A DNA stretch of 64,000 bases from Thermoplasmata archaeon (lineage in GTDB: Archaea; Thermoplasmatota; E2; JACPAO01; JAHFTW01), in contig JAXDQS010000003.1 of assembly GCA_034667725.1 (NCBI GenBank), positions 32,001 to 96,000 on the forward strand, read 5' to 3'. The position numbers were made by a program, and so were the translations under genes. Positions within the stretch are counted from its first letter, which is position 1, and each line of letters opens with the position of its first letter. This document shows positions 1-64,000 of the stretch, one piece after another. The notes under the pieces are model-generated. The model saw only the letters and a list, made by a program, of their open reading frames with translations, searched no databases and had not been told where the DNA came from.

Positions 1-364
1 TCACGGCCTTGACCTCGACGCCGCGCCCGTGGCGTGCGGCCTCGAAGCGGCTGCCGTTGCCGTCGGCCTCGGCGCGCAGGATGCCGTCGGCGGCGCGCAC
101 GACGCGGACGCCGCCTTGCAGCCACAGCAGGTCGTCGGACTCCATCAGCCAGACCAGCTCGGCCAGGAAGGCGACGGCGAGGGCGGCGTGGTCGGGCGCC
201 TCGACGGCGAACGCCATGGGCCGGTCGGCCAGGCGGGCGTCGGGCGGGCGCCCTGTCAGCACTTCGGCCAGCCCGCGGGCGGCCTCGGCGAGGCAGGCGC
301 CGGCGGTGTCGGCGTCGGCCTCGATGGCAAGGTCGGCGGTGTGGTCGACGAGGCGGTAGCTCAT
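1..364 (-). CDS. Archease (tRNA ligase RtcB activator), 3' end truncated by window edge
   Basis: Absent from the ORF track because it runs off the edge. Reverse strand from ATG 364 reads MSYRLVDHTADLAIEA...GVEVKAV, matching the archease DHTAD and EVKAVT motifs. ATGA overlap with the upstream gene. Confidence 0.88.
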   Translation of the reverse strand, partial: MSYRLVDHTADLAIEADADTAGACLAEAARGLAEVLTGRPPDARLADRPMAFAVEAPDHAALAVAFLAELVWLMESDDLLWLQGGVRVVRAADGILRAEADGNGSRFEAARHGRGVEVKAV

Positions 365-1197
365 GGGGCGGCCCCCGGGTCGATGAGGACGACGGAGAGC
401 GCCACGAAGTCATAGACGAAGTGGGCGACGATGACGGTCCAGAGCGAGCCGCCGCGCACCACGATGGCGCCGAACAGGACGCCGAGGGCGCCGGGCAGGA
501 TGACCTGCAGGGGCGTGCCGTAGCCGAAGTGCGCCAGGCCGAACAGCAGCGACGACACGCCGACGGCGAGCACCTGGGCGCCGCGCAGCGACAGGCCACG
601 CCTGGCGCCGGCCTCCTCCAGGCGGCGAATCATCCAGCCGCGGAAGAACACCTCCTCGCCGACGGCGGCGGCGGTGGCCACGGCGACCACCAGCGGCCAG
701 GTCATGGCCTCGACCAGCTGGTCCTTGACGGGGTTGTCCTGGGAGACGCCGGACTTCTCCAACAGCAGGCCGATCGCGATGAAGGCGCCCAGGATGGCGG
801 CGCCCCAGGCGAGCCCCTTGAGGATGCCCTTGCCGGGGTCGGTGAGGCGGAAGTAGCGCAGCGTGCCCGCGACCGGGACCAGGCGGGTGCCGAGGCCCCA
901 GGCGAGCGGGATGGCGGCCATCAGCAGCAGCTGGGCGCCGGACTGGACGTAGAGCGCCTGGCGGAACGCACCGGCGTCCAGGTCGCCCTCCGGCGCCGGG
1001 CCGGCCAGGCCGGAGAGGATGACGAGGACGCCCAGCAGCGCGAGCAGGCCGACGTCGACGCCGAGCACGACGTCCCAGCCGCGCCCGCCCGGCGCCGGCT
1101 TGCGCGCCTCCGGCGGCAAGGCCGGCGTGGCGGGCGGCGGCCGGGGCGTGGCGGCGCGCCAGGCGCCGGTGGCGGGGTCGAACGGCAGGTCGCGCAT
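361..1197 (-). CDS. CPBP/Abi (type II CAAX) family intramembrane metalloprotease
   Basis: EEVFFRG, FGLAH and AHFVYD motifs; multiple TM helices. Confidence 0.88.
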   Translation of the reverse strand: MRDLPFDPATGAWRAATPRPPPATPALPPEARKPAPGGRGWDVVLGVDVGLLALLGVLVILSGLAGPAPEGDLDAGAFRQALYVQSGAQLLLMAAIPLAWGLGTRLVPVAGTLRYFRLTDPGKGILKGLAWGAAILGAFIAIGLLLEKSGVSQDNPVKDQLVEAMTWPLVVAVATAAAVGEEVFFRGWMIRRLEEAGARRGLSLRGAQVLAVGVSSLLFGLAHFGYGTPLQVILPGALGVLFGAIVVRGGSLWTVIVAHFVYDFVALSVVLIDPGAAP

Positions 1198-1206
1198 GGT
1201 GGCGCG

Positions 1207-1665
1207 TCAACCCCAGCGGTGGTAGGCGGGGTGGCCCTCGCGCACGGCCACGAAGGTGCCGTCGCAGGTCGCGGTGACCTTGCCGTCGCACAGCAGGTCG
1301 CAGTGGATGGTGGCGCGGTCGCCGTCGATGGAAACGGCCTTTGCTTCGAGGCGCAGGGGCTTGCCGGCGGGGGTGGGCCGGCGCAGCTTGACGTGGAAGT
1401 CGGCGGTCACGGTGCATTGGGGCTTGTCCCAGCCGTGGGCCTTCATGAGCGAGGTCGCGGCGCACCAGTTGCTGTGGCAGTCCAGCAGGGTGCCGAGGAT
1501 GCCGCCGTTGACGACGCCGGGGAACGCCTGGTGGTGCTCCTGGGGCGTGTACTCCATGACGTAGGCGTCGCCCTCCCAGCGGCTCTGGATGCGCAGGCCT
1601 TTGGGGTTGGCGGGCCCGCAGCCGAAGCAGATGGAGCCGGGCGCGAGGCGCTCTTGGTCGGACAC
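1207..1665 (-). CDS. PaaI-family hotdog thioesterase
   Basis: CFGCGPANPKGL N-terminus, GVVNGGILGTLLD motif; GTG start. Confidence 0.85.
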   Translation of the reverse strand: MSDQERLAPGSICFGCGPANPKGLRIQSRWEGDAYVMEYTPQEHHQAFPGVVNGGILGTLLDCHSNWCAATSLMKAHGWDKPQCTVTADFHVKLRRPTPAGKPLRLEAKAVSIDGDRATIHCDLLCDGKVTATCDGTFVAVREGHPAYHRWG

Positions 1666-1740
1666 AGGCCGCGCAACCGCCGCCCCGCCTTGACGGTTCC
1701 CTCAAAGCGCCAATGTGTTCAAGTAGCCGCAAACCAGGTG

Positions 1741-3333
1741 ATGGGCGTGGCCTCCCGCTGGGCCGTGCTGGCAATGGCCGTCCCCCTGCTGCTGCTGGCA
1801 GGCTGCACGGGCACGCAGCCCTACACGGACCTGCCCCAGACGCCGGCGGTCTACGAGCCGCCGGAGCCGAAGCCCTACGTCGCCGCCGCCGACGCCGGCG
1901 GCCCGCCCTTGCCCGTGCTGGTGCTGCCGGGCTTCAACGAGAACCGGCCGTCGTCGCCCGCCGCGCCGCCGCCGGTGGCCGTCGAGGCGCCCCGCCTCCG
2001 GCCCGGCAGCCAGTTCCTGTTCGAGACCATCACCGAGTCCAGCAGCGAGGCGGACCTCGGCGGCCTCCCGGTGCGCGCCAACGCCACCCATGGCCTCCGG
2101 ATGCTCGCCACCGGGCTGACGCTGGAGGACCGGCCGGTGGTGCTGGCCGCCCGCCTCGGCCACTTCGGCCGCGGGCTCACCGTCACGGGCGCCACCACCC
2201 TCGACCCGGCCACCTTGGCCCAGCGCGACCTCGCGGACCTGGCGTGGCTCAACGACTGCCAGGAGAAGCCCGAACGCTGCCCCACCGACCTGAAGGTGGG
2301 CCTGCCGGGCAACATGACGGAGCGGCCGAAGGTGCCGTTCCCGCTCCGGGTCGGCAAGGAGTGGACCGACGTCGCGTTCCACGAGGAGGCCGTCGGCTCC
2401 TGGGCCTGCCGCGTCGAGGCCATCAACACCACCATGCTGCTGGGTGCCCTGGACGTCGCCGTCTGGCTGGCGTGCGACGCCATCTTCCCGCTCAATCAGG
2501 AGGAGGGCAGCACCTTCCAGACCGGCGCCGCGACGATGCGTTGGCGGGCGGTCTACAGCGACGCGCTCGGCATCCTGGTGGCCGAGGCGCGCACCGAGGA
2601 GGTGCGGCTCCATGTCGAGGACCTGGAGGGCGTGCGCGACCTCGCCAGCATGTCGAACCGCACGGTCCACGTCATCGACGCGACCCTTGCCGACGAGCCC
2701 GAGCCGGACATGGTCGAGCTCTACACCCTCCTCAACCGCACCGGCCGCTCCCTCCGGACCAGCCTGTCGCCGTACGGGGACTTCCGCTACAATGCCCACG
2801 TCTTCACCGAGGAGCTGCCCAACAGCACCATCGCGTGGTCGCTGCGGGACGGCGCCGGCAAGGTGTGGCAGCAGGGCCAAGGCAAGGCGTTCAACGTCAG
2901 CCTGGAGCCCGGCAGCTACCTGCTCCGGGTCGAGGCCGTCCACCACGGCAAGGTCCTCATGTTCCAGGAGCGGCCGCTGCTGCGCCACCTGTTCGTCGAG
3001 GGCGAGAAAACCTGCAGCACCGTGGTGGTCGTGCTGCCCACCGGCGCCAACGGCTCCTGCCCCAAGCACCAGTTCGAGGTCCGCGGCGGCGTGTCGTTCC
3101 TCTACGTCTGGGTCGCGGGCTACGGCAACGGGGAGGGCACGTTCGCCATCCTGGACCCGCGCAACGTCACCCAAGGCACGTCGGACTGGGGATGGGGCCT
3201 GTTCTGGCTGGAGCCGCTGGACGCCGCCGGCACCTGGACCCTGGAGCCGCGCCCTGAGGTGATGCACGACGGCAGCTACCAGTTCGAGGTCGTCGCCATC
3301 TATGAGCCCCTGAAGCCTCAGCAGCCTGGATGA
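1741..3333 (+). CDS. Hypothetical secreted lipoprotein
   Basis: 3' part of ORF 34..3333. Lipobox-like LLLAGC after a hydrophobic leader; TTCAAG TATA-like box at 1718-1723. Start uncertain (1741 or 1774). Confidence 0.7.
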   Translation: MGVASRWAVLAMAVPLLLLAGCTGTQPYTDLPQTPAVYEPPEPKPYVAAADAGGPPLPVLVLPGFNENRPSSPAAPPPVAVEAPRLRPGSQFLFETITESSSEADLGGLPVRANATHGLRMLATGLTLEDRPVVLAARLGHFGRGLTVTGATTLDPATLAQRDLADLAWLNDCQEKPERCPTDLKVGLPGNMTERPKVPFPLRVGKEWTDVAFHEEAVGSWACRVEAINTTMLLGALDVAVWLACDAIFPLNQEEGSTFQTGAATMRWRAVYSDALGILVAEARTEEVRLHVEDLEGVRDLASMSNRTVHVIDATLADEPEPDMVELYTLLNRTGRSLRTSLSPYGDFRYNAHVFTEELPNSTIAWSLRDGAGKVWQQGQGKAFNVSLEPGSYLLRVEAVHHGKVLMFQERPLLRHLFVEGEKTCSTVVVVLPTGANGSCPKHQFEVRGGVSFLYVWVAGYGNGEGTFAILDPRNVTQGTSDWGWGLFWLEPLDAAGTWTLEPRPEVMHDGSYQFEVVAIYEPLKPQQPG

Positions 3334-4325
3334 AGGGCCTGCTGCCGTGGTACGACGCCCACGCCCGCGACCTGCCCTGGCGCCGCAGCCGCGACCCCTA
3401 CGCCATCTGGGTGTCCGAGGTCATGCTCCAGCAGACCCGCGTCGAGGCGGTTCTGCCCTACTACGCCCGCTGGATGGCCCGCTTCCCTACCGTCCACGCC
3501 CTCGCCCAGGCCGACCTGGAGGAGGTGCTGCGCCTCTGGAGCGGCCTCGGCTACTACCGCCGCGCCCGCCACTTGCACGCGGCCGCCAGGCAGGCGGCCC
3601 GCGACGGCCTGCCCGCCGACGAGCACGGCTGGCGCCAGATGCCCGGCATCGGCCCGTACGCCGCCGGCGCCATCGCCTCGATCGCGCACGGCGAGCGCGT
3701 CCCCGCCGTGGACGGCAACGTGGTGCGCGTCGCCACCCGCGTCCTCGGCCCGCCGGAGGCCAGCCTGGCGCGGGTGCGCGAGGCCGCGGCCGCGTGGGTC
3801 GATCCCGCCCGCCCCGGCGACTGGAACCAGGCCCTGATGGACCTGGGCGCCACCGTCTGCACGCCGCGCGCGCCGCGCTGCGGCGAGTGCCCGGTCGCCG
3901 GCGCCTGCGCCACGCGCCAGGCCGGCCTCGACCCCGCCGGCATCCCCGCCCCGCGCAAGCGGGCGGCGGTGCGCGACGAGGCGCTGCACTTCGCCGTCGT
4001 CCGGCGCGGCGACGACATCCTCCTGGTCGAAGGCACCGGCACGCTGCTGGAAGGCCTCTGGCGCCTCCCGGGCGGGCCGCGCGCCGAGCCGCTGGCGCGG
4101 CTGGTGCGCGAGCAGGCCGGGGTGGCCGTGCGCTGGCAGGGCGAGCCCGCCGAGGTGCGGCACGAGTTCACGCACCGGCGCTGGCGCATGGAGGTGCGCG
4201 CCGGCACCGCCCGCGACGACACCATGGCGCTGGCGCCAGGGGCCCGCTGGGTGCCCCGCGCCGAGCTGCCCGGGGCCCCGCTCTCGACCGCGATGCGCAA
4301 GGCCATCGCCGCGCAGGGGCTATGA
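3330..4325 (+). CDS. mutY: A/G-specific adenine DNA glycosylase
   Basis: WVSEVMLQQT, WSGLGYY, HhH PGIGPY, VDGNV, Fe-S motif CTPRAPRCGECPVAGAC, C-terminal NUDIX-like domain. Confidence 0.95.
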   Translation: MKGLLPWYDAHARDLPWRRSRDPYAIWVSEVMLQQTRVEAVLPYYARWMARFPTVHALAQADLEEVLRLWSGLGYYRRARHLHAAARQAARDGLPADEHGWRQMPGIGPYAAGAIASIAHGERVPAVDGNVVRVATRVLGPPEASLARVREAAAAWVDPARPGDWNQALMDLGATVCTPRAPRCGECPVAGACATRQAGLDPAGIPAPRKRAAVRDEALHFAVVRRGDDILLVEGTGTLLEGLWRLPGGPRAEPLARLVREQAGVAVRWQGEPAEVRHEFTHRRWRMEVRAGTARDDTMALAPGARWVPRAELPGAPLSTAMRKAIAAQGL

Positions 4326-5248
4326 GGCGGCAGGGCTCGGGCGGGCGCGTGCGCGGCGCGCCGCTGCTGGTCCTCCTGCTGCTGGCGGCGTCGGCCGCGC
4401 CGGCCAGCGGGCAGGCGGTCGTGCTCATCCACCACAGCCGCGACGACGTCGACCCGTTCGGCGTGGCGCTGCGGCAGGGCGACTCGTTCTCGGCGCGCTA
4501 CGCCCACGTCGCGGCCGGCGCCGGCCGGTTCGACTACCCGACCTTCGTGGCGGACGGCCTGAACCCGATCGTGGCGCTGCCCGTGCCCGCGCAGCCCTAC
4601 GCCGGGACCTTGGACGCCTACGCCGCCGGGTTCGCCGCGCGCGCCGCCGCCCCCGCCGGCGCCACGCTTGCCGTGCAGGCGATCCCCGACGGCAAGGAGG
4701 TCCGCGTCGAGGTGGGCGTCGCGCCGGGCCAAGGCCTGGAGCCGGTGCGGCTCTGGGTCGCCATCACAGAGGACCATGTGCGCTACATCGCGGACAGCGC
4801 CATCTCGAACGGCGTCGAGGACCATCGCTTCACGGTGCGCGCCATCGTCGACGGCGGCCTGGTCGAGGGCCCCGCCAACCGCACCTTCCGCCTCCTCGCC
4901 GGCGACTGGGACCCGGATTTCGTGTCGGCCGCGGCGTGGCTGCAGGCCGAGCCCAACGCCGTCCGCCTCGCGCCCCACGAAGCGGTGCAGGCCGCGTCCG
5001 CCAAGCTGGGGGCGCCCGCCACCGTCCAGGCCAGCAAGGCCGTGCTGCTGGAGCTCTACTCCGCGACCTGGTGCGACCCGTGCCTCTACGGCGACCTCGC
5101 GATGGAGGAGCTGGCCGTCCGCCACGCCGGCGCCAGCAAGGAGGCGCCGCCCGCCAAGGGCTACTACCGTGCCCCCGACAGCGTGCTGGTGTTCGCCGTC
5201 GCGGCCGTCGGCGGCCTCGCGTTCGCGCTCGTGGGGAGGCGGCGCTGA
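4322..5248 (+). CDS. Secreted, C-terminally anchored Omp28/DUF1223-like thioredoxin-fold protein (permuted domain order)
   Basis: Signal peptide; DPF...YPTFVADG; LWVAITED...NG..DH.F.VR Ig-like part; VLLELYSATWCDPC near the C-terminus; TM helix + RRR. ATGA overlap with mutY. Confidence 0.75.
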   Translation: MRRQGSGGRVRGAPLLVLLLLAASAAPASGQAVVLIHHSRDDVDPFGVALRQGDSFSARYAHVAAGAGRFDYPTFVADGLNPIVALPVPAQPYAGTLDAYAAGFAARAAAPAGATLAVQAIPDGKEVRVEVGVAPGQGLEPVRLWVAITEDHVRYIADSAISNGVEDHRFTVRAIVDGGLVEGPANRTFRLLAGDWDPDFVSAAAWLQAEPNAVRLAPHEAVQAASAKLGAPATVQASKAVLLELYSATWCDPCLYGDLAMEELAVRHAGASKEAPPAKGYYRAPDSVLVFAVAAVGGLAFALVGRRR

Positions 5249-7755
5249 TGGCGCCGGTGCTCGGCGACGCGCTGCTCTGGCTCGGCGTCGCCCTCGGCGC
5301 CGTGGCCGTGGCCGCGTGGGCCTGGGCCGCGCGCGACCCGGCGCGGGGACGGCTCGCGCGCGCCGCGAGCCTCGCCGCCGCCGCGCCGCCCGTGGTCGCG
5401 CTGCTCTACCTCGTGGGCCGGTTCCTCGCGTCGGACCTCACGGTGGAGGCCGTGTTCTACTACAGCCGCTCCGACCTGGCGTGGCAGTGGAAGCTCGCGG
5501 GCACGTGGGCCGGCCGCGAGGGCTCGCTCCTGCTCTGGACCGCGATGCTTGCGGCCGTGTGCGCGCTGGTGGCGCGGCCGCTCGACAAGGCCAAGGCATG
5601 GACGATGCTGATGCTGCACCTCGCGCTCCTGGCGTTCCTGTGGTCGGCGGCGCAAGGCTCGCCGTTCGGGGCGACGCCGCCGTCCTACCTTGCCGGCCGG
5701 CCGCTGGGCAACGGCCTCAACCCGACCCTGAAGTCGCCGTTCATCCTCATCCACCCGCCCATCATGTTCGCGGCCTACGCGGCCACCGCCGTCCCCGCCG
5801 CCGCGGCGTTCGCGCACTGGGTCGCGGGCGAAGGCGGAGGCGTGGGCAAGTGGAGCCGCGACGCGCTGCGCTCCTCGCGCGTTGCGTGGCTGCTGTTCAC
5901 CGCCGCCATCGGGCTCGGCGCGATGTGGGCCTACTACACCCTCGGCTTCGGCGGCTACTGGGCCTGGGACCCTGTCGAGGTCGCGAACCTGCTGCCCTGG
6001 CTTGCGCTCACGCTCTACCTGCACACGCAGCTCCACCACCTCCGCCATGGCGCCTACGCCCTCCTGGGACCCGCGCTGGCCGTGCTGCCGTTCCTGCTGT
6101 CCCTGTTCTCCACCATCTCGACCCGCAGCGGCCTCTGGGTGTCCGTGCACGCCTTCACGGACCCGACGGACACCTTCGACCCCGACGCCGCCACCCGCTT
6201 CCTCGACATCCTCCGCCTGGAGCCGAGCCTGCGCGACCACGTCGGCCTGTTCGGCGCCGTGCTCCTGGCCGGCCTCGCGCTGTGGAGCCGCAGCCTCGCC
6301 GCCGCCACCGGCCGGATGCGCCTTGCCAGCCGCGCCGTCGCGGGCATCCTTGGCACGCTCGCCGTGCTGTTCTTCCTCGCCCCGACCACGGCGCTCTCCG
6401 TGCTGCTGGAGGCCTCCACGTTCGCGGGCGGCGCCGGCTACGGCTTCCTCGTCGTGGTGGCCGCGCTGTTCGTCGCCGCCGCGCTGCCCGCGCTGCTGGC
6501 GCCCGCGCCGCCCAAGGAGCCGCGCCACGGCCTCGCCCGCGTCAACCTGCGGAGCCTCAACGGCTACGCCGTGCTGGCCCTCGGCCTCGCGCTCCTGGTG
6601 CTGTTCCTGTTCCACATGGCCGCGACCGGCGGCTGGAGCACGGCGTTCTACGAGGCCCGCTTCCCCTATCTCACCGCCCCGATCGCGCTCGGCCTCCTCG
6701 TGTTCCAAGGCCACCAAATCTACGGCCGCAAGCGCTCCATCGTGCTGGCGGCGCTCGCGTTCGTCGCGGCCCTCGTGTGCGAAGCCGTCCGCCCCAATGG
6801 CGGCGGCACCTTCCTCCTCGCCCTCGCCGCCATCCTGGTCTACGTCAGCCTCGACCGCGTCCGCCGCGCCGCCCCAGCACCCGGCACCCCGCGCCGCGTC
6901 CGCCGCGGCCACCTGCTCCTCTGGCTCGGCGCGCTGGTGGACCTGCTGTTCTGGCTCAACCCGCCCACCGTCCGCCTCGGCCCGCTCGCCTTCGAGGTGC
7001 CGCTCGCCCTCCAAGCCGTCGGCCTGGCCGCCGCCGTCGTGCTGCTCTGGCTCACCACCCGCCAGATGGCCGGCGCGCCCGGCCCCGCCGCCCCGCTCGC
7101 CCTCGGCGTCGCCATGCTCGGCGGCTTCTACGTCGCCCCCGTCCTCGCCCTCCTCGGCCTCGCGCTCGCCCGCGGCCACCGCCCCGCCGGCGACCCCAAC
7201 CGCGCCGCCCGCCTCAAGCAGGTCGGCCTCTACGGCGTCCACCTCGCCCTCGCCGTGGCGCTCCTCGGCTACGCCCCGAGCACCTACCAGAAGGAGACGG
7301 TGAAGGGCACGCTCGCCGACGGACAGACCCTCGAGCTGGCCGGCCACACGCTGCGCCTCGACGCGGTGCGCACGCACGCGGACGGCGCCGGCGTCGTCGA
7401 CCAGCTGGAGGTGGTCGTGGACGCCGGGCAGGCGCCAGGCCGGCTGGCCGCCGAGGTGCGGTACGAGGAGACCGCCGGCGCGCACTTCCCCACGCCCGCC
7501 GCGTTGCGGCTGTGGGACGGCGACCTCTACCTCGAGGTGGAGGCCGTCCAGGCCGCGCCGGGCTCGCCGTGCGCCCGCGACGGCGCGGCGTATTGGGTCG
7601 AAAGCTACCAAGGCGGCCCGCGCCTGTGCGAAGGCCACCCCGTGCAGGCGGTGCGCGTCGAGGCCGTGCACCTGCCCTGGCTTGGGCTGGTCTGGCTCGC
7701 GCTGGCGCTGGGCGTGCTGGCGATGGTGCTGGTGATGGGCGGAAAACGCCCCTGA
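5248..7755 (+). CDS. ccmF: Cytochrome c biogenesis heme lyase CcmF/CcsA family
   Basis: WAGREGSLLLW, GNGLNPTL, IHPP, GGYWAWDPVE (WWD domain), RSG..SVHAF. TGATG overlap with the upstream gene. Confidence 0.88.
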   Translation: MAPVLGDALLWLGVALGAVAVAAWAWAARDPARGRLARAASLAAAAPPVVALLYLVGRFLASDLTVEAVFYYSRSDLAWQWKLAGTWAGREGSLLLWTAMLAAVCALVARPLDKAKAWTMLMLHLALLAFLWSAAQGSPFGATPPSYLAGRPLGNGLNPTLKSPFILIHPPIMFAAYAATAVPAAAAFAHWVAGEGGGVGKWSRDALRSSRVAWLLFTAAIGLGAMWAYYTLGFGGYWAWDPVEVANLLPWLALTLYLHTQLHHLRHGAYALLGPALAVLPFLLSLFSTISTRSGLWVSVHAFTDPTDTFDPDAATRFLDILRLEPSLRDHVGLFGAVLLAGLALWSRSLAAATGRMRLASRAVAGILGTLAVLFFLAPTTALSVLLEASTFAGGAGYGFLVVVAALFVAAALPALLAPAPPKEPRHGLARVNLRSLNGYAVLALGLALLVLFLFHMAATGGWSTAFYEARFPYLTAPIALGLLVFQGHQIYGRKRSIVLAALAFVAALVCEAVRPNGGGTFLLALAAILVYVSLDRVRRAAPAPGTPRRVRRGHLLLWLGALVDLLFWLNPPTVRLGPLAFEVPLALQAVGLAAAVVLLWLTTRQMAGAPGPAAPLALGVAMLGGFYVAPVLALLGLALARGHRPAGDPNRAARLKQVGLYGVHLALAVALLGYAPSTYQKETVKGTLADGQTLELAGHTLRLDAVRTHADGAGVVDQLEVVVDAGQAPGRLAAEVRYEETAGAHFPTPAALRLWDGDLYLEVEAVQAAPGSPCARDGAAYWVESYQGGPRLCEGHPVQAVRVEAVHLPWLGLVWLALALGVLAMVLVMGGKRP

Positions 7756-7801
7756 CGATCCACCGACAAGACTTTTCCCGCCGCTCCCCCACCCCGCCGC
7801 G

Positions 7802-8365
7802 ATGAGGGCGGTTGCGGTGCTGCTCCTGCTGCTTGCGGTCCCGTCCGCGTCCGCGTGGCCGGAGTCTGCCGCTCCCGGACTCCGCCCTGACGTCGTCGCG
7901 GCCTGGCACGCCCCCGCCGAGGTCCAGCCGCACACCCAGTGGCAGGCGTTCCTCCAACTGGCGCCGGGCAGCAACATCACGGCCGTGCAGTACCAGGTGT
8001 GCCGCGTCGGCGAGCCGGCGTGCTTCGCGCCGCCGCACCCGGCCGCCCGCCTGGCCAACGGCACGTGGACGTTCGACACCAAGGACTACCGTGCCGCCGG
8101 CCAGCCGATCGACTACCAGCCCGGCTGGCGGCTGGGCGTGAAGTGGCTGCTGCGGGAGGCCGACGCCACGGAATTGGTGGCGTTCCCGGCCGGCACGCCC
8201 CTTGCCGACGCGGCGTGCCGGGGCGACGGCGCGGTCGCGTGCCTGGAGACGCATTACCTCGCGTTCCAGGTCGCGGGGTCGCCGGCGTCGAGCCCGGCCG
8301 CGTCCGCCGCCGCGCTGCTGTTGGTGCTCGCCGCCGCGGGGGTGCGCCGTGGCCGACCTGCGTAG
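7802..8365 (+). CDS. Hypothetical secreted protein with C-terminal TM anchor
   Basis: Signal peptide ending ASA; four Cys; C-terminal SP-hydrophobic-RR tail. Confidence 0.7.
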   Translation: MRAVAVLLLLLAVPSASAWPESAAPGLRPDVVAAWHAPAEVQPHTQWQAFLQLAPGSNITAVQYQVCRVGEPACFAPPHPAARLANGTWTFDTKDYRAAGQPIDYQPGWRLGVKWLLREADATELVAFPAGTPLADAACRGDGAVACLETHYLAFQVAGSPASSPAASAAALLLVLAAAGVRRGRPA

Positions 8366-9599
8366 CCCCTCCAGCACCGCCGGGATGTGGATCGTTGTCC
8401 TGCTGGCCATGGGCCTGTTCGCGGGGGCCGCGGCCTGGTCGAGCCTGCACGCCGACACGCCGGCGCCGCCGTTCACGCTCACCAGCACGGGGTTCGAGGA
8501 CGGCGTCCGCGGCGAGCCCGTCGCGTTCGCGCTCTCCGACTACGCCGGCCGGACCGTGGTCCTCGACTTCATGGCCGTCGCCTGCACCGCGTGCCAGTAC
8601 GTCACCGAGGACGTCCTCAAGCCATTGTGGGACCGCCACGCCGACGACCCGCGCTTCGCCATCCTCAGCATCGACACCTGGGCGGACCCGGGCACCGGCT
8701 CGTTCGGCGGCGAGACCAACGAGACCCTGCGCGCCCTGCAGCAACGCACTGGCGTCCCGTGGCGCCACGCCCTCGACACCGACCAGGTCTGGCAGAAGTA
8801 CGGCGCCGTGACGCTGCCCCGCCTCGCCGTCGTGTCCGGCGATGGCCGCATCGTCCACGACACGGGCATCCCCACCCTCGCGGGCGCCGAGGCCGCCGTC
8901 CAGGCCAGCCTTGCCGGCGAGGCCGCCAGCGTCCCGATCCTGCGCGTCGGCCTCACCGGGCTGGCCGCACTCGCCGGCGGCGCCTCGGTGTTCACGCCGT
9001 GCAGCGCCGGCCTGCTGCCCGCCTACCTCGGGATGCTGCTCGGCGACGCCGCCGCCCAGCCCGCGCCGGCCCGCTTGCGCCGGGCCGCCCGCGGCGGCCT
9101 GGGCGCGGCGGCCGGCATCGTGGCCGTGTACGCGGCGCTGGCCTTGCTGTTCTGGGCGGCCGGGCCGCTGATGCAGCGCGCGGTGCCGTGGCTTGGCCCC
9201 GCCGCGGCCTTGGGGGTCGCCGTCGCGGGCGCGCTCGCGGTGCTCGGCCGCGGCCTGCCGTGGCTGGGCCGCCTGGGCGGGGCGGTCGGCGGCACGCGCG
9301 GCTTCTTCCTGTTCGGCCTGGCGTTCGCATTGGTGGGCTTCGGCTGCACCGCGCCCCTGTTCCTGCCCATCCTGCTCGCTGGGTTCCTGGAAGGCCCCGC
9401 CGTCGGCGCGCTCGCGTTCCTGGCCTACGCCGCCACCGTGGCCGCCGCCGTGCTCCTGATGGCCGTCCTCGCGGGGCAGGGCTCGCAAGGCCCTGTGCGC
9501 CGGCTGCTGGCGTGGACGCGGCGCGTGCAGGCCGTCGCCGGCTGGGTGATGCTTGCGGCCGGCGTGTACCTGCTCGCCTACTTCCTCGGCCGTCCCTGA
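8349..9599 (+). CDS. TlpA/redoxin thioredoxin fused to CcdA/DsbD-type membrane electron transporter
   Basis: VVLDFMAVACTAC (CxxC) and cis-Pro TLPR; TM domain with TPCSAG and FGCTAP Cys pair. Start 8349 (GTG) or 8385 (ATG). Confidence 0.85.
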   Translation: MADLRSPSSTAGMWIVVLLAMGLFAGAAAWSSLHADTPAPPFTLTSTGFEDGVRGEPVAFALSDYAGRTVVLDFMAVACTACQYVTEDVLKPLWDRHADDPRFAILSIDTWADPGTGSFGGETNETLRALQQRTGVPWRHALDTDQVWQKYGAVTLPRLAVVSGDGRIVHDTGIPTLAGAEAAVQASLAGEAASVPILRVGLTGLAALAGGASVFTPCSAGLLPAYLGMLLGDAAAQPAPARLRRAARGGLGAAAGIVAVYAALALLFWAAGPLMQRAVPWLGPAAALGVAVAGALAVLGRGLPWLGRLGGAVGGTRGFFLFGLAFALVGFGCTAPLFLPILLAGFLEGPAVGALAFLAYAATVAAAVLLMAVLAGQGSQGPVRRLLAWTRRVQAVAGWVMLAAGVYLLAYFLGRP

Positions 9600-9702
9600 G
9601 GAATCCGCAGGGCGCCTGCGTTCGGCGGAGCGGTCCTCCGGCACAATGTTCAAGTCTGGACCGTGGCGTCCGCAGGCGCCCTCGCGGGCACGGTGGTCGT
9701 CG

Positions 9703-12700
9703 ATGCGCGTGGTCCAGATGCACAACCAATCTCCTCTCCTTCGGTCGGCCCTGCTGCTCGCCGTCGGCCTGGCCGCCGTCGCGGCGGTCGCCGCGTTCGC
9801 GTTGCTTGCCGACGAGGCCGACGCCGCCGCCCCGTGCGGCCCCGGCGCCTGCTACTCCGTGTCCGACGGCAGCCCGCAGAACTACCGTTGGATCGACATG
9901 CTCGACCTGTCGGGCCGCCCGAAGCCCAGCTACAACTGGGTCGAGATCGCGCCCGGCGGCTCCCCCGGCGGCGGCAACGCGGTCCCCGGCGTGCGCTCCG
10001 GCGCCTGCGGCCCCGCCGCGCCCGCCAACTGCATCGACGACGACCAGTACAGTTCGACCGCCGCCGGCACGCCCACCTGCATCGGCCTCGGCTTCACCTT
10101 CCAGTACTACGGCGCCGGCTACAACTGCGCCTGGATCAGCGACAACGGCTTCCTGATGCTGGACAACAGCCCCGGCACGCTGGTGAGCGGCACCATGGCC
10201 GCGGGCGTCTGCTACCCGGACTGCACCTACGCGCCCGCCGCGTTCCCGACCAGCCTCGGGCCCGACCGCGTCATCGCCAGCTACTGGGCCGACCAGAACC
10301 CGTTCTTCTGCGGCTGGACCGGCACCGCCGCCGCCTGGGGCGCCTTCAGCCGCACCGTCTCCTCCAGCGGCGTGACCATGTTCGTGGTGGAGTGGAGCGG
10401 CACCCTCGCCCTCCCCAACGCGCCCTGGACCTCCGGCTGCCCCGGCGCCATCGCCGGCACCTCCGACTGCAACGTCAGCCCCGGCGACCCCTCCGGCTGC
10501 ATCCGCGTGTTCCACCAGGTGCAGCTCCACAAGGACACCAACAACGTCGAGGTCATGCTCAAGAACGTCAAGACGCCCGCCGCGCCCGGCTTCACCACCG
10601 TGGCTGGCCTCGGCATCGAGAACGGCGGCGGCACCAACGGCCTCAACTACGGCTACGGCGCCAGCGAGACGTACACCAACCACGCCGTCCGCTACTTCCC
10701 CAACCACGCCCCCGTGTGCCCGTCCGCCCTGGAGACCAGCGTGTACGAGGACGCCGTCGGCGTGCCCCTCAAGCTCACCGCCACCGACCCCGACGGCGAC
10801 ACCCTGACGTTCGCGGCCACCTCGCCCACCATCCGTGCCGCCACCTTCACCGGCCCCGTCGGCGACACCATCACCTACACCCCGGCCGCCGACTTCTACG
10901 GCAACGACCTCGTCTCGTACACCGTCAAGGACGTCTTCGGCCTCGCCTCGGTCGCGACCTGCGAGCTCAAGGTCGTCGTCAAGCCGGTCAACGACGCCCC
11001 GCGCGCCGGCGCCTCGCTTGCGACCCTGCCGGCCGCCACCGTCGGCAACCTCTACGCCAAGGCCGGCGTCATCACGGGCATCGCCTCCGGCCCCTCGGTG
11101 CCGGCCCCCAACGAGCTCGACGAGCAGGGCATCCTGGCGTTCGAGATCGTCTCCACCACGCCCGACATCTTCGCAAGCGGCCCCTCGCTCGCCTGCGTCC
11201 CGGGCCCGCTCGGCTGCAGCTCGGCCACCCTCTCGTTCGTCGCCGACACCCCCGGCACCTCCGACATCTGCGTCATCATCGTGGACGAAGGCGGCACCGA
11301 CACCACCATCGGCGACAAGTGGCGCGGCCCGCTCTCCGGCTCCGCCGAGGCGCCCGTCTGCATGAAGGTCGAGGCCAAGTCGGCCTCCACCGGCGGCGAC
11401 CCCACGCCCCCGCCCAGCGCGTGCAGCGGCCCGCTCCCCACCGCTCTCATTGAGCTGACCTCGCCCGACGTGTTCGCGGCCGGCGGCTCGCTGTCGCTCC
11501 GGGACGACTCCACCGCGGTCGCGCCCAAGACCATCAAGTCCCGCGTCTGGGACTTCGGCGACGGCCTGTCCGCCACCGACGCCACGCCGGTCCACACCTA
11601 CAAGGGCCCCGGCGCCTTCGTGGTGCGCCTCACCGCCTTCGACAACACCGGCTGCGCCGCGTTCGAGGAGACCGTCGTGCGCGTGCAGTCGCCCGCCCCG
11701 ACGACGGGCATCGCCTCGTCGGGCGGCGGCGCAAGCGGCCCGCTCGCGGACGCCGGCGCCGACAAGGTCGTGCGCGAGGGCGCCACCGTGGAGCTCACGG
11801 GGACCGCCAATGGCTACTCCGCCACCGACGTCGCCTACCGCTGGATCCAGGCCTACCCGGTCGAGCCGAAGCTGGCCGTCGAAGGCGCCGACACGGCGAC
11901 GCTGCGCTTCACCGCGCCGGCGCTGGCCGACGTGCAGCAGGGCGAGGCCTACGTGTTCGCGCTCCAGGCCACCGACCTGCGCACCGGCATGGTGTCGCCG
12001 TTCGACACCGTCCAGGTCGACGTGACCGCCCGCAGCGCGCGCCCCATCGCCGACGCCGGCCCCGACGCCACCGTCGTGCCCGGCCGCGACCTCCAGCTCG
12101 ACGCCTCCCGCTCCAGCGACCCCGACGGCGACGCGCTCGCGTTCGCCTGGACCCAGGTGGCCGGCCCCAAGGTGGTCCTGCTGTCCGCCGACGGCCCCAA
12201 GCCCAAGCTCACCACTCCCGTCGGCACGACCGCGGCCTACCTCGACTTCGAGCTGTCGGTCAGCGACGGCGTCTTTACCGCCCGCGACACGATGCGCGTC
12301 TGGCTCCAGCCCGAAGGCACGACGCCGCCCGCCTTCCTGGTGCAGGCCATCCCGGGCGAGCCCAACGCGTTCCGCTTCCAGGCCAACACCCCCGGCGACG
12401 CGTTCGCGTGGGACTTCGGCGACGGCAGCACCGGCAAGGGCGCCGTCGTGACGCACACGTACGCCTCGCCCGACGCCTACAAGGTCAAGCTCACCGTCGT
12501 CGACGACGCGCGCGCCACCGCGCCCGTCGAGCGCGTCGTGACCGCGAGCGCCCCGGCCCGCGTCGACGCCGTCGGCGCCGACGTCGCGGCCGCCGCCGGC
12601 ATGGGCCCGGCCTGGCCGTGGCTCGCCGCCGCGGCCGGCGTCGTGGCGGCCACCGCCGCGGCCTTCTGGCTGCTGCGCCGCCGCGCCGCCGCGGCCGCCG

Positions 12701-12756
12701 CGCCGGCCGGCGAGCCCGCCACGCCGGGCTGGCCGCCCGCGCCTCCCGCCGAGTAG
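9703..12756 (+). CDS. Surface protein 1: nidogen-like N-domain, Ig/cadherin-like repeats, PKD domains, C-terminal TM
   Basis: Signal peptide; GFTFQYYG, IASYWADQ; VNDAP repeat; WDFGDG PKD motifs; ADAGPD-type PKD domains; TM + RRR. GGTGG SD-like motif before ATG 9703. Confidence 0.85.
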   Translation: MRVVQMHNQSPLLRSALLLAVGLAAVAAVAAFALLADEADAAAPCGPGACYSVSDGSPQNYRWIDMLDLSGRPKPSYNWVEIAPGGSPGGGNAVPGVRSGACGPAAPANCIDDDQYSSTAAGTPTCIGLGFTFQYYGAGYNCAWISDNGFLMLDNSPGTLVSGTMAAGVCYPDCTYAPAAFPTSLGPDRVIASYWADQNPFFCGWTGTAAAWGAFSRTVSSSGVTMFVVEWSGTLALPNAPWTSGCPGAIAGTSDCNVSPGDPSGCIRVFHQVQLHKDTNNVEVMLKNVKTPAAPGFTTVAGLGIENGGGTNGLNYGYGASETYTNHAVRYFPNHAPVCPSALETSVYEDAVGVPLKLTATDPDGDTLTFAATSPTIRAATFTGPVGDTITYTPAADFYGNDLVSYTVKDVFGLASVATCELKVVVKPVNDAPRAGASLATLPAATVGNLYAKAGVITGIASGPSVPAPNELDEQGILAFEIVSTTPDIFASGPSLACVPGPLGCSSATLSFVADTPGTSDICVIIVDEGGTDTTIGDKWRGPLSGSAEAPVCMKVEAKSASTGGDPTPPPSACSGPLPTALIELTSPDVFAAGGSLSLRDDSTAVAPKTIKSRVWDFGDGLSATDATPVHTYKGPGAFVVRLTAFDNTGCAAFEETVVRVQSPAPTTGIASSGGGASGPLADAGADKVVREGATVELTGTANGYSATDVAYRWIQAYPVEPKLAVEGADTATLRFTAPALADVQQGEAYVFALQATDLRTGMVSPFDTVQVDVTARSARPIADAGPDATVVPGRDLQLDASRSSDPDGDALAFAWTQVAGPKVVLLSADGPKPKLTTPVGTTAAYLDFELSVSDGVFTARDTMRVWLQPEGTTPPAFLVQAIPGEPNAFRFQANTPGDAFAWDFGDGSTGKGAVVTHTYASPDAYKVKLTVVDDARATAPVERVVTASAPARVDAVGADVAAAAGMGPAWPWLAAAAGVVAATAAAFWLLRRRAAAAAAPAGEPATPGWPPAPPAE

Positions 12757-12851
12757 CCGCGCCGTTTCGCAGCGGCGGCACGAAACCAGGAGGCCGCCCA
12801 GAAAGGGCTTAAATCCTGAGCGTCGGGTGCCGCCCGTCCGGTGGTCGTCAG

Positions 12852-15800
12852 TTGAACCAAGGCCTTTCCGCTGTCCTCGTCGCCCTGGCGTTCGCCGGGT
12901 CCGTGCTGGCCTCCCTGGTCGCGGTCGCCGTGCCTGCCGAGGCCGCGTTCGCGCCCGCCCCCACGGGCGGCGCCGACGCCTCCGCCCAGCGCTACCGGTG
13001 GGTGGACAGCACCGCCCCCGGCTGCACGTTCTACGTCGGCGCCACGGCGCCCTCGCCGGCGCCCGCCTCCGGCTGCCCCACCGGTTGGGAGGACGTCTCC
13101 TCGTCGGGCACGCTCATGTGCAGCGGCACCGGCTGCGGCGACGACGCCTCGACGGTGATGTGGTACTACTGGACCGACCCGTCGCTTGCGACCAAGTTCT
13201 ACGGCCAGCCCGTCATCGCCGGCTGCTGCGGCCCCTGGCCGCACTACTACTCCATCACCATCGGCGCCAACGGCTACATCAACATGGGCTACAACTGGGT
13301 CTCGCCCGGCGGCGCGATGGAGCAGACGCCCGTGGCCCTGCCGTCCAGCGCGGCCCCGCCCTACATGGTCGCCCCCTTCTGGGCCGACCTGAACCCGAAC
13401 GTCCCGGTCTGCTCCGGCGACACGCTGCCGACCCCCGGCGGGCAAGGCGTCTACGCCCGCAGCCTCGGCTCGGGCTCCAGCAAACGCCTCATCATCCAGT
13501 GGAACAACATCATGGTGACCGCGACCCACCCGCCGACGGGCACCGCCCCCGGCTCCGCGGCCTACAACGCCGCCATCTGCGGCGCCGCCCACGCCTACGC
13601 CACCTTCCAGGTCAAGGTGTTCAACACGGGCGCCCTCGACGCCGTCATCCGGAGCGCCGACGACAACGGCCAGGCCGTCACCATGGGCATCCAGGACCCA
13701 AGCCGCCTCTACGGCCTGACCTACCACTACGAGGCCGCCGGCGCCCGCGACGTCGTCACCGACCGCGCCGTGCGCTACTACCCGAACACGGCCCCCGCCA
13801 TCTCGCCCTCCAGCCTCAGCATGAGCGGCCTCGAGGACACGCTCGCGGGCACCGTCACCGCCACCGCCACCGACCCGGACTACGGCGACGCCGGCTCCGT
13901 CCCGTCGTTCTCGCTGTCGCCCAGCTTCCCCGGCAGCCGCGGCACGGCCACCATGCTGTCCACCTCGACGCCGAGCCCCGGCACCGCCTCGGCCACCTTC
14001 GACTACACCGCCGGCGCCCCCGCCGCCTCGCATCTGAACAAGAACGGCGCCGACAGCTTCCGCATCCGCGCCACCGACACGACCGGCGCCTTCAACGAGC
14101 GCATCGTCAACGTCAACGTCGCCTGGGTCAACGACCCGCCCGCCGCCGTCGACAAGGGACCTTACCCCGTGGCCGCGGGCGACCTGGTCTTCGTCCCCGC
14201 CGACGCCGGCCTCCTGGTCGGCGCCAGCGACCCCGAGGTCGCCGGCTTCCGGCACGCCGTCGAGACGCAGCCCGTCCAGAAGCTGACGGCGCACCGCGAC
14301 GAGTGCCCGGACAAGGCCACCTGGCCGTCGCTGCCCGCCCGCGAGCTGCTGCACGGCGCCGTCTCCGACTTCAAGAAGGACGGCTCGTTCGTCTACACGC
14401 CGGACCCCACGCACACCGGCGGCGACTTCCTCTACTTCTGCGTCTCCGACGGCACCGCCTTCAGCCCCACCCAGAAGGCGTTCTTCGACGTCAACGTCGT
14501 GTCCGCCGACATCCTGGCCAAGTCCGACGTGCTCTACAGCATCAACGAGGACGGCAGCCTGTCCGCCATGGGCGCCTTGGGCACCCGCACCAACGACGTG
14601 CTGTCCGCCGGCCTCACGGGCGTCGCCTACAACCTGGTCGGCGCGCCGCCCGCCAGCGCCGCCAGCTTCACCTTCAACCCCGACGGCACCTTCGTCTACG
14701 TGCCCAAGGCCGACTGGAACGGCGTCGACACCTTCCGCTACAACGTCACCGCCGACGGCGGCAAGGCCAGCAACACCGCCCTGGTCCGCCTCACGGTGCT
14801 GCGCGTCAACGACCCGCCCACCATGGAGCTGGCCGCCATCACCGACCGCGTCAAGGAGGACGCCTCGCTGCGCACCGTCAGCGCCTTCCTGACCGGCGTC
14901 AGCGTCGGTCCCGCCACCGCGGCCGCCTTCGACGAGGGCGGCCAGGCCGTCACCATCGAGATCGTGTCGCAGGAGGACGCCACCCTGTTCGCGGGCCCGA
15001 CCGGCAGCCTCGGCTTCACCGGCGCCGGCGCCAACCGCAACCTCGTCTACCGCCCCGCCCCCGACGCCAACGGCGAGTCGGAGATCTGCGTGCGCGCCCG
15101 CGACGACGGCCTCGGGCCGCTCGACACGGTCGCGCCGGCCTACTCGCCGGCCGCCTGCTTCGTCCTCATCGTGGACCCGGTGGCAGACGCGCCCAAGACC
15201 CAGCCCGACACCTACGTCGTGTACCGCAACCACATGCTGGTGGTGGACGAGGCGCACGGCGTCCTTGCCAACGACGCCGAGGTGGACAACGAGAGGATGG
15301 TCGCCGACAAGCTCACCGACCCCTCGCTGGGCTCGCTATCGTTCAACCCGGACGGCGCGTTCATCTACACGCCCAAGGCGGACTGGGTCGGCAACGTCCT
15401 GTTCAACTACAAGGCCAAGGACGAGACCGGCAAGCTCTCCGGCGTCACCCCGGTGACCATCAAGGTCAAGGACAACAAGCTCCCGGCGGCCACCCTGTCG
15501 GCCAGCGCCACCACCGGTGTCGTCGGCGACTCCATCGTGTTCTCCGCTCTCTGCTCCGACCCCGAGGGCGCCCCCGTCGGCCTCCTCGTCGACTTCGGCG
15601 ACGGCTCCTCCTCGACCCTGACGACCCCCATGCACAGCTTCGAGCAAGGCGGCGTCTACGAGGTCCGCCTCACCTGCACCGACGAGGTCGGCGACGTCCG
15701 CATCACCTCGCTTCTGGTCAACATCAAGTCCGACGGCGACTTCTCGCCGGTGGCCTCCGAGCTCGACGCGCTGGCGCTCCTGGTCGCCTTCGCGGGCGAC

Positions 15801-16718
15801 AACCAGAACGTGCACGAGCAGGACGCCGTCACGCTGCGCGGCACCGGCCAAGGCGGCGACCCCGGCCGCTACAGCTACGCCTGGAAGCAGGTGCAAGGCC
15901 CCACGGTCGCCCTCGCGGACGCCGACACCGCCCAGCCCAGCTTCACCGCGCCGTCGTTCCAAGGCACCGCCCCCGTGGCGCTGGTGTTCGCGCTGGAGCT
16001 CTCCGACGGCACCCGCAACTCGCTGCCCGACCTGGTGCAGGTCAACGTCGCCTCCACCAACAAGCCGCCCGTCGCGCACGCCGGCGCCGACCAGCGCCTG
16101 CCCGAGGGCAGCCTGGCGACCCTGTCCGCGCTCGCCTCCAGCGACCCCGACCACGACGCGCTCAGCTATGAGTGGAGCCAGGTCGGCGGCACCCCGGTGA
16201 CCATCTCCGACCCCAACGCGGCCCAGCCCAGCTTCACGGTGCCCCCCTACAGCGGCGTGCCCCTGACGTTCCAGCTCTTGGTGTCCGACGGCGAGGCCCG
16301 CGCCAGCGCCCTTGCCACCGTGCTCGCGCTGCCGCCCGAGGTCACCGACCAAGGCTTCACCTACCGCGTCACCGACGGCGCCGACGGCGCCATGGTGCGC
16401 TTCGACCCGAACATCTCCGGCGAGACCTACGTCTGGGACTTCGGCGACGAGACCGAGTTCGGCACCGCCGCGAACCCCGAGCACGTCTACAAGCGCGCCG
16501 GCCAGTACACCGTCCGGCTGACGGTCATCGACACCGCCGGCCAGGCGCAGGCGTTCGAGAAGCCGATCACCGTGTCGGTGGCCGACAAGGCCCGCGGCGC
16601 GCCCGCCGTCCAGCCGGACGCGGCCGGCGGCGGCTGGCTGCTGCCCACCGCCGGCCTCGGCTTCGCCATCGTCGCGGCCGCCGCGGCGGCGGCACTTGTG
16701 CTGCGCCGCCGCGCCTGA
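12852..16718 (+). CDS. Surface protein 2: same architecture, about 5 stalk repeats
   Basis: TTG start preceded by the same CGGTGGTCGTC motif as 9703; VAPFWADL; DGSFVYTP tandem-95-type repeats; PKD; TM + RRR. Confidence 0.85.
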   Translation: MNQGLSAVLVALAFAGSVLASLVAVAVPAEAAFAPAPTGGADASAQRYRWVDSTAPGCTFYVGATAPSPAPASGCPTGWEDVSSSGTLMCSGTGCGDDASTVMWYYWTDPSLATKFYGQPVIAGCCGPWPHYYSITIGANGYINMGYNWVSPGGAMEQTPVALPSSAAPPYMVAPFWADLNPNVPVCSGDTLPTPGGQGVYARSLGSGSSKRLIIQWNNIMVTATHPPTGTAPGSAAYNAAICGAAHAYATFQVKVFNTGALDAVIRSADDNGQAVTMGIQDPSRLYGLTYHYEAAGARDVVTDRAVRYYPNTAPAISPSSLSMSGLEDTLAGTVTATATDPDYGDAGSVPSFSLSPSFPGSRGTATMLSTSTPSPGTASATFDYTAGAPAASHLNKNGADSFRIRATDTTGAFNERIVNVNVAWVNDPPAAVDKGPYPVAAGDLVFVPADAGLLVGASDPEVAGFRHAVETQPVQKLTAHRDECPDKATWPSLPARELLHGAVSDFKKDGSFVYTPDPTHTGGDFLYFCVSDGTAFSPTQKAFFDVNVVSADILAKSDVLYSINEDGSLSAMGALGTRTNDVLSAGLTGVAYNLVGAPPASAASFTFNPDGTFVYVPKADWNGVDTFRYNVTADGGKASNTALVRLTVLRVNDPPTMELAAITDRVKEDASLRTVSAFLTGVSVGPATAAAFDEGGQAVTIEIVSQEDATLFAGPTGSLGFTGAGANRNLVYRPAPDANGESEICVRARDDGLGPLDTVAPAYSPAACFVLIVDPVADAPKTQPDTYVVYRNHMLVVDEAHGVLANDAEVDNERMVADKLTDPSLGSLSFNPDGAFIYTPKADWVGNVLFNYKAKDETGKLSGVTPVTIKVKDNKLPAATLSASATTGVVGDSIVFSALCSDPEGAPVGLLVDFGDGSSSTLTTPMHSFEQGGVYEVRLTCTDEVGDVRITSLLVNIKSDGDFSPVASELDALALLVAFAGDNQNVHEQDAVTLRGTGQGGDPGRYSYAWKQVQGPTVALADADTAQPSFTAPSFQGTAPVALVFALELSDGTRNSLPDLVQVNVASTNKPPVAHAGADQRLPEGSLATLSALASSDPDHDALSYEWSQVGGTPVTISDPNAAQPSFTVPPYSGVPLTFQLLVSDGEARASALATVLALPPEVTDQGFTYRVTDGADGAMVRFDPNISGETYVWDFGDETEFGTAANPEHVYKRAGQYTVRLTVIDTAGQAQAFEKPITVSVADKARGAPAVQPDAAGGGWLLPTAGLGFAIVAAAAAAALVLRRRA

Positions 16719-16775
16719 GGGCGACAGCGTCGGGCCTGCAAAGATTCAAGACCTGCCAGGGTACGTCCCTCCCGT

Positions 16776-19700
16776 ATGGTCCGGTGGGGACACCCTCGCG
16801 CGTTCGTCTGGCTCGCCATTGCTAGCGCCTTCATCCTGGCCGGCCTCGGCACCGCCGCTGGCGGCCCTTGGACGCCCGCCACCGGCACCTCCACGGACGG
16901 CCTCTACCACGGCAAGGACTACGCCGACACGGTGTCGTCCCAGCCCTTGGTCTACGGCTCGGGCGACTGGGCGGCCACCGGCGGGCCGCCGATGCCGTGG
17001 TCGAACATCGACATCTCGACCTGCACCACGGGCTGCGTGACCCCCGCCCTGCCCGACTCCTACGGCGGCGGCGCCTGGAGCGCCGACCAGGCCATCGGCT
17101 TCAACTTCGAGTTCTTCGGCTGCACCTACAACAAGCTCAAGCTGCACGGCTTCGGCATCGTCGGCTTCTCCGGCAACACCTGCACCGCGGCCCTCCCGAC
17201 CCCGGGCAACATCGACACCAACAACGTGCTGACCTCGAGCAGCAAGGCGTGGTACGTCATCTTCCCGTTCACCAGCACCTCCCAGAACGCGGCCTGCAAG
17301 GGCGGCTCGATCGCGGCGGGCAACGTCAAGACCATGCAGGTCCCCGCCACGGCCACCAGCCCCGCCGTGTTCGTCATCCAGGTCACCAACGCGCCCTTCA
17401 CCAACGGCGGCTCGTGCTCGACCTCGACCTACGGCATCAACACCTACCAGGTGCGGCTCTACCAAGGCACCAACGTCATCGAGGTCCACTACAAGCAGGT
17501 CAGCAACGCCGACCCGTACGGCGGCGCCGACGTCGAGTCCGGCATCAAGGGCGGCTCGACCGCGAAGTACCTGCGCTACGCCAACCTCTACGTCACGGGC
17601 GCCACCAAGACCGCGAGCGGCCTCGTCGTCCAGTACCGCCCCATGGTCGCCACCCCCACCGCGCCGGTGCCGACCCCGAAGGCCGTGAACGACACCTACA
17701 CCTTCGACTTCCTCAACAACGGCCCGACCTTCATCGTGGACGGCCTGCCGCACGGCACCCCGTCCTACACCGCCAACCGGCTCACCAAGAACGACCTCTC
17801 GGTCGCCTCCGCCTCGTTCATCGCGCTGCACGCCAGCGGCCCCTCCGGCGGCAGCCTCCAGGCCGCGAGCGGCGGTGCCTGCACCGGCAGCAGCCCCGCC
17901 ATCTCGACCGACGGCAGCTTCTGCTTCACCCCGCCCGGGCTCAACCCGTGCGCCGAGGGCCCGTACCACTTCAACTACCGCGTCAAGGACGCCTGGAACT
18001 CCAGCCCCGTCGGCAACGTGACGCTCCAGTTCGTCAACTGCAACATCGCGCCGGTGGCCAACGACGACGCCTACTCGGCCACCGAGGACACGCCGGTCAC
18101 CGTGGCGGCCACCGCCCCCGCCGGCGCGTGCCCGCCCGCCGCCGGCCCGCTGTGCAACGACACCGACGACGGCCAGCCCGCCGTCCCCGGCTCGCTGTCC
18201 GCCCTGCTGTCGGCCGCGCCGCTCACGGGCGCCGTCGCAGGCGCGGGGCTGCCGGGCGTCGCGCCGGGCGGCGACGGCGCCTTCACCTACACGCCGGCCG
18301 CCAACGTGTGCGGCACGGACACCTTCCGGTACCAGGCCTACGACGGCATCGCGCGCAGCAACAACGCCACCGTCACCATCGCCATCGCGTGCACCCCCGA
18401 CTCGCCCGTGGCCACCGACGACGCCTACACGCTCGACGAGGACACCACGCTGGCTGTGGACTCGACCTGCCTGGGCTCGCTCGTGAGCCCGAAGTGCAAC
18501 GACGCCGACCCCGACGACCAGACCGGCACGCTGCACCGCGACGCCGCCGGCTTCTCCATCACGGCGGCGCCGCTGCACGGCACCATCGCGTTCCCGGCGT
18601 GCGCGAGCTGCCCCGGCGGCCCCGGCGGCGACTTCGCCTACACGCCTGCCGCCAACTACTGCGGCACCGACGCGCTGCAGTACAAGCTCACGGACGACGC
18701 GGGGATGCCCGCCTCGGCGCCGGCCACCATCGCGTTCACCGTCGTCTGCCAGCCGGACGACGACGCCTACGCGACGGTGGAGGGCGAGGAGCTCAACGTG
18801 CCCGCCCTCGGCGTGCTCGCCAACGACAACGACGCCTTGGGCAGCGTCCCCATGACGGCCGTCCTCTACGGCGCGGGGCCCACGCACACCATCCCGAGCG
18901 GCTTCGCGCTGCACCCCGACGGCTCGTTCGACTACGCGCCCGCCGCCGGCTACGTCGGCACCGACGCGTTCCAGTACAAGACCAACCAGGGCGGCACCCT
19001 GTCGGCCCCGGTCACGGCCACCATCACCATCAGCCCGGTCAACCCGGCGCTCATCGCGCGCGGCGACACCCGCAAGATGTCCGGCGCCGACCACTCGTTC
19101 GGCGCCACCGAGGACGCCACCGTCGTCGTGAGCTCCCCCGTCCACGCCACCGTGCCCGGCATGGTCGGCGTCCTTGCCAACGACCACATCGCCGACACCA
19201 CGACCGCGTGGTCGCTGGTGCTGGTGTCGCTGCCCGCCCACGGCACCGTGACCCTCCGCAACGACGGCTCGTTCGACTACGACGCCAGCGAGGACGACTA
19301 CAACGGCCCCGACAACTTCCGCTACAAGATCGTCCAAGGCGCCCAGGAGAGCAACCCCGCCATCGTCCAGGTCCGGGTCGCCTCGGTCAACGACGCCCCC
19401 ATCGGCCTGTCGCGCAGCTACCCCTGCATCGACGAGGACACCTGGCTGACGGTCGCCGCCGCCAGCGGCCTCCTGGTGGGCTCGACCGACCGCGCCGGCC
19501 TGCCCGACGAGGGCAACTTCCCGCTCGTGCCGGTGCTGGCCACCCCCGCCATGCTCGGCACCGTCCTCGTCAACTCCGACGGCTCGTTCAGCTACACGCC
19601 CGACGCCAACAAGAACGGCGCCGACAGCTTCCAGGTCCGGCTGCGCGACGCCAAGGGCACCCCGCTCTCGGCCCCGCTCACGATCAGCCTCTGCGTCACC

Positions 19701-21257
19701 CCGAAGACCGACCCGCCGGTGGCCGTCAACGACGCCTGCAACGCCTACCTCGGCTACCGCAAGACCGTCGCCGCCCCGGGCGTCCTGGGCAACGACCTCG
19801 ACCCCGACATCCCCAACGGCGACACCATCTCGATCGTGCCCAGCTCGCTGTCCTACACGGGCCCCGGAACCTTCGTGGTCAACGCCGACGGCTCCTGGCG
19901 CTACGACCCCGACCCCGCCATGACGACCGCCTACATGGCCGGCTTCACGTACCGCATCCGCGACTCGACCAACCAGCTGAGCAACGTCGCCACCGTGTCG
20001 TGCAGCGTCCAGCCCAACCTGCCGCCCACCGCCGCCTTCTCGCCCAGCAGCCAGGTCGCGCTGGCCCACGAAGGCATCAGCTTCCTCGACGCCAGCACCG
20101 ACCCCGACGGCACGGTCGCCGCCTGGTCGTGGGACTTCGGCGACGGCTACACCAGCACGCTGCGCTCCCCGACCCACGCCTTCGCGGGCCCCGGCGTCTA
20201 CCTGGTCCGCCTGGTGGTGGCCGACGACCTCGGCGCCACCGACGACACGGCCCACTACGTCGAGGTCCGCCTGCCCGCCGAGACCACGCCGGTGGACGCC
20301 AACGAGGCCGGCCAGGACGCGCCCGAGGCCAACGCCGGCCCCGACCTCACGGTGCCCGAAGGCAGCGAGGTCACGGTCCACGGCGTCGTGGCCAAGGGCG
20401 ACGGCCGCCACGTCCAATGGCGCCTCCTCGGCGGCCCCGCGGTCGCCATCCGCGACCCGACGGCGCTCAACCTCGAGTTCACCGCCCCCGTCCTCACCAG
20501 CGACGAGCCGGTGCTGCTGACGTTCTCGCTCACGGTCGGCAACGACCGGCGCGACTCGCTGCCCGACCTCGTCGAGGTGCTCGTGGTCACGAAGAACCAC
20601 GCCCCCGAGGCCGACGCCGGCCCCGCCGCGACCGCGCTGCCCGGCGCCAAGGTCACGCTCGACGGCTCGCGCTCCAAGGACGCGGACGGCGACGCGCTGT
20701 CCTACGCGTGGCGCCAGGCCACCGGCCCGAAGGCCGAGCTCGCCGGCGCGGACGGCCCCAAGCCCAGCTTCACGCTGCCGCAGGCCGCCGCCGGAACGGT
20801 GCTGGTGTTCGAGCTCGAGGTCCGCGACGCCCGCGGCGCCTCCGTGGACGCCGTCCAGGTGCTGGTCGGCCGCGCCCCCGAGGCGCCCGCCGGCTTCCAC
20901 CTGGAGCAGGGCACGGACGGCGAAGTCCGGTTCGAGGCCATCCCCGAAGGCCAGTACGCCTGGTTCTTCGGCGACGGCGCCTCCTCGACCGAGGCCGCGC
21001 CCGCGCACGTCTACACCCGCTCCGGCGACTACGTCGTGACGCTGCGGGTCGCCACCGACAAGGGCGTCCAGGAGTTCAGCGAGCTGGTGCGCGTCGACGC
21101 GCCCGCCGTCCAGGAGCGCGCCCGCCCCCAGGTCGAGCTGGCCGACGCCTCGGGCGCGGACGCCGGCCTCTGGGTGGGGCTGGGCGCCGCCGCCTTGGTC
21201 GCGGCCGGCCTGGCCACGGTTCTCGTCGTGGGCCTGCGCAAAAACCGCGCCCGCTAA
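16776..21257 (+). CDS. Surface protein 3: same architecture, about 7 stalk repeats
   Basis: Signal peptide; GFNFEFFG; repeated PVAxDD..ED...DGxFxYTP...G.D.F.Y units; WSWDFGDG; TM + basic tail. Confidence 0.85.
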   Translation: MVRWGHPRAFVWLAIASAFILAGLGTAAGGPWTPATGTSTDGLYHGKDYADTVSSQPLVYGSGDWAATGGPPMPWSNIDISTCTTGCVTPALPDSYGGGAWSADQAIGFNFEFFGCTYNKLKLHGFGIVGFSGNTCTAALPTPGNIDTNNVLTSSSKAWYVIFPFTSTSQNAACKGGSIAAGNVKTMQVPATATSPAVFVIQVTNAPFTNGGSCSTSTYGINTYQVRLYQGTNVIEVHYKQVSNADPYGGADVESGIKGGSTAKYLRYANLYVTGATKTASGLVVQYRPMVATPTAPVPTPKAVNDTYTFDFLNNGPTFIVDGLPHGTPSYTANRLTKNDLSVASASFIALHASGPSGGSLQAASGGACTGSSPAISTDGSFCFTPPGLNPCAEGPYHFNYRVKDAWNSSPVGNVTLQFVNCNIAPVANDDAYSATEDTPVTVAATAPAGACPPAAGPLCNDTDDGQPAVPGSLSALLSAAPLTGAVAGAGLPGVAPGGDGAFTYTPAANVCGTDTFRYQAYDGIARSNNATVTIAIACTPDSPVATDDAYTLDEDTTLAVDSTCLGSLVSPKCNDADPDDQTGTLHRDAAGFSITAAPLHGTIAFPACASCPGGPGGDFAYTPAANYCGTDALQYKLTDDAGMPASAPATIAFTVVCQPDDDAYATVEGEELNVPALGVLANDNDALGSVPMTAVLYGAGPTHTIPSGFALHPDGSFDYAPAAGYVGTDAFQYKTNQGGTLSAPVTATITISPVNPALIARGDTRKMSGADHSFGATEDATVVVSSPVHATVPGMVGVLANDHIADTTTAWSLVLVSLPAHGTVTLRNDGSFDYDASEDDYNGPDNFRYKIVQGAQESNPAIVQVRVASVNDAPIGLSRSYPCIDEDTWLTVAAASGLLVGSTDRAGLPDEGNFPLVPVLATPAMLGTVLVNSDGSFSYTPDANKNGADSFQVRLRDAKGTPLSAPLTISLCVTPKTDPPVAVNDACNAYLGYRKTVAAPGVLGNDLDPDIPNGDTISIVPSSLSYTGPGTFVVNADGSWRYDPDPAMTTAYMAGFTYRIRDSTNQLSNVATVSCSVQPNLPPTAAFSPSSQVALAHEGISFLDASTDPDGTVAAWSWDFGDGYTSTLRSPTHAFAGPGVYLVRLVVADDLGATDDTAHYVEVRLPAETTPVDANEAGQDAPEANAGPDLTVPEGSEVTVHGVVAKGDGRHVQWRLLGGPAVAIRDPTALNLEFTAPVLTSDEPVLLTFSLTVGNDRRDSLPDLVEVLVVTKNHAPEADAGPAATALPGAKVTLDGSRSKDADGDALSYAWRQATGPKAELAGADGPKPSFTLPQAAAGTVLVFELEVRDARGASVDAVQVLVGRAPEAPAGFHLEQGTDGEVRFEAIPEGQYAWFFGDGASSTEAAPAHVYTRSGDYVVTLRVATDKGVQEFSELVRVDAPAVQERARPQVELADASGADAGLWVGLGAAALVAAGLATVLVVGLRKNRAR

Positions 21258-21328
21258 GGGGGCCGGCCAGCAAAGGTTCAAGAGCGGCCGTTCACGATAC
21301 CGGCCGTCCTTCTCGGACGGTTGGTCGG

Positions 21329-23593
21329 ATGTCCATGCACCCTCGGAAACTCCTCTTGCTCGCGGCGGTCGCCGTGTTCGTCGGGGCCAGCGTCGCGCCG
21401 GCCGCCAACGCCTGGAGCGGGCTGGACGCGCCCTCGCCCTCCAAGTACGCCGGCGTCGACAGCGTCGGCACCTCGCTCCCGTGGGACGACTACACCAACC
21501 TGGTGGACCCGAACCCCGGCCTGGACTCCGACGGCGTCGTGACCCGCAGCACCTACTACCTGGTGTGCGAGTTCATGGTGGACCTCGGCTTCGACTTCAC
21601 CTACTACGGCAAGACCTACCGCAAGGCGGCCGTCTCGCCGTGGGGCTACATCCGCCCCGTGCCGGACACCGCCACCGCGACCTTCTGCTACAACTATTAC
21701 CCGTACTCCAAGCTCGGCACCGCTTCGCCCCCGGGCGCCATCGCCGGCCTGTGGACCTACTACGCCTACTACTACTCGGGCGGCACCATCACCGCGGGCA
21801 CCGTCGGCGCCCCGGGCGAGCGCGAGTTCGCCGTCCAGTACGACAAGATGCGCGAGGGCACCAGCCTGCAGTTCGCCACCTTCGAGATCCGGCTCTACGA
21901 GGCGGACAACCACATCGAGGTCCGCATCCGCGACGCCACCGTCGGCGTCGAGTACCCCTCGTACACCTACTCCTACTACACCGCCCAAGGCATCCAGGAC
22001 GGCGTCTACGGCGTCACCGGCGTGACCCGCGGCCTGGACAAGCAATACTCGGGCTACTGCTCGTGGTCCTCCTGGATGGGCGGCACCCCGCTCAAGTGCA
22101 AGCGCGTGTTCGACGACGTCCGCACCATCTACATGCCGGCGCCCCAGCTTGACTTCAAGGTCGAGCCCAAGCCGCCGTGCCCCGGCGAGGACGCCACCTT
22201 CACCGCGAAGTACCAGTCCCCGATCGGCCCGCCCCGGAAGGTCACCTGGAGCTTCGGCGAGGAGGGCGAGACCGCCATGCACCGCTTCCTCGACGGCCCC
22301 GCCGAGACCGAGGTCAAGATGACCGCGGAGTTCGACTACGGCTTCACCATGGACTGGGCCAAGAACGTCCACGTCAACGGCTGCAAGCCGCCGGTGGCCG
22401 TGTTCCGCGCCGACGTCTTCGGCACCGAGGGCGCCGTCAGCGACGAGTCCTACGACGTCGACGGCCGCGTCAAGACCTGGACCTGGGACTGGGGCGACGG
22501 CACCCCGAAGGTCCTCGGGCGCGTCCCGCCGGCCCACCCCTACACCGCCGAAGGCAGCTACGAGGTCCGCCTCACCGTCACCGACAACGAGGGCCTCTCC
22601 GGCACCTCCACCCAGGTCGTGCGCGTCAAGGCGGCCGCGGGCTACATCGGCCCCAAGCCGGTCGCCGACGCCGGCCCCGACCAGACCGTCCGCAACGGCG
22701 ACCGCGTCCAGCTCGACGGCTCCGGCGCCGACGCCAACCGCGCCGTCCGCGTCACCTGGACCCAGTTGTCGGGCCCGCTCGTCGACCTCGAGGCCGCCGA
22801 CACCGCGCGCCCCAGCTTCGTGCCGGCCGCGATCGCCGAGAACGCGCCCCAAGTCTACGGCTTCGCGCTGCAGATCTTCGACGGCTTCCGCACCTCCGAC
22901 CCCGACCTCGTCGTGGTCACCGTCGAGCCCCGCGTGCCGGTGCCGACCGCCGACGCCGGCGTGGACCTGCTGGTCCCGCCCGGCCTCCGCGTCGGCCTCG
23001 ACGCCTCCGGCTCCAAGGACGCCTTCGGCAACCCTCTCACCTACGCCTGGCGCCAGGTGGACGGCCCCAAGGTCGAGCTGCAGGACGCCGACCAGGTCGC
23101 CCCCAGCTTCGACGCCCCCAAGGCGACGGAGCCGGTCGAGCTGGTGTTCGAGGTCGTGGCCGCCAACTCCGAGGAGCGCTCCCTGCCCGACACCGTGAAG
23201 GTCGTCGTGCAGCCGCCGGTCGAGGCCAACGTCCAAGGCTTCACCCATCGCCCGGACTACGCCAGCGGCCTGAACGTCGTCCAGTTCCAGGCCACCGTCA
23301 AGGCGCTCGACGAGGCCACGTTCGAGTGGGACTTCGGCGACGGCACCGCCCCGCGCACCGGCCCCCTGGTCGAGCACGCCTACCAGGAAGCCGGCGCCTA
23401 CCCCGTCACGCTGCGCGTCAAGGGCGCCGGCCTCGAGCAGGTCTTCCAGGACAACGTCGAGGTCGCGCACGCCGAGGCGCCCGCCACGCCCGCCCTGGGC
23501 GCGCCGGCCGAGGCGCAGCCGAGCCCGGGCGTCGCCCCGCTGGCCGTCCTCGCCCTCTTGGCCCTGGCGGCCTTCGCGGCCCGGCGCCGGTGA
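21329..23593 (+). CDS. Surface protein 4: nidogen-like domain + PKD domains, PGF-CTERM-like tail
   Basis: 3' part of ORF 16868..23593. Signal peptide; LGFDFTYYG; WDWGDG and WDFGDG; tail SPGVAPLAVLALLALAAFAARRR. Confidence 0.85.
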   Translation: MSMHPRKLLLLAAVAVFVGASVAPAANAWSGLDAPSPSKYAGVDSVGTSLPWDDYTNLVDPNPGLDSDGVVTRSTYYLVCEFMVDLGFDFTYYGKTYRKAAVSPWGYIRPVPDTATATFCYNYYPYSKLGTASPPGAIAGLWTYYAYYYSGGTITAGTVGAPGEREFAVQYDKMREGTSLQFATFEIRLYEADNHIEVRIRDATVGVEYPSYTYSYYTAQGIQDGVYGVTGVTRGLDKQYSGYCSWSSWMGGTPLKCKRVFDDVRTIYMPAPQLDFKVEPKPPCPGEDATFTAKYQSPIGPPRKVTWSFGEEGETAMHRFLDGPAETEVKMTAEFDYGFTMDWAKNVHVNGCKPPVAVFRADVFGTEGAVSDESYDVDGRVKTWTWDWGDGTPKVLGRVPPAHPYTAEGSYEVRLTVTDNEGLSGTSTQVVRVKAAAGYIGPKPVADAGPDQTVRNGDRVQLDGSGADANRAVRVTWTQLSGPLVDLEAADTARPSFVPAAIAENAPQVYGFALQIFDGFRTSDPDLVVVTVEPRVPVPTADAGVDLLVPPGLRVGLDASGSKDAFGNPLTYAWRQVDGPKVELQDADQVAPSFDAPKATEPVELVFEVVAANSEERSLPDTVKVVVQPPVEANVQGFTHRPDYASGLNVVQFQATVKALDEATFEWDFGDGTAPRTGPLVEHAYQEAGAYPVTLRVKGAGLEQVFQDNVEVAHAEAPATPALGAPAEAQPSPGVAPLAVLALLALAAFAARRR

Positions 23594-23643
23594 GGCAGCC
23601 AGGCGCCGGCAGGTTCCTGAGGCCCGCGCGGCCTGCGCCGGCC

Positions 23644-24957
23644 ATGCGCATCGCCGCCCTTGCCTGCCTCGCCGCCCTCGCCCTTGCCGGGTGCACGGCC
23701 GACGACGGCCCCGCCACCACGCCGCCGCCGACCGACGAGGCGCCCAGCGCCCTCGACCGCCTGCGCGAGGCGATGGCCGGCGTGCCGTGCGACGTGCCGC
23801 CGCCGGCGGGCAACGAGAACACGGCCAACCTCAAGCTGCTGGCCACCATCCAAATCCCCGCCGAGGCCGACGGCATCCACGCCGAGCTGGACATCCGCGG
23901 CGACCTGGCCGTCCACGCCCGCTACGGCTCCGGCGGCTTCGAAATCTACGACATCTCCGACCCGCTGCGGCCGCTGCACCTCGGCAACTTCACCGAGGCC
24001 GACGGCGCCCTCGACGTCAAGTTCGGCCCGGACAACACCACGGTGTTCGTCGGCACCGGCGCCGGCATCACCATGGTGGACCTGCGCGACCCCTTCAACC
24101 CCGTCAAGTCCGGCGAGTGGCGGTTCACCGACGCCCAGGTCGCCACCGACCCGCTGCCGCGCGTCGGCGAGAACGCCCACATGTTCTACGCCAAGCGCAT
24201 CGCGGGCAAGGACTGGCTGTTCCTGGCGCCCAACTCCAACACCGGCGCGTGGGTCCTGGAGATCGGCGGCACCCCGGAGGCGCGGACCTTGACCTACCGC
24301 GCCCAGACCCTGCCCGTCCAAGGCGGCCCGCTCGGCCCCCACGACATCTACGTCCAGCAGGACGCGCTCGACGGCTCCTGGTACCTCTACTCCGCCGACG
24401 GCTTCCACGGCTGGACCGCGTTCAACGTGGACGACCCCGCCAGCCCCCAGCCCGCCGGCGGCTTCGTGAACCCCGCCGAGGGGGCCTACACCCACACCTT
24501 GCAGGCGGCGGCCGTGAACGGCAAACGCATCGTCGCCACCATCGCGGAGATCGGCGCCGACTTCCTGCGCCTCTACGACGCCACCAACCTCGCCGCCCCG
24601 GTCCTCGTGGGCGTCTGGCAGGCCGACACCACGCCGCAGGGCGCCTCCTCGCCGCAGCACAACCTGAACATCGCCAACGGCAGCCTCTACATCTCGTACT
24701 ACGGGCACGGGATGTACGTGTTCGACCTCGCGGCGGCCACCGCCGGCCCGTCCCTGCCGCTGGCCGGCAGCGCCACCCTGGCCCCGAGCGCCCACTGGTC
24801 GGTCCTCGGCGAGAACGTGGACCAAGGGTTCACCGGCTACTGGGACACCCTCGTCAAGGACGGCGTCGTCTATGTCAGCCACATCGAGGGCGGCCTCCTG
24901 GTGCTCGGCTACGGCTGCAACGCCCCAGGCGACCCGGCGGCCACCAGCGACGGATAA
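23644..24957 (+). CDS. LVIVD-repeat (beta-propeller) lipoprotein
   Basis: Lipobox LAGC; repeated IYDISDP, MVDLRDP, FNVDDP and LYDATN blades with His motifs. Confidence 0.8.
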   Translation: MRIAALACLAALALAGCTADDGPATTPPPTDEAPSALDRLREAMAGVPCDVPPPAGNENTANLKLLATIQIPAEADGIHAELDIRGDLAVHARYGSGGFEIYDISDPLRPLHLGNFTEADGALDVKFGPDNTTVFVGTGAGITMVDLRDPFNPVKSGEWRFTDAQVATDPLPRVGENAHMFYAKRIAGKDWLFLAPNSNTGAWVLEIGGTPEARTLTYRAQTLPVQGGPLGPHDIYVQQDALDGSWYLYSADGFHGWTAFNVDDPASPQPAGGFVNPAEGAYTHTLQAAAVNGKRIVATIAEIGADFLRLYDATNLAAPVLVGVWQADTTPQGASSPQHNLNIANGSLYISYYGHGMYVFDLAAATAGPSLPLAGSATLAPSAHWSVLGENVDQGFTGYWDTLVKDGVVYVSHIEGGLLVLGYGCNAPGDPAATSDG

Positions 24958-24982
24958 GCACCCCGTCCCGCGGGCGTCATGC

Positions 24983-24988
24983 TTTAAG
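24983..24988 (+). promoter_or_regulatory. TATA-like box (TTTAAG), probably leaderless transcript of the Lrp/AsnC gene
   Basis: AT-rich hexamer about 30 nt before ATG 25018; no SD motif. Confidence 0.55.
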
Positions 24989-25017
24989 CGGGGCCCCCAG
25001 CATCCACCGGCGCGAAC

Positions 25018-25251
25018 ATGGCCGTCGGATTCGTCCTCATCAGCGCCGCCCCGGGCAAGGAGCACGAGGTCTACAACACCCTCCTCAAGGTGAGCGAGAT
25101 CGTCGAGCTGCACCCCCTGTTCGGCGAGTACGACCTGATCGCCAAGCTCGAGGCCGCCGACTTCGACACGCTGGGCCACGTCATCGTCAACAAGATCCGC
25201 TCCATCGAGGGCGTCGTGGACACCAAGACGCTCACGGGCACCAAGTTCTAG
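25018..25251 (+). CDS. Stand-alone Lrp/AsnC ligand-binding (RAM) domain protein
   Basis: FVLI...LFGEYDLIAK...IRSIEGVVDTKTL; no HTH. Confidence 0.9.
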   Translation: MAVGFVLISAAPGKEHEVYNTLLKVSEIVELHPLFGEYDLIAKLEAADFDTLGHVIVNKIRSIEGVVDTKTLTGTKF

Positions 25252-25252
25252 C

Positions 25253-25558
25253 ATGGCCGGCCTCGTCTCCACCCTGCTCGCGAACCTGTTCCTGAGCTTC
25301 GCGGTCATGCTGCTGGTCGCCGGCCTGTTCGGCGCCTACTACGGCAAGGGCCGCAGCCGCAGCATCGGGGTCGCGGTCGCCATCCTCGCCGGCGTTTTGA
25401 TCGGCCTGTTCTGCGCCCTCACCTGGCCGCTCGTGCCAGGCCTGGAGCGCGTGTTCGACCCGCAGCTGGTGCTCACGAGCATGGCGGCGGTCGGCGGGGC
25501 GCTCTTGGGGGCGCTGGTGGCCGGCGGGCTGTACGTGTTGATCGTGGTGCGGAACTAG
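25253..25558 (+). CDS. Small membrane protein (about 3 TM)
   Basis: Hydrophobic 101-aa ORF 1 nt after the upstream stop. Confidence 0.7.
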   Translation: MAGLVSTLLANLFLSFAVMLLVAGLFGAYYGKGRSRSIGVAVAILAGVLIGLFCALTWPLVPGLERVFDPQLVLTSMAAVGGALLGALVAGGLYVLIVVRN

Positions 25559-25827
25559 CCGCTCCCGCGCACGTACCCACCCACACAGATTCCACAGACC
25601 GAAACGATCGTGGGTTCTGTGGAATCTGTGTCTCGTCGGGTGCGTCGGGCCGTCCATCCAACCCACTCACCCACCCCGCCCACCCACACAGATTCCACAG
25701 ACCGAAAACGATGGTGGATCTGTGTCTAGTCGGGCGAATCGGGCTGCCCACCCACGCACCCACACAGATTCCACAGACCGAAAACGATCATGGGGTTCTG
25801 TGGAATCTGTGTCTAGTGGGGGAGCGG
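25559..25827. repeat. Array of three palindromic REP/MITE-like units between convergent genes
   Basis: ACACAGATTCCACAGA...TCTGTGGAATCTGTGT: perfect 16-bp inverted repeats in unit 1 (25583-25631) and unit 3 (25762-25812); right arm partly deleted in unit 2 (25681-25734). Whole array flanked by CCGCTCCC / GGGAGCGG. Confidence 0.9.
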
Positions 25828-25832
25828 GTGGC

Positions 25833-27032
<1,200 letters not shown>

Positions 27033-27227
27033 GGGGGCCCGCAGGGCGGCCCGGGGTTCAAGGTTGCGAGCGGCGGCCCGGGCTTGCCGCGACCGCAAGC
27101 GCCGCGCCATCCGTCGGCCGGATTGTATGTTCCGCAGCGAAGATTCCTGAAAAGGGGCCATTTTTTGGGCAGGTCCGCGGAAACCGTAGCCAGCGCGTCG
27201 GGCAAAGGAGTCCCGCGACCACAAATC

Positions 27228-27233
27228 TTTAAG
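27228..27233 (+). promoter_or_regulatory. TATA-like box (TTTAAG) for the MoxR operon
   Basis: CAAATCTTTAAG about 29 nt upstream of ATG 27262. Confidence 0.55.
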
Positions 27234-27261
27234 TTGCCCCACAGGTGAGCGGTCGGTCGGC

Positions 27262-28254
27262 ATGGCAGAAACCTATCAGGTCCCCGTAGAACAGCTCGCC
27301 CGCTTCAAGCGGACCCATGACCACTTCAAGAAGATCGTCAACCAAGAGGTCGTCGGCTACGACGACGTCGTGACGGACCTCCTGATCGGCCTGCTCGGCA
27401 AGGGCCACGTCCTCTTGGAGGGCGTCCCCGGCACCGCCAAGACCACCACGGCCAAGTCGTTCAGCAACACCCTCGGCCTGTCGTTCAAGCGCCTCCAGTT
27501 CACCCAGGACCTGATGCCGCAGGACATCACCGGCTACAACATGCTGAACCCGGTGACCAAGAAGTTCGAGCTCCGCAAGGGCCCGGTCTTCACCAACTTC
27601 CTGCTGGCCGACGAGATCAACCGCGCCCCGCCCAAGACCCAGTCCGCCATGCTGGAGACCATGGAGGAGCGCCAGGTGTCCATCGAGGGCACGACGTTCC
27701 CCATGGACAGCCCGTTCATCGTGGTCGCCACCATGAACCCGGTCGACTCGGAGGGCGTGTACCGCCTGCCCGAGGCCCAGAAGGACCGCTTCATGATCCG
27801 CACCATCATGCACTACGTGGCCCCCGAGCTCGAGGAGCGCATGATCAAGATCAAGATCGCCGGCGGCAAGCTCAGCGCCGCCGACGGCTCCGACGGCGGC
27901 CGCCTCAAGATCGACTCGATCCGCGAGGGCATGAAGATGCGCGAGAAGATCTACATGGGCGACGAGACCGTCCGCTACCTCCAGCGCGTCGCGGCGGCCA
28001 CCCGCAACCACCCGGACATCCGCGTCGGCGCCTCGCCCCGCAGCATGACCCAGATGCTCAACGCCAGCCAGGCCTACGCCCTCATCTCGGGCCGCCCCTT
28101 CGTGCTGCCCTCCGATGTCAAGTACATCACGCCCAAGGTGCTCGGCCACCGCCTCATCATGAAGGTCGAGGCCGAGGCCAAGGGCAAGACCACGACGGAG
28201 ATCGTGAAGGAAGTCCTGGCCGCCATCCCTGAGCCCAAGGTCCTCGTGAAGTAG
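27262..28254 (+). CDS. MoxR-family AAA+ ATPase
   Basis: [50 protein letters not shown]. Confidence 0.95.
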
Positions 28255-28262
28255 GCGTCCCC

Positions 28263-30011
28263 ATGGACGAACCCACGCCTGACCCGACGCCGACCGGCCC
28301 GAAGCGGGTCATCGGGGGCCGCCCCGAGCTGCCGAAGGTCATCGGGCGCCCCGCCGTCGAGCCCAAGACCTTCAAGCCCGCCCCCATCCCCGCCGCCGGC
28401 GAAGCCGCGGCGACGTTCGAGGAGGTCGGCGAGGACGGCCAGCCCCTGGCACCCCTTGAGGGTCCCGCCCGCGTCACCGGCATGACGGTCGTGCCCGGCT
28501 CGCCCCGGCCGGCCGAGTCGGTCGACTTCGAGCACGCCTGCTGCAAGGCCGTCCGGCAGAACCCGGACGACCCCGACCCGCTCGGCTCCCCCGGCGAGCC
28601 CCAGCAGGAGCTCAAGAAGACCGAGCCGTTCCTCACCTGGCAGGGCCCCCTCAAGCCCACGGCCCGGTTCGGCATCGTGGCGGCCGTCGGCGGCGTCCTG
28701 TGCGCCGTCGCCGCCGTCCTGGGCGCCAGCGGCCTCGTGGTCGCGGCCCTCGCCACCAGCGCCGCCACCGCCTTGGTGCTGCTCTACATCATCGTGAGCG
28801 GCCTCGTCGCCTCCAGCGCCACCAAGCGCATCGCCATCCTGGCGACCCGCCACATCGTGGACCCCAAGCTGGAGCGCGGCAAGCTGTTCCACGCCACCCT
28901 CGACACCAGCGGCTCCGTCATCCCCGGCGCCGTCCGGGTCGAGATCACGGACCAGGTCGCCCCCGGCCTGCGCCCCGTCGAGCGCCCGCTTCTGACCGGC
29001 CCCGGGCGCGTCACGTACAAGGTCCGCCCCCAGGGCCGCGGCCTCCTGACGTTCGCCGGCCTCGACGTCGCCGTCACCTCGCGCGACGGCATGTGGGTCT
29101 CCGACCAGCAGTGGCAGCTCCGGACCACCGTCGAGGTCGAGTCCAGCACGGCCGGTGTGATGTGGAAGGCGCTCGTCACCGGCTACATCCCGTTCGACCA
29201 GTCGATGCCCAGCGCCATCGTCAAGCTCTACCGCGACATCGAGACCGAGGTCGTGCGCGAGATGGCCGCCGGCGACAAGATGCGCGACGTCAACTGGAAG
29301 TACTTCGCCCGGATGGGCAAGATGATCGTCCGCCAGCGCACCACCGAGGGCGAGACCACCATCCTGCTCGCCATCGACTGCACCCAGACGATGCTCATGG
29401 ACCAGGCCGGCTACCGCAACCTCGACATGGCCGTCGAGATCGCGCACGAGATGGCCGAGGCCGGGCTGCGGCGCAACCACGAGTGCGGCATCCTCGCCTT
29501 CAACGAGGCGCGCATCCTCGACCACGTGCGCCCCACCCGCGCCAAGATCCAGATCAAGCGCATCACCAAGCACCTCCAGAACCTCGCCAACCACCACCTC
29601 CCGGAGGAGGGCGAGGACCCCGTGGAGATCCTCATCGCCGGCGACCCGGAGAACCTGCGCCTCGGCATGGGCCAAGGCTTCAAGCAGCGCAACACCGCCA
29701 GCCTGACAATGATCTTCTTCACCGACCTGCAGGGCACGCCCGACGAGGTCATCCAGACCGTCAGCAAGGCCGCCCAGTCCGGCACCCGCGTCGTGATCAT
29801 GCTGCTGCCCGGCCCCAAGCTCAAGCCCGTGGCCGGCGGCAAGAAGGCCATCGACTACACGCTGCGCAGCGTCGCGCACACCAACAAGATGCGCGAGCTC
29901 TTGATCGCCAACGGCTGCGAGTTCACCGAGGTCAACCCGACCCCGGACGACTTCAAGCTCGAGGCGGAGCTGCCGGAAGGGTTCGAGGACCAGGCCGAGG
30001 CGCAGGCGTAG
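28263..30011 (+). CDS. DUF58-domain (VWA-like) membrane protein, MoxR partner
   Basis: VREMAAGDKMRDVNWKYFAR motif, two TM helices, directly downstream of MoxR. Confidence 0.85.
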   Translation: MDEPTPDPTPTGPKRVIGGRPELPKVIGRPAVEPKTFKPAPIPAAGEAAATFEEVGEDGQPLAPLEGPARVTGMTVVPGSPRPAESVDFEHACCKAVRQNPDDPDPLGSPGEPQQELKKTEPFLTWQGPLKPTARFGIVAAVGGVLCAVAAVLGASGLVVAALATSAATALVLLYIIVSGLVASSATKRIAILATRHIVDPKLERGKLFHATLDTSGSVIPGAVRVEITDQVAPGLRPVERPLLTGPGRVTYKVRPQGRGLLTFAGLDVAVTSRDGMWVSDQQWQLRTTVEVESSTAGVMWKALVTGYIPFDQSMPSAIVKLYRDIETEVVREMAAGDKMRDVNWKYFARMGKMIVRQRTTEGETTILLAIDCTQTMLMDQAGYRNLDMAVEIAHEMAEAGLRRNHECGILAFNEARILDHVRPTRAKIQIKRITKHLQNLANHHLPEEGEDPVEILIAGDPENLRLGMGQGFKQRNTASLTMIFFTDLQGTPDEVIQTVSKAAQSGTRVVIMLLPGPKLKPVAGGKKAIDYTLRSVAHTNKMRELLIANGCEFTEVNPTPDDFKLEAELPEGFEDQAEAQA

Positions 30012-30133
30012 CCGCTCCCACGGGCCGCAGAACCCGGGATCACACGAATTCCACGAACGAAGATTCCACAGACCCGGACTTTTGGAGCGGGCGGGGCCAG
30101 GAACAAAATTCCATGATTTCTGTGGGAATCTTC
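30012..30133. repeat. Degenerate copy of the 25.6-kb palindromic element
   Basis: Starts TAG|CCGCTCCC like the first array; contains ACACGAATTCCACGAA, GAAGATTCCACAGACC and the near-inverted TTCTGTGGGAATCTTC; lies between convergent genes. Confidence 0.7.
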
Positions 30134-30188
30134 CGAAATTGCCGCATTTGTCCAAGCGGGGAGAAGGGGAGAAGTCGGGCGCTCCGGC

Positions 30189-30662
30189 CTACGTCTGGCA
30201 CACGGTCCCGGTCGCGGCGCCCTGCACCGTCAGGATGGCCGTCTGGGCCTGTCCATTGTTGACATGGTCGCAGTGGGGCGAGGTGGAGGCGATCTCGAAG
30301 TCCACGCCGTCGCTGCAGGTGGTCTGGAGGCTGCCGATGGGGACGTTGGGGCAGTTCAGCGAGTAGTGCCCGCCGCTGGCCTGCGCGTCCAGGCCGAGGC
30401 CCGGGATGAGCGTCGAGGCGAACAGGTCGTACGAAATCGCGTAACAGAACTCGCCGCTGGGCACGGTGGTCCCGCGCGAGGTACAGTAGGCGTTGGTCTG
30501 GCGCGAGATCACGATGGTGACGGTGACGCACAGCAGCGGCAGCACGCCGTCGACGGGGGCGCACATGCCGTCGGTCTTGACCACGGCGGTCGCGGGCGGC
30601 ACCATGACGATCAGCAGCGATACGACCGCCGCGGCGGCGAATGTCTTTTTGGGGGCAATCAT
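30189..30662 (-). CDS. Small secreted Cys-rich protein
   Basis: Signal peptide MIAPKKTFAAAAVVSLLIVMVPPATA; 8 Cys in the mature part; pyrimidine tract after the stop. Confidence 0.7.
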   Translation of the reverse strand: MIAPKKTFAAAAVVSLLIVMVPPATAVVKTDGMCAPVDGVLPLLCVTVTIVISRQTNAYCTSRGTTVPSGEFCYAISYDLFASTLIPGLGLDAQASGGHYSLNCPNVPIGSLQTTCSDGVDFEIASTSPHCDHVNNGQAQTAILTVQGAATGTVCQT

Positions 30663-30736
30663 GGGTTTCACATGCCGGCGGACCGGCCGCCCGAAAGAGG
30701 AAGCCCGGCGCATCAGCCTTGTGGCCGATCGGGGCC

Positions 30737-31135
30737 TCATGGGACATAACCTGGGCACAGGCAGCCCTTCACCTTGCACGGTCCCATGCCCATGGCGCCG
30801 CGCCGGTTGCCGGTGAAGTGGGCCTCGCTGGCGGAGGAGCGGGCGTGGCCGCAGCCCGACCGCTGGCAGCGCTGCCCTGGCCCCATCGCGGTGCGCCGCC
30901 GCGGCGGCGCGCACGCGCTGGGGGCCTCGTGGCGCTGCGCCTCGCGCCAGGGCTCGGCGAAGCCGCCGTGGCGCCGTGCGACGGCGTGCGCTTCCTGGAG
31001 GGCGCGGAACGGCTGGGCGATGCCGAGGCAGGCGGTCCAGACGTCGCGGCCGTGGTCGCTGCAGTAGAGCCGGTCGCCGGGGCGCAGCTCGAGGACGGCG
31101 ACGTAGGCGTCGGCGGGGAGGTCGAGGGCGGGCAC
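30737..31135 (-). CDS. Small hypothetical protein with C-terminal Cys/His cluster (possible Zn finger)
   Basis: C-terminus CQRSGCGH...H...CKVKGCLC; GTG 31135 preceded by GAGG. Alternative start ATG 30886 gives 49 aa. Confidence 0.4.
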   Translation of the reverse strand: MPALDLPADAYVAVLELRPGDRLYCSDHGRDVWTACLGIAQPFRALQEAHAVARRHGGFAEPWREAQRHEAPSACAPPRRRTAMGPGQRCQRSGCGHARSSASEAHFTGNRRGAMGMGPCKVKGCLCPGYVP

Positions 31136-31216
31136 GGTTTCCTCATGAGCGGGCAAAGGTCTTGCGGGTTTGGCGGAGGACGGCGAAGCCTTCACACGCC
31201 TCCTGCATGGCGGCTT

Positions 31217-31897
31217 GTGGCTGGCGCCGAACCCAAGGACCGCCTCGTGGACGCCTGCGACGCCCTGGCGAGCCCCACCCGGATCGCGCTGCTGCGGCAA
31301 CTGCGCATCCCGCAGTCGCTCGCCAACATCGAGGTGCGGCCGGCGGAGGGCGGCGAGCGCAACATCGCGCGCCAGGTCGTGCGCCGCCACCTCGACCGCC
31401 TGATGGAGGCCGGCCTGGTGCGCAGCCGCCCAGGCCCGACGCCGCGCTCGCTCGAGTTCGTGCTCGACAACCAAGCCATTTACGCCGTCGCCGAGGGCCT
31501 CTTGGACCTCGCGCGGCTGCGGCCCGCCGTCGAGCCGTCCGCGCCCACCATCCTCGCCAGCCCGCCGTCGCGGCCCGTCCACGAGGGCCCTATGCTGCTC
31601 CTGGTGCGCGGCCTGGAGCCCGGCACGCCCTACCCGCTGGGCGAGCCCGGCGCCACCGGCGGCTGGGTCATCGGGCGCCGCCGCAGCCACGCCGTGGCGC
31701 TCGACTTCGACCCGTTCGTCAGCTCCGACAACGCCCGCCTGACCCGGCAGGGCCCGGCCGTCGCCATCGAGGACATCCCCGGCAGCCGCAACGGCACCAC
31801 GGTCAACTTCCGCCGGCTCGCGCCCGACGAGCGCGTGGTGCTGCGCCACGGCGACGTGGTGGGCGTCGGCCGCAGCCTGCTCCTCTACCGGGCGTGA
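31217..31897 (+). CDS. ArsR-like winged-HTH + FHA domain transcriptional regulator
   Basis: ALASPTRIALL...VRRHLDRLMEAGLV (wHTH); IGRR...VSSDNARL...SRNGTTVN...LRHGDVVGVG (FHA). Start inferred. Confidence 0.85.
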   Translation: MAGAEPKDRLVDACDALASPTRIALLRQLRIPQSLANIEVRPAEGGERNIARQVVRRHLDRLMEAGLVRSRPGPTPRSLEFVLDNQAIYAVAEGLLDLARLRPAVEPSAPTILASPPSRPVHEGPMLLLVRGLEPGTPYPLGEPGATGGWVIGRRRSHAVALDFDPFVSSDNARLTRQGPAVAIEDIPGSRNGTTVNFRRLAPDERVVLRHGDVVGVGRSLLLYRA

Positions 31898-33720
31898 GCC
31901 GTCCAGGCCGCCAGCATCTCGCCCCCGTCCTCGAAGCGGCGCGCCGGGTCGGGGCTCTGCGCCCGCGCCACCACGCGCTGCAGCGGACGCGGCAGCGACG
32001 ACAACGCCATGCGGGCCAACGCGCCGACGGCGAACACGTCGGTGCGGAAGGTGGCGTCCCCGCCCGCCAGCTGCTCCGGCGCCATGACGAGCGGCGTGCC
32101 GACCGCTCCCGGGCTTGCCAGCCGGGTTGCCGCTGCCCCCGCCCGCGCCACCCCGAAGTCGGTGATCTTGGGCCCGTCGTCGTCCAGCAGGATGTTGCCG
32201 GGCGCGAGGTCGCCGTGCACGATGCCGGCGGCGTGGAGGGCCGCGAGCCCCTCCAGGATGCCGCGCACCAGGCGCACGCCGTCCTCCGGCGGCAGCTTGC
32301 CCGCTTGCGCCAGCCGGTCCGCCAGCGAGCCGCCGGGCACGAACTCGGCGACGATCAAGGTCGCCCCCGGGCCGGCGACCACGTCATGGACCGCGACCAC
32401 GCGCGGATGCCGCACCGTGGCGGCGAGGCGGGCCTCCCGCATCGCCTCCGACACCGAGCCCAGCACCGGCACCTCCTTGATGGCGACGTGGCGGCCGAGC
32501 CGGTCGTCGCGCGCAAGGAACGTGCGGCCCGCCGCGCCGCGGCCGATGTAGCGCTCGATCAGCCAGCGGCTCTCGACCACGGTGCCAGGCGCCAACGGGT
32601 CGCCCAGCCGCGTCTCGGGAGGCGGCCCATAGAGCAGCACGACGGCGCGGTCCACCAGGTTGCGGAAGCCCTGCGACACCACCAAGGCGACCCCGACCAG
32701 CCAAAGCTGGGCTTGATCCGGCGCCGGCGCGCCCGCGAGGCTCGCGCCCGCGACCGCCAGCACCATCACCATGGCGAAGGCGGCGCCGACGGCCACGCGC
32801 GCGGCCGCGACGCGGGCGCGGGGACTGACGCCCAGCATCCCCTGGCGTAGCACCGCGCCCGAGACGAGCGCGCCGAAGGCCAGCCAACGGCAGGTCGTCT
32901 CCAGCACGATGACATCCAGAAGCGGGGTCACCGTGACGTCCGCCGGCGGCGGGCCCGTGAAATAGCCGACCTCGGGAAGCTTGAACGCCAACTGGAACGC
33001 CAACACGCCCCAAACGGTTGCGCCCACGACCCGCCCCGCCGCCGGCCGCCGCCGCACCAGCACGAGCGCGATGGCGGACGCCACCAACAGGACCGTGAGG
33101 TGCGCCACACTCGCGGCCAGCACCGTCGAACGCTCGAAGATGGGCCCGCCGTCCGCGCCAGCCAGACCGTGAATCATCTGCCGCGACCCTTGCGCGATCG
33201 TCGGCAACGCCACCACCCACAACGCCGGGAACAACAACTTGGCCGGCCCCTCCGGTCGCTCCGAGATCCGCCGGCCCAGCTGCACCAGCACGTACGCCAG
33301 CGTGCCCGCGACGTACACCGAGATCAAGCCCGAACGCAAGAACGACGGCGCCTCCGCCATCGGGACCGCCCGCCACGCCGCCAGCACCCAGCCCGCCCCC
33401 AGCACGGCCGGCCACGCGAAGCGATGGCCGCCGGCGGGGGCGGCAGGCCAGCGCGCAAAGAAGCAGAACAAGTACGTCGAGGCCAGTACCCAGGCGGCGC
33501 CGGCGCCCGCCAGCACCGACTCCAGGGCAGGGCCGGGCGCCATCCAGGTGCGTGCCGGCGTCGAGACCAAGCCCAGCGCGGCCATGAAGAGCGCCAGCAG
33601 CAGGAAGCGCGCGTCCGCCCGCCGGCGACCCGCCGCGGCCAAGACGGCCCCGAAAGCCACCAGCGCCACCGCCGTCAGCAAGGCGAGCGCGGCGCCGACA
33701 GGAACCACGAAGGCGACCAC
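31885..33720 (-). CDS. Multi-pass membrane Hanks-type Ser/Thr protein kinase
   Basis: Several N-terminal TM helices; IGRGAAG, VAIKE, HGDLAPGN, DFG, GTPLVMAPE, TDVFAVG. Confidence 0.88.
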   Translation of the reverse strand: MVAFVVPVGAALALLTAVALVAFGAVLAAAGRRRADARFLLLALFMAALGLVSTPARTWMAPGPALESVLAGAGAAWVLASTYLFCFFARWPAAPAGGHRFAWPAVLGAGWVLAAWRAVPMAEAPSFLRSGLISVYVAGTLAYVLVQLGRRISERPEGPAKLLFPALWVVALPTIAQGSRQMIHGLAGADGGPIFERSTVLAASVAHLTVLLVASAIALVLVRRRPAAGRVVGATVWGVLAFQLAFKLPEVGYFTGPPPADVTVTPLLDVIVLETTCRWLAFGALVSGAVLRQGMLGVSPRARVAAARVAVGAAFAMVMVLAVAGASLAGAPAPDQAQLWLVGVALVVSQGFRNLVDRAVVLLYGPPPETRLGDPLAPGTVVESRWLIERYIGRGAAGRTFLARDDRLGRHVAIKEVPVLGSVSEAMREARLAATVRHPRVVAVHDVVAGPGATLIVAEFVPGGSLADRLAQAGKLPPEDGVRLVRGILEGLAALHAAGIVHGDLAPGNILLDDDGPKITDFGVARAGAAATRLASPGAVGTPLVMAPEQLAGGDATFRTDVFAVGALARMALSSLPRPLQRVVARAQSPDPARRFEDGGEMLAAWTAHAR

Positions 33721-33811
33721 GACCGGCGCGGCACTTCAACCCTTTGTCGAGCGTGTTGAAACGCTGACGCCCTTTTGGCCAATTTTGGGATGGACGGACT
33801 GCGTATGGAGG

Positions 33812-33884
33812 TGGGTCTGACCAGATTTGAACTGGTGATATTCACCATGTCAAGGTGACGTCATAACCGCTAGACCACAGACCC
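33812..33884 (-). tRNA. tRNA-Val(GAC)
   Basis: Folded by hand: acceptor GGGTCTG/CAGACCC, D-arm, anticodon stem TCACC/GGTGA with loop TTGACAT, T-arm ACCAG-TTCAAAT-CTGGT, discriminator A; 73 nt; CCA not encoded; no intron. Confidence 0.95.
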
Positions 33885-33931
33885 GTGTGCGGCGCCGACA
33901 TGTGCCGGCGAGCCGCCGACCTAGGGCGTCC

Positions 33932-33938
33932 ATTTAAG
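33932..33938 (-). promoter_or_regulatory. TATA box (CTTAAAT) of tRNA-Val
   Basis: AT-rich heptamer about 48 nt upstream of the tRNA 5' end. Confidence 0.55.
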
Positions 33939-33955
33939 GGCTCTGCCGGGCCGCT

Positions 33956-35005
33956 TCACTCGGGCTGGCGCAGCTTCCAAGCGGTGAACGCCAAGCTGGC
34001 GACCAGCGCCGTCGCAGCCGCTCCGCACACGACCGCCAAGCTCGTCCAGGCGGCGCCGTCGGGGGCGCCCGAAGCCAGCAAAGCAATCACGTTGAACGGG
34101 TCCCGCGGGAGCCACAGCAGCGCGGTCCCGACCATCAGGACGGCGATGGCGTAGCCCGCCTGGGCGCCGCCGGGGTGGCGGACGGCGGCCGCGACCGCGA
34201 AGCCGATGGCCGCAAGCAAGGCGGTCAGCGCCGCCTCCAGCGCCAGCAAGGGCAGCAGGTTCTGGATGGGGACGCGGTTGAGCGTGAGCAGCGCGGACCA
34301 GAGGGCGAACTGGGCGACGGCGAGGCCGATGGGGACGGTGAGCTTGCCAAGCAGGACGGACGGGATGCCGGCGGGGCTGGTGCGCAGCAGGACGAGGGTG
34401 CGGGTGTGGCGTTCGCGGGCCAGGGAGTCGCCGGCGACGGCGCCGGAGAGGAAGGCGGGTGCGAGCAGCAGCAGGGGGACGAGGGTGCCGTAGAGGAACG
34501 GGAACGGCAGCGCGGGGCGGCCGGGCAGGCGCTCGAGGTGCACCAGTTCGTGGGCCAGGCGGGTTTGGCGGTCTTCGCGCAGCGTCTTCTCGTACTCCAG
34601 CAGCAGGCCTTTGAGTTGCGTGAGCAGGAGGGTGGCGGGCAGGTCCCCTTCGGCGATGATGATGGTGAGGGCGCGGGCGCCGCCGGGCTCGGTCTCCCGT
34701 TCCAATACGGCCGCGGTGGCGTCGCCGCGTTGGAACGCCGCGATGGCTTCGTCCTCGGTGCCGTCGCGGACGTCGATGTTGGGGGTGCGGCGCAGCAGCG
34801 GCAGGAAGCCGCCTGGGCCGGCGTAGGCGACGTCGGCGTCGGGGCGGGCCTGCAGGCTTTCGGGGTCGTAGAGGCCGAGCAGCCCGACGGCGAGGAAGGC
34901 GCTGAAGCCTGCGATGACGAGCTGGACGACGAGGGCGACGACGACGGTCTTCTCGCGCACGAGGTCGCGCAGCTCCTTGCCCGCGATGGCGGTCCAGGGC
35001 CTCAC
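33956..35005 (-). CDS. ABC-2 type exporter permease
   Basis: AIAGKELRDLVREK start; DSLARERHTRTLVLLRTSP...VLLGKL motif; GTGA overlap with the upstream gene. Confidence 0.85.
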   Translation of the reverse strand: MRPWTAIAGKELRDLVREKTVVVALVVQLVIAGFSAFLAVGLLGLYDPESLQARPDADVAYAGPGGFLPLLRRTPNIDVRDGTEDEAIAAFQRGDATAAVLERETEPGGARALTIIIAEGDLPATLLLTQLKGLLLEYEKTLREDRQTRLAHELVHLERLPGRPALPFPFLYGTLVPLLLLAPAFLSGAVAGDSLARERHTRTLVLLRTSPAGIPSVLLGKLTVPIGLAVAQFALWSALLTLNRVPIQNLLPLLALEAALTALLAAIGFAVAAAVRHPGGAQAGYAIAVLMVGTALLWLPRDPFNVIALLASGAPDGAAWTSLAVVCGAAATALVASLAFTAWKLRQPE

Positions 35006-36618
35006 AGGGAGCCTCCGAACCACAGGGCGGCCAGGTCGTAGGCGAGGTGCAGCGTGGTGGCGGCGAGGAACGCCAGCGGCCAGCCGAACCGGCGCAGGGG
35101 CAGCGCGACGGCGATGGTGAGGGTGTGCACGGCGAGCGGCAGCAGCAGGAGGAGGGGCGTGCCGAGGACGCCGAAGCCTTGCAGCGTCTCGTCGCCGAGG
35201 TCCAAGGCGCCGAAGCCCGACCACGTCAGCAGCAGCGCCATCTTCTCGCCGAGGAAGAAACCGGGGCCGGCCCAGAGCGCGTGCCAGGGGTGGCGGCCGT
35301 TGCGGAGCCAGGCGGCGGCGAGGCCGAGCTTGAGCATCTCCTCGATGGCGGCGACGCCCACGAGGATCAGCGGGAACGCGGCGCCGAGGCCGAGCGGGAT
35401 GACGAGCGACAGCACCAGCAGCTCGGCCGCGAACGCGAATGGCACCGACAGCGCGGCCGCGGCGACCAGGCGGGGCCGGGTGCGCACCAAGGCCGACGCG
35501 CCCGCGACGCCCTTGCGGGTGAGGCTCGCCGGGCTGAACATGGTCTCCTCGCGCGTCAGGCCGATGGCCAGGAACGCCATGGCGACGGTCGCGAGCGTGA
35601 GCGGCACGGTGGCGTAGAGGTAGAGGCTGGCGGGCACCGGCGCGCCGTCGATGGCCGCGGCGACAACACTCACGGGGCTGAGGAACGCCACCTCGGGGAT
35701 CGCGGTGAACACCGCCGGCAGGAACAGGAAGACGGCGTACAGCGTCGTCGTGCCCGTGAGCAGGAAGGTGAGGTCGCGCTCGCTGCGCGCCAGCAATCCA
35801 AGCAAGGTCGAGAGCGCCAGCGGGAACGCGACGATGACGACGGCGGCCGGGATGGCCCACCACGCCGCGCCGATGACGGGCGTGGCGACCAGCGCCACCA
35901 GCGCGGCCGCCGCGACCGCGAGCGCGCTGCGGCCGAGCAGCAGCCGCGCGGGCCCAAAGGGCGCCGCGAGCAGCAGCAGGCCGCGGCGGCGGGTGCGGTC
36001 GGCCAGCAGGCTGCCGGCCTGGAGCTGGCCAAGCAGGTTCATCGGGATGACGTAGGCGAACGCCAGCAGCAGCCCCTCCAACGGGAACGGGGCCTGCACT
36101 TGGCTCGGCCGCAAGTCCTCCTGGAGCGAGGTGGTGGCGACCTGGTCCGCGACCGGCGGCGCGGCCGTCGCGGCGGGCCCCGTCGTCGTCCCGGGCGGCG
36201 GCGCGGCGGCGGCCGGCGGCGTCCGGAGCGCCGTGACCACGGCGACTTGCACCGGGAACGCGGCGCCTTCGTCCGCCTCCCGCGCGAGCCGGCGCTCCTG
36301 CCACGCCGCGGTCGCGTCCCGCAGCGCGTCGTAGGCCGCGCGGCCGCCGTCGGAGCGGGTGGGGCTCGCTTGCTCGCCCGCGACCCGGACCAAGGGCGGC
36401 GCGTCGATCCGGAAGCGCGGGTCCTCGTGGGCGGCCTGCGCCAGCGGCCCCGTGCCCTCGTAGGGGAACAGGCCCGCGTCCGGGTGGAGGCGCCCCGGCG
36501 CCGAGGTGGCAAGGGCGGCGGCGAGCGCCAGCAGCAGGACGGCGACGGCGGCGTTGCGCGGCCGGGCCAGGCGCCCGAGGCGGCGCAGCTCCAAGGTGGC
36601 CAATGCGCCTGCGCCCAT
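35002..36618 (-). CDS. ABC-2 permease fused to PrsW-like intramembrane protease domain
   Basis: ABC-2 motif LLADRTRRRGLLLLAAP; C-terminal EEMLK, GFFLGEK, VH and LHLAYD motifs. Confidence 0.75.
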   Translation of the reverse strand: MGAGALATLELRRLGRLARPRNAAVAVLLLALAAALATSAPGRLHPDAGLFPYEGTGPLAQAAHEDPRFRIDAPPLVRVAGEQASPTRSDGGRAAYDALRDATAAWQERRLAREADEGAAFPVQVAVVTALRTPPAAAAPPPGTTTGPAATAAPPVADQVATTSLQEDLRPSQVQAPFPLEGLLLAFAYVIPMNLLGQLQAGSLLADRTRRRGLLLLAAPFGPARLLLGRSALAVAAAALVALVATPVIGAAWWAIPAAVVIVAFPLALSTLLGLLARSERDLTFLLTGTTTLYAVFLFLPAVFTAIPEVAFLSPVSVVAAAIDGAPVPASLYLYATVPLTLATVAMAFLAIGLTREETMFSPASLTRKGVAGASALVRTRPRLVAAAALSVPFAFAAELLVLSLVIPLGLGAAFPLILVGVAAIEEMLKLGLAAAWLRNGRHPWHALWAGPGFFLGEKMALLLTWSGFGALDLGDETLQGFGVLGTPLLLLLPLAVHTLTIAVALPLRRFGWPLAFLAATTLHLAYDLAALWFGGSL

Positions 36619-37488
36619 TCAGGTCCCTACGGCGCGGTGCAGAATCTCCTCCAGCTCCGGGGTCGCGGACTCCAGCTCGACGACCCGGCCGCCCGCGCGC
36701 TCGATGCGGGCGACGGCGTCCTGGGCGGCGGTCCAGTCGGGCAGTTCGCCGACGTGCAGGGTGCCGTCGCGGGCGCTGCCGGGGAACGCGGCGGTGGCGC
36801 GCAGCCGGTAGCGCGTGCCGCCCCATGCCTTCCGGAGCTCCCCCAAGGTCCCGTTGGCGACGATGCGGCCCCGGTCCACCAGCAGGATGCGGTCGCACAA
36901 CTCCTCGACCTGGCGCAAGTGGTGGCCGGAGAGCAGGATGCAGGTGCCGGCGCGCCGCAGGTCGGAGAGCACGGCGTCGAGCTCGCGCCGGGTGGCCGGG
37001 TCGAGGCCGCTGGCGGGCTCGTCGAGCACCAGGACGGGCGGGTCGTGCAGCAGCGCGCGGGCCAAGGCGACCTTGCGCACCGAGCCCTTGGAGAGCTGGC
37101 CGATGGGCTTGCGCCAGTAGGGCTCGTCGAGGCGCATCCGGTGCAGCAGCTGGAACGCCTTGCGCGCCGACGGCTCGGCGGGCAGGCCGTAGATCCGGGC
37201 GAAGAACGCGAGGCACTCGAGCGGCGTCTGCTCCTCGTAGAGCGGCGAGTCCTCGGGGACGTAGCCGATGGCGCGCCGGGTGGCGGGCTTGAGCGGGTCG
37301 GCGCCGGCCACGCGCACCGTCCCCTCGGTCGGCTCCAGCAGGCCGCACACCATCTTCAGCAGCGTGGACTTGCCGGCGCCGTTGTTGCCCACCAGGCCGG
37401 TGACGGTGCCCTTGGCGAGCTGGAACGAGGCGCCCCGCAGCGCCCACTGGCTGCCGTAGCGGCGTCCCAGGTTGTCGGCGGCCAGCAT
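36619..37488 (-). CDS. ABC transporter ATP-binding protein
   Basis: GNNGAGKST, LSKG signature, LVLDEPASGLD, H-loop. Confidence 0.93.
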   Translation of the reverse strand: MLAADNLGRRYGSQWALRGASFQLAKGTVTGLVGNNGAGKSTLLKMVCGLLEPTEGTVRVAGADPLKPATRRAIGYVPEDSPLYEEQTPLECLAFFARIYGLPAEPSARKAFQLLHRMRLDEPYWRKPIGQLSKGSVRKVALARALLHDPPVLVLDEPASGLDPATRRELDAVLSDLRRAGTCILLSGHHLRQVEELCDRILLVDRGRIVANGTLGELRKAWGGTRYRLRATAAFPGSARDGTLHVGELPDWTAAQDAVARIERAGGRVVELESATPELEEILHRAVGT

Positions 37489-37490
37489 CG

Positions 37491-37946
37491 TCACCGCGTC
37501 ACCCACTCGAACACCTCGTAGGGCGCCTGCTGCATCCCGTGGCCCCGGTAGGCCCGCAGCGCGTTCTCGTTGTTCGACTCGACGTAGAGCCGGACGGCAC
37601 GCACGTTTCCAGCCGCGCGGGCCTGGCCCTGGAGGTGGCGGTAGAGGGCGGAGTAGACGCCGGTGCCGCGGCGCTCGGGGACGACATAGACCGACTGGAT
37701 CCACCAGTACCACTGCGCGTGCCAGTCGGACCACTCGAAGGTGACGTAGAGCGAGCCCACGGGTTGGCCGTCCAGCTCCGCCACGAGGGCGCGGCCCTTG
37801 CCGGGGTCGGCCAAGAGGGCCCGCACGCCGCGGCGCGCGACCGCCTCGTCCAGCCGGATTCCTTCCGACTCGAAGGCGTTGCCGAGGGTCGAGCGCAGCA
37901 GCGCGTCCTCGTCCGTGGGCCGCGCGTCGCGCACCGCCAGCATCAC
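37491..37946 (-). CDS. GNAT N-acetyltransferase
   Basis: WIQSVYVVPERRGTGV, LYVESNNENALRAY. Confidence 0.9.
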   Translation of the reverse strand: MMLAVRDARPTDEDALLRSTLGNAFESEGIRLDEAVARRGVRALLADPGKGRALVAELDGQPVGSLYVTFEWSDWHAQWYWWIQSVYVVPERRGTGVYSALYRHLQGQARAAGNVRAVRLYVESNNENALRAYRGHGMQQAPYEVFEWVTR

Positions 37947-37974
37947 GCCTGGATGGGCTGGAGGTCAAAAAACC

Positions 37975-38005
37975 GGAAGAAGGAAGGAAGAGGGAAGGAA
38001 GAAGG
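37975..38005 (-). terminator. C/U-rich tract, probable terminator of the CxxC-x17-CxxC gene
   Basis: 31-nt pure purine run on + (pyrimidine on -) 38 nt after the stop; followed by T6, which may double as the GNAT TATA box. Confidence 0.5.
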
Positions 38006-38042
38006 TGCGCGCGGGGAGGGCCCCGCGGTGCTCAGCCCAGCC

Positions 38043-38393
38043 TTAGCGGGGGTTGGCGGCGCGGAAGCAGTCGCGGCAGAACACGTCGCGGCCCGGGGTG
38101 GGCTTGAACGGGACCTGCGTGGTCGTGCCACAGCGGGTGCAGGTGGCGTCGAACATGGGGCGGTCTGCCCCGCGGTCGCCGCCGAAGCCGCCGCCGCTCG
38201 AGCGGGGGCCGCCGAAGCCGCCGCCACCGGTGCGGGGGGGGCCACGGCCGGCGCCAGCCGGGCGGTCCTTGCTGAAGCAGTCGCGGCACTTGACGGGGCG
38301 GGTGCCGGTCGGCTTGAACGGGACGGTGGTCTGCTTGCCACATTCGGCGCAGACGACATCAAACTCTTCGCGCGGGGCGCGGTTCTCGTACAT
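38043..38393 (-). CDS. Tandem CxxC-x17-CxxC zinc-ribbon protein
   Basis: Two exact CxxC-x17-CxxC units containing VPFKP, joined by a Gly/Arg-rich linker; TATTTATA at 38455-38462. Confidence 0.92.
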   Translation of the reverse strand: MYENRAPREEFDVVCAECGKQTTVPFKPTGTRPVKCRDCFSKDRPAGAGRGPPRTGGGGFGGPRSSGGGFGGDRGADRPMFDATCTRCGTTTQVPFKPTPGRDVFCRDCFRAANPR

Positions 38394-38527
38394 TTCCAAT
38401 ACCTACTTGGACCTAGGGCGCGGCCTCGGTCCTGGCCCGCCGAGGAAGGGCCTCTATAAATATCACGCCGTCAGGGGTGGCTCCAGGAAGGGCAACGGTC
38501 AAGCGCCCAAGGCCCCGTGCCGCCCTC

Positions 38528-38791
38528 ATGCGGACCCTGCTCCTCTGCGCAGCCTTGCTGCTCGCGCCCGCCAGCCTCGCCCTTGCCGCCACCGCCGCCC
38601 CCTGCGAGGCAGGGACCTCCGTCTCCTGCCAGGACGTCAAGGTCGGCTCCTGCACCTACGACGCCAGCGTCGCCGCCAGCGTCTCCTTCGACGTCACCCA
38701 AGACTGCTACTCCGGCATCACCCGCTGCCACACCGAGGTCTCCGGCGGCCTGGGCCAGCCCATCAACCCCCAGCGCTGGTGCGCGTACTAG
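38528..38791 (+). CDS. Small secreted Cys-rich protein
   Basis: Signal peptide; 6 Cys in a roughly 65-aa mature part. Confidence 0.7.
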   Translation: MRTLLLCAALLLAPASLALAATAAPCEAGTSVSCQDVKVGSCTYDASVAASVSFDVTQDCYSGITRCHTEVSGGLGQPINPQRWCAY

Positions 38792-38800
38792 GTGATCGCG

Positions 38801-39076
38801 ATGCGCATCCTCCTCGCCGCCGCGATCGTCCTCGCCGCTTTCGCGGCCCTCCCGACCGCCTCCGCCTGGGAGCCGCCGGCCATCCCGTGCCAGACCGGCA
38901 TCGCCGGCACCGACTGCTCCGTCGGCGCCTTCGACTGCGCCGTCGGCGTGGGCTACCGCACCGGCGGCGCCTCCTACCAATACGCCGGCGCCTGGTGCGG
39001 CCGTCCCACCTGGTACCCCTGCGTGCTCGCCTACGCGGACACCAACGGCAACGTCGCGTCCTGCCTCCTGGGCTAG
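38801..39076 (+). CDS. Small secreted Cys-rich protein
   Basis: Signal peptide ending ASA; 6 Cys; GGTGA SD-like motif before ATG. Confidence 0.7.
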   Translation: MRILLAAAIVLAAFAALPTASAWEPPAIPCQTGIAGTDCSVGAFDCAVGVGYRTGGASYQYAGAWCGRPTWYPCVLAYADTNGNVASCLLG

Positions 39077-39957
39077 AGCTTCAGGTCCTGCTTGACGAAC
39101 CCCGCGATGTCGGTCGGGAAGGTCGCCACCTTGACGCCCGCCGCGGCGAACGCCTTGAGCTTGCTCTCCGCGGTGCCCTTGCCCTTCTCCACCAAGGCGC
39201 CGGCGTGCCCCATCTTCTTGCCCTCGGGGGCGGTGCGGCCCGCGACGTAGGCGTACACGGGCTTGCGCTTCGTGAGGCCCGTGCGCTGGATGTACTCGGC
39301 CGCCTCCTCCTCGTGGCCGCCGCCGATCTCGCCCACCAGGACGATGGCCTTGGTGTCGGGGTCGTTCTCGAACAGCTTGACGGCGTCCAAGAGCGTGGTG
39401 CCGGGGATGGGGTCGCCGCCGAGGCCGAGGCAGGCCGACTGGCCGATGCCGTTCTCCGACAGCGCCGCCACGATCTCGTAGGTCAGGGTGCCGGACTTGG
39501 AGGCGACCGCGACCGGGCCGGGCTTGAAGATGGTGCCCGGCAGGATGCCGACCTTGGACTTGGCGCCGGGGCTGCACGCGCCGGGGCAGTTGGGCCCGAT
39601 CAGCACGACGCCTTTGGCCTTGGCGTAGTTGACGAACGCCTCCGCGTCGTGGACCGGGATGTGCTCGGTGATGACGATGACGACCTTGCAGCCGGCGTCC
39701 ACGGCCTCGATGACGGCGTCCTTGGCGTAGGGCGCGGGGACGAACACCAGGCTGGTGTTGGCCTTGGTCTCGCGGACGGCCTGCGCCACGGTGTCGAACA
39801 CGGGCACGTCGTGGACTTTCTCGCCGCCCTTGCCGGGGGTCACGCCGGCCACGACGTTGGTGCCGAACTGCTTCATCTGGCCGATGTGGAACTGCCCTTG
39901 GTAGCCGGTGGCGCCCTGCACGACGATGCGGGAGTCCTGGTTCAGCACGACAGACAT
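39073..39957 (-). CDS. sucD: Succinyl-CoA synthetase alpha subunit
   Basis: VQGATG, IGPNCPG, SGTLTYE, GEIGG, KMGHAGA. Confidence 0.96.
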   Translation of the reverse strand: MSVVLNQDSRIVVQGATGYQGQFHIGQMKQFGTNVVAGVTPGKGGEKVHDVPVFDTVAQAVRETKANTSLVFVPAPYAKDAVIEAVDAGCKVVIVITEHIPVHDAEAFVNYAKAKGVVLIGPNCPGACSPGAKSKVGILPGTIFKPGPVAVASKSGTLTYEIVAALSENGIGQSACLGLGGDPIPGTTLLDAVKLFENDPDTKAIVLVGEIGGGHEEEAAEYIQRTGLTKRKPVYAYVAGRTAPEGKKMGHAGALVEKGKGTAESKLKAFAAAGVKVATFPTDIAGFVKQDLKL

Positions 39958-39971
39958 GGACAGGAGCGGCG

Positions 39972-39989
39972 ACTTGGGGGCGGGATAAG
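39972..39989 (-). promoter_or_regulatory. Shared promoter motif CTTATC-N6-CCAAGT (sucD)
   Basis: Identical bipartite motif also at 41391-41408 and 43281-43298. Confidence 0.6.
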
Positions 39990-40005
39990 GGGCTTCCGGG
40001 CTCCT

Positions 40006-41379
40006 CTAGGGCGCGGTCCAGGACAGCTTCCCCATCAAGGCGGGCGCGACGCCGCCGCAGTGCTGCTCGAAGCGCAGGACGACGTGCTGGAGCTTGCCGT
40101 CCGCGTCGTAGCCCGCCTCGTCCACCACCATGGCGCCCTCGAGCGTGTTGCAGCCCCGGCCGTCGCCGCCGACGTCCACGCTGCCATGGTTGCCGTAGGC
40201 GGACCGGGTCAGGCCCTCGAAGAAGCCGGGCGCCACGCGCGCGCAGGCGTCGGGGACGGTGAAGCCGGCGGTCCACCAGTGGGAGTAGCCGGTGTTGTTG
40301 AAGTGGAGCGAGACGGTGGACGGCCCGCCCGTGACCAGGAACCAGCCATCCATCGGCGTGTACGCGAACCGTTGGCTGCCGCCGATGTAGTCCCCCGGCT
40401 CGCTCTCCATCACGAAGTAGGGGCCGGACGTCGGCGTGGACTTTGGCTGCCAGGCGGGCAGCCGCGCCGGGTCGTCGCCGGCGGGGATGCTGCCGCACCG
40501 AGGCGCCAGGTCGCCCTTGGGCGAACCCATGGCGGCCGTCGGGGCCCCGAGCCCCACGCCGACCTTGTAGTGGACGCGGCACGGGACGCTGGAGACGCAT
40601 TCCATCACCAGGACATGGTCGCCGCGGGCCAGCTTGACGGACCCGGACGGGCGGATGCCGCTGGCGACGGCCTTCCCGGTGCCAGGCTCAGGTTGAGGGT
40701 CGTTGGCGTCGGCGGTCGCGTAGAACCCCGCCTCGATGGTGCCGGCGGAGGCCTCGGCCTGGTAGTCCACCGTGAGGGGCGCCCCGCGCACCTCGAAGCC
40801 CTGGAGGTACACCTCGCCGGCGGGGATGGCCACGGTGTCCTCCGCGATGACGTCGCCGGCATCGATCCGCGCGAGGATGGCGACGATCGCGGCCAGCAGG
40901 ATGATGGTGCCCGCGACGGCCCAGGCGCTGCCGACGGCGACGCCGGCGGTCCCGAGGCCCTTCTCGCGCGGGAAGGGGGCGCCGTGGCGGGCGTTGCGGC
41001 GGGCGCGCACGCCAAGCACGATGCCAGTGCCGGCCAAGGCGAGGCTGGCCACGAGGCCCAGGATGGAGAACACGGGGCTGACGGTGATGCCGAGCGCGAA
41101 GCCGAGCAGGAAGGCCGCCACGGCGCCGACGGCGACCATGAGGGCGGCCGGGCCGCGCGGATTGGCCGGCTGGACCGGGCGTCCCGTGTTGTTGCAGGCG
41201 GGGCACACCAGGCCGCCCTGCGCGCCGCGCGTGGGCACGACCTGCTGGCGGCAGCGCGGGCACGCCTGCGTCGGGCGGGACGGCTGGCCGGTGTTCTGGC
41301 ACCGCGGGCAGACCATGAGGCCCGCCGCGTCCCGGACGGGCGCGACTTGCCCGTGGCAGAACGGGCATTCGACAAGCAT
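40006..41379 (-). CDS. Membrane protein with tandem N-terminal Zn-ribbons, DUF4190-like TM part and extracellular domains
   Basis: Two CPxC-x15-CPxCxNTG units; about 3 TM helices; C-terminal GDYIG...GRGCN...FEQHC domain. Confidence 0.75.
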   Translation of the reverse strand: MLVECPFCHGQVAPVRDAAGLMVCPRCQNTGQPSRPTQACPRCRQQVVPTRGAQGGLVCPACNNTGRPVQPANPRGPAALMVAVGAVAAFLLGFALGITVSPVFSILGLVASLALAGTGIVLGVRARRNARHGAPFPREKGLGTAGVAVGSAWAVAGTIILLAAIVAILARIDAGDVIAEDTVAIPAGEVYLQGFEVRGAPLTVDYQAEASAGTIEAGFYATADANDPQPEPGTGKAVASGIRPSGSVKLARGDHVLVMECVSSVPCRVHYKVGVGLGAPTAAMGSPKGDLAPRCGSIPAGDDPARLPAWQPKSTPTSGPYFVMESEPGDYIGGSQRFAYTPMDGWFLVTGGPSTVSLHFNNTGYSHWWTAGFTVPDACARVAPGFFEGLTRSAYGNHGSVDVGGDGRGCNTLEGAMVVDEAGYDADGKLQHVVLRFEQHCGGVAPALMGKLSWTAP

Positions 41380-41513
41380 GGTCCGCGCCCACTTGGAGCG
41401 GGGATAAGGAGGTTCTCAGCGGGCTGCCGCCGGCGGGTCAACGGCGTGCCTGAACGAATGCACGAAACGCTTATTGTGCGACGTTTTTTGGAAAACCGCA
41501 TGGGGGCGGCGCG

Positions 41514-42113
41514 ATGACCGTGATCGTGGGCCTGCTTGCCGTGCTGCTCGTCGCGGCCTACATCGCCGGCATCGCCTTGATCGTTCGGTCCGTCCAGGCC
41601 ACGGGACGGCGCCAACGCGAGGCCGCCGCCCGCCAGCCTCGGGTCCCTCCTCCAAGGCCGTGGCTGGCCATGCAGGAGGCGGACGAACGGCACGCCCGCC
41701 GCTGGGGCGACCAGGGGCCCAGCGGCCTCACCCGCGCGCAATGGGAGGAAGGCCGGGCCTTGGCCACGCGGCGCGGCGAGCTGGTGCGCTCGTGGCCGGA
41801 GGTGCGCATCGCGGACTGGCTGCACGCGCATGGGCTGGACTATGCGTACGAGCCTGCGGTGTGCGGCGGCCTGCGCCCCGACTTCCTCTTGCCCGTGCCC
41901 GGCGTCATCGTCGAGTATTGGGGGATGGGGGGCGCCGAATACGATGCAAGGCGCCGGCAGAAAACGGCGACCTACCTCAGGGCCGGCTACCAGTTGGTGA
42001 GCCTGGAGCCCGGCAAGCCGGTCTCGCTGGAGGAGGACCTCCGGCGGCAGCTTTGGCACAAGGGCGTCCGGCCCGTGCCCGCGGGCGCCCGGACGGTCCA
42101 GGCCGCGGCTTAG
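41514..42113 (+). CDS. TM-anchored PD-(D/E)XK-like nuclease-domain protein
   Basis: N-terminal TM; GELVRSWPEVRIADWL...YAYEP...PDF...VEYWG. Confidence 0.65.
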   Translation: MTVIVGLLAVLLVAAYIAGIALIVRSVQATGRRQREAAARQPRVPPPRPWLAMQEADERHARRWGDQGPSGLTRAQWEEGRALATRRGELVRSWPEVRIADWLHAHGLDYAYEPAVCGGLRPDFLLPVPGVIVEYWGMGGAEYDARRRQKTATYLRAGYQLVSLEPGKPVSLEEDLRRQLWHKGVRPVPAGARTVQAAA

Positions 42114-43258
42114 GCCTGGGCGCGGACGACCTTGTACCCCGCCGGGTTGCGCGCCATCTCGGCCGCCTTCTGCGCGGCCTCCTGGAGGGTGTTCGCGGTC
42201 TCGAGGCCGAAGGAGTGCAAGATCTCGTTGGCCTCCTTCGCGTTGGTGCCCTTGATGCGGGTGATGATGGGGAACTCGACGCCTTCCTTCTGCAGCACGG
42301 AGACGAGGCCGCGGGCAACGGTGTCGCACTTGGTGATGCCGCCGAACAGGTTGAGGAACATGACCTTGGGCCGGGCCTTCTTCATGAGGCGGACGGCCTC
42401 CGCGACCTTCTCGGGGTTGTCGGTGCCGCTGAGGTCCAGGAACACGCCGGCCTTGCCGCCGAAGTTGGTGAGCGCGTCGAGGGTGGCCATGGTGAGCCCG
42501 GCGCCGTTGGCCATGACGCCGATGTCGCCGTCGAGCTGCACGAGGGCGACCCCCTTGTTGCGGGCGTCCTGCTCCAGCTCGGTCATGGTCTCGTCGCGCT
42601 GCTGGAACTCCTTGTGGCGGAACAAGGCGGAGTCGTTGAGGACGACCTTGGCGTCGCCGGCCACCACGCGGCCGTCGGCGAGCTTCGCCAGCGGGTTGAC
42701 CTCGACCAGCTCGGCGTCCATCTGGACGAAGACGCGGTAGAGCTTCTCCATCATCGCCGCGACCTGCTTCTGGGTGTCCGCGTCGAGGCCGCTGGGCAGC
42801 AGGACGGCGCGGGCGTGGAACGGCTGGAAGCCGGTGAGGGGGTCGATGGCGACCTTGTGGATGCGCTCCTCGGCGACGGACTCGATCTCGACGCCGCCGT
42901 CGGCGCTGAAGATCATGAGGTAGCGGCGGGTGGCGCGGTCCACCAAAAACGAGAGGTAGTATTCTGACTGGAAGTCGAGCTTCTGCGCCACCATGACCTT
43001 CTTGGTGACGTGGCCTTTGATGTCGAGGCCGAGGATCGACTTGGTGACCTGCCGCAGCTCGGCGTCGTTGTCCGCGAACTTGACGCCGCCCGCCTTGCCG
43101 CGGCCGCCCACGAGGACCTGGGCCTTGACGACGACGGGGTAGTGCGCCTGGCCGAGCTTCTGCTCGAGCTCCTCCATCGATTCGACGACGAAGCCCTTCG
43201 CGCACGGGACGCCGAAGCGCTCGTACAGTTCCCGACCCTGATGTTCGTACAGGTTCAA
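42110..43258 (-). CDS. sucC: Succinyl-CoA synthetase beta subunit
   Basis: [45 protein letters not shown]; TTG start inferred. Confidence 0.95.
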
Positions 43259-43343
43259 CCCGGCACCCTCGGGCGCGGCGACTTGGAACGGTGATAAGAG
43301 GGTTGGGGGACGAGCCTCATATCCCCATGCCGCTGGCCGTCGC

Positions 43344-44336
43344 GTGCGCGCCCTCCTGGCCATCCTGCTTCTGCTGGCGCTGCCTGCCGCCGAGGGCCAC
43401 AACACCTACCAGGCGCAGGAGCTGGAGGTCCACGTCCTCAACGACGAGGGCTCGGACGCCATCGAGGCCTACGGCGGCTACGACATCACGGAGGTGTTCG
43501 TCGGCGGCGCCTACGTCCAAGGCATCGGCGACGCGCTCTACTTCCGCATCGAGGCGTACGGCCGGATGGAGGACACTAACGGTGCCATGCCGTGGTCGCT
43601 CAAGGTCCGGTTCCGAGGCGCCGGCGAGCCGGTCGAGCGCACCCTCACGACGGCGGACGGGGCCACGTTCGAGAGCGACTTCGACGCCCTCCAGTTCGAG
43701 GTCGAGGACCGCGACCTGCACGTCCAGCGCGCCGTGGTCGCCCTCGCCTCGGTCTTCCTCCAGCCCGGCGACCCCATCAAGGACCTGGTCGTCGAGTCGT
43801 ATTTCGGCGACGACCTGCGGGACGTGGCGCCGGGCGGCATCCCGGTCCCCGGCACCGGCGGCGCGCTCGAGTACCCGGACCCGACGCAGATCGACGGCCA
43901 AGGGCGCCTCGTGGAAGCCCCGCCGGCCCCGAGCCCCGAGGCCTACTTCGGCGAGGTGCGCGCCACCTTGGCCGGCGCCAACTACACGCTCGAGGTGGAC
44001 AACGCCCTCACGGCCGGCGGCCAGCATTTCTTCCTGCGCGACTGCCTGTGCGAGGCTCCCGGCTGGGAGTTCGCCATCACCAAGGGCGCCCAGGAGGTCG
44101 CCGCCAACGGCACCGCCACCTTCACGTTCCACGCCCAGGCCGGCCCCGAGGCGGCCGCGCGAGAACTGGAGTTGATCAGCGACGTCGGCGGCCGCCTGCC
44201 CATGACCCTTGACCCCGACGGCACGCTGCGGGTCCGCGACCAGTCGTTTGCGCCGCCGCCGGCCGTCCCCGCCCCGCTGCCGCTCGCCGTCGTCGCGCTC
44301 GGCCTGGCCGGCGCGCTCGCGACCCGCCGGCGGTGA
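43344..44336 (+). CDS. Hypothetical secreted protein with C-terminal TM-RRR anchor
   Basis: Signal peptide; acidic beta-rich body; tail VPAPLPLAVVALGLAGALATRRR. Confidence 0.75.
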   Translation: MRALLAILLLLALPAAEGHNTYQAQELEVHVLNDEGSDAIEAYGGYDITEVFVGGAYVQGIGDALYFRIEAYGRMEDTNGAMPWSLKVRFRGAGEPVERTLTTADGATFESDFDALQFEVEDRDLHVQRAVVALASVFLQPGDPIKDLVVESYFGDDLRDVAPGGIPVPGTGGALEYPDPTQIDGQGRLVEAPPAPSPEAYFGEVRATLAGANYTLEVDNALTAGGQHFFLRDCLCEAPGWEFAITKGAQEVAANGTATFTFHAQAGPEAAARELELISDVGGRLPMTLDPDGTLRVRDQSFAPPPAVPAPLPLAVVALGLAGALATRRR

Positions 44337-44340
44337 CGCG

Positions 44341-44622
44341 ATGCGCCGCCGCCTCCGCTTGCAGTTGGGCCGCGGCGCCCGCACGGCCTGCGGCGTGCTG
44401 CAGGTCGTCCCGCTGCCCGGCGCCGGCGCCATCTACGCCGGCTGGCGCAACCCGCATACCCGCCTGCTGCGCAACGGCATGGTGCAGGCGCTCCTGGTCG
44501 TGACCGGCAGCTGGCCGCTCATCGTCCCCGGCGCCGTCGGCCTCGGCTGGGCGGTCTGGGACGCGGCCCGCATCCTGCAAGCCGACCTTGCCCCGCTGCC
44601 GCCCAAGGAGCCGGCCGCGTGA
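44341..44622 (+). CDS. Small membrane protein
   Basis: Fills the gap between flanking genes with a GTGA overlap; hydrophobic LPGAGAIYAG...GWAVWD. Confidence 0.6.
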   Translation: MRRRLRLQLGRGARTACGVLQVVPLPGAGAIYAGWRNPHTRLLRNGMVQALLVVTGSWPLIVPGAVGLGWAVWDAARILQADLAPLPPKEPAA

Positions 44623-45446
44623 GCCCGCCGCGCAAGCCGGTGGTGCTGATCACGGGCACCTCGTCCGGCATCGGCCGCGAGGCGGTCGGCCACCTGCGCG
44701 CCGCCGGCTGCCTGGTCCTTGCCACTGCCCGCGACCCGGCCACCATCGCCGGCCTGGTGGCGCCCGGCGAGGTCGAGTGCCTCCAGCTCGACGTAGCGGA
44801 CGACGCCAGCCGCCGCGCCTGCGTGGCGGAGGCGCTGCGCCGCCACGGCCGCATCGACGCCTTGGTCAACAACGCGGGCTACGGCGCGATGCTCGCGGTC
44901 GAGGACACCGACCTGGTCGCGATGCGCACGATGTACGACACCAACGTGTTCGGCCCCCACGAGATGGCCCGCCTGGTGTTGCCGCAGATGCGCCGGCACG
45001 GCTCCGGCCGCATCGTCAACGTCGCGAGCATCGCCGGCCACGTCCCGGTCCCGCTCTTGGGCGCCTATTGCAGCACCAAGTTCGCGTTGCGGGCCTTGAC
45101 GCAGGCCTTGGACTCCGAGGTGCGCGAGTTCGGAATCCGCGCTGTGCTGGTCGAGCCCGGCGTCATCCAGACCAACTTCGGCACGCACAGCCTCACGCAG
45201 ACGCGGGCCAACGTCGAGATGGAGTCGAGCGTCTACGTCCGGCTCTACCGCAAGTGGGGGGCTCGCCGCGAGCGCCGCCACGGCGCCCATCCCCGCGTCG
45301 TCGCCAAGCGCATCGTGCACGCCTGCACCGCCCGCCGGCCACGCAACCACTACTTCGCGCCGATGGACGCCAAGGCCACCAACCTCCTCAAGCGCCTCCT
45401 GCCGGACGCATGGATTCTGTGGGGGATGCGGCGCTACTTCAGGTAG
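44619..45446 (+). CDS. Short-chain dehydrogenase/reductase
   Basis: TGTSSGIG, NNAG, YCSTK, VEPG. Confidence 0.93.
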   Translation: MSPPRKPVVLITGTSSGIGREAVGHLRAAGCLVLATARDPATIAGLVAPGEVECLQLDVADDASRRACVAEALRRHGRIDALVNNAGYGAMLAVEDTDLVAMRTMYDTNVFGPHEMARLVLPQMRRHGSGRIVNVASIAGHVPVPLLGAYCSTKFALRALTQALDSEVREFGIRAVLVEPGVIQTNFGTHSLTQTRANVEMESSVYVRLYRKWGARRERRHGAHPRVVAKRIVHACTARRPRNHYFAPMDAKATNLLKRLLPDAWILWGMRRYFR

Positions 45447-46431
45447 CCTCGTAGTGGATTTCCGGCTGGCGCTCAAAGAACGCAAGGTGGACCTCCAGCC
45501 GGTAGTCGATGGGCGTACTCTCGTTGCTGAAGACGTCGGCCTCGTCCCATCCCACGTTGCTGCCGGCGCCGGCGCATGACGACCCTTCCGATGTGTGGAG
45601 GCAGGGCGTCCCGGGCGTCGAGCCTGTGTTGCGCAGGTGCCACCACCCTTGGCGCGGCAGCGACAGCGGCGCGGGGAGGTGGTGGACCGGGCCGTGGCCG
45701 TCGAGCGGCACGCTGCCGTTGAACACGAAGTGCTGCTCGGCCGGCGGCCGGTCTGGGTCGACGTAGACGTAGGCGTGCGCCGACACGCTGGCGCCCTTCG
45801 AGTCGGTGGCCGTCGCCGTCACCAGGTAGGTCCCCGCCTCCGGGAACCGGAGCGCGACGGTCGCGCTGCCCGCAAGCTTGGCCCCGCACTCCTGCGGCTC
45901 GGTGTAGCTGCGGAGGCCGGGCGCCACGACGGCGTGCGCCGGGTCGTGCTGGATGAAGTAGCTCCGATCGGCGTGCTGGGGCCGCAGCGGCCCACGGCGC
46001 TCGCAGGTCCACCGGATGTCGAGCGGGTCGTGGTCGGCGTCCGCCAGGCGGAGCCACGCGTCCCAGCGCTCCGCCTGCGGCAGCACCCAGTTGAGGGTCA
46101 TCACCATGTCCGCGCGCGGCGGCGTGTTGACCCCGGTGCCGAGCACGACCTCGCGTTGCGCCGTCGCGGCCGCGTCGCCGCGGGCCACGTCGAGCCGCAC
46201 CGTCACGACGCCGTTGGTGGACGCGATCGGCAGCGACCGCTCGCGCCCCTCGTATTGGGTGCCGTCCACCGTCCAGACATACTGGTCCCAGCCGGCGGGG
46301 CCCACCAAGTGCAGCCGGCTCCCTCCGTGCGCGACCTCCGCGAGGAAATCGAGCGGCGGCTCCTCCGTGGCCGGCGGCCCGCTGCATCCCGTCAACAGGA
46401 ACGCGGCGACCCATGTTGCCCAACCACGCAC
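45439..46431 (-). CDS. Hypothetical lipoprotein with PKD-like segments
   Basis: Lipobox LTGC; DADHDPL..W and GTYLVTATATDSKG PKD-like motifs. Confidence 0.65.
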   Translation of the reverse strand: MRGWATWVAAFLLTGCSGPPATEEPPLDFLAEVAHGGSRLHLVGPAGWDQYVWTVDGTQYEGRERSLPIASTNGVVTVRLDVARGDAAATAQREVVLGTGVNTPPRADMVMTLNWVLPQAERWDAWLRLADADHDPLDIRWTCERRGPLRPQHADRSYFIQHDPAHAVVAPGLRSYTEPQECGAKLAGSATVALRFPEAGTYLVTATATDSKGASVSAHAYVYVDPDRPPAEQHFVFNGSVPLDGHGPVHHLPAPLSLPRQGWWHLRNTGSTPGTPCLHTSEGSSCAGAGSNVGWDEADVFSNESTPIDYRLEVHLAFFERQPEIHYEAT

Positions 46432-46529
46432 ACCTTGGGTCCGGTCGCCAGCCCCTTGAGGCTTTGCGTCAAGTCCACGAAGCCGACGCCATCGAAACGC
46501 TCAACCCGCCCTCCCCGGGTTGCCCGTCC

Positions 46530-47876
46530 GTGTATGCCATCGTGGGCGGCGCCGGCGAGGTCGGCACCAACGTCGCCAAGGCCCTGCGCGACGAAGGCCA
46601 CGACGTGTGCGTCGTCGACCAGTCCGCGGAGCGGCTGGAACGGTTGCAGGACCTCGACGTGCTGACCGTCCAAGGCAACCTGGCGTCGAAGTCGGTGCTG
46701 GAGGGCGAGGTCCGGGTCGCCGAAGCGCAGCTGTTCGTGGCCTGCACGGGCGACGACGAGGTCAACATGGTGGCCGCGGCACTTGCGAAGACCTACGGCT
46801 GCCGCACCGTGGCCCGCCTCAACAACACCGAATACCTCAACGTCCCCGAGTCCGACGAGTACGCCAAGATGGGCATCGACGTCGCCGTCTGCCCGGAGAT
46901 GGTGGCCGCCATCCGCATCAAGCGCATGCTCAACCGGCCCCGCCTCATGGACGGCGACGTCTTCGCGCAGGGCAAGGTGTTCATCGCCGAGGGCCGGGTC
47001 GCCGAGGACGCCTTCGTGGTCGGCAAGCGCCTCGACGAGGTCGAGCCCCCGCCCGGCTTCCACCTGTTCGCGATCTACCGCGGCGACGACGTGCTGCTGC
47101 CGCGTGCCCACCTGCGCCTCATGGCCCAGGACCGCATCATGATGGCCCTCACCGGCCCCGAGGTCTTGGCGGACGTCGAGACCTACATCGGCAAGGCCCG
47201 CCGCGCCCGCCAGGAGCGCGACGTCAAGCGCGTCATGATCGCCGGCGCCACCCGCATCGGCATCCAGCTCGCCCGCCTGCTCGAGCAGTCCCGCCGCGAA
47301 GTGGTGCTCCTGGAGAAGGACGCGCAGAAGGCGGCCGAGGCCGGCGAGAAGCTCCAGAAGACCCTCGTCGTCCACGGCGACGTCACCGACCGCCGCGTCC
47401 TCATCCAGGAGAACGTCGACACCTTCGACGCCTTCGTCGGGGCCACCAAGGTCGAGGAGTACAACGTGCTGGCCGCCCTCATGGCCAAGCAGCTCGGCGT
47501 CGGCCTCACGGTCGCCCTCATCCACCAGCCGGAACTGAAAGGGTTCCTCGAAGGCCTCGACATCGACCTCGCCGTCGCCCCCCGCCTGGCCACCGTCGGC
47601 GCCATCCTCAAGCAGGTCCACGGCGGCGCCGACGAGGTCGCCCTCCAGAACGTTGGCGGCGAGCGCCTCATGGTGTTCAAGGTCCGCGAGGGCGCGCCCG
47701 CCGTCGGCCAGAAGCTCAAGCAGATGCCGTTCCCCGACAACGCCATCGTCGCGGCCGTGGTACGCGGCGAGCAGGTCATCCTGCCGCGCGGCGAGGACGC
47801 CATCGAGGCCGACGACACCGTGGTCGCCTTCTGCCTGCACGAGTCGAGCGAGGCCTTGGAGCGTCTGTTCACGTGA
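46530..47876 (+). CDS. trkA: Trk K+ uptake regulatory subunit
   Basis: Two RCK units (GAGEVG...DDEVN; GATRIG...EEYN); GTG start inferred. Confidence 0.93.
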   Translation: MYAIVGGAGEVGTNVAKALRDEGHDVCVVDQSAERLERLQDLDVLTVQGNLASKSVLEGEVRVAEAQLFVACTGDDEVNMVAAALAKTYGCRTVARLNNTEYLNVPESDEYAKMGIDVAVCPEMVAAIRIKRMLNRPRLMDGDVFAQGKVFIAEGRVAEDAFVVGKRLDEVEPPPGFHLFAIYRGDDVLLPRAHLRLMAQDRIMMALTGPEVLADVETYIGKARRARQERDVKRVMIAGATRIGIQLARLLEQSRREVVLLEKDAQKAAEAGEKLQKTLVVHGDVTDRRVLIQENVDTFDAFVGATKVEEYNVLAALMAKQLGVGLTVALIHQPELKGFLEGLDIDLAVAPRLATVGAILKQVHGGADEVALQNVGGERLMVFKVREGAPAVGQKLKQMPFPDNAIVAAVVRGEQVILPRGEDAIEADDTVVAFCLHESSEALERLFT

Positions 47877-49384
47877 TGCGTGGCTTGCGGGTGGTCGGCG
47901 CCCTCGGTGGCGTGCTGCGGCTGTTCTCCGCCGCGCTGCTGCTGCCCATCCCCGTGGCGCTCGCCTACGAGCCCGTCGACTCCAGCCTGTTCGGCGTCGT
48001 CGAGGTGCCCGCCATGGCCATCGTGTTCGCCACCGCCGCCGCGCTGTGCACGCTGGCCTGGCTGCCGATGCGCCTGCTGGGCCGCCGCCGCGCCCACGAG
48101 GACCTGCTGGACCGCGAGGCCTACCTCACGGTGGCGCTCGCCGGCCTCCTGGTCGCCGCGTTCGCGATGCTGCCGTTCCTGCTGTCGCGCGCCGTGCCCC
48201 GGCCCGTCGACGCGCTGTTCGAGGCGATGAGCGGCCTCACCGGCACCGGCATCACCACCATCGCGCCCAACGTCGACCTGCCCCCGAGCCTCATCTGGTA
48301 CCGCGCCTTCACCCAATGGCTCGGCGGCCTCGGCATCATCATCCTCACCGTGGCGCTCCTGTCCAAGCTGACCCACGGCGGCCTCCAGCTGCTGCGCACC
48401 GAGGCCTCGGCGCACGCTGCCACCCGCATCCAGCCCAAGATCGCCGAGGTCGCCAAAGGGCTGTGGCGCATGTACGGCCTCATCACCGTCGTCCTGGTCG
48501 CGGTCCTCACCCTCGTCCTGCACCTGCGGGTCGGCATGACGGGCCACGACGCCGCCTTCCACGGCATGGTCGCCACCTTCGCCGCCTACGGCACCGGCGC
48601 CTTCACGGACCCGGGCTTCGCCGCCGTGCTCGCCGACGGCTGGGTGCGCGCCATCCTCGCCTTCACGATGCTGCTCGGCGCCACCAACTTCACCCTCACC
48701 TTCCTCCTGCTGCGCCGCGGCCAGGCCAAGCCGATCCTGCGCAACCCGGAATGGCGCTTCTTCCTCGTCGCCCTCGGCGTCGGCGCCGCCGCCCTCGCCT
48801 TCCTGCTGTGGCGGGCCGGCACCCCGTTCGGCGTCGCCCTCGACGGCGGCGCCTTCACGGCCGTCTCGATGGGCACGGGCACCGGCATCGCGCACCCCGC
48901 CGGCCTCGCGTTCCCGCACGCCGCCACCCTCGTCGTCATCCTGCTCGTGCTGCTCGGCGGCACCGCCGGCAGCGCCTCGGGCGGCCTCAAGGCGTTCCGC
49001 GGCTTCGTCCTCATCCGCGTCGTCAACCGCGAAATCCGCCGCATCCTGCACCCGCGCGCCGTCATCCCCGTGCGCGTCGCCGGCCGCGTCATCCCCGAGA
49101 CCGGTGTCAGCGCCGTGATCGCGTTCTTCTTCACCTACCTCATCCTGTGGACCTGCGGCGCCTTCCTGGTGGCCGCGATGGAGCCGCACCTCGACCTCAC
49201 CGCCGTCTCCGGCACCGTCCTGGCGGCCCTTGGCAACGTCGGCGCCGGCTTCGGGCCGCTCTCCGACGGCGTCTGGGACCTGCACGCCGGCAGCAAGCTG
49301 GTGCTCACCGCCCTCATGTGGTTCGGGCGCATGGAGCTGTTCGCCGCCATCCTGGTGTTCACGCCGCGGTCTTGGCGCAACTGA
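47876..49384 (+). CDS. trkH: Trk K+ uptake membrane subunit
   Basis: FEAMSGLTGTG, QWLGGLG, GSASGGLK, LHPRAV, LGNVG, MWFGRME. Confidence 0.92.
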   Translation: MRGLRVVGALGGVLRLFSAALLLPIPVALAYEPVDSSLFGVVEVPAMAIVFATAAALCTLAWLPMRLLGRRRAHEDLLDREAYLTVALAGLLVAAFAMLPFLLSRAVPRPVDALFEAMSGLTGTGITTIAPNVDLPPSLIWYRAFTQWLGGLGIIILTVALLSKLTHGGLQLLRTEASAHAATRIQPKIAEVAKGLWRMYGLITVVLVAVLTLVLHLRVGMTGHDAAFHGMVATFAAYGTGAFTDPGFAAVLADGWVRAILAFTMLLGATNFTLTFLLLRRGQAKPILRNPEWRFFLVALGVGAAALAFLLWRAGTPFGVALDGGAFTAVSMGTGTGIAHPAGLAFPHAATLVVILLVLLGGTAGSASGGLKAFRGFVLIRVVNREIRRILHPRAVIPVRVAGRVIPETGVSAVIAFFFTYLILWTCGAFLVAAMEPHLDLTAVSGTVLAALGNVGAGFGPLSDGVWDLHAGSKLVLTALMWFGRMELFAAILVFTPRSWRN

Positions 49385-49412
49385 TTTCAGCCCGCACCGC
49401 ACCGCCCGCCGC

Positions 49413-51062
49413 ATGGCCCTGGCCGAGGTCGCGGACGCCGTCGCCGCCGCGATGCGCGCGGGCCGGGTCGGCGACAAGGCGCAGCTGCACACGGCCAAGC
49501 GGGACGCCGCGGCCGCGCGCGGCATGGCCGCCCCCAGCGACGCCGACCTCGCGCCGCTCCTGCCCGCCGACCTGCGCGACTCGTTCGCCGCCATCCTCCG
49601 GACCAAGCCGTCCCGCAGTGCCTCGGGGGTCGCCGTCGTCGCCGTCATGTCGAGTCCCGCCGCCTGCCCGCACGGCAAGTGCACCTTCTGCCCCGGCGGC
49701 CCCGACGTCGACGCGCCCCAGAGCTACACCGGCTTCGAACCCTCCACGATGCGGGCCAAGCAGTTCGGCTACGACGCCTACTGCATCGTGCGCGGCCGCC
49801 TCGCCCAGCTCGCGCGCAACGGCCACGCCATCGACAAGGTCGAGGTCGTCGTGCAGGGCGGCACCTTCCCGGCCCGCGACCCGGCCTACCAGGACTGGTT
49901 CGTGGCCGGCATCTTCGCGGGCCTCAACGATGGTCCCGGCGACGGCGCCTGGGACACCGAGGCGGCGTGGCAGGCGTTGGGCGAGGCCGAGCGTTCGGCC
50001 CGGCTGCTCGCGCTCCAGCAGGCCAACGAGACCGCGACTTGCCGCTGCGTGGCGCTTGCCATCGAGACCAAGCCCGACTGGTGCCTGCAGCCGCACGTCG
50101 ACGGGATGCTGCGCCTGGGCGCCACCCGCATCGAGGTCGGGCTGGAGTCGCTCGACGACGAGGTACTGCGGCTGACGCACCGCGGGCACACGCTGGCGGA
50201 GTCGGCGCAAGCCTTGCAGGTCGCGCGCGACGCCGGCTTCAAAGTGTGCGCGCACATCATGCCGGGGCTGCCGCGGCCGCCGGTTGACGGCAAGCTCGAC
50301 CCGGACCCCGAATCCGACCTGCGCGAGTTCGCCACCCTCTGGACCGACCCTCGCTGGCGCCCGGACATGCTGAAAATCTACCCGACGCTGGTCGTGATGG
50401 AGGGCGAGACCACCCTCAAGCGGCAATGGCAGCGCGGTGAGTTCACGCCCTACGACACCGCCGCCGCCACCCGCGTCGTCGCCGCGATGAAGCCCCTCGT
50501 GCCCGAGTATTGCCGCATCCAGCGCATCGACCGCGACATCCCCACCACCCACGTCGAGGCCGGCGTCCTGAACTCCAACCTCCGCCAACTGGCGCAGCAG
50601 GCCATGGCCGCCGACGGCAAGGCGTGCCGCTGCATCCGCTGCCGCGAGGTGCGCGACCAAGCCCCCGCCGGCGAGCCGGTGTTGCGCCGCCTCGACTACG
50701 CAGCCTCCGGCGGCAGCGAGGTGTTCCTCTCGTTCGAGACCGACGACCGCGTCGCCGGCTTCCTGCGGCTCCGGCGGGTCGGGCCGGACGCGCACCGCCC
50801 TGAAGCCCAGGCGGCGGGCGGCTGCGCCTTCGTGCGCGAGGTCAAGGTCTACGGCACCGCGACCCGCATCGGCGACGACCCCGAGCTTGGCGCCTGGCAG
50901 CACCGGGGCCTGGGCGCGCGGCTGATGGCGGAGGCCGAGCGCATCGCGTTCACGGAGTGGGGCGTGCGCCGCCTGCTGGTGATCGCGGGCTGGGGCGTCA
51001 AGCCCTACTACCGCAGGCAAGGCTACTCGGACTGTGGGCCCTACCTGGCCAAGGATGGGTAG
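49413..51062 (+). CDS. elp3: tRNA U34 carboxymethyltransferase (radical SAM + KAT)
   Basis: SGVAVVAVM, CPHGKCTFCPGG, QSYTGFEP, KIYPT, RIDRDIP, CRCIRCRE, QHRGLG. Confidence 0.95.
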   Translation: MALAEVADAVAAAMRAGRVGDKAQLHTAKRDAAAARGMAAPSDADLAPLLPADLRDSFAAILRTKPSRSASGVAVVAVMSSPAACPHGKCTFCPGGPDVDAPQSYTGFEPSTMRAKQFGYDAYCIVRGRLAQLARNGHAIDKVEVVVQGGTFPARDPAYQDWFVAGIFAGLNDGPGDGAWDTEAAWQALGEAERSARLLALQQANETATCRCVALAIETKPDWCLQPHVDGMLRLGATRIEVGLESLDDEVLRLTHRGHTLAESAQALQVARDAGFKVCAHIMPGLPRPPVDGKLDPDPESDLREFATLWTDPRWRPDMLKIYPTLVVMEGETTLKRQWQRGEFTPYDTAAATRVVAAMKPLVPEYCRIQRIDRDIPTTHVEAGVLNSNLRQLAQQAMAADGKACRCIRCREVRDQAPAGEPVLRRLDYAASGGSEVFLSFETDDRVAGFLRLRRVGPDAHRPEAQAAGGCAFVREVKVYGTATRIGDDPELGAWQHRGLGARLMAEAERIAFTEWGVRRLLVIAGWGVKPYYRRQGYSDCGPYLAKDG

Positions 51063-51097
51063 CGAACGCCTCAAATCCCCCCGCGCATCGAAACCCC

Positions 51098-51532
51098 GTG
51101 GCCGACTGCCTCTTCTGCCGCATCGCGGCGGGCACCATCCCGAGCGCCGAGCTGTGGCAGGACGACCGCGTGTTCGCGTTCCTGGACATCCGGCCGCTGC
51201 GCCCCGGCCACGCCCTGCTGGTCCCCAAGCGGCACGCCGCCAAGCTGGAGGACGCAGCCCCTGAGGACGCCGCCGCCCTCATGGCCGCCGCCCGCCGGCT
51301 CGCGCCGGTGCTGTGCAGGCTGACGGGCGCCCCCGACTCGACCTTGGCGATCAACAACGGCCCCGCCGCCGGCCAGGAGGTCCAGCACCTCCACCTCCAC
51401 TTGGTCCCCCGCGGCCCCGGCGACGGCGCCGGCCCCGTCCACGCCGCCTTCCCCGGCCCGATGGCGATCCCCTCGGAGCAACTGCATGACCTGGCCGTCC
51501 GCGTCCAGGCCGCCCTGGGCCGAGGCGCCTGA
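51098..51532 (+). CDS. HIT family nucleotide hydrolase
   Basis: DCLFCRI, GQEVQHLHLHLVPR. Confidence 0.92.
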   Translation: MADCLFCRIAAGTIPSAELWQDDRVFAFLDIRPLRPGHALLVPKRHAAKLEDAAPEDAAALMAAARRLAPVLCRLTGAPDSTLAINNGPAAGQEVQHLHLHLVPRGPGDGAGPVHAAFPGPMAIPSEQLHDLAVRVQAALGRGA

Positions 51533-51933
51533 TGCCCGCCTACAGCGTCGCCATCGAGGTGCGCTTCAACGACATCGACGGCATGGGCCACGTCAACAAC
51601 GCGCTCTACCTCACCTACCTGGAGCACTGCCGGATGCGGTTCTTCACTGAGGTCGCCGGCAGCACCTCCGAGCGCGACTTCCCGTTCATCCTCGCCCACG
51701 CCGCCCTCGACTACAAGGCGCCGATGAAGATCAACGCCAAGCCCGTCATCAAGATGTGGACCAGCCGCATCGGCGGCAAGTCGTGGGACTTCGACTACGA
51801 GATCAAGGACGCCAAGAGCGCCGTGCTGTACGCCACCGGCAAGACCGTCCAGGTCGCCTACGACTACCAACTGGAGAAGTCGGACCAGCTGGAAGGCAGG
51901 CTGCTGGAACTGGTCAAGGGCCTGAAGCCGTGA
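51532..51933 (+). CDS. 4HBT/YbgC-family acyl-CoA thioesterase
   Basis: VRFNDIDGMGHVNNALY. Confidence 0.9.
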   Translation: MPAYSVAIEVRFNDIDGMGHVNNALYLTYLEHCRMRFFTEVAGSTSERDFPFILAHAALDYKAPMKINAKPVIKMWTSRIGGKSWDFDYEIKDAKSAVLYATGKTVQVAYDYQLEKSDQLEGRLLELVKGLKP

Positions 51934-51987
51934 GTCCCCGGGGCCGGGCTCGCCAAGCCTCATCAACCCGCCCCGGCATCGAAGGGC

Positions 51988-52455
51988 ATGCAAGCCCCCT
52001 CCCCAGTGCAGAGCCGCCTCGCCGCGCTGCTGGCCGGCCTTGTCGGCCTCGGCGTCGCCGTGGTGGCCGCCGCATCCTGGCTGTCCTACTTGTCGGACTA
52101 CCCTAGCGAGGACGTCGTCGGCCTCGCCCTGGTCTTTGCCGTCCCCACCGCCCTGCTGCTGTTCCTGTCCACGGCGGTCCTTGCCCTGGCCCTCTTTTCG
52201 CAGCGCCAGCCTTGGGCCTGGAGCGACGCCATGCTGCTGCGCCAGTCCGGCGTCCCCGCGCTCTTGGGCAGCAGCGCCGTGACCGTGCTTGCCGGCCTGA
52301 GCGGCCTTGCCCTGCAGCAGCCGGAGAAGAACTGGCCCATGGTCGCTGCCATGGGCGTCCTCGCCATCGTCGCCTGGGGCGTCAGCGTGCTGCACTGGGG
52401 CCGGTTCCGCGGCGCCAAGGTGCCGGCGGCGGGCACGACGGGGACCGAAACCTGA
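51988..52455 (+). CDS. Hypothetical 4-TM membrane protein
   Basis: Four hydrophobic segments; fills the intergenic gap. Confidence 0.6.
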   Translation: MQAPSPVQSRLAALLAGLVGLGVAVVAAASWLSYLSDYPSEDVVGLALVFAVPTALLLFLSTAVLALALFSQRQPWAWSDAMLLRQSGVPALLGSSAVTVLAGLSGLALQQPEKNWPMVAAMGVLAIVAWGVSVLHWGRFRGAKVPAAGTTGTET

Positions 52456-52499
52456 GCCTCCCGCGCCCAGCCTTTAAGCCGCCCTCCGTTGGGCGCCCC

Positions 52500-53786
52500 G
52501 TGGCCGAGGCCCAACCCGGGGACCGCATCCGCCTGACCGCCGCCGACGGCACTTCGTTCGAGGGCGTGCTGGTGCCGCGGCACAGCTTCAGCGGCCCGGA
52601 CATCGTGACCGTCAAGCTCGGCAACGGCTACAACGTCGGCATCCTCGCGACCGGGGCCAAGGTCGAGGTGCTGGAGAAGGCCAAGCCGGCGGCGCGCCAG
52701 GCGGTCCAGGTCGCGGAGGACCCGCGCAAGCCGACCATCGCGGTGCTGGGCACCGGCGGCACCATCGCGTCGTTCGTGGACTACCGCACCGGCGGCGTCA
52801 CCCCCGCGACCCGTCCGGAGGAGCTTGCCGCCGCCGTGCCGGAGCTGTTCGGGTTCTGCAACATGCGCGCCGAGGTGCTGTTCAACATGTTCTCGGAGGA
52901 CATGCAGCCCGAGCATTGGACCAAGATCGCGGAGCGCGCGGCGTGGCACCTCAACCACGGCGCCCGCGGTGTTGTCATCCCGCACGGCACCGACACCTTG
53001 AGCTACACCGCGACGGCGCTGGCGTTCGCCCTCAAGGACCTCCCCGGCCCCGTCGTCCTCGTGGGCTCCCAGCGCAGCAGCGACCGGCCGTCGTCGGACG
53101 CCGCCATGAACCTCTTGGCCGCCGCTCGGGTCGCCGCCCTCTCCGACGTGGGCGAAGTGGTCGCCGTGCTGCACGCCACCTCCAGCGACGACGCCTGCGC
53201 CATCCACCGCGGCAGCCGTGTGCGCAAGATGCACACCAGCCGGCGCGACGCGTTCCAGAGCATCAACGTCCCGCCGCTCGGCCACGTCGTCGGCGACCGC
53301 ATCGAGCTGCGCGCGCCCTACCGCAAGGCGACCCCCGGCCAGGCCCGCTGCGACGCCGTCTGGGACGAGGAGGTCAGCATGATCCTCTCCTACCCCGGCC
53401 TCTGGCCCAAGCACGTCGAGGACGTCGTGCTGAAGGCCACCGTGCTGGTCGGCACCGGCCTCGGCCACGTCGCGCAACGGGTCTTGCCCGGCATCAAGAC
53501 GGTGATCGAGCGCGGCGCCCACGTCGTAATGGCCAGCCAGTGCATCCACGGCGCCGTCAACATGAACGTCTACTCCACCGGCCGCGACCTGCTCCAGATG
53601 GGGGTGCTGCCGGCCGGCGACATGACGCCCGAGGCGGCCTACATCAAGATGATGTGGATCCTGGGCCACACCTCCGACCCCGCCGAGGTGCGGCGGCTGT
53701 TCCAGGCCGACCTGGCCGGCGAGATGGGCGAGCCGGTCGCCCCCAACGCCTTCTGCTCGGCCTGCGCGCCGGAGGCCGCCCCATGA
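52500..53786 (+). CDS. gatD: Glutamyl-tRNA(Gln) amidotransferase subunit D
   Basis: VKLGNGYNVG, TGGTIAS, HGTDT, GSQRSSDRPSSD, KMHTSRRDAF; TTTAAG at 52473-52478. Confidence 0.96.
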   Translation: MAEAQPGDRIRLTAADGTSFEGVLVPRHSFSGPDIVTVKLGNGYNVGILATGAKVEVLEKAKPAARQAVQVAEDPRKPTIAVLGTGGTIASFVDYRTGGVTPATRPEELAAAVPELFGFCNMRAEVLFNMFSEDMQPEHWTKIAERAAWHLNHGARGVVIPHGTDTLSYTATALAFALKDLPGPVVLVGSQRSSDRPSSDAAMNLLAAARVAALSDVGEVVAVLHATSSDDACAIHRGSRVRKMHTSRRDAFQSINVPPLGHVVGDRIELRAPYRKATPGQARCDAVWDEEVSMILSYPGLWPKHVEDVVLKATVLVGTGLGHVAQRVLPGIKTVIERGAHVVMASQCIHGAVNMNVYSTGRDLLQMGVLPAGDMTPEAAYIKMMWILGHTSDPAEVRRLFQADLAGEMGEPVAPNAFCSACAPEAAP

Positions 53787-55714
53787 CGATGACCGGCGCC
53801 GACGCCCGCCGCTGGGCCGACGCCAAGCAGCTCGACTACGGGGCCATCGGGTTCCGCTGCGGCCTGGAAATCCACCAGCAGCTCGACACGGGCAAGCTGT
53901 TCAGCCGCGTCCCGAGCGCCGTGCTGGAGCCGGAGGAGATCGCGCGCCGCACCGTCGGCGAGGTCACGCGCACCCTGCGCGCCACCGGCTCCGAGTCGGG
54001 CGCCGTCGACGCCGCCGCCGCGGCCGAGTCCCGCCGCGGCCGCCGCTTCCGCTACCTCGCCATCGAGGGGCTCACGAGCCTGGTGGAGCTGGACGAGGAG
54101 CCGCCGCGCCCGCTCGACGGCGACGCGCTCGACGTCGGACTCACGTTCGCGGGCCTCTTGGGCGCCCGCCCGGTCGACGAGGTCCACGTCATGCGCAAGA
54201 CCGTCATCGACGGCAGCAACACCAGCGGCTTCCAGCGCACTGCCTTGATCGCGACCGGCGGCCGTTTCCCCGTCGAGGGCGGCGACGTCGGCGTCTGGAC
54301 CATCGCGCTGGAGGAGGACTCGGCGCGGCCGCTGGAGGAGAAGGACGGGGTCGCGACCTACACCCTCGACCGCCTCGGCATCCCGCTCTTGGAGGTCGCC
54401 ACCGCGCCCGACGTCCGCGACCCGGCGCACGCCCAACGCACGGCCGCCCGCCTCGGCGCCCTGCTGCGCGCCACCGGCCGGGTCAAGCGCGGCCTCGGCA
54501 CCATCCGCCAGGACCTCAACGTCAGCGTGGGCGTCGGCGCCCGCGTCGAGATCAAGGGCTGCCAGGACCTGCGCGCCGTGCCCCGCGTCATCGAGGCCGA
54601 ATGCCGCCGCCAACTGTGGATGCACCACGTCGCCGGCGAGCTGGCCGCGCGTGGCTTCGACCCGGAGCAGGTCCCGCCCGCCGTCCACGTCGGCGCCGCG
54701 TTCGCCAACACCCAGGCCAAGGCGGTCGCGGACGGCGCCAAGAAGGGCCACGCCGTGCTCGCCCAGCGGCTGCCCAAGATGGCCGGCCTGCTGCGCGGCG
54801 CCAGCAAGGACGGCCCCCGCCTCGGCCGCGAGCTTGCCGACCATGCCCGCGTCGCCGCCGGCGTCAAGGGCATCTTCCACTCCGACGAGCTGCCCGGCTA
54901 CGGCATCACCCCCGACGAGGTGCAGGCCGTCCGCGTGGCGCTCGGCTGCGGCCCCGACGACGCGTTCGCCATCTGCGTCGAGCGCGACCTCGTGGCCCGC
55001 CGCGCGCTGGACGCCGTCGCCGACCGCGCCCGCCTCGCCGTGGGTGCGGCTCGCAGCGAGGTGCGCGGCGCCCAGCCGGACGACTCGACGCGCTACATGC
55101 GCCCGATGCCCGGCGCCGCCCGGATGTACCCCGAGACCGACGTGCCGCCCATCCGGGTGCGGCCCGAGGCGTGGCGTGCCGTCTTGGGGCGCCTGCCGCC
55201 GCTGCCCGAGCAACGGGTCGAGGCGCTCGCCAAGGCCGGCCTCAGCGTGGACTTGGCCCAGCAGCTCGTCGCCGACGACCTGGAGCCCGCGTTCGCCCGG
55301 CTGCGCGCCGCCGGCGCCGAGCCCGCCGTCGCCGCCCGCACGCTGCTGCAAGACCTCGCCGCCCTGGAGCACGCCGACGCCGTGCGCCCCCGCCTCGACG
55401 AGGTGTTCGCGGCGCTGGCCGCCGGCCGGTTCGCCAAGGAGGCCGTGCCCGCCATCCTCAAGGTCCTCGACGCCGAGCCCCGGCTGCCCATCGCCGACGC
55501 CATCGCGAAGGCCGGGGTCGCCGCCGCCGACACCGCCACCGTGGACGCAGTGATCGCCCGCGTGCTCGCGGAGCGCGCCGACTTCGTCAAGGCCCGCGGC
55601 ATGGCGGCCCTCGGCCCGCTCATGGGCCCCGTCATGGCGGAGCTCCGGGGCAAGGCGGACGGCCAAGTCATCTCGGCGCGCCTGAAGGACCTGCTTGCGA
55701 AGGCCGCGCAATGA
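53783..55714 (+). CDS. gatE: Glutamyl-tRNA(Gln) amidotransferase subunit E
   Basis: GLEIHQQL, DGSNTSGFQRT, RGLGTIRQDLN, HSDELPGYGI, RMYPETD. Confidence 0.96.
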   Translation: MTMTGADARRWADAKQLDYGAIGFRCGLEIHQQLDTGKLFSRVPSAVLEPEEIARRTVGEVTRTLRATGSESGAVDAAAAAESRRGRRFRYLAIEGLTSLVELDEEPPRPLDGDALDVGLTFAGLLGARPVDEVHVMRKTVIDGSNTSGFQRTALIATGGRFPVEGGDVGVWTIALEEDSARPLEEKDGVATYTLDRLGIPLLEVATAPDVRDPAHAQRTAARLGALLRATGRVKRGLGTIRQDLNVSVGVGARVEIKGCQDLRAVPRVIEAECRRQLWMHHVAGELAARGFDPEQVPPAVHVGAAFANTQAKAVADGAKKGHAVLAQRLPKMAGLLRGASKDGPRLGRELADHARVAAGVKGIFHSDELPGYGITPDEVQAVRVALGCGPDDAFAICVERDLVARRALDAVADRARLAVGAARSEVRGAQPDDSTRYMRPMPGAARMYPETDVPPIRVRPEAWRAVLGRLPPLPEQRVEALAKAGLSVDLAQQLVADDLEPAFARLRAAGAEPAVAARTLLQDLAALEHADAVRPRLDEVFAALAAGRFAKEAVPAILKVLDAEPRLPIADAIAKAGVAAADTATVDAVIARVLAERADFVKARGMAALGPLMGPVMAELRGKADGQVISARLKDLLAKAAQ

Positions 55715-56355
55715 GGCTCGTGCTCGCCTCCCGGTCGCCGCGCCGCTCGGTGCTGCTGCGCCTCCTCGTCCCCGAGTTCACGGTGGACGCCGTGCCCGTC
55801 GAGGAGGTCGCGCCGCGTGGCCTGCCCGTGCCCGAGGCATTGCAGGTCATCGCCCGCAAGAAGGCGCTGGCCGCGAGCGCCAACCACCCGGACGCATGGG
55901 TGCTGGCCGCCGACACCGTCGTCGTCTGGCACGACGAATTGGTGGGCAAGGCCCGCGACCCCGGCCAGGAGCGCGAGCGGCTGGCGCTTCTTTCCGGCTC
56001 GACCCACCAGGTGGCCACCGGGCTTGCGCTGGCGTGGGACGGCAGGGCCGTCGACGCCGCGCATGCGGTTTCTGCCGTGCTGATGGAGCGGCTGCCGCGC
56101 GAGGCCGTGGACGCCTACGTCGCCTCCGGCCAATGGGAAGGCAAGGCCGGCGGCTACGGCATCCAGGACGCGCTGCTTGCGCCCTACCTCCGGGTGCAGG
56201 CCGGGCCGTGGAGCAACGTCGTCGGGCTGCCGCTTGCGCTCACGGCGCAACTGCTGCGCCGCAACGGCATCGGCACCCTCGACCCGCCTTCGGAAGCCTG
56301 GCTGCGGGACCACAACCCCTTTCAGGAGCCGGCCGGGTCGCCGCCTCCGGCATGA
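55711..56355 (+). CDS. maf: Maf-family nucleoside triphosphate pyrophosphatase
   Basis: LASRSPRR, AADTVV, GKAGGYGIQ, NVVGLP. Confidence 0.92.
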   Translation: MRLVLASRSPRRSVLLRLLVPEFTVDAVPVEEVAPRGLPVPEALQVIARKKALAASANHPDAWVLAADTVVVWHDELVGKARDPGQERERLALLSGSTHQVATGLALAWDGRAVDAAHAVSAVLMERLPREAVDAYVASGQWEGKAGGYGIQDALLAPYLRVQAGPWSNVVGLPLALTAQLLRRNGIGTLDPPSEAWLRDHNPFQEPAGSPPPA

Positions 56356-57839
56356 AGGTTCTCGTCGCGGCGGCCATCGTCTTGGCAACACTCGCCGGCT
56401 GCCTGCAGGACGGGCCGGCCGGCCCGGACCTCGGCGCCGTCCGGAGCCAGGTCGAGGCCGCGGCCGAGGCCGTGCTGACCCTCGACCACCCGGACGAGGC
56501 GCGCGGCCACTTCGACGCCGCCGCGCACGCCGGCAGCGCCAACATGCGCCTGGTGGGCTACGCCAACGGCGTCGACGACTCCGGCGACCCTGCCCGCATC
56601 CCGGCCAAGGGCGTCTACAACGAGCTGGCCGTCGCGCCTGAGCACGCCTACTTGTCCGCCGTGTCCGCGGACGGCAGCTTCGGCGGCTTCTCGATCCTGG
56701 ACATCCGCTCCCCGAGCCCGACGTTCGTGGCGCGCTGGCAGGGCCCGCCCGGCTTCGACCTCGAGGTCGACCCCGAGGAGCATTTCGTGTACTTCGCGAC
56801 CCAGCGCAACAGCGTCGAGCAACTGGCCGGCGGCGCCCAGGCCAACCCCGAGCCGCCCGCGACCCTGCCCCGCGGCATCCACGTCGTCGACGTCTCGGAC
56901 AAGCGCGCGCCCCGCCTCGATTCGTTCGTGCCGATGCCCGCCAACGGCCCGCACACGCTCACCTACGTCCGCCACGAGAACGGCCTGGACTACCTCATCG
57001 CGTGCACCTACGACCTGTTGACCGAGCCCGGCACCGGCGCCATCGTCGCCACCGTCCCCGTCACCCAGCGCGTCGTCGTGTTCCTTGTTCAAGAGCGTCC
57101 TGAGGCCCCTGCCGGCGTCCCCGGCGTCAACGTGCCGAAGGTCGGCCTCGTGCCGGTCGCGCAGATCCAAGTGACCGAGCAGGCGGCCCCCGGCGGCCTG
57201 GTGTTCCCGCACGACACCCGCGTCCAGGTCCACCCCGTCGACGGCCGCACGCTGCTCTACGTCGCCTACTGGGACAAGGGCACGCGCATCTACGACTTCA
57301 CCAACCCGCCCAGCCCGGCGGCAGACCCCGCCAACCCGCCCAGCCTCCCGCTCGTGTCCAGCTTCACCGACTTCAGCCCGAGCCGCTACAACAACATCCA
57401 CCTCACGGCGCCCTTCGACACCCTGCTCGACGGCCGGCACGTCACCATCGCGGAGCCCGAGATCATCGACGCCGAGAACGAGACCGGCCAGCTCACCTTC
57501 CTCGACACCACCGACCCGGCCAGCCCCGCCAAGCTCGGCCACTGGAAGCTGCCGGGCGAGCTGGCGGTGCGCGCCCTCGACTTCAGCCCGCACAACTTCG
57601 ACACCTTCGGCACCAAGGTCGCGCTGGCGCACAACCACGCCGGCGTCTGGGTGCTCGACGTCGGCGGCCCCAACGGCCTCGCCGACCCGGCGTCGGTCGG
57701 CTTCTACATGCCCGCCAAGCCGCGCCCCGACTCGCCGGCGATGCAGCCGCGCGTCTGGGGCGTGTTCGAGCAGGGCGGCCTGTTGTACGCGAGCGACGAG
57801 GCCACCGGCCTCTACGTCCTCGAATACACCGGCCCCTGA
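56352..57839 (+). CDS. LVIVD-repeat lipoprotein
   Basis: Lipobox LAGC; ILDI, VVDVSD, IYDFTN and FLDTTDP blades; SPHNF. Confidence 0.8.
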   Translation: MKVLVAAAIVLATLAGCLQDGPAGPDLGAVRSQVEAAAEAVLTLDHPDEARGHFDAAAHAGSANMRLVGYANGVDDSGDPARIPAKGVYNELAVAPEHAYLSAVSADGSFGGFSILDIRSPSPTFVARWQGPPGFDLEVDPEEHFVYFATQRNSVEQLAGGAQANPEPPATLPRGIHVVDVSDKRAPRLDSFVPMPANGPHTLTYVRHENGLDYLIACTYDLLTEPGTGAIVATVPVTQRVVVFLVQERPEAPAGVPGVNVPKVGLVPVAQIQVTEQAAPGGLVFPHDTRVQVHPVDGRTLLYVAYWDKGTRIYDFTNPPSPAADPANPPSLPLVSSFTDFSPSRYNNIHLTAPFDTLLDGRHVTIAEPEIIDAENETGQLTFLDTTDPASPAKLGHWKLPGELAVRALDFSPHNFDTFGTKVALAHNHAGVWVLDVGGPNGLADPASVGFYMPAKPRPDSPAMQPRVWGVFEQGGLLYASDEATGLYVLEYTGP

Positions 57840-57896
57840 CGCCGGTTGCCGCGACCGGCGCGTCGATGCCCGGCCGCGGCCATGGGCGAGGGAGCG

Positions 57897-59642
57897 ATGC
57901 CCAAGCCGACCGCGCGCGCTGCGCTCCTCCTGCTGCTGCTTGCCGCCGCGCACGCGCACGGCCAAGCGGAAGCGCCAGACTCGTTCGCCCTGCTTGCGGT
58001 GCTGGACTCCAACGACCTCGGCGCCTCCATGCCGCTGGAGTCGTTCGACGCCTACGGCGCCACCCTCGCGGACCTCGACGGCGACGGCCGCAACGAGCTT
58101 CTCCTGATGAACGACAACGCCCGCGCCTACGCCATCGACCTGCTGCGCGGCGCCGTGCGCGCCGAGCTTGCGACCCCGCATCCCGGCAACGGCACCGTCT
58201 GGCACGCGCAGACCCGCAACGGCCTCGCCGTCGGCGACCTTGACTCCGACGGCCTGGTGGACCTCGTGGTGCTCAACGCAGGCGGCGTCCTCACCCGCTT
58301 CGAGCGCGAGATGGGACTTGACGACGCCGACACCATCGGGATGCACGCCGAATGGAGCCAGCCCGCCTACGCGCCCGCCCACGACCCCGCGTTCTGGGAC
58401 CACCACCCGTGGCTCGCGCCGACCCCGCCTGAGAACCGCACCCGCCTCGCCCAGGGCCACCCGTTCCTGGCCCGCCCCGACCCCGCCGGCCCGGCATGGG
58501 TCTACGCCCAGGCCGACGACGTGCCCGGCCAGTTCGCGTTCCGCGCCGACGGCAGCCTCGCCTGGATGGAGACCAGCCACGCCGGCCCCGCCGGCCCCTG
58601 GGTCGGCCCATTGCGCGCCGGCGGCCCGCCGGTCGCGGTGTTCGCCACCGGCGACGGCCACGTGGTCGCACGCCAGGCCGCCACCGGCCGCGAGGTGTGG
58701 GCCTACACGGTGCCCGCCAGCGAGGCGCGGCCCGGCGGCTTCGCGGCCGCGCCCGCCGTGGCCGACCTGGACGGCGACGGCGCCGTCGAGCTCCTGGTCG
58801 GCGCCCGCGTCGCGGTCGAGCACGGCAACGGCGACGGCTGGATGCGCGCGTCGCACGCCCGCCTGGTGCAGCTTGGCGCCGACGGCCAGCCGCGCTGGTC
58901 GGTCGCGCACCCGTTCGGCAACCCCATGGTGCAGTCGCGCGCGATTCCTCTCGACGTGAACCAGGACGGCGTGCGCGACTGGGTCGTGCTCGACTGGAAC
59001 ACCGTCGGCGAGCACCCGGGCGACGGCCGCCGCCTCGGGCCCGGCAACCTGTTCGCGCTCGACGGCCGCAACGGCGACCTGCTCTGGACGGCTGCGGTGG
59101 ACGCGCCCCAGACCGGCTTCGACCTTGCGGTGGCCTCGGTCGGCGGCGGCCCGGCCGCGGTCGTCCCGCACGCCCGCGACGGCAACCCCGGCCTGGCTGC
59201 CTTCAACCTCACCGACGGCCGCCTCGCCGCCTGGGCCGCCCTCCCCAACGGCTGGACGCCGACGCGCGGCGCCGTCCTCGACGACGTGGACGGCGACGGC
59301 CTGCTGGAGGCCATCGTGCCCGTCCACCGCGCCGGCGCCGCCTGCACGCCGAAGCCGGAGGTCGCCTGCCGCGCCGGCGCCCTCGCGCTGCTGGCCACCG
59401 GCGCGCCGGCCGCCACCCTGCTGGAGAGCGGCGCCTCGGCGCACGCCGACCGCCCGCTGCCGACGGCCGCGCGCAGCGCGCCGGAGCGGCCGGCGGGCGA
59501 GGCGGCCGAAGGCGCGCCGGCCGTCGCGTTCGGCCCCCAGGTGACCGGCCACGACGACGGCGTCCCCTGGTGGGGCCTCGGCTTCGGCGCCTTGGTGGGG
59601 GTCGCGACCGTGGTCGCGTTCCTGGCCGTGCGGCGGCTGTAG
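57897..59642 (+). CDS. FG-GAP/VCBS-like repeat surface protein with C-terminal TM
   Basis: Repeated DLDGDG-type Ca-binding motifs; signal peptide; TM + RR. Confidence 0.8.
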   Translation: MPKPTARAALLLLLLAAAHAHGQAEAPDSFALLAVLDSNDLGASMPLESFDAYGATLADLDGDGRNELLLMNDNARAYAIDLLRGAVRAELATPHPGNGTVWHAQTRNGLAVGDLDSDGLVDLVVLNAGGVLTRFEREMGLDDADTIGMHAEWSQPAYAPAHDPAFWDHHPWLAPTPPENRTRLAQGHPFLARPDPAGPAWVYAQADDVPGQFAFRADGSLAWMETSHAGPAGPWVGPLRAGGPPVAVFATGDGHVVARQAATGREVWAYTVPASEARPGGFAAAPAVADLDGDGAVELLVGARVAVEHGNGDGWMRASHARLVQLGADGQPRWSVAHPFGNPMVQSRAIPLDVNQDGVRDWVVLDWNTVGEHPGDGRRLGPGNLFALDGRNGDLLWTAAVDAPQTGFDLAVASVGGGPAAVVPHARDGNPGLAAFNLTDGRLAAWAALPNGWTPTRGAVLDDVDGDGLLEAIVPVHRAGAACTPKPEVACRAGALALLATGAPAATLLESGASAHADRPLPTAARSAPERPAGEAAEGAPAVAFGPQVTGHDDGVPWWGLGFGALVGVATVVAFLAVRRL

Positions 59643-59643
59643 C

Positions 59644-60492
59644 CTACGCTTCGCCAGTGCAGACGACGAGCAGCGTGAACTCCTGCTGCGCGACCAAGTC
59701 GCCGCTGCCCGGGCCCACTTGCCAGTCGTGCAGGCCGGGCAGGACGGCGGCTTGCAGCTGGAGGTCGGGGCCGCCAGTGGCGTTCGCGATTTCCTTGCCG
59801 TCGCGCCCCAGCCAAAGCTGAAGGGTCTCGGCCCCGCCCGGCGCAGGCGTCCAGCCGAGCGTCAGCGTGCATTGAGCCGAGTCCTGGGGCGCCACGAACT
59901 CGCCGAGCCTGTCCGACGCGGGCAGAAAGCCGATGCCGAACGCCGTGCCAGCCAGGGTGCCGTTGAACGAGGCGCGGTAGGTCTCCGCCGGCGTGTCGGC
60001 GTCGCGCGACGAGCCCGGCGCCACGATGTCCTTGAAGCCGCCGGCCACCAGCAGCGCGACCACGCCGAACAGCGCGACCATCGCGACCACGGCGATGATG
60101 GCGCCCTTGCCGTTCTTGGAGGGCGGCGGAGGCGGCGGCACGACGGCCTTGCGGCTGGCCGTGCGCGCGGGCGCGGCGCCCGTGGCGGTTTCGGCAGGGG
60201 CGCCGCGCGCGGCGATGCTGCGCTCCAGGGCGCGGCGGCCGCGGGCGCCGCCGCCGGCCAAGAGCACGGCCGCGACGATGGCAAGCAGCAGGCCGGCGCC
60301 GGCGCCGATGAGGCCGTACAGGACCATCTGCTGGTTGATGTCGCCCTCCTGGCCGTCGTAGAACGGGCCCTTGTCGCGGTTGTCGCTTTCCTGGACGTAG
60401 CCGGTCGCCGCCGCGGCCAGGCCGCCGAGCACCAGCACGCACCCGAGGACCAGGAAAATCCCGCCAAACGTCTTGAGCACGCCGCCTGCCAT
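59644..60492 (-). CDS. Hypothetical membrane protein
   Basis: Three TM segments then a soluble domain; shares the TTTTTGA/TCAAAAA box (60515-60522) with the divergent gene. Confidence 0.65.
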   Translation of the reverse strand: MAGGVLKTFGGIFLVLGCVLVLGGLAAAATGYVQESDNRDKGPFYDGQEGDINQQMVLYGLIGAGAGLLLAIVAAVLLAGGGARGRRALERSIAARGAPAETATGAAPARTASRKAVVPPPPPPSKNGKGAIIAVVAMVALFGVVALLVAGGFKDIVAPGSSRDADTPAETYRASFNGTLAGTAFGIGFLPASDRLGEFVAPQDSAQCTLTLGWTPAPGGAETLQLWLGRDGKEIANATGGPDLQLQAAVLPGLHDWQVGPGSGDLVAQQEFTLLVVCTGEA

Positions 60493-60544
60493 TGGCCGGC
60501 CAGACCGGGGTGGGGTCAAAAAGGGCAGGGCTGGTGCGCGCCCC

Positions 60545-62428
60545 ATGCAGGTCCGCAAGGTCACGGTCGTGGGCGCCGGCAACATGGGCTCCGGCATCGC
60601 GCAGGCGTTCGCCGCCGGCGGCTTCGAGGTCACGGTCAACGACGTGTCGCAGGAGGCCATCGCCCGCGGGCTGGAGCGCGTCCGCAAGCCGCTCGAGAAG
60701 CGGGTCGCCGACGGCAAGATGCCCGCCGCCGAGCTGGACGGGCTCATGGGCCGGCTGCGCGCCGAGCCCGACCTGGGCAAGGCGGTCGCCGACGCCGACC
60801 TGGTCGTCGAGGCCGTGTTCGAGGACCTCAAGGTCAAGCGGGACCTGTTCGCCCGGCTCGACGCCGCCGCGCCCGCCAAGGCCGTGCTCGCGACCAACAC
60901 CTCCAGCTTCTACGTCCGCGACCTCGCCGCCGCCACCAAGCGCCCCGACCGCGTCGTCGGATTGCACTTCTTCTTCCCCGCCGCCGTCAACAAGCTGGTC
61001 GAGGTCGTCCAGGCCGACGGCACCAGCCCCGCCGCCTTCCAGGCCGTGTGGGACGCCGCCAAGCGCGCCGGCAAGCTGCCGATCCGCACCGCCGACGCGC
61101 CTGGCTTCGCGGTCAACCGCTTCTTCGTGCCCTGGGTCAACGAGGCCTGCCGCCTGCTGGACGAAGGGGTCGCCGACATCCCCACCATCGAGGCCGCCGC
61201 CAAGGAGGCGTTCCAGATCTCGATGGGCCCGTTCGAACTCATGAACGTCACCGGCGTCCCGATCAGCCTGCACGCCCAGTCGACGCTGCACCGCGAGCTG
61301 GGCGCGTTCTACCAGCCCGCCCAAGCCCTTGTGGGCCAAGTGGAGAAGAAGGCGAACTGGGACCTTGCCGGCGTTCCCGCCGAAGCCAAGAAGGCAGCCG
61401 TCGCCGCCCGCCTGCGGGGGGTTGCCTTCGGCATCGCCTGCCACCTTGTTGCGGACGGGGTCGCCACCCGGCGCGACACCGACCGCGGCGCCACCGTCGG
61501 CCTGCGCTGGGCCGCGGGGCCGTTCGCTATTATTAACCGCCTGGGCACCGCGCAGGCCGCCGCCGAGGTCGGCGCCCTCGCCAAGAAGTGGGGCGCCGCG
61601 TTCCCGATGCCCGCCACCCTCGCCAGCCTCAAGGGCGCGCCGTGGCCGATGCCGGCCGTCGTCCACGAGCTCCTCGACGACGGCCGCGTCGCGCTCGTCA
61701 CGTTCGACCGCCCCGAGGCGCTCAACGCCCTCAGCCCGCCCGTGCTGCGGGACCTTGATGCCTGCCTCGACGCCATCGACAAGGCCGGCACCGTGCGCGC
61801 CGTCGTCCTCACCGGCGAAGGCAAGGCGTTCATCGCCGGCGCCGACATCCCCACGATGCGCGCCATGGACGCCGCCGGCGCCAAGGCCTACACCGAGCTG
61901 GGCAACCGCGTCCTCGACCGGCTGGCGGGCCTGCCCTGCCCGGTCCTGGTGGCGGTCAACGGCTTCGCCTTCGGCGGCGGGCTGGAGCTGGCGCTGTGCG
62001 GCGACCTGCTGTACGCCTCCGACAAGGCGCAGCTCGGCCTGCCCGAGGTGGGCCTCGGCATCCACCCGGGCTTCGGCGGCACCCAGCGCCTGCCTCGCCG
62101 CGTCGGCCTCGGCGCCGCCAAGGAGCTGACGTTCACGGGCCGGACCCTGAGCGCCGCGGAGGCGAAGGCGATCGGCCTGGTCAACGACGTCAAGCCCGCC
62201 GGCGACCTGTTGGAGTTCGTCCTCGGAGTGGCGCGCACGGTCGCCCAGAAGGCGCCGCTCGCGGTGGCCGGCGCCAAGCGCAGCATGGACCGCGGCCTGG
62301 GCGCGGACCTGCCCACCGGGCTGCGCATCGAACAGGACTCCGTCGTCCTGCTGTTTGCGACCAAGGACAAGCAGGAAGGCCTGGACGCGTTCGTGGAGAA
62401 GCGGGCGCCAAGGTTCGTCGGGAAGTAG
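60545..62428 (+). CDS. 3-hydroxyacyl-CoA dehydrogenase / enoyl-CoA hydratase fusion (HAD N-terminal)
   Basis: GAGNMG, ATNTSS, GLHFF, PGFAVNR; C-terminal AGADI, GGGLEL, LPEVGLG, GGTQRL. Confidence 0.93.
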   Translation: MQVRKVTVVGAGNMGSGIAQAFAAGGFEVTVNDVSQEAIARGLERVRKPLEKRVADGKMPAAELDGLMGRLRAEPDLGKAVADADLVVEAVFEDLKVKRDLFARLDAAAPAKAVLATNTSSFYVRDLAAATKRPDRVVGLHFFFPAAVNKLVEVVQADGTSPAAFQAVWDAAKRAGKLPIRTADAPGFAVNRFFVPWVNEACRLLDEGVADIPTIEAAAKEAFQISMGPFELMNVTGVPISLHAQSTLHRELGAFYQPAQALVGQVEKKANWDLAGVPAEAKKAAVAARLRGVAFGIACHLVADGVATRRDTDRGATVGLRWAAGPFAIINRLGTAQAAAEVGALAKKWGAAFPMPATLASLKGAPWPMPAVVHELLDDGRVALVTFDRPEALNALSPPVLRDLDACLDAIDKAGTVRAVVLTGEGKAFIAGADIPTMRAMDAAGAKAYTELGNRVLDRLAGLPCPVLVAVNGFAFGGGLELALCGDLLYASDKAQLGLPEVGLGIHPGFGGTQRLPRRVGLGAAKELTFTGRTLSAAEAKAIGLVNDVKPAGDLLEFVLGVARTVAQKAPLAVAGAKRSMDRGLGADLPTGLRIEQDSVVLLFATKDKQEGLDAFVEKRAPRFVGK

Positions 62429-62466
62429 CCGCCAGGCGCCGAGCCGCTTCGCCAGGCGAAGGACCT

Positions 62467-62493
62467 AGGGAAGAAGGAAAGGAGAAGGGGGAG
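62467..62493 (-). terminator. C/U-rich tract after rpoN, probable terminator
   Basis: 27-nt pure purine run on +, 8 nt after the rpoN stop. Confidence 0.5.
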
Positions 62494-62500
62494 TGCCAGC

Positions 62501-62692
62501 CTACTCGTACGGCGCGGCTTCCTTGATCAGGTCCACGTGCGAGATGAGCATCCTGCGGCAGCAGAAGCGCGTCAGCCCGGTGGCGTCGAGCGCCTCCTTG
62601 GACTTCTTGCCCTTCGCGACCGCCTGGGTGTACTGCTCGTACGCGGAGCCGACGACCTTGCCGCACGTGAAGCAGCGAACCGGAATGATCAT
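62501..62692 (-). CDS. rpoN: DNA-directed RNA polymerase subunit N (Rpo10)
   Basis: MIIPVRCFTCGK...RFCCRRML. Confidence 0.97.
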   Translation of the reverse strand: MIIPVRCFTCGKVVGSAYEQYTQAVAKGKKSKEALDATGLTRFCCRRMLISHVDLIKEAAPYE

Positions 62693-62696
62693 CCGG

Positions 62697-63101
62697 TCAC
62701 CTGTAGGACTTCTGGCGCTTCTTGCGGGCGCCGCGGCCGAGGGGCTTCTTGCTCTCCTTGACGCGCGTGTCGTTGACAAGCAGGGTGCGGTCGTACGCCA
62801 GGTACTGCTCCTTGAGCTCGGCGTCCTCGGTGTACTCGAGGATGGCGCGGGCGATGGCGGTGCGGACCGCGTCGGCCTGGCCCATGATGCCGCCGCCGCT
62901 GACGGAGACCTGGATGTCCAGCTTCTCCGCCTTCTTGCCGGCGATGAAGACGGGCTCGCCCATCTTCATGCGCACGAGGGCGGGCTCGACGATCTCGAGG
63001 GGGACGCGGTTGACGCGGATCTTGCCGTCGCCCTTGAGGGCGGTGGCGCGGGCGACCGCGGTCTTGCGCTTGCCGGAGGTGTTGACGACTTTCTTGGCCA
63101 T
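62697..63101 (-). CDS. rps9: 30S ribosomal protein S9 (uS9)
   Basis: SGKRKTAVARA, GGGIMGQA, QKSYR. Confidence 0.97.
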   Translation of the reverse strand: MAKKVVNTSGKRKTAVARATALKGDGKIRVNRVPLEIVEPALVRMKMGEPVFIAGKKAEKLDIQVSVSGGGIMGQADAVRTAIARAILEYTEDAELKEQYLAYDRTLLVNDTRVKESKKPLGRGARKKRQKSYR

Positions 63102-63104
63102 GGG

Positions 63105-63593
63105 TTACGCCTCCACGAGCTTCTGGGCGCGGTTGCTGCCGAGCCAGCCGGAGATCTCCGCCACCGTGAGGTAGGTGCGGGCGGCGCGCTTGGCGGCCGG
63201 CAGGTCGAGGGCCTTCTGGCCCGCCAGTTCCTTGGGGACGCCGATGTGCGCCTTGATGCGCTTGTAGGCGGCGCGGCCGGCGGACGACTGGTAGTTGATC
63301 ATGCCGCGGCAGGTGCGCTTGACCATGAGGTGGGGCTCGCGGGGGAAGAACGGGCCCTTGCGCATGGTGCCGACGTGGCGCTTCTGGAGGTAGTGCTCCT
63401 GGATCGCCTTCTTGCTCGAGCCCACGACGATGGCGCGCTCGGCGTTGACGATGTGGACCTCGTCGCCCTCGATGGCGTGCTTGGCCACGTGGGTGGCCAT
63501 GCGGCCGAGGACCAGGCCGGTGGCGTCGATGACGACGACGTTGCGGGTGGTGCCGATGGTGGGCACGGGATTGTAGTGCTTGGCTCCGGACAT
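63105..63593 (-). CDS. rpl13: 50S ribosomal protein L13 (uL13)
   Basis: IDATGLVLGRMA, VNAE, GPFFPREP, RGM. Confidence 0.95.
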   Translation of the reverse strand: MSGAKHYNPVPTIGTTRNVVVIDATGLVLGRMATHVAKHAIEGDEVHIVNAERAIVVGSSKKAIQEHYLQKRHVGTMRKGPFFPREPHLMVKRTCRGMINYQSSAGRAAYKRIKAHIGVPKELAGQKALDLPAAKRAARTYLTVAEISGWLGSNRAQKLVEA

Positions 63594-63597
63594 CAAA

Positions 63598-63966
63598 TCA
63601 CCCGAGGATCCTGCAGTTCTGGCCCTTCGGGAAGCTCTTGACGCCCTCGCTGAGGGTCAGGACCTTGCCGCCGGCCTTGGCGATCTTGGCCTTCGCGGAC
63701 GCGGAGGCGCTGAACGCGATGACGGTCACGGCCTTCGTGACCTCGCCGTCGCCCAGGAGCTTGCCGGCGATGACGGCGTTCTCGCCGTCGCGCAGGTTCT
63801 CGTTCAGCTTGCTGACGTTGACCTGTGCCCAGTTGCGCGACGGCTTCTCCAAGCGGGAAGCGATGTCTCGCCACAGGGGGGCCTCGTTCGAGCGGCCTGC
63901 GGTGTACAGGTCGCCGATCAGGGCCACGAGCACAGGGTTCGACTTGCGGTCGACTCCAGTTGCCAT
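63598..63966 (-). CDS. rpl18e: 50S ribosomal protein L18e
   Basis: KSNPVL, VNVSKL, GKLLGDG, SASAKAKIAKAGG. Confidence 0.95.
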   Translation of the reverse strand: MATGVDRKSNPVLVALIGDLYTAGRSNEAPLWRDIASRLEKPSRNWAQVNVSKLNENLRDGENAVIAGKLLGDGEVTKAVTVIAFSASASAKAKIAKAGGKVLTLSEGVKSFPKGQNCRILG

Positions 63967-64000
63967 TGTGACTCACACTCGACATTGCGCCGGTCGGTGC

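What the first reader, a model, noticed from the sequence alone, without database searches (positions are those of the whole stretch)
25559..25827. Archaeal intergenic array of hairpin repeats with 9-nt-periodic arms (REP/MITE-like, mobiliser unknown)
Seen: three units of about 55-60 bp. Each has the arm ACACAGATT|CCACAGA (a 9-nt period), a conserved loop starting CCGAAA(A)CGAT and the inverted arm TCTGTGG|AATCTGTGT, followed by CTAG or CTCG at the hairpin foot. Unit 2 has lost part of its right arm. Units are joined by CACCC-rich linkers of 40 and 22 nt. The array starts right after a TAG stop, is enclosed by an 8-bp outer inverted repeat (CCGCTCCC...GGGAGCGG), sits between convergent genes and is much less GC-rich than the coding DNA. 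Inference: a non-autonomous mobile palindrome family. From unverified recollection, similar ACACAGATT-periodic palindromes flank GxxExxY-family nuclease genes in bacteria, and foot tetranucleotides are typical of HUH/RAYT-REP systems. No such gene is in this window, so any mobiliser would act in trans.
Basis: partly seen in the sequence, partly recalled or inferred. Interest (0 to 1): 0.8.

Follow-up and report, generated by a model that had tools for sequence, protein, structure and literature searches.

The report
Hairpin repeats tied to GxxExxY nuclease
Three tandem copies of a short hairpin-forming repeat fill the gap between two converging genes of an uncultured archaeon. The repeat occurs at about 67 sites in the genome, and its arms also lie beside the genome's only GxxExxY nuclease gene, a gene-plus-repeat pairing that I found across archaea and bacteria but not in the papers I could search.

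Summary
Three hairpin units with exact 16-nt arms lie between a small membrane ORF and pgk; unit 2 is truncated.

They are not a local oddity. The arm occurs 86 times exactly, and 171 times with up to 3 mismatches, at 67 mostly intergenic loci of this 2.3-Mb archaeal genome. Convergent spacers are favoured.

The same spacer is empty in three sister species and holds unrelated palindromes in two others. The shared private loop shows that the three units arose by local duplication of one copy.

The genome has no RAYT/Y1 or TnpB gene. It has one GxxExxY (PD-(D/E)XK) nuclease gene, on another contig, with an array of the same arm directly beside it.

In the genus, about 12 of 20 such genes sit between inverted 9-nt-periodic arms. 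Each arm variant tested is most abundant in a genome whose gene carries it. Of 78 distant, mostly bacterial homologues, 63% have inverted flanking arms, with strong 9-nt periodicity.

Best reading: gene-less REP-like copies of a nuclease-associated palindrome. Cutting and movement by the nuclease are inferred, not shown.

This scan has reported the GxxExxY-plus-arms design before on other DNA. I found no publication on it.

The parts
25253..25558 (+). Small hydrophobic ORF (101 aa) converging on pgk. Its TAG stop abuts the array.
   Evidence: no Pfam match. tblastn finds orthologues at 52-64% identity next to pgk in five sister species, so it is a real gene.
25559..25582 (.). C-rich left outer flank of the array, including the outer 8-bp inverted-repeat half (25559-25566).
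   Evidence: pair I9. The same start after a TAG stop is seen at the second locus, near 30012.
25583..25635 (.). Hairpin unit 1: arms 25583-25598 and 25616-25631, 17-nt loop, foot CTCG.
   Evidence: pair I3; -18.8 kcal/mol, z -4.25.
25636..25685 (.). Linker 1, G-rich then C-rich (74% GC). Its first part is repeated after unit 2.
   Evidence: (family D3).
25686..25729 (.). Hairpin unit 2: left arm 25686-25701, the same loop start, right arm cut down to 25718-25725, foot CTAG.
25730..25761 (.). Linker 2 (75% GC).
25762..25816 (.). Hairpin unit 3: arms 25762-25777 and 25797-25812, 19-nt loop, foot CTAG.
   Evidence: pair I4; -18.7 kcal/mol, z -4.95.
25817..25832 (.). G-rich right outer flank, with the outer inverted-repeat half at 25820-25827.
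   Evidence: pair I9.
25833..27035 (-). pgk (phosphoglycerate kinase), converging on the array.
   Evidence: PF00162, E 2e-165. Orthologues in 11 of 12 sister species.
30012..30145 (+). Second locus of the same family in the window: one degenerate long-type unit directly after the DUF58 gene stop. It holds a CACGAA-type 16-mer at 30042, an arm with 2 mismatches at 30057-30072, an insert, and a right-arm module.
   Evidence: It has the same module order as the roughly 118-nt units seen elsewhere.

Best explanation
The array is three tandem, gene-less copies of a palindromic repeat. Its arms, each two 9-nt units with a CACAGA core, are the same as the arms beside the genome's single GxxExxY (PD-(D/E)XK fold) nuclease gene at G000:C5:135449-135892, minus strand.

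One copy entered the spacer between the small ORF and pgk, which is empty in three sister species. It then duplicated locally twice, and the middle copy lost part of its right arm.

I infer that the nuclease, acting in trans, binds the iterated 9-nt units. I further infer that it cuts at or near the folded or cruciform arms, and that host repair or recombination then copies or retains the element. This would resemble REP with RAYT, or NTS with Ssn.

At this site no host function is shown. The location reflects tolerance of insertions between converging 3' ends.

Shown: family membership, copy number, empty orthologous sites, local duplication, and the gene-arm association within and across domains. 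Inferred: binding, cutting and nuclease-driven spread.
For: - Copy number: 86 exact, 128 (up to 1 mismatch) and 171 (up to 3 mismatches) copies of the arm at 67 loci. Of the 54 loci defined at up to 2 mismatches, 46 do not overlap a gene called by my crude caller, and 25 lie in convergent spacers against a 21% background, p = 3.6e-5.
- Spacer length in sister species: 4 nt in G004, 14 nt in G005, overlapping stops in G006, against 274 nt here. G012 and G011 hold other palindromes at the same spot.
- The loop motif occurs only at this locus, and the units align through flank, arms, loop, foot and linker.
- There is exactly one TIGR04256/PF13366 gene in the genome. An alternating array of the same arm starts about 40 nt past its stop.
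- In the genus, 12 of 12 genomes carry 1-8 such genes, against 1 of 28 genomes of other genera.
- 12 of 20 fetched genes have matching 9-nt-periodic arms on both sides, reading towards the gene. Another 6 have them on one side. The arm sequence differs from gene to gene.
- Each of five arm variants peaks in a genome whose gene carries it: 128 copies in G000, 7 in G006, 69 in G001 and 37 in G009, 55 in G012, 43 in G010. Counts are mostly 0 elsewhere.
- In 78 distant homologues, mostly bacterial, 49 have an exact inverted match of at least 12 nt in their 300-nt flanks, against 15 of 229 permuted pairs.
- Lag-9 repeats number 539 in the flanks against 41 in control DNA 500-900 nt away.
- G24/E27/Y30 and D67/E77/K79 are invariant in 20 genus copies.
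- The AlphaFold model (pLDDT 85.7) is closest to Cas4, lambda exonuclease, RecB-type nucleases and Hjc.
Against: - No cutting, binding or movement was observed. All relatives are different species (PGK 71-80% identical), so insertion cannot be separated from deletion by mechanism.
- No target-site duplication could be read.
- In G000 the gene has a clear array on one side only; the other side holds at best a decayed arm.
- About 21 CACGGA-type and a few CACCGA-type hairpins in G000 have no gene of their own in this 90%-complete assembly.
- G001 has 36 CGCGGA-type arms but only one gene was found. G019 has 6 arms and no gene.
- Co-occurrence within one genus is confounded by kinship.
- Loops differ completely between loci while arms are near-identical. 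That fits selection on the arms as well as it fits recent transposition.
- Units within the 75-nt arrays are no more alike than units at different loci, so those arrays are old or built by unknown means.
- Checks quoted in earlier notes of this scan report no movement among near-identical strains for this class (not re-tested here).
Confidence: 0.55

Rival explanations
1. Ssn/NTS-like reading. The GxxExxY nuclease recognises the repeats but does not move them. The repeats serve the host as marks for sequence-specific cutting, for example to control recombination, incoming DNA or replication-associated single strands. They multiply by ordinary duplication and recombination.
For: - The gene-flanked-by-its-own-repeats design and the hundreds of dispersed copies parallel Ssn/NTS (PMC11893778).
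- The three pgk units arose by local duplication.
- Identical arms with unrelated loops suggest selection on the arms.
- The same arm sequence occurs in unrelated organisms.
Against: - Empty orthologous sites, and different palindrome families occupying the same spacer in sister species, point to repeated de novo arrival, which plain duplication does not explain.
- No phenotype or biochemical data are available.
Confidence: 0.2
2. The repeats are host structural or regulatory elements, such as 3'-end RNA stabilisers, terminators, insulators or nucleoid-protein sites. Their link to the nuclease gene is incidental.
For: - Enrichment between converging 3' ends.
- Stable hairpins on both strands.
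- REPs in bacteria have such secondary roles (PMC3733652).
Against: - No run of T after the hairpins. Only TTTT inside two loops on the pgk strand.
- No orientation bias of the asymmetric units relative to neighbouring transcription: 6 against 4 in tandem contexts, 7 against 10 in convergent ones.
- Sister species do without any element at this spacer.
- The gene-arm association holds in 63% of 78 distant loci, which is hard to call incidental.
Confidence: 0.1
3. Ordinary MITEs of a conventional transposase (DDE, or HUH Y1/RAYT or IS200/IS605) that lies in the unassembled 10% of the genome or has been lost.
For: - The genome is 90% complete.
- The elements are short, inverted-repeat-bounded, gene-less and dispersed, as MITEs are.
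Against: - No Y1 and no TnpB.
- The single DDE_Tnp_1 gene, on contig C23, has no arm copy on that contig.
- No pair of arms encloses anything but the GxxExxY locus.
- The arms are iterated 9-nt units like those around GxxExxY genes everywhere.
Confidence: 0.07

Closest known systems
REP/BIME and REPIN elements with their RAYT (Y1/HUH) transposase (PMC3116915, PMC3733652, PMC5581495)
   Same: - Short extragenic palindromes in tens to hundreds of copies.
- Often in tandem clusters at gene 3' ends.
- A low-copy associated enzyme gene is itself flanked by the repeats in inverted orientation.
- Several repeat families, each with its own gene, can coexist within one genus.
   Different: - The enzyme is a PD-(D/E)XK-fold GxxExxY protein, not a Y1/HUH transposase. 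None was found.
- There is no GTAG tag. The foot is CTGG or CTAG.
- The arms are built from 2-3 iterated 9-nt units.
- The host is an archaeon.
Ssn (GIY-YIG single-strand nucleases) with NTS/SRM repeats (PMC11893778)
   Same: - A small nuclease gene flanked by copies of the hairpin repeat that is also dispersed in hundreds of copies.
- Repeat variants track nuclease variants.
- 42% of the genes are flanked on both sides in that paper. Here about 54-63% are, by two measures.
   Different: - A different nuclease superfamily. The only GIY-YIG match in this genome lies in a 945-aa frame far from any arm.
- A different repeat design (9-nt iterons).
- No biochemistry here.
MITEs and their autonomous insertion sequences
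   Same: - Gene-less foldback copies far outnumber the gene-bearing copy.
- The gene sits where the hairpin loop is.
- Presence/absence varies at orthologous sites.
   Different: - No recognised transposase.
- No readable target-site duplication.
- The gene-bearing copy is single in this genome and has a clear array on one side only.
- Loops are unrelated between copies.

Membership tests
REP/REPIN-RAYT | Abundant short extragenic palindromes | tested here: met
   171 arm copies at 67 loci. Of 54 loci defined at up to 2 mismatches, 46 are free of called genes.
REP/REPIN-RAYT | A RAYT (Y1_Tnp, PF01797) gene in the genome, flanked by the repeats | tested here: not met
   No PF01797 match in the 90%-complete genome, while the controls were detected.
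REP/REPIN-RAYT | GTAG tetranucleotide tag at one end of the palindrome | tested here: not met
   The four bases outside the arm are CTGG in 60, ACGC in 17 and CTAG in 13 of 128 copies.
Ssn/NTS | A GIY-YIG Ssn nuclease gene flanked by the repeat | tested here: not met
   One PF01541 match, inside a 945-aa frame at C3:190555-190773. The nearest arm loci lie about 19 kb and 59 kb away.
MITE of a known insertion sequence | An autonomous element with the same terminal inverted repeats and a transposase | tested here: not met
   No TnpB. One DDE gene on C23 with no arm on that contig. No other arm pair encloses a gene.
MITE of a known insertion sequence | Target-site duplication at the insertion | tested here: inconclusive
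   The empty sites belong to species with only 71-80% PGK identity. The junctions cannot be aligned base for base.
GxxExxY-associated 9-nt-periodic palindromes (no publication found) | Arms made of iterated 9-nt units with a CACNGA-type core | tested here: met
   Two units per arm here. There is a lag-9 excess in the flanks of 80 distant homologues, 539 against 41. The common cores there are ACGGAT, CGAATT, CAGAAT, CAGATT and CACAGA.
GxxExxY-associated 9-nt-periodic palindromes (no publication found) | The same arms flank a GxxExxY gene in the same genome | tested here: met
   The single gene at C5:135449-135892 has an array of the exact arm on its 3' side. The 5' side is decayed.
GxxExxY-associated 9-nt-periodic palindromes (no publication found) | The nuclease binds or cuts the arms | not testable with these tools
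   Needs protein biochemistry. Only conservation of the catalytic residues and the fold were checked.
Hairpin plus T-run terminator | A run of T directly after the stem | tested here: not met
   No T-run after any stem on either strand. TTTT occurs only inside two loops on the pgk strand.

The most novel reading that the evidence does not exclude
GxxExxY proteins and their 9-nt-iteron palindromes form a third, PD-(D/E)XK-based class of nuclease-plus-dispersed-repeat partnership, after RAYT/REP and Ssn/NTS. The class is shared by archaea and bacteria. In it, the iterated units programme where the nuclease binds and cuts, and the gene-less hairpins such as the pgk array are propagated or maintained by that single trans-acting gene.
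Probability: 0.35. Interest if true: 0.8.

Novelty: new variant of a known kind. Interest (0 to 1): 0.58.

Why it matters
GxxExxY (TIGR04256/PF13366) is a very common small protein family with no assigned function and no solved structure by sequence search. It gets only passing mentions in the papers I could search.

A consistent, sequence-matched partnership with dispersed palindromes gives it a directly testable substrate. The candidate substrate is the arms at window 25583-25631, and the gene is at C5:135449-135892.

If the partnership holds, it would extend REP-like biology to archaea with a different enzyme fold. It would also explain much of the intergenic repeat content of this lineage. 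The natural arm variants could define a set of programmable sequence-specific nucleases.

If the nuclease proves irrelevant, the array is simply one of many tolerated intergenic palindromes.

Tried and rejected
- Rfam on 24500-27000 gave only a sub-threshold miRNA-model hit (22 bits against a gathering score of 100), so no known RNA family fits.
- A CRISPR-like reading was rejected. The inter-arm sequences are conserved modules, not unique spacers.
- RAYT/Y1, TnpB, DDE and GIY-YIG enzymes were sought as mobilisers and rejected.
- A terminator or RNA-level role got no support. There are no T-runs and no orientation bias.
- My first split of the family into 'hairpin' and 'same-strand tandem' architectures was an artefact. 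The roughly 75-nt units are also hairpins. Their right arm carries an extra G and more degenerate units, so it failed the mismatch filter.
- The search for related loci with the alignment failed for lack of a conserved stretch. The single protein worked.
- An exact search of metagenome contigs for the small-ORF/array junction found nothing, so no near-identical strains could be compared.
- One script call returned no answer and was repeated in lighter form.
- In one search I queried with a shadow-frame ORF. The loci it returned were still the right ones and were re-analysed with the correct 464-aa frame.
- My gene caller is a crude GC3-based one (82% coding), so the context counts are approximate.

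Full report
**The observation**

The sequence at 25559-25832 is as described. There are exact left arms at 25583, 25686 and 25762, and exact inverted right arms at 25616 and 25797.
- Unit 2 keeps only the outer 8 nt of its right arm.
- The three loops share one start, and the feet read CTCG, CTAG and CTAG.
- The 16-mer matches 6 times in the window against 0.13 expected.
- Units 1 and 3 fold as DNA hairpins near -19 kcal/mol, with z below -4 on both strands.
- The array begins directly after the TAG stop of a 101-aa hydrophobic ORF. That ORF has orthologues in the same position in five sister species, so it is a real gene.
- The array ends 5 nt before the stop of pgk on the other strand.
- GC is 60.6% in the array against 70-73% in the flanking genes.
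- The genome has 2.32 Mb, 71% GC and 26 contigs, and is 90% complete. It is archaeal, with S27e and archaeal RNase P RNA. Its nearest named PGK relatives are MAGs labelled Thermoplasmatota or Halobacteriales.

**A genome-wide family**

The arm occurs 86 times exactly, 128 times with up to 1 mismatch, and 171 times with up to 3 mismatches. These copies lie at 67 loci.
- About 14 loci are simple hairpins. Their arms extend outwards by CTGG, or by CTAG or CCAG on the other side. Their loops are 14-19 nt long and unrelated between loci.
- 98 further units at 37 loci are head-to-tail arrays of 1-5 longer units of about 75 or 118 nt. Each is itself a hairpin: the left arm, a tight loop or a conserved insert, then a longer and more degenerate right arm.
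- The second locus in the window (30012-30145) is one degenerate long-type unit.
- With a crude GC3-based gene caller, 46 of 54 loci (arm with up to 2 mismatches) do not overlap a called gene. 25 of the 54 lie between converging genes, against a 21% background, p = 3.6e-5.
- The asymmetric units show no orientation preference relative to neighbouring transcription.

**History of this locus**

In sister species of the same genus (PGK 71-80% identical), the small ORF and pgk still converge. The spacer is 4 nt in G004 and 14 nt in G005, and the stops overlap in G006. Here it is 274 nt.
- G012 has 510 nt there, filled with nested palindromes of other 9-nt families. G011 has 170 nt of unrelated sequence. 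The site has therefore been filled independently in different lineages.
- The loop motif of the three units is found nowhere else in the genome. The units also align through flank, arm, loop, foot and the start of the linker.
- So one copy arrived and was then duplicated in place. The middle copy later lost 11-13 nt.
- Units of the 75-nt arrays differ in this respect. They are no more alike within an array than between loci.

**The associated gene**

The genome has no Y1/RAYT gene and no TnpB. It has one DDE transposase, on a 3-kb contig without any arm copy. Its one GIY-YIG domain lies in a 945-aa frame far from any arm.

It has exactly one GxxExxY gene (TIGR04256, E 4e-37; PF13366), at C5:135449-135892 on the minus strand, encoding 147 aa.
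- About 40 nt past its stop begins a roughly 400-nt array of alternating copies of the same arm.
- The upstream side holds at best a decayed arm.
- G24/E27/Y30 and D67/E77/K79 are invariant among 20 copies from the genus.
- An AlphaFold model (pLDDT 85.7) has the PD-(D/E)XK fold. Its best matches are Cas4 SSO0001, lambda exonuclease, RecB-type nuclease domains and Hjc.
- No solved structure is detectable by sequence.

**Is the gene-repeat link more than one coincidence?**

*Within the genus.* All 12 sister genomes carry 1-8 GxxExxY genes, against 1 of 28 genomes from other genera of the class.
- Of 20 fetched genes, 12 have the same 9-nt-periodic arm on both sides, reading towards the gene. 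Six more have one on one side. The arm sequence differs from gene to gene.
- Counting five arm variants across all 13 genomes, each peaks in a genome whose gene carries it. The CACAGA type has 128 copies in G000. A GCCGAT type has 7 in G006. The CACGAA type has 69 in G001 and 37 in G009. The CGCGGA type has 55 in G012. The CACTGA type has 43 in G010. Counts are mostly zero elsewhere.
- Two genes at orthologous positions in G006 and G008 have different arms, each matched on its own two sides.
- The position of the G000 cassette is not shared by ten sister genomes. In five of them the neighbouring 464-aa gene is followed directly by an amidohydrolase-like gene.

*Beyond the genus.* I fetched 80 homologues, 36-56% identical, from Treponema, Bacteroidales, Verrucomicrobiota, Planctomycetota and others, plus one Thermoplasmatota MAG. 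Of these, 78 have both flanks.
- 49 of the 78 have an exact inverted match of at least 12 nt between their 300-nt flanks. This compares with 15 of 229 permuted locus pairs, a control that is itself inflated by shared motifs.
- Lag-9 repeats number 539 in the 200-nt flanks against 41 in DNA 500-900 nt away.
- 42 of the 80 loci show them on both sides and 27 on one side.
- Five metagenome contigs unrelated to G000 (GC 47-69%, no blastn match) carry hairpins with exactly the same arm, extended to three units. No GxxExxY gene is detectable within the 3.6-7.6 kb fetched from them.

**Interpretation**

The pgk array is a gene-less, locally amplified member of a palindromic repeat family that goes with the GxxExxY nuclease gene. 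Shown: membership, abundance, intergenic bias, empty orthologous sites, local duplication, and the gene-arm association. Inferred: that the nuclease binds the iterated units, cuts at the arms, and thereby spreads or maintains the copies.

Cautions:
- The relatives are separate species, and kin are not independent.
- No target duplication can be read.
- The G000 gene has a clear array on one side only.
- About 21 CACGGA-type hairpins in G000 lack a gene of their own. Mixed CACAGA/CACGGA arms around single genes elsewhere suggest one enzyme may serve both.
- Arms are near-identical while loops are unrelated, which fits selection on the arms as well as recent spread.

**Comparison with what is known**

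- It works like REP/REPIN with RAYT (PMC3116915, PMC3733652) and like NTS with Ssn (PMC11893778).
- It is a member of neither. The Y1 enzyme and the GTAG tag are absent, and the nuclease is not GIY-YIG.
- It resembles a MITE in that the gene sits where the loop is, but no transposase is involved.
- Searches for 'GxxExxY' and 'PDDEXK_3' found only incidental mentions. That library omits most subscription journals.
- Earlier notes of this scan describe the same gene-plus-arms design on other genomes and on other parts of this genome. I re-tested the central claims myself. My 63% flanked fraction agrees with the 62% quoted there. The reported lack of movement among near-identical strains was not re-tested.

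Noticed in passing
window 25833-27035 (pgk): This archaeal genome's PGK is of bacterial type. After its own kin (70-72%), the best matches are Bacillota, Chloroflexota and Cyanobacteria at 55-63% identity, which suggests old acquisition from bacteria.
   Followed up: no
L117:985-1500 (G012, orthologous small-ORF/pgk spacer): The same spacer in a sister species holds 510 nt. A large outer palindrome of a CACGGA/CACAGA-type arm encloses a second, CGCGGA-type palindrome, so the elements are nested.
   Followed up: partly
L113, about 170-260 nt downstream of the pgk stop (G002): Three tandem 9-nt units of a CTCGCGTAA type are followed by a CGCGGA-like palindrome. This is another 9-nt family near pgk in a sister species with different synteny.
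   Followed up: no
L091 (G006) and L098 (G008): GxxExxY genes sit at the same position, between the same two neighbour genes, in two species. Their arms differ between the species (GCCGAT-type against CACCGAT-type) but match left to right within each, so the two arms have changed in concert.
   Followed up: partly
L200-L204 (metagenome contigs): Exactly the same 16-nt arms, extended to three 9-nt units per arm with short variable loops, occur in contigs of 47-69% GC. These contigs have no DNA similarity to this genome. L200 holds two clusters of them.
   Followed up: partly
G000 genome-wide, e.g. C1:345458, C3:171718, C3:252950: A sister family of about 21 hairpins has a CACGGA core, changed on both arms, and there are a few CACCGA-type hairpins. 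No second GxxExxY gene is present in this assembly.
   Followed up: partly
G000 whole genome: CTAG is strongly under-represented: 0.39 per kb against 2.6 expected from base composition. 13 of the 897 copies sit at arm feet.
   Followed up: no
window 16868-23593: A very long open frame (2241 aa, plus strand) lies upstream of the region. It was not examined.
   Followed up: no
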